Shown: positions 1 to 20,432 of the stretch, piece by piece
Layout: each line of letters opens with the position of its first letter
Numbering within the stretch: the first letter of the stretch is position 1
NCBI GenBank assembly: GCA_024704765.1
Contig: JAKMXF010000310.1
Span: 1,114,649 to 1,135,080, forward strand
DNA length: 20,432 nt
Origin: Oopsacas minuta
Lineage: Eukaryota > Animalia > Porifera
Reading direction: 5' to 3'
Notes under the pieces: generated by a model
The model's database searches: none
What the model saw: the letters and a program-made list of their open reading frames with translations, nothing else
Told to the model about the DNA's origin: nothing
Translations under genes and position numbers: made by a program

Positions 1-996
1 GACACTTGCTCAAGCAGATCGGGTACGTCTGCTGGTCGGGCGGACACAAGGGCTGGTATCTTCCGGATGCGCATAGCCTGCTCTTCGTCATGTGTGTAGT
101 CAGACTGCACATGGTGCCAGATATTCTGTGTGAGGTGGAAGAAGCAGCACTTCACTACTGTGTTAGGCCAGACATGCTCAAAGCTGTTAATTGCGCCCCT
201 TCTCAAAGTCCAGGAGCATCTGTTCAGGCTGGGCAAGAGGACAGAGTAGGCGGATCTGCTCCCACATCCTACAGTAGGTATCCTCTGTCTTGTTGGGCAG
301 TAGCACGAACAGACTCAGTAACAGATGACCGGTCTTCATAGGATCGTCTCCTCCGCGGAGTCCATGCACCATATATACCTGGGCGAAGAAGGGGAGGGGA
401 GGCGCCGTCTTGAAGGTACCATCAGCTAGCCAGATCTTGCTTTGCTGTTGCATCCCGAGGTTGCGTTGTGTCCCGAAGATGAGGAATCTATGTGCATCGT
501 CTTCCCCAGAGTCATAGAGTAGGAACTGTTCCCCCTTGGCTGTCCGCTGGTATTCTGAAGGTAGAACCAACTCTACTAGGGCGGTAGGCTCTCCTGGAGC
601 TGATAGTACACTTATATGCTGACGCTGTATCGTCCGCTTCAGGCTGTCCAGCTTAAGTAGTTTAGCAGCAGTACCCTCTGATGCTGTTAGCATACCCTCA
701 CCGATTATGTGGTGTGAGCTATCCTGTGTGTTCCGTGCTTTCCTCTTGATGCCTGCATTTATCTCACTGCAGGCCGTAGCCTGCACATCGGATGCATGCA
801 GATGCTCATTCGTACGCTTCACTATCTCCATTCCCTTCATATGAACCCTTGCTCTACACTTTCCTCTCTGCTGACACTGCCAATGTGTCATCTCTCCAAC
901 TCACCTGTCCATCAAATAAAGGTAGCGTCCTTCAAGCAGCTTTTGTCCTCCCTTACTTGTTCTGATCAGCCGGTAAGAGGGCTGATCAGGGTCCAT
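1..996 (-). pseudogene. Mutator-like (MULE) transposase pseudogene with N-terminal FLYWCH zinc finger; 3' part lies outside the window
   Basis: From ATG at 996: MDPDQPSYRLIRTSKGGQKLLEGRYLYLMDR*VGEMTHWQCQQRGKCRARVH...NEHLH (FLYWCH pattern, in-frame TGA at 901-903). Then WLADGTFK (first catalytic D) and LLDFEK (second D). A frameshift near 194-200 restores AINSFEHVWPNTVVKCCFFHLTQNIW, the MULE CxxH motif region. Confidence 0.92.
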
Positions 997-1400
997 TGAT
1001 AAAACGACGAGTTGTTGAAAGAATATAAAAATGTTGGAAAATAATATGTGGCTGAAAATGTAAGCTGTAAAATAATACAGTTGCAACATTAAATAGAACT
1101 ACACAAGTGAATTTACATGTTTACTGGCAAACATACAAATTCATTTCCCATCTTCTCCATCAATTGAATTAATTCCTGATATAAATTCGTTACCTTTACT
1201 ATAAATCATCTTACTTCACTTTGCTAACAACAGAACTTTTATGTTTAGGTTCACGATATCACTACTGTAACATTAGATTCTTCTGAAATTATTCATCCAA
1301 AATTAATTAATTATATTTGCAATATAATTAGCCATGTAAAACCTATTAAATTATTAACAAAAATTGACGAATCAAAAGTGGAGCGAAATGTCGGTATCCT
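1..1400 (-). mobile_element. Probable extent of the MULE element, with a putative terminus near 1399
   Basis: The AT-rich leader upstream of the ATG ends at a GC-richer motif (minus strand GGATACCGACATTTCGCTCCAC). This abuts the truncated left arm of foldback A. The partner TIR and TSD are outside the window, so the end is unverified. Confidence 0.45.
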
Positions 1401-1422
1401 AAATGGAATATTGATACGTCAG

Positions 1423-1788
1423 CAGGGTTGGGTTTAAGTACTTTAGAAAGTACTTAAGTACAAGTACAATTACAATTGAAATGAAAGTACTTTTGAACGA
1501 TTGATTCCTACCACTGCTTGTTACTTTTAGCAAAGTTTGTACTGCTTTACTTAATAAATATACCACACATCAAGGATATTCTAGTGAGCTTGCACTGCAA
1601 TAATCAACAATAGAAACTATCGTGTTGATCAATAAATTGGCAACAAAGCAAACAATCATTCAGTTAATAATAGCAGTTCAAAAAGTACTTGTAAAGTAAT
1701 TTAAATTTCAAGTACATTTGGACAGTATTTAAGTACATTTGATTAAACGAAAAGTAATTAAGTACAATTGTACTTGAACTCAACCCTA
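1423..1788. mobile_element. hAT-type MITE (366 bp)
   Basis: TIRs CAGGGTTGGGTTTAAGTAC and (rc) TAGGGTTGAGTTCAAGTAC match at 16/19, with many internal AAGTAC repeats. Degenerate 8-bp TSD TACGTCAG/TATGTAAG; the uninterrupted site TATTGATATGTAAG is present at about 6907. Confidence 0.85.
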
Positions 1789-2309
1789 TATGTAAGATTC
1801 ACAAAAGTCAAAATTTTCAGATGGAAGTGACGTCATTTGTTAGCGTAATAGGCAAATATATATTAAAAACTGCTCCATCCTTGCAACCATGTGGAACGTG
1901 GCATTTTCTGAGCCTTCGAACAGACCATGAATTGCAGGTATTTTGTGAATATCCTCTTATACATCGATAATTGCGGAAATTACGGTCAAATTTGGGTAGC
2001 CATTTATACTATACACCAACTTCCCATAATCTTGGAATATATTTGATATGATAACCCTAAAGAATAATCCGCAATCTCAAAAATGACCATATATGGGCAT
2101 ATTCATGATTACATCATATTAGCAAGAGATCTCATATCAAAATGTATTACAAGGATTTTTAGTCATGTGTATACTAAATATTGGCTATGCTGAATTGATC
2201 ATAATTGAAACAATTATCGAGTTACAAGAGGAAATTAACAAACATATGACATCCGAGGTCTGTGGTATAGCTCAGAAAATGCCAACTTTATCATGGCAAA
2301 TCATGTATA

Positions 2310-2492
2310 CAGTCAAACCTCATTAATACGTATACCAAGGAACTGTCGAGATTTGTACTCCTAATCAGGAGTACATATTAACCGAAGCAAAAACAATTGA
2401 ATAACCATTGTATGGACTAAAATTGTGGAAAATTCTGTTCGCCTTAACCGGAAATTCGTATTAAATGTGTTCGCATTAACGAGGTTTCACTG
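2310..2492. mobile_element. Tc1/mariner-superfamily (Tigger/pogo-like) MITE (183 bp)
   Basis: TIRs CAGTCAAACCTCATTAA and TTAACGAGGTTTCACTG, flanked by TA on both sides. It is absent from the homologous position of foldback B (about 7090-7110). Confidence 0.88.
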
Positions 2493-3125
2493 TATTTTGT
2501 ACAGAAACGATTTTAGATCATTTGGTATTTTAACATTTTGATCATAGATTAATAATTAACGTTCTACATGGTCGCAAAGATGGAGCAGTTTTTAATATAT
2601 ATTTGCCAATTAGGCTAACAAATGACGTCACTTCAGTCTGAAAATTTGCATAAATGTGGCTTTTGTGAATTCTTATATATCAATAATACATGTATTTGGC
2701 GAAAAATGTACTAGTTCTTATTATCGGCGATTATAGATTTTTCCCACTAAAATATATCGGGAATGTGGCATTAGTTCTACCCTTTAATTATGATTGTAGA
2801 GCTATATTTAATTAGGAGGGGATTAGGGATTTTGTTCACTACCTTATCGATCTGGGAGTTTTCATTTGTACTCGTTATTAAGCTACTTAGGGACGGGGAT
2901 GTGGAGTCCATGCTATTTTGTGTTTGAATGGACTTTTGTTTGATAAATTATTAGAAAAGTAGGCAAAATGGCGGATCGCTGGATTGTTTTGCTTATATAA
3001 CGTTTGTGCAGGTTTTTTAGAAATTTAAGGAAGCATTCAGTGTTCCTCAAAATATGAATTGGCCCTAAATAAGAGATATTTACAGCTAAAATACATTCGC
3101 TCTATCGACAACATAGCTAAAATAG

Positions 3126-3322
3126 AATTCGACTTAATGTAAACAATGAAATTCGACCTAATGCCAACACACGGAATTCGACCTAATGCATGCGCCCCAA
3201 GTAGAAGCACTGCCAATTTTCCGAGTAGAACTATTGACTACTGTCACAATAGAATTAATGCCTACATATGCAGTAGAACTAATGCATGCGCCCCAATATA
3301 TCCACTTCCTCTTATCCCTGGT
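3126..3322. repeat. Short tandem-repeat cluster, probably a transposon subterminal remnant
   Basis: AATTCGAC(C/T)TAATG at 3126, 3150 and 3175 (24-25 bp period). TAATGCATGCGCCCCAA occurs near 3185 and 3280. The right end shares 24/25 nt with 19745-19769 in inverted orientation. Confidence 0.6.
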
Positions 3323-3388
3323 CCAGTGAAATTGACTCAATGATCAGGCCTTATCTTTAGTCGGCTATGCTCTATACCAAATTAGGTC

Positions 3389-3850
3389 AGTCATATAGGC
3401 CTACTTGGAATGCTTGTAGTTTGTGAGCTTTGGGGATTTCACACCTTTTCATAAATATCTAAATAATACAAATAATTCGGAACAAATAAATATTAGACCT
3501 GAAATATGTACTACGATTGAAAGGAAGTTATACATGGGATTGGTCCTATTGGCTTTACTAAAACATTATATACACTAAAGGCAATGGTGCTAATTGATGG
3601 ATTTGAACCAGGGACATGTTAAGTCAGTCATAGGAATGACAATTAATAGCGATAATATTGTGATAGTACACTTTGGCACGAATAAATATATTATTAAAAT
3701 TGAACAATACGCCTATTAATGTATGCATTGTTAAGTATAAATAACATCTAATTTCAACTTGTTTCGAATTATTTGCATTATTTCAATATATATCATGAAA
3801 AGGTGCGAAAACTAAAAACATAAACAAATTCCAAGTGGACCAATATGACC
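3389..3850. mobile_element. Non-autonomous element with about 105-bp imperfect inverted arms
   Basis: 3389-3496 (GTCATATAGGCCTACTTGGAAT...CACCTTTTCATA...AAATAATTCGGAACAA) is the approximate reverse complement of 3748-3850. No TSD was identified. Confidence 0.7.
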
Positions 3851-4033
3851 AACGAAATTCGCATACACGACTTCCTATTCAGCAATAATATATTCAATAT
3901 CAATTGAACTAATGATTTTGCGATATCAATATTCACACACTGGCCAAACTTTATATAGAGCTAATAAGAGTTGTCTGTTCGGGTAGTTTAGAAGTCAATG
4001 ATCTAAAATAGAACGAGAAAACAGTAGACATAC

Positions 4034-4114
4034 GATGATGTTGAAGATATCTTGGTGGTCAATGTCAGTTATATAGAGGCCAGATCCATTTAGTAAAGGG
4101 ACGGGAGGTCCATT
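4034..4114 (-). CDS. Putative host-gene exon (81 nt, phase 0-0): NGPPVPLLNGSGLYITDIDHQDIFNII
   Basis: Acceptor TTTATTTCTTTTAG, donor ATC|GTATGT. Only one frame is open, and it continues the frame of the 47-nt exon across a 128-nt GT-AG intron. Read-through to IVCLLFSRSILDH* is an alternative. Confidence 0.65.
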
Positions 4115-4242
4115 CTAAAAGAAATAAATTGATAATAATTTCCAATAGAAAATAGAGGGTAGCGGATATTAAAGTATTCATATCCAGAGAGTTGAAAACA
4201 TCATCAAATATAATGAATGATATACGTAAATGATTGAATTAC

Positions 4243-4289
4243 CTCAAGGTATATATTGAATGATGCCAGACATGATAATTCACTTGGTC
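4243..4289 (-). CDS. Putative host-gene exon (47 nt, phase 1-0): (G)PSELSCLASFNIYLE
   Basis: Very strong polypyrimidine acceptor TTCCTTTCTATTTTTATTCTTTTAG and donor GAG|GTAATT. It completes a C-x-GP-x4-C motif when joined to the 42-nt exon. Confidence 0.7.
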
Positions 4290-5117
4290 CTAAAAGAATA
4301 AAAATAGAAAGGAAAAGTGATAGAAGAATCTCCCTAAAAATTAAATCCTAAGAAACCACGAATGTATTATGAATTTAGTGGAATATATTTGAAAAAGTTT
4401 AAGGATATCATATTAAATGTCATATTAAATGACGTGCCTAGGTTTGGTTTGACTTTCAATATTTAATCTATGTTATATTGAGTTAAGATTTGATGATTCC
4501 ATATGATGATAAGTAAAACAAACATTATATTAAGTGCCGAAAGATGCTTTATCCTGAGGACATATAATTACTGCATGAGCCCACCTGAATTGCAAAAGTG
4601 CCAAATAATAGAAACTTAACATATAGTATAGAATAAGTAATAGTTGACATAGGTAGTAATTAAAGAATTAGCGCACTGCACTCGCAAGCATATAATTAAC
4701 TAGGCACTTCGCTTGCTAGATGGATGTGAGGCAGCTGGATATTCAATTCGGGCCTTGAATTTAGATTAAGTATCCAAGGCAAAATTTCGTATAAAGAGGA
4801 AACCGCTTAGAACGAACACATATAGCGAAATCACGGCTATTACGAATATACTTCCTCCATCCAGTTTGTTTTCATTTGATCCAATGATATCTACTCAGGC
4901 ATGCTATAACGAATACAGATATAACGAAATCAGGGTATAACGATTATTCTTACACTCCCAGTTACATTAGATTAAACATTCAGATCACGGTTAAAACGAA
5001 TTTAAGCTTACTGCAAAAAGTCTTTGATTTCCAAATAAGCGCGTTCCACTATTAATACACGGATAATATTGTGTTTGACAATTAAAATTGTGGTTTAGGG
5101 AAATTACTACTCCACAC

Positions 5118-5575
5118 TATAGTTAGAATCGGGCACATTTTCCAAAACCCGAGCCCGAGCCGAACCCGAAGTGAAAAATCCTCTAGACCAGTGGTTCTCG
5201 AATCCTTTTCTTCCCCACCTCATAATACAAATTTAAATCTCTCTTAATGGGATCTTTCCGGATTTGAACCGGTTGTTGTGCAGGCACCTCAGAAGAAATT
5301 TAACATCAATAATGTGCTAGTGACATTAAGACCAATATAAAATTTTCGGCCGGCAATTGAGAACCACTGCTCTAGAGTCTAGATCTCTAGTCAGCCAAGT
5401 GAGTTCCAAATGAGATGATGAGTTTAGAATTTTGTATAGATATAATATTTTTGAGTTCTAGGTAAATAATTTCAACTATTTGAATGATATGACTGTAGGC
5501 CACAATGTGCTAAGTACTAAATTATCACCAATGAACATGAAATCAACCTGAGCCCGAACCAATTCGAAAAACTCC
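5118..5575. mobile_element. Degenerate hAT-type MITE with CCCGAA subterminal repeats, hosting the 5189-5370 MITE
   Basis: Left end TATAGTTAGAATCGGG...CCCGAGCCCGAGCCGAACCCGAAGTG resembles the 13604 element (12/16 at the terminus). The right end CCCGAACCAATTCG is degenerate. Confidence 0.5.
5189..5370. mobile_element. hAT Buster/Charlie-type MITE (182 bp)
   Basis: TIRs CAGTGGTTCTC / GAGAACCACTG. TSD CTCTAGAC/CTCTAGAG (7/8) fits the nnnTAnnn Buster-type target. Confidence 0.92.
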
Positions 5576-6375
5576 AACATGACTCCAAATGTGTTTTACA
5601 CAAATTTGAGGGATTATATGATGAAACAATATACTAATTAGGCATTTCTTCCAAAATAGAGATAAACTATGTTTTTCCGTTTCACGTATATAACGAATTA
5701 GGGTTTATAGCGAATAAACTGTGACTGTCGCAATTAGTTAATTATTATAGTGTTCAATTGAGGTGCTGCGGGACTCAATAAACTCATTACGATGTGTCTC
5801 GATATAAAAGCGGCAATTTTCCCCTTTAACAGCCATTATTGGGCGGGCGAGAGGGGGTTCGGTAGTAAGTGGGAAATACAGTTGGGTTCCAGACCCACCC
5901 ACCCAACCAGTTACTACCAGATGTAACTGTTTTCAAAATGCAATTTTTGAAGAACCACCCCTATAATCCACAGAATGGTAGGTCTTAGTGTATAGAATTC
6001 CATGGAATATAATTAGAATTAATTGAATTAAAGTATGATTACGTAGTGTCTATTTACATCGGCCAGTCCCTGCCTATAGACACTTCGCAATGCATATTGT
6101 CTGATAACTACACATCATTGCTAAGCATATCTCGTTCGGATGATGGATTAACCAATGTATATTCACTGGGAACTCTGTGCATAAATAATGTCAAACTGTT
6201 ACTTGTGTACCTCTGTCACAATGCACGGAGTTAGCAGCGAATAGACATTGGAAATTCGTATAATTCTGAGAATGGAATGTTGACACATTCCTGCGTTGCT
6301 TGGGAAAATATATTAACAATAATATCCTAGATATGGAACGTGTGATTAATTACATAATATTTGTGAAAATTGATA

Positions 6376-6478
6376 ATAGCTTCAATATATTTGCTAAAAT
6401 CATGAATTTTTGTACTTCTAATTAACAATGCACTACGTATATATTCCGAGACCAGAAAATAAGTATAGTTCCAGTCCT
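6376..6478 (+). repeat. Dispersed repeat fragment; second copy at 19070-19173
   Basis: GCTTCA(A/G)TATATTTGC...ATCATGA(A/G)TTTTTGTACTT...CAATGCACT...CCAGAAAATAA...TAGTT(C/T)CAGTCCT is shared in direct orientation. Confidence 0.75.
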
Positions 6479-6664
6479 TATATGAATTTGGCTCAGGGCC
6501 GGCGAGAGGGGTTTGCTTGGGGTAAAACAGGTGGGCCCGGGCCTAATACGGGCCGGGTGGATTGGAGGCATTCTTTAGTAATATAAAATACGTATGGAGT
6601 ATTTCTCATAAATGAAATCGATGATACGAATGTCATTTATAAGAGTATATTGTAAAAGATCATA

Positions 6665-6746
6665 CAGTAAACTTCGGATTTAACGACACTCATTTGGAAA
6701 ATCACAAAGGTCGTCATATACGATGTGTCGCTAAATCAGAAGTTGC
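6665..6746. mobile_element. Small Tigger-like MITE with a degenerate right end
   Basis: TA|CAGTAAACTTCGGATTTAACGACAC pairs with GTGTCGCTAAATCAGAAGTT (18/20 over the core). The outermost right bases have diverged. Confidence 0.65.
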
Positions 6747-6851
6747 TCCAAATGTCTATTATATACCTTGATGGATTCCAATACTCATTTTAATATTGTA
6801 CAACGCTCTTGCGAACACCAAACCATACATATGACGAGCAAGTTTGCAGAT

Positions 6852-7442
6852 AAATCCATAATCGTCGATAATAAGGAACTGGTACATTTTCACCTGAAAA
6901 TTTTATTATTGATATGTAAGAATTCACAATAGCCACATTCCTGAAAATTCTCAGATAGAAGTGACCTAATTTGTAAGGGTAATTGGCAAATATATAAGAA
7001 AACTACTCCATCTTTCAAACCATGTAGAACGTTAATTATTAATCTATGTTCAAAATGTTGATGCCAAATGATCTAAAGCCGTTTCCGTACAAAGCATAAG
7101 AACTTTTTCATGATAAAGTTCGTACGTTTCCGGGTTATCGTACAGACCATGGATGTCACATGTTTTGCCAATATCCACTTGAAACTCGATAATCGTGGAA
7201 ATTGTGGTCAAATCAGGATAGCAATTTGATAGTATACACTCAACTTCTCTTACCTTGTAATATATTTTGATATGATATTTCTCAAAATTCTAGCTCAATC
7301 TCAAAAATGACCATTGTGGGCATATTCATGATTACATCATTTGGCAAGAGATATCAAAAAGTATCACAAGGGTATGGGAAGTTGGGTGTATACTACAAAA
7401 TGAATATCCTGATTGACCATAATTTTCACGATTATCGAGTTA
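6852..7442. mobile_element. Foldback element B (same subfamily as A), right arm truncated
   Basis: The left arm matches the reverse complement of A's right arm without the MITE insertions. Core AACTCGATAATCG...spacer...CGATTATCGAGTT at 7183-7441. Symmetry is lost after about 7442. Confidence 0.8.
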
Positions 7443-7881
7443 GAATTCTGGAAGAAAATTCACAGATTAGATGAATTTATTAAATAATTGTCTCGCAAAA
7501 TACAATAAGAGAGCAAAGTACTTCACACAAACAAAATATACAATTGTATATCGTGGATATACGGCTAAAATTTGAGTTGGGAATAGGTCGATTTTTGAAA
7601 TATATTAATAAACATAGTGGTGCAAACATACTTCGAATGTGCCACTTCTGACACTTGTGGCACAAATATGAAAATGCTAATAAGTCAACAAGATTTTTGC
7701 AAACAGTCCGAATATTTATCCTCGGGTAATATACACTCATAAAATCAGCTCGCAATTGTATCAGTATCTATATTGCACAGTCCAATAAACAAAAGTTCAT
7801 GAAAACTTATTAACTAATATCCTGACATTGATCACGTTTAATCTACATTTTCGTTTCTGAAATATTTCATGCTCATTTAAA

Positions 7882-8487
7882 TGAATACGAGCCTTTGGCT
7901 CGTCGCTTCGCCATGAACTCGGCGCATTAGGCCTCGAGGTATTCAACGGAAAAACAAACAGACAAACAACAATAGAGATTAAATAATATTGATGTTGTTT
8001 ACAATATTCAGACTCAGCATACTCGTTATAGTCGTTGAAAGTATGATTCTACCTCAATTTTGAAATTTGTTTACTATATTCATAAAAACAACAATAAATG
8101 TAAATAAGAAAACTTGAAGATGCGAAATTCTGGTTCAGAATATAGTGTCATCCCTGTGTAGCCGTTGAAAGCAAACCTGTATGTATACTTTGAAAGTTGG
8201 CTAATTTGTTTACTATATATTCATAAAAACAACAATGAATTGACTTATGCTTAATCCAAAAGTGTGAAAATCGGATTCAGCATGTTCAATATATTTAGTG
8301 AAGTATTATTGAATTCTATTTTCTTCCTTGATAAACACGATAAATACATAGTTACGCGATAATTTCAAAATTGCATACTATAAATCCTTTCCTTGACACG
8401 GACAAACAAACAAACAAACAAACAAACAAACAAACAAACAAACAAACAACAAACAAACAGACAATCATTGAGATTTAATAATATAGA
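7882..8487 (-). mobile_element. Non-autonomous Helitron-like element, copy 1
   Basis: On the minus strand it starts A|TCTATATTATTAAATCTCAAT followed by a (TTTG)n microsatellite. It ends near the hairpin ACGAGCC-AAA-GGCTCGT (7887-7903). It has no TIR or TSD, and about 450 bp are colinear with 13729-14483. There is no canonical CTRR end. Confidence 0.65.
8402..8459. repeat. (ACAA)n microsatellite inside the Helitron-like element
   Basis: Near-perfect tetranucleotide run; the paralogous position at 14432-14456 carries (GACA)n. Confidence 0.97.
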
Positions 8488-8963
8488 TTTAGATTTTAGA
8501 CTGAAACCTGAAATCAGAACCTTGTAATAAGAAAGAATAAGAACTTCCATTGGAATTTTTGAATAATGTTGCAATGATTTGCGTAAAGTAGAGTAATTTT
8601 GAAATTTGCTATATCATGAAGTAGCCATTTTGGGGCTTTTGAGGCCGCATTTTGCGGCGTTGCCATGATTTTAAGTTAGGCTTCTGCCATCCCGGGCCCG
8701 TTTTATAATGTGAGAGATGTTGCACCTCTCAGTATTGCGGAAAATTACCTGCCAAATGTAAATGAAAAAGTAACTCCTACTTATAGCTAATAAATTCCAA
8801 AAAATCCTTGTTGACTAAATAATAAAGAAATCAGATATGCAATTCAACAAAATGAAATCAATAAGAAAAATCAATAGCAATTCTTGAATCTAGGATGGCA
8901 AAATCTTAATAAGCTGCCAAAAATGATGAAATAAATTCAAGGTAATATAGACAGCAGAGCTGC

Positions 8964-9046
8964 AAATGGGTCAATGGGTCAGATGGGTCACTTTTTTAAG
9001 ATGGGTCAGTGGGTCATGGGTCATGCGTTAATGGGTCATGACCCAT
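8964..9046 (+). repeat. Left subterminal TGGGTCA array of the hAT element (probable transposase binding sites)
   Basis: Seven direct copies counting the one in the TIR, one degenerate copy (TGCGTTA) and one inverted copy. Confidence 0.85.
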
Positions 9047-9367
9047 CAAATTTTTATTTATATACTATGTAGGCTTAAAAGAGTTATTTGTCAATTAGAA
9101 AACCTTCTAAATAGAGTTAATAGAGGTGGTCATTATACTAAATGTTTGGAATACTACAAGTGAGAGTCATATTATGTCTTCAGGTGTAGTAACTGCAATC
9201 ATCAATTAAGTTTTCGTGTCTTAATCTTATCGGCAAACCTACTATGTACAATATTACCGGAATCTTAGGATTGCAATTCAAATAGACAGAAATCTTCAAG
9301 TATAAATATATATCTAGACTGACAGTTTTCATTTATATATTCCTCTGAGATCTACTTACTGTAGTGA

Positions 9368-11310
9368 ATGTCTAACAACTGTGAAGATGTAAGGGCTGCT
9401 CTCCACCATGGTGATATGTTCTTATGCAACAACGACTACCCAAAGTGCAAAGCAGATGTGTGGAAGAAATTCCGATTGATAAAAATCAAAGCAACTAATG
9501 AATTACTATTTGGTTGGTCAGCCTGTAAAGAGTGCTTCGCATGTCTAAAATTCAAAGCAAAACAAACTGATGGCTCTGTTAGATTATATGGAACTAAAAA
9601 TCTCGCGGACCATTGCAAAACCTGCTCCCCCAAAGGGGAAACTCAATCTTCTGTAGCAAGTTTTTTCAAGAAAACCCCAGGAAAGCACTTCACGAGAGAA
9701 GAAGGGAAGCGAGTGAAGGATGCAGAGGTCCGTATGGTTGTTCAAGGTGGTACTTCATTTATGTTTGTCGATAATCCCGGGTTGAGATTATTTGCTCAGA
9801 AAATGATCCAAATTGGAAGCATGTACGGAAATCTTGATGTTAATGACGTGCTTTTTGGTAGAGAAACGGTCAAAAAGTCTACATTTGAGAAAATGACTGA
9901 GTGTCACGAGAAAATAAAGAAATCAATTGCGGAATGTTCTTTGAACAAAATGGTGGCGTTTACTACAGATTTGGCGACAGATAACATAAACCATAATTCT
10001 TATCTCGATTTTACCGTGTTCTAGATAGATGGTTCGTGGACCCTGAATCATTCAATGTATCGATGTTCCTATTTTCCTGAAAAGCATACTGCCGTCAATA
10101 TAGAAAAAGTGATTGATGAAAATCTGTCTGAACTAAATCTATCTCTTGTGGACACGCCATGTACTACTGATAAAGGATCAAATTTCATATGCGCTACTCT
10201 TGCTAAAACCCATGTTGATTGCGCATGTCATCGTATAAATACCGTAATTGACATTGCATGGAAACAAGCTATGGACTCAAATCCTGAACTGAAGCTCCTT
10301 GATCAGTCTGCTCATACTTTGGTAAAATTTGTTAATCAAGCGTGTGGAATTCAATCAGAACTTCCTACAACACTAAAACACGGAGGTGAAACACGCCCAT
10401 GGAGGAGTTTACATTCTATGTTTTTTTCTATTCTAGTGAGTAGGGAGACTTTAGTCATAGAACTTCGAAAATGAAAACGAGAGAATTTAATTTATCATTT
10501 CGATATCGATTAGTTAAGGGAAGTTGTTGAGTTTCTATCTGGTTTTTCTGATTTATTTGACTTGCTAGAATATGCCAATAAACCGACCCTTCAAAATCTC
10601 GTTCCAGTATACTACACGCTGTACGAGCTTTGGCAAATAAAAGAAGAAGATTCTGAAATACAGCAAGTTCTGAAGGCAGAATTTCTTCCGGTATTGACAG
10701 AGAAGTTGTGGAACAGTATTGAGATGCTTCATCTCAGTGCTACGTTTCTTGATCCATCGTTGAGATCATTTACGTTCGTAAGATCAAAAGTTGATCGGGA
10801 GGGTTTCTTTAGACAGATCAAGGAATCTCTTCTTAGTCTAGCAAAAGAGGTGGATCAAACTAATAAAAGTGTTAATATCGAGGATGTTGCCATTACCACT
10901 TTGAGTTGGATCAATCTAACCTTGATATGCAACCTCAAAAGAAGGTTAAATATGATCCATTCAGTTGGTTTCAAATCAATGAGACCACGACATCAACAAC
11001 AACAAATCAAATTACAGACATTGATTTACAATTTAATGAAGAATTGCAAATGTATATTCAAGAAACTGTTCCGAAACGGGAGAATTTTAATCTCCTTGAT
11101 TGGTGGAAGCAGAATAAACTTAGGTTTCCATTATTATCAATAATTGCCATGAGACTATTGGTAATTCAGGCATCCTCATCCGAAAGCGAGAGACACTTTA
11201 GTGCCTTTAATGCTCGGCATATTGTAACATCTCAGCGGAATGCAATGTTGCCAGAAACTATCGAAGCTGTCTCTGTTGTGTTGGAAGGATATAAAAACAA
11301 CTTAATTTAA
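9368..11310 (+). pseudogene. hAT transposase pseudogene (about 646-647 aa reconstructed): BED finger, DDE core, C-terminal dimerization domain
   Basis: BED finger VWKKF...GWSACKEC...GTKNLADHCKTC; D in TTDLATD, D in TTDKGSN, CACH, TRPW, and E in SSESERHFS; WWKQNKLRFPLLS. In-frame stops at 10022 (TAG), 10472 (TGA) and 10511 (TAG), plus one frameshift at about 10876-10906. Confidence 0.95.
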
Positions 11311-11366
11311 TTATTGTGTTAGACTAAATACTTACATTATACTTGCTCCTAATAATGAAATACATA

Positions 11367-11463
11367 ATGGGTCAGAATGGGTCAGAAAATAATAAATGGG
11401 TCATGGGTCATGGGTCACTACTTCGATGGGTCACATGGGTCATGGGTCACTTCATATGACCCA
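11367..11463 (+). repeat. Right subterminal TGGGTCA array of the hAT element
   Basis: Eight copies in the same orientation as the left array, then the inverted copy within the right TIR. Confidence 0.85.
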
Positions 11464-11918
11464 TTTGCAGCTCTGATAGACAGTATTCTAATGTCCAAAA
11501 AACTGGAAAAATACCAGCAGAAGGTCGGGACTTTGCCCTGGTCACAATTATAAACAATAAATATATACTAAAATTATTACACAATGAAAATAAGTGTTTG
11601 GCAAATGTTCAGCCAAATACAATAAAATAAGTTCCAAATAGCCCGTTTTTGGGAGAGATCTGACTTCGCCCGATTTCATGTTAAATTTTTCGCAAAACAT
11701 AGTAGAACTTCTCCTCTACATTTTCTATTAACCACATACTGCCGGGAAAACAGGTGATTTAATGACATCATCTCGTTTTTGGTGCGGGAATTGGTTAAAA
11801 CCCAGTGGTAAAATTTTTAGTGTTCATTCTCATTACGAACATAACACTTCGGCAGTAATCGGTTAAAATCAAAAGCTAAAGATACCAAGAAAGTTATGCA
11901 TAACAAACTCAAACTCAC

Positions 11919-11960
11919 CATCACATCCATTTGTACAACTCGAATCACACGGTTGGCACC
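11919..11960 (-). CDS. Putative host-gene exon (42 nt, phase 1-1): CQPCDSSCTNGCD(G), furin-like cysteine-rich module
   Basis: Acceptor CACTTACAG and consensus donor ATG|GTGAGT. The phase-1 frame gives four regularly spaced cysteines that join in frame to the 47-nt exon. Confidence 0.7.
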
Positions 11961-12820
11961 CTGTAAGTGTTTCATTGTTGAAGAATTCATTAACTAAAAA
12001 AGTAGAGCAATATAACAGTATCTAATAGATAAAATGGCGATGTCGTAGAGTAGAGTAGAGTGCTAAATTTAGAGGAGATAAATAAAGCAACGAGTGTTAT
12101 CTTAGCAGCTGATTCAGCAGCCGATTCAAATCCCCACTAAAACACCTTTTTCTCAAAAAGTATGGGTTCCATTTTGAAAAGGATCATGCCAGTGTCAAGA
12201 AGAAAGTTGGTACATTTCATATCATCACTCATAATCGCCAAATTTTACATGATGAGTAAGCAATTTTGCATTACATTTTGGTCGAGGTTTTTTATTAATA
12301 TCTTCTGAAATAATTGTGATAACAACTTATCATTTTAATCATATTTACATCTCGCTTGGTACATTGTGCATATCCAATTTGAAATTAAAATAATTATTTT
12401 TGAAAATTTATGAACGCCCGAACTTTACATAGGAATTACATAGACGACCAGTTTTTGCTTGATGATTTGTATGCTTTGTAGCTATGTATTGATTACTTGA
12501 ATATTCTTAGTGTAAATTTACTTAAGATGACTAATTTCTTGAGGTCAAATGTATTCCTTCCCAATTATTAGGACCAGTTATGTCAGTTTAGATTTTTGAA
12601 GTTAGTATTAAATTAAGCATGTAATATCAATCAACAAGCATTTGTAACACTGTAATTGATTTATTTCGTTTCTCACGACCTTAATACTTTTGATATTCTT
12701 CAACTTTATTGTATTTCAACTTCATTTCTTCCACAAATTTTCTTCATACAACAGTCCTACTAAATTTCATTTCAATTCAATCATGTGAGTATTTTTCTTA
12801 ATTAATTTTGTAATGTTACA

Positions 12821-13002
12821 CAGTCAACTCCCGTTATATCGAACATGGATAATTAGAAATCTTCGCTATATCGAAGTCTGAGATTATACAAATATAGTCA
12901 CAAATCGTTAAAGAAACATAAATGTCATCGGTTATATCGAAATCCGCGTGTATAGAAGTAATTATTGCGGTTCCTTGCTTCCGATATAAGGGGAGTTGAC
13001 TG
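12821..13002. mobile_element. Tigger/pogo-like MITE (182 bp)
   Basis: 23-bp TIRs CAGTCAACTCCCGTTATATCGAA and (rc) CAGTCAACTCCCCTTATATCGGA. TA on the right and CA on the left (mutated TSD). Confidence 0.88.
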
Positions 13003-13063
13003 TAGTTGTATACAAATGTGTCAGAAAATTAGTCGTTCCTTTTGGCATAGATTGTGTTCTTAC

Positions 13064-13080
13064 TTCCAACCATGACATCT
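13064..13080 (-). CDS. Candidate micro-exon (17 nt, or 15 nt using the second AG): DVMVG(R)
   Basis: Acceptor ATTGTTCCAG(AG), strong donor GAA|GTAAGA. It ends in phase 1 and gives VMVGRCQPC when joined to the 42-nt exon. Confidence 0.45.
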
Positions 13081-13603
13081 CTGGAACAATTTGTAATTGA
13101 GTAATTAATAAGAGCTAGAGACTTGAAATTTAGCATATGTGAAATGTGACAATTCTAGGGACAAGTTCAAAGTTCTAAGATCTAAGCGCTATCTTAAAAG
13201 TACTCTGAGATAGGTGTCAAAATGTATTGACCTATCAGATTTGAGGTTTTACAGATTGTGGGAATATTACCATCATATGTTAGGCTTTAACCCAGAACAA
13301 TTAGGATGCAAAAAATTACTCAATAGTCCCAATTGTGCAAAATAATTCAAATTTCAAATTGTTAAACCTGTAACCATGTTTGTTAATTAAAATGTACTTA
13401 GTACTTAGCCAATGTAACCACCACTATATTGTGGACGATATGTACATACTCACTAGTTTTGTAAATTAATTGAATTGTCAAATGGTATAAATATGTAACT
13501 ATGATTATGATTATGTATTAATTTACAAATTAAATTTAACTACTATTTTAACATTCAGTGAAATACATCAAAAATAAATCTTTCAATGATTTATTACGCA
13601 GAC

Positions 13604-14593
13604 CAGAGCTGGAATCGGGTCCACTTTTCAGAACACGACCAGACCCGAACCCGAACCCAACCCAAAGTGTAAACAAGTGTAGATACTAACTGAAATTCCT
13701 CTAAAATATAGGTTCGTTGACATTTTAACTAATACAAGCCTTTGGCACGTCGCATCGCTTCGCGATGAACTTGGCGCATTGCACCTCGAGATATCCATTA
13801 TTCCCCAAATTGAAGGCCCCTTTGAGTAATATAATATAGATATATTAAGAATTATGTAATTCACAATATACGTATATGGCATACATATTATTGAATTATT
13901 TCGTAAGATCAAAACCCCCAGGCTAGCCATTGAGAGCAAGTATCTAAAATTTTTAGATTTTGCTAATTTGTTTACTTTATATTCGTAAACAACAATACAT
14001 TTACATATGAGGACCTTGAAAATGCGAAATTCGAATTCAGCGTACTTAGCTACCCCTAGGTGGCTGTTTAGAGCAAGCCTATTCATAAATACAACAATAT
14101 ATTTACATATCAACAGATAAACAACAATTGAGATTTAATAATATAGATGTTGTTTACAATACCATATTCAGACTCAGCATACTCAATTACCCCAGTATAG
14201 TCGGTGAAAGTATGATTCTACCTCAATTTTGAAATTTGTTCACTTTCTATTCATAAAAACAACAATAGATTTACATATGATTAATCCAAAAGTGTGAAAA
14301 TCGGACTCAGCATGTTCGATATATTTAGTGAAGTTTATTCGAATTCTATTTACTTCCTTGATAAACACGATAAATACAAAGTTATGCGACAATTTCAAAA
14401 TTGGATACCGTAAATCCTTTCCTTGACAATGGACAGACAGACAGACAGACAGACAAACAACAATTGAGATTTAATAATATAGATTAGTCAAACAAGAATA
14501 TTAGTTTAAAAATAAAATTCAATCATTGAATTTAAAAATTACGCACAAAGTTAGAACTGATCAACTTTGAACCCGAACCCTATTACGACTCTG
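13604..14593. mobile_element. hAT-type MITE (about 235 bp net) interrupted by Helitron-like copy 2
   Basis: Ends CAGAGCTGGAATCGGG and (rc) CAGAGTCGTAATAGGG (12/16), with CCCGAA repeats at both ends. Degenerate 8-bp TSD ACGCAGAC/CCGCGGAC (6/8). Confidence 0.7.
13729..14483 (-). mobile_element. Non-autonomous Helitron-like element, copy 2
   Basis: Same minus-strand 5' end (A|TCTATATTATTAAATCTCAAT plus microsatellite), same degenerate 3' hairpin (CAAGCCTTTGGCACG on plus) and same internal order as 7882-8487. Confidence 0.65.
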
Positions 14594-14770
14594 CCGCGGA
14601 CATTAAATAAATTTACTTGAATACACATGCAAGCATGTTAGATATATTCCAACGCGTAAAACGGTAAAAATGGCGAAAAATAGACACCATAGGTGTTCGC
14701 CAGCCGTGCATCGCAACAAAGCGAAGCTTGCTTGAGGTTACAGATCCGTTGCACTACAAATATGCAATAC

Positions 14771-14794
14771 CATTTTCCGGCAAAATGAGCCGTT
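14771..14794 (-). CDS. Candidate micro-exon (24 nt): (E)RLILPEN in phase 1-1
   Basis: Strong acceptor TTCTTTCTGTGTTCTATATTGCAG and weaker donor ATG|GTATTG. It is frame-compatible only with the 15-nt form of the next exon. Confidence 0.3.
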
Positions 14795-15968
14795 CTGCAA
14801 TATAGAACACAGAAAGAATTTTTCTATCACCTAACCTATCCCTAGTCCAAAATTGACATGTTAATATTAGACCTTTTGTATAGTAGGCTATGGATATACT
14901 AATAATTATAACCGAAACATAAATATATAACGTAGAAATAAATTTATCCATTATATTTTCTTGCTTGACTTTGATACTAATGTTAATCTGGAAATTAAAA
15001 ATAAACACAGTGAACTCCTCGAATCAGGTAAACCTTCAGACTGGCTGAAAACGACCGTATAAGGGAGGTGACTTCATTATAGGATTTGGAGATTGTAGTT
15101 CCCTAATGGGAATTCCCAAGAGACTGTGAGATAATTATGCATTCGAAGGGTGGTCGTATCTGAGGGGTGTCGGTTTGGAATTGTACCACTGTTATCTCAA
15201 AAATGTATAAAGATAAAATATGTATAAATACTATGTTTGATAAATGCCTAATAAATGCTAAGAATTTTAACAAACTAGTAGCTAAAATCGAATAATTGAA
15301 AGCTATACTTAACGCTTAACTAGTAACATTATCAATTGAATGGGGAATATTTTACCTGTTATCACAAGTATAATCAAAAGACCTCTGTTAACATTTAGTT
15401 ATACATAAAGAGTTTCTTCAAAGAGATAGTTTACAATTATCATACAAGCAAAATTTCTCTTTATGTGATAAATTATATACCTCTCTTACAGAGTTGTGGA
15501 TTTGATATAATTAATTATTAAAATCAAATTAAATGAAATATTAGTTGCGTTACATCAAATAAAACCAAATCAAATACATCAGAGGGTCTTGAAAATAACC
15601 TAGGACCCTGGGTTCTTGATTTGCTAAGTGTGTAAATATCGATACTCTAAACAATACGCATGAAATAGAGAGATAAGAAAAAAATTCGATGCAAAAGCTG
15701 GTGGCTCTGGGTGAAGGTAATTTGAAATATGCCCTTGTGGAGTTATACCAGTGGGCGGAGTCAGAGTGTACGCAGGGGTCACGAAATTTGGGAAGGATTT
15801 ACAATTTCCAACCAAAAGTTTGCACAATAGCTCTACCACTTAAACATTAGCGGTTCAGCAAATATAAGTCAAAAACTGGAAACTACAATTATTCTCTGGA
15901 ACAGGGAGAAATAAGAAGTGCATTATAAATGATTCGAAGGATAAATATCGGGGAGAATGCGTTGATAC

Positions 15969-16797
15969 GAATTTTGAAGTTGTCATTTGTCATAATCTCT
16001 AGTTCAGACTTTGTCAGAATGATGTTTATCGAATTTAGACTTTGTCAAAATGGATATATCGAGGTTGGACAGTGTCAAAATGGTTTGTATCGAGTTTATT
16101 GGGCTCAGATATGGGAGAATGAATATTTGCATTTAGTTTCGACACAATTTAGTTGTTATTGTTTTGGAAAAGAAAGTTTTTCGATAAAACAGAGAAACAC
16201 TCCTAGAACCGAGTAAAAATTCGAAAAAATCCCTGCTCCCAATTTCTCGAAAGAGAAAAACACCTAGACGCAATTACAGTCGGTTCCAAATCAATAATGA
16301 CAGTTAAAAACACTGTCTTCTTCTTCTCCATGATTTATAACACCGTATCTCACACTCCAGAACATGAAATAAGTAATAGGAGAAAAAAATTCGATCACCA
16401 TTTAGTTCGTATTCAAATCCCCGATCAACTACTCATAACCAAATTGATAGCTAATCCAAGAAATATCCCGTCATGATCCCGTCCTAGCTTTAAATCCGCC
16501 CTTTCTATAACCATTTTGCAATTTTTCTACCTTATCTATTGATCATATGAAAGATTGTTTTTCTATAAAACCTTGTCCAATATGATGATCTACTACGACA
16601 GAAGATATGTTCCAAATATTCGCCAGTTAACCTACTCAACAGGCAACACATCATATCCAAATACGTTTCTTCTCATAGTTATAAATTTCGAGTGATATAG
16701 TAATGATTGACATTTAAGTAATAACCAAAATGCAAAATGGATTCTCCAAATCAGAGCACAGTAAAAACCATTCTGACAAATGACAACTTCATAATTC
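15969..16797. mobile_element. Element with unequal inverted arms (15969-16138 and 16723-16797)
   Basis: GAATT(T/A)TGAAGTTGTCATTTGTCA and GCTC(A/T)GAT...GGAGAAT...TTTGCATTT occur in both arms in opposite orientation. The left arm carries an extra tandem repeat. Confidence 0.65.
16006..16097. repeat. Minisatellite, 3 x 30-31 bp
   Basis: Units of the form GAC..TGTCA(G/A)AATG.....TATCGA start at 16006, 16037 and 16067. Confidence 0.85.
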
Positions 16798-16801
16798 AAA
16801 C

Positions 16802-16987
16802 AACAGATTCCTTATATATAGCTCAACCATAGTATAGTACAGTTTTTTGTAATACAAAAACCCCATACCCTAATTCCAAAAAGGTGACTTTCATTAGGCC
16901 TAACAAATGACCTTTCCTCGAACATAGAAAAGCTAATACACAAAAACCGTACTATAGTATAGTTGAGCTATATGTAAGTTATTTGTT
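16802..16987. mobile_element. MITE with about 50-bp inverted arms
   Basis: AACAGATTCCTTATATATAGCTCAACCATAGTATAGTACAGTTTTTTGT versus (rc) AACAAATAACTTACATATAGCTCAACTATACTATAGTACGGTTTTTGTG. Confidence 0.8.
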
Positions 16988-17050
16988 CAGACAAATGCAG
17001 CGTCCCCTAAATAACTCATAATACTAGCAAATAAATACTGAAGCTACCAT

Positions 17051-17944
17051 CAAGTTTACAAATATGATTTAATGAATCACACATTCCATATCTACTGTAG
17101 AAAATATTTTCAGGTCGAAAGGCGTCGTGTGATCGTATAATAGGCTGATTTTTGGGAAATGCTCCAATTTTGAAGCACTATAAAATGCAAAATATTGATC
17201 TTTTATATTAAGTTCAATTATGAAATATTTGCTAAGTATTTTATATATAATTGTAATGAAAAAGTTGACTCATATTTAGTACAGCCGAAACCTTGGAATG
17301 CACTTTGTATGTCAACACTCACTTATAACTCGATAATCGTCACAATTATGGTCAAATCAAGATAGCCAATTTACAATACATAACTAACTTCCCAACCCCT
17401 GATAATACATTCTGATATGATATCTCTGAAGATTATTGCGGAATCTTGAAAATGACCAAATATATGGGGATATTCAGGATTGTGTCAGAAATGTAGTAAA
17501 ATTTACCCAAGAACGGGAGTTACAAACTGGTCTCTTAGTTTCATTGCCTTCTCGGTGACAAATATAGCAGTATATAATAGGCGATAGGTACGAGATATCC
17601 ACAATAAAATGTATTAAAGGGTATATACGTATGGGAAGCGTGTATGTTTAGAAATTGGCTATCTATATTTGGCTATAATTGTAACGATATCAAATAAGCG
17701 AATATTGACATGCAAATGCAATCAATCGTCTCGGCTGAAATTAAAATTGAGTCAACTTTTCATTACAATTTTTCAAATATTATATAAATGAATTGAGTAT
17801 CAAAGATCAATATTCTGCATTTTAGTGTTTCAAAGTCGGAGAATTTTTCCAACAATAAACAAAATAGGTCGCACGACATTTTTCGACCTGAAAATATTGT
17901 CTAGATGTGAAAGTGTGTTTCGTTACCTCATATTTGTAAATTTG
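17051..17944. mobile_element. Foldback element C
   Basis: 17051-17420 pairs with about 17600-17944 (e.g. TTTACAAATATGA, AATATTTTCAGGTCGAAA, AATGAAAAAGTTGACTCA, CAGCCGA). It has the same core and spacer as A/B, with about 100 extra bp in the spacer. Confidence 0.85.
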
Positions 17945-18953
17945 GACCAAGGACCACGATATATAGAAATGAATGTTTTAAGGGTATATTATTATTTGCT
18001 ATAGAATCAAAATAGTACACTTTTAGCCAACAAATGGTATTAGTGTTATTTAACTACACATAGAATCAATATATGCAAAAATTTTAGGAGAAAATGAAGT
18101 CGCCAAATTGCTTACTAGACAATATTATTACCAGAAATGCCCATAAGGAAGCTCTGCAAAGAGACTATTTTTGTATATAAGATTCCAAAGTTTATACCAT
18201 GGTATTTCAGGGTGTTTAACACAAAATATCAAAAAATTGCCATGAAAGGTTGACGGGTTAGAGAGTTGCGGTAGTGACCATGAATTACATATTTTGCAAA
18301 TATTAACCAAAAAACTTGACAAGCTTCAAAGTTATAGCTAAATCATTTGACATACATAAGGTATATACCTAACTTCTTATGCCCTGATAATACTTTTGAT
18401 ATGATTTCTCTGATGAGCATGACACAATCTGAAAAATAACCATATAGGGTATTATTGATTAGTGCGAAATTATTATTGGGAAATATCAAATGAAAATGTA
18501 TTATTAGGGTATGGAAAGTTGGGTGTATTCTATATACTATATGTATTAGATGATTTGGCTAAAACGTTGATGGTTGTCAAGTTATTGGTGAATTTTGGCA
18601 AAATATGTCATCAATGGTCACTACTGTAACTCTAAAACGCGGGAACTTTATGATAGCAATATCTTGATATTTTGTATGAATACATCCTGAAATACTATGG
18701 GAAAATTTTGGAATCGTATACGCACTCTTTACAGGTCTTCGGAGGTGGCATATTTTAGGAAATAAAATTGTCTAGTAAGCAATCTGGTAACGTGATTTAA
18801 TCTTGTAAATTTTGCAGATATTGATTTTGCGTACAGTTAAATAACACTAATACATTCAGCTTGGTAATAGTGTACCATTTTGATACTATGGCCAATAATA
18901 GGATTCCCTATATAAATTATAGAAATATATCGTTGTACCTGGTTCAACATTTT
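17938..18953. mobile_element. Foldback element D, abutting C
   Basis: 17938-18400 pairs with about 18490-18953 (e.g. GTATTAGTGTTATTTAACT, TTGCTTACTAGACAAT, GTATTTCAGG, GTAGTGACCAT). The spacer AATCTGAAAAATAACCATATAGGG is related to those of A-C. Confidence 0.85.
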
Positions 18954-18976
18954 AATGGACTATCATTGCCTTAGTG

Positions 18977-19054
18977 CATTGGTCCTCAAACTTTTTCTCC
19001 CGCGGACCTCAGTCCATTTTATGGGGTCCGTGGACCCCAGGTTGAGAACCACTG
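18977..19054. mobile_element. Minimal Buster/Charlie-type hAT MITE (78 bp)
   Basis: Ends CATTGGTCCTCAA / TTGAGAACCACTG, perfect 8-bp TSD CCTTAGTG (nnnTAnnn), internal hairpin GGGGTCC-GT-GGACCCC. Confidence 0.92.
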
Positions 19055-19342
19055 CCTTAGTGTATTGCTATGCTTCAGTATATTTGCAAATATCATGAGT
19101 TTTTGTACTTAGAATAACCTCAATGCACTTCTTATTTATCTCTGGTCCAGAAAATAAATGTAGTTTCAGTCCTAAGATCACGTAGTTCACGTATAAGTAT
19201 AATCCTCCTACTGACTAGTATTTTTCAAAGACAAATAGAGGATTTCTATTATTCAATTTCGTCCCGCAGCATAGGTCCCGACTCCCGGCCCTATTTCAAT
19301 GACTTGATACCCAAAAATAAAATAAGTTTTAGGAAAAAATAC

Positions 19343-19363
19343 CTTGGCAATGTGAAAGAGCAG
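19343..19363 (-). CDS. Candidate micro-exon (21 nt): ALSHCQ (phase 1-1) or LLFHIAK (phase 0-0)
   Basis: Very strong acceptor TTCTTCCTTCTATTCGCATTTTTTTCAG and donor AAG|GTATTT. The length is a multiple of 3, and it lies outside recognised repeats. Confidence 0.4.
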
Positions 19364-20432
19364 CTGAAAAAAATGCGAATAGAAGGAAGAATATAAATTC
19401 TCTCATCTAGAAAGGTTTGAACTGGTAAGATCTGAAAGTTTCGGTAGTGGAAAATGCCAAAATGATGAAGAATAATAGTAGCTAATTGATATAGGGAAAT
19501 ATACACCATATAAAGTAAATATCTAAAATTAGGAGAATATAACGAAAAATAGTATCATAAAATTACCAAACCAATGAAACAAAGAGATGTCAGACTGCCA
19601 TTGTATTTATGCTCAAATATTGCCTGTAGTCAGCCTATATCAGAAATAATAATAAATAGAAGCAATCTGATCGATGTGGGAGGCATGACATGAGAATCTT
19701 GAATTATATTAGCATAGATGACTAAAGATAAGGCTGTAATTTTAACCAAGGATAAGAGGAAGTGGATATTTCATGGACAATTCTATGTATAAATTCGGGT
19801 AATAAGAAACTGGTGCATGCGTGCATTGCGTTAACGTGGTTCGGATTAATGAGGGTCTACTTGAGTCCCTAGCCCTCATTGCATGTCTAACACTATCCAA
19901 GGGAAAAATTCACCTCAATCCAAATATTGAAGTAGAGGCACAAATACAACAGTGAGTGTTGTTGTTTAGGATTTTGGCCCGCAATACAAATCTTAATAGC
20001 ATATCCTTGATACGGTTCAAAATCATGCGATAATATCTATACGTAAGATTTTGACCTGAATCAAAATGTATTTCAGCCAGGGAGTTATAGAAGTGGTACA
20101 ATTGCAGAATCTTACACCCCCAACTTTTTTAATGTGGTCAAAAATCCCTATATGCACCGTTCAAGAACTCGTTAAGAGAAGTTGATAGAGCTAAAGAAAT
20201 CCAAAATCGGATTAAAATTGACAAAGTAACGAAAAATTTACTCCCTAAGCCAAATCCTATGAGGAAAATTGTATTGATTTATACATTACAATTACCATAG
20301 GAATGCTCATACTGTTGATATTGCGGTTATACACGCTTGTTACTCTACTCTTTCATGCTCATTTGTTTGCTATTCAGTGTATTTCACTGCAGGTAATTCT
20401 TCTTACTTTAAAGGAAAGCTGGTAATTACATA

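Follow-up and report, generated by a model that had tools for sequence, protein, structure and literature searches.

Organization of the locus

The window (the whole 20,432-nt stretch of DNA that was analysed) comes from a scaffold of Oopsacas minuta. It contains four short minus-strand segments, each with an AG immediately before it and a GT immediately after it, and the initial annotation had joined these into a gene of very small exons. The coordinates of the segments, their AG/GT borders and their joining in a single reading frame were all reproduced (Table 1). The segments had been placed in gaps between transposons. Three of them (11960-11919, 4289-4243 and 4114-4034) are single copy. 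The fourth, 13080-13064, proposed as exon 1, is repeat sequence: the segment, its AG and its GT all lie within an interspersed repeat of about 1 kb, and it therefore does not occupy a transposon gap. Five aligned copies of this repeat were near-identical across the segment and both of its splice sites, and exon 1 was rejected.

The neighbourhood of the locus consists entirely of transposons. The putative 7.6-kb intron between 11919 and 4289 contains approximately 4 kb of identified transposon sequence, including a hAT element that is still flanked, at 8947-8954 and 11476-11483, by its 8-bp target-site duplication (ATAGACAG) and whose transposase frame is broken. The mean intron of O. minuta is 341 bp (PMC10280926). 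The published annotation was produced by BRAKER/Augustus with RNA-seq hints and a maximum intron length of 5 kb (PMC10280926), so that neither the 11919/4289 junction nor a candidate 19343/11993 junction could be seen by it.

The splice signals of exon 2 prime (a longer form of the second segment, described below), exon 3 and exon 4 are among the best few percent in the window, and exon GC content is 0.36-0.48 versus 0.25-0.36 in the flanks. Codon-usage scores relative to background are at the 99th percentile for exon 3 and the 92nd for exon 4, a weak signal, while exon 2 owes its high score solely to the cysteine richness of the training genes.

Table 1. Coordinates of candidate exons, annotated exons and repeats in the window
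Feature	Position	Strand	Properties
Speculative upstream exon	19343-19406	-	ATG, 21 signal-peptide-like codons, donor CAAG/GTATTT, phase 1
Interspersed repeat, about 1.0 kb	12090-13096		At least 20 copies on other scaffolds, 89-97% identity
Exon 1 of the initial annotation (rejected)	13064-13080	-	Inside the interspersed repeat
Exon 2 prime, 75 nt	11919-11993	-	Phase 1-1; contains 11919-11960; single copy; sole furin-like profile match in 140 kb
Older dispersed repeat	11541-11866		Just downstream of exon 2 prime; 271 first-look candidates, 68-90% identity
hAT transposon in the putative intron	8955-11475	+	Terminal inverted repeats; at least 4 copies, 96-97% identity
Foldback-type repeat	6852-7447		Matches in both orientations; 534 first-look candidates
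LOD99_7835 first exon	6767-6887	-	ATG at 6887; donor AAG/GTATAT, phase 1
Exon 3, 47 nt (LOD99_7835 exon 2)	4243-4289	-	Phase 1-0; starts (G)P-x4-C; acceptor at 99.7th percentile
Exon 4, 81 nt (LOD99_7835 exon 3)	4034-4114	-	Phase 0-0; no recognisable domain; short NHL-like motif
LOD99_7835 last exon	3387-3458	-	TGA stop; in inverted-repeat arm

A probable furin-like cysteine repeat across the putative 11919/4289 junction

The boundary proposed for exon 2 at 11960 is probably wrong. In pyrimidine content its acceptor (11961/11960) ranks no higher than the 38th percentile, a weak score, while an alternative site located 33 nt further upstream (11994/11993) reaches the 98.5th, and the similarity to furin-like units extends right up to that upstream site. 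The profile match and the acceptor thus favour the longer exon 11993-11919 as the probable form; its donor is at the 99.5th percentile. This exon 2 prime codes for the aromatic residues that lead into a furin-like repeat and for the C-x2-C-x3-C-x3-C-x-G of that repeat.

This similarity was measured with two HMMs built from the Pfam-supported FU/GF_recep_IV units of EGFR-like and furin-like genes of the same genome. The exon 2 open frame scored 20.8 and 22.3 bits (E 3e-5 to 1e-4 over 140 kb), approximately 10 bits above the runner-up among 7126 six-frame pieces of the same 140 kb (10.6-11.6 bits). In 20 Mb of Markov-3 simulated sequence, searched by hmmsearch with the HMMER default filters, the top scores on the two profiles were 10.9 and 17.7 bits, which exon 2 exceeds by 9.9 and 4.6 bits, respectively; the profiles are, however, small and dominated by cysteines, and since the tails of a real genome are heavier than those of a Markov simulation, the chance of such a score alone may be at least 0.1 genome-wide. 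BLASTP of the exon 2 frame against the EGFR-like and furin-like open reading frames of the same genome gave E values of 0.007 and 0.014. Its nearest neighbours in a protein language model were the Furin-like_2, GF_recep_IV and VSP clusters (score 0.79), which we treat as leads only.

Other searches were silent. Curated Pfam models matched none of the open frames of the individual exons at E values up to 10, and genome scans with PF00757 and PF14843 gave no match within the window. Against PDB sequences, the exon 2 frame gave nothing beyond insignificant TRAP matches, and neither relatives nor transcript-derived fragments turned up when the frames of exons 2 and 3 were used in word-index protein searches. 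Within 60 kb on either side, no second FU-like piece and hence no tandem array was found. Of the assignment to a furin-like/GF_recep_IV module, the resemblance of the exon 2 frame to units of its own genome thus holds, and an exon-by-exon match to a curated family does not.

The completion of the motif depends on splicing. Direct reading of the sequence bore out the statement that C-x2-C-x3-C-x3-C-x-G-P-x4-C is assembled only through the 11919/4289 junction, over the 7.6-kb intron, and the spacing C-x2-C-x3-C-x2-3-C-x-G-x4-6-C is present across that junction. When 593 downstream AG sites were scanned, a single one, the acceptor at 4289, supplied G-P-x4-C in the required phase, and this site is one of only three annotated acceptors among the 593.

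These results bear on whether the motif could be pure coincidence, cysteine-dense AT-rich junk stitched by eye to unrelated GT-AG segments, with the annotated model an ab initio artefact. Any four cysteines within 13 residues occur in 95% of Markov shuffles of the window and the exact C-x2-C-x3-C-x3-C in 4%; one of the four segments proved to be a repeat, curated family models are silent, and many windows were scanned. Against this stand the lead of exon 2 over all other pieces in 140 kb and over the simulated maxima, the identity of the sole motif-completing acceptor with an annotated one, and the rank of the splice signals on either side, among the best few percent. We consider coincidence very unlikely; judged from profile scores and splice geometry, the split sequence probably does descend from a furin-like repeat.

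Exons 3 and 4 and the annotated gene LOD99_7835

The suggestion that annotation pipelines could easily miss the gene holds only in part, since in the public annotation exons 3 and 4 are already internal exons of LOD99_7835 (KAI6650784.1, 106 aa). This model shares exons 3 and 4 and the 4243/4114 junction exactly with the proposed split-repeat transcript; its product lacks the four-cysteine part because a different first exon is used. That first exon, 6887-6767, and exon 2 prime compete for the exon 3 acceptor in the same phase. The initial 36 nt of exon 6887-6767, including the ATG, lie within the edge of the high-copy foldback repeat, and the last exon lies in a local inverted repeat, in one of its two arms (3390-3497 versus 3747-3849).

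The LOD99_7835 protein is an orphan: it has no Pfam family, no homologue or transcript-derived fragment in a word-index search and no relatives in a metagenome scan, and it stands alone in its 90% cluster. Neither a signal peptide nor a membrane anchor was found in it, and its predicted fold is poor (Atlas pLDDT 0.37).

Could LOD99_7835 be correct as annotated (6887-6767, 4289-4243, 4114-4034, 3458-3387), with exon 2 an unrelated cysteine-rich relic that was never joined to it? The model is a public BRAKER/Augustus prediction with RNA-seq hints, an ATG and a good donor of matching phase are present in its first exon, and its 2.5-kb intron is less extreme than that of the split-repeat transcript. 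Its start codon and last exon nevertheless sit in repeats, its protein has neither family nor a convincing fold, and it leaves unexplained why exon 3 opens with the exact in-phase residues that finish the exon 2 motif. We therefore hold this reading to be decidedly unlikely.

Possible readings: remains of a gene or a live gene

The explanation that we favour, to which we give about an even chance on the evidence of the sequence, is that the locus holds the remains of a minus-strand gene of small exons, with one furin-like repeat split over 11993-11919 and 4289-4243, the gene being degenerating or lineage-specific and not an EGFR-like receptor. Exon 2 prime and the start of exon 3 would together encode one cysteine repeat of the FU / EGFR domain IV type, and the two exons would be, or would formerly have been, spliced together. 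The gene would now be degenerating, or be at most a lineage-specific single-repeat gene, and LOD99_7835 would have been annotated over its downstream exons, with a nearer ATG exon in the edge of a repeat and an end in the inverted-repeat arm.

Erosion is the weakest step of this explanation, because intact splice sites and open frames suit a live gene and a recent relic equally. The single FU-like piece, the orphan annotated protein and the all-transposon surroundings were counted for erosion and against a receptor. Counted against the explanation as a whole were the small, cysteine-dominated profiles, the silence of curated Pfam models and PDB sequences on the exon pieces, the distance of the 7.6-kb intron from the species mean and the fit of exon 6887-6767 to the same phase.

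A gene fragment captured by a transposon would be expected to have a parent copy. No parent copy or paralogue was found in the same genome at either the DNA or the protein level, and this candidate was set aside.

The alternative to erosion is a live but mis-annotated gene, 19406-19343 joined to 11993-11919, 4289-4243 and 4114-4034, which would encode a small secreted protein carrying one furin-like repeat, that is, a stand-alone EGFR/R-spondin cysteine module. Its mini-exons would span more than 15 kb, separated by transposon-filled introns, very long solely because transposons accumulated there, and would go unseen by an annotation limited to 5-kb introns. Strong canonical splice sites, compatible phases, open frames and the contrast in GC content between exons and flanks agree with such a gene, as does the intron maximum of the published pipeline, which would have hidden such junctions. 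The donor phase of the candidate signal exon is also compatible with exon 2 prime, and the mature chain would hold six cysteines, an even number. However, AT-rich DNA holds many signal-like ATG frames and two loci in 18 kb passed the same signal-exon filter, so that chance can explain exon 19406-19343, which carries little evidential weight. The gene would also require two introns of more than 7 kb, it would have one repeat where arrays are normal, no relatives of exon 4 or of the annotated protein were found, and no credible gene end was found downstream of exon 4. Taken with these objections, a live gene encoding this secreted module appears unlikely.

What follows differs between the two readings. 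Use of the 11919/4289 junction would mean that LOD99_7835 is mis-modelled and that a compact genome holds at least one gene with introns blown up by recent transposon activity; the locus would then be a useful test case for the intron-length caps applied in sponge annotation. If the locus is a relic, the decay of a furin-like-repeat gene within a transposon island is on record. In both cases the gain for receptor biology is small, since there is no sign of a new kind of protein.

Comparison with furin-like repeat proteins

Furin-like repeats occur in arrays as a rule. Those found in the O. minuta genome belong to two EGFR-type receptor kinases (scaffolds C354 and C298) and one furin-type proprotein convertase (scaffold C297). 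The locus shares its aromatic lead-in and its C-x-P-C-D-S-x-C residues with furin-like units (PF00757/PF14843) of the genome, and its spacing is identical to that of one unit of the C354 receptor up to C-x-G-P, after which the loop of that unit is longer. Unlike these comparators, the locus has a single repeat in place of an array and is without the closing C-x-x-C; the comparators are also single long open frames, whereas the repeat at the locus is split by a very long intron.

The likeness to EGFR/ErbB receptors, proposed initially for the last module of human EGFR domain IV, is confined to the repeat motif. The L domains, kinase and membrane helix of such receptors were not found at or near the locus: a genome scan with PF01030 (L domain) gave no match in the window, the nearest lying 180 kb away, and tblastn of both EGFR-type proteins of the genome against 60 kb at the locus yielded noise only, with neither a kinase nor a membrane helix. 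Nothing points to an extracellular receptor: the repeat is the only one in the 60 kb to each side, and none of these accompanying domains was found.

A short motif in exon 4, G-x-L-Y-[IV]-x-D ... I, is like that of NHL-type beta-propellers. Such propellers have five or six blades in a row, and an NHL-unit HMM matched exon 4 alone, with no further blades in 60 kb and no Pfam match; an NHL/YWTD propeller was rejected, and the motif is probably due to chance. When the exon 4 frame was run in a full phmmer search, the matches were the LOD99_7835 protein itself and, drawn by this motif, two repeat proteins with weak scores (E 7e-5 and 3e-4).

Evidence for a probable furin-like cysteine unit

The initial annotation had proposed a hidden minus-strand gene of tiny exons, encoding a furin-like or EGFR-type cysteine module divided by a 7.6-kb intron. 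Its four segments (exons 1-4; see table) are all present, with AG and GT borders and in the reading frame described. Homology searches on this spliced model were made one exon at a time, the public protein KAI6650784.1 being the only joined sequence used. The window, G000:C310:1114649-1135080, is DNA of the glass sponge Oopsacas minuta and not of human origin. Its assembly comprises 61,460,524 bases in 365 contigs; the published O. minuta genome is ~61 Mb in 365 scaffolds with 36% G+C, 34% interspersed repeats and 1.59 introns per gene (mean 341 bp), and introns were limited to 5 kb in the published RNA-seq mapping (PMC10280926).

Exon 2 lies in a single-copy island (11882-12089, 208 bp). Two small HMMs were made from the cysteine units of three genes of the same genome, which Pfam identifies as two EGFR-type receptor kinases and one furin-type convertase; in contrast to the mini-exons proposed here, each is a single unbroken long open frame. 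Against these models the exon 2 open frame scored 20.8 and 22.3 bits, with E values of 3e-5 to 1e-4. The runner-up among 7126 six-frame pieces from 140 kb reached 10.6-11.6 bits, and simulated sequence (Markov-3, 20 Mb) yielded at most 10.9 and 17.7 bits. By extrapolation, the chance of such a score genome-wide is roughly 0.05-0.1, and real DNA might give more. BLASTP of the same frame gave E values of 0.007 and 0.014. The alignments run upstream past the acceptor originally assigned, which is weak (38th percentile in pyrimidine content among those of the window), as far as 11994/11993, where a strong acceptor (98.5th percentile) is found, indicating that the better exon starts at 11993 rather than 11960 (75 nt, phase 1-1). 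Its donor, ATG/GTGAGT, ranks at the 99.5th percentile.

Among the 593 AG sites downstream of exon 2, 292 combine an open frame with a GT donor, and exactly one, 4289, gives G-P-x4-C in the required phase; this site is also one of three acceptors in the public model. Taken together, the profile score of exon 2, its single motif-completing acceptor and the independent annotation make pure coincidence a very unlikely explanation of the locus. The core proposal, of a furin-like cysteine repeat that a long intron divides, is probably correct as to the origin of the sequence; exon 1 is in error, and the first exon 2 boundary probably so.

The 17-nt exon 1 falls inside an interspersed repeat (12090-13096, ~1.0 kb) that occurs in 20 or more copies, 89-97% identical. 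This segment is thereby refuted on a ground that the initial annotation had itself named. Together with its CAG acceptor and GTAAGA donor, it is kept in five aligned copies on other scaffolds, two of which differ by one base in this region. A signal-peptide-like frame of 21 codons farther upstream would join the revised exon 2 in frame and supply a sixth cysteine, and no further copies of it were found within the ~200 kb of loci searched. ATG frames with signal-like codons are common in AT-rich DNA, and a live gene for a small secreted protein with so distant a signal exon is unlikely.

The annotated gene LOD99_7835

The locus is hidden only in part, half of the proposed gene being annotated already. 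In a full phmmer search, the open frame of exon 4 had one real match (E 2.5e-10), KAI6650784.1, "hypothetical protein LOD99_7835 [Oopsacas minuta]", which the window encodes. This protein maps to four exons that include exons 3 and 4, so that junction 4243/4114 is already in the public model; exon 2 is absent from it, a different exon (6887-6767) preceding 4289. Several features make this a weak gene model. The ATG falls in the edge of a foldback repeat (6852-7447), and the last exon is contained in one arm of a local inverted repeat. Neither a Pfam family nor relatives were found for the protein, whose Atlas model has a pLDDT of 0.37. That the public annotation is correct and exon 2 unrelated is quite unlikely.

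Neither a second furin-like piece, an L domain nor a kinase was found within 60 kb on either side, and the O. minuta genome holds no parent copy elsewhere. Curated Pfam and PDB searches with the exon pieces gave no match, and neither relatives nor transcript-derived fragments were found. We favour, at about an even chance, a degenerating or lineage-specific single-repeat gene.

Exon 4 contains a short motif like NHL-type propeller repeats and matched two long repeat proteins in a 1.8-billion-protein database (E 7e-5 and 3e-4). No companion blades occur nearby, and an NHL propeller was rejected on this ground.

Transposon setting

Transposons fill almost all of the surrounding 60 kb. FLYWCH-bearing, hAT and foldback families are represented, together with mariner-like and Helitron-like ones, which were so labelled from their open frames rather than by family scans. 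Identified repeats make up ~4 kb of the putative intron. Its hAT element has subterminal ATGGGTC repeats and a transposase broken over several frames, with a dimerisation domain at 10906-11310; the insertion looks recent, given an 8-bp target-site duplication (ATAGACAG) and at least four other copies at 96-97% identity.

Coordinates of the features discussed (window positions unless a contig is named)
Feature	Position	Strand	Remarks
Exon 1, initial annotation	13064-13080	-	
Exon 2, initial annotation	11919-11960	-	
Exon 2, revised	11993-11919	-	
Candidate signal exon	19343-19406	-	ATG start; phase-1 donor CAAG/GTATTT
LOD99_7835 first exon	6887-6767	-	ATG; donor AAG/GTATAT
LOD99_7835 second exon (exon 3)	4289-4243	-	
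LOD99_7835 third exon (exon 4)	4114-4034	-	
LOD99_7835 last exon	3458-3390 + TGA	-	
EGFR-type receptor kinase	G000:C354:725502-730046	-	L, Furin-like, L, GF_recep_IV, kinase domains
EGFR-type receptor kinase	G000:C298:165144-169400	+	L, Furin-like, L, GF_recep_IV, kinase domains
Furin-type convertase	G000:C297:154508-157354	+	one long open frame
hAT transposon in putative intron	8955-11475		terminal inverted repeats beginning CAGAGCTGCAA
FLYWCH element	190-900	-	
FLYWCH element	-2065 to 73	+	same contig, just before window
Foldback/palindromic family	6852-7447, 2532-2705, 1811-2025, 17290-17391		matches in both orientations

The FLYWCH zinc-finger protein is encoded by a G+C-rich element (~52%) in two head-to-head copies. 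The foldback/palindromic family has hundreds of candidates genome-wide, and inverted arms at 2532-2705 and 6887-7059 flank the entire annotated gene. An (ACAA)16 microsatellite at 8402-8464 yields, in minus-strand translation, a cysteine-rich artefact of CLFV repeats and is a source of spurious cysteine-dense frames.
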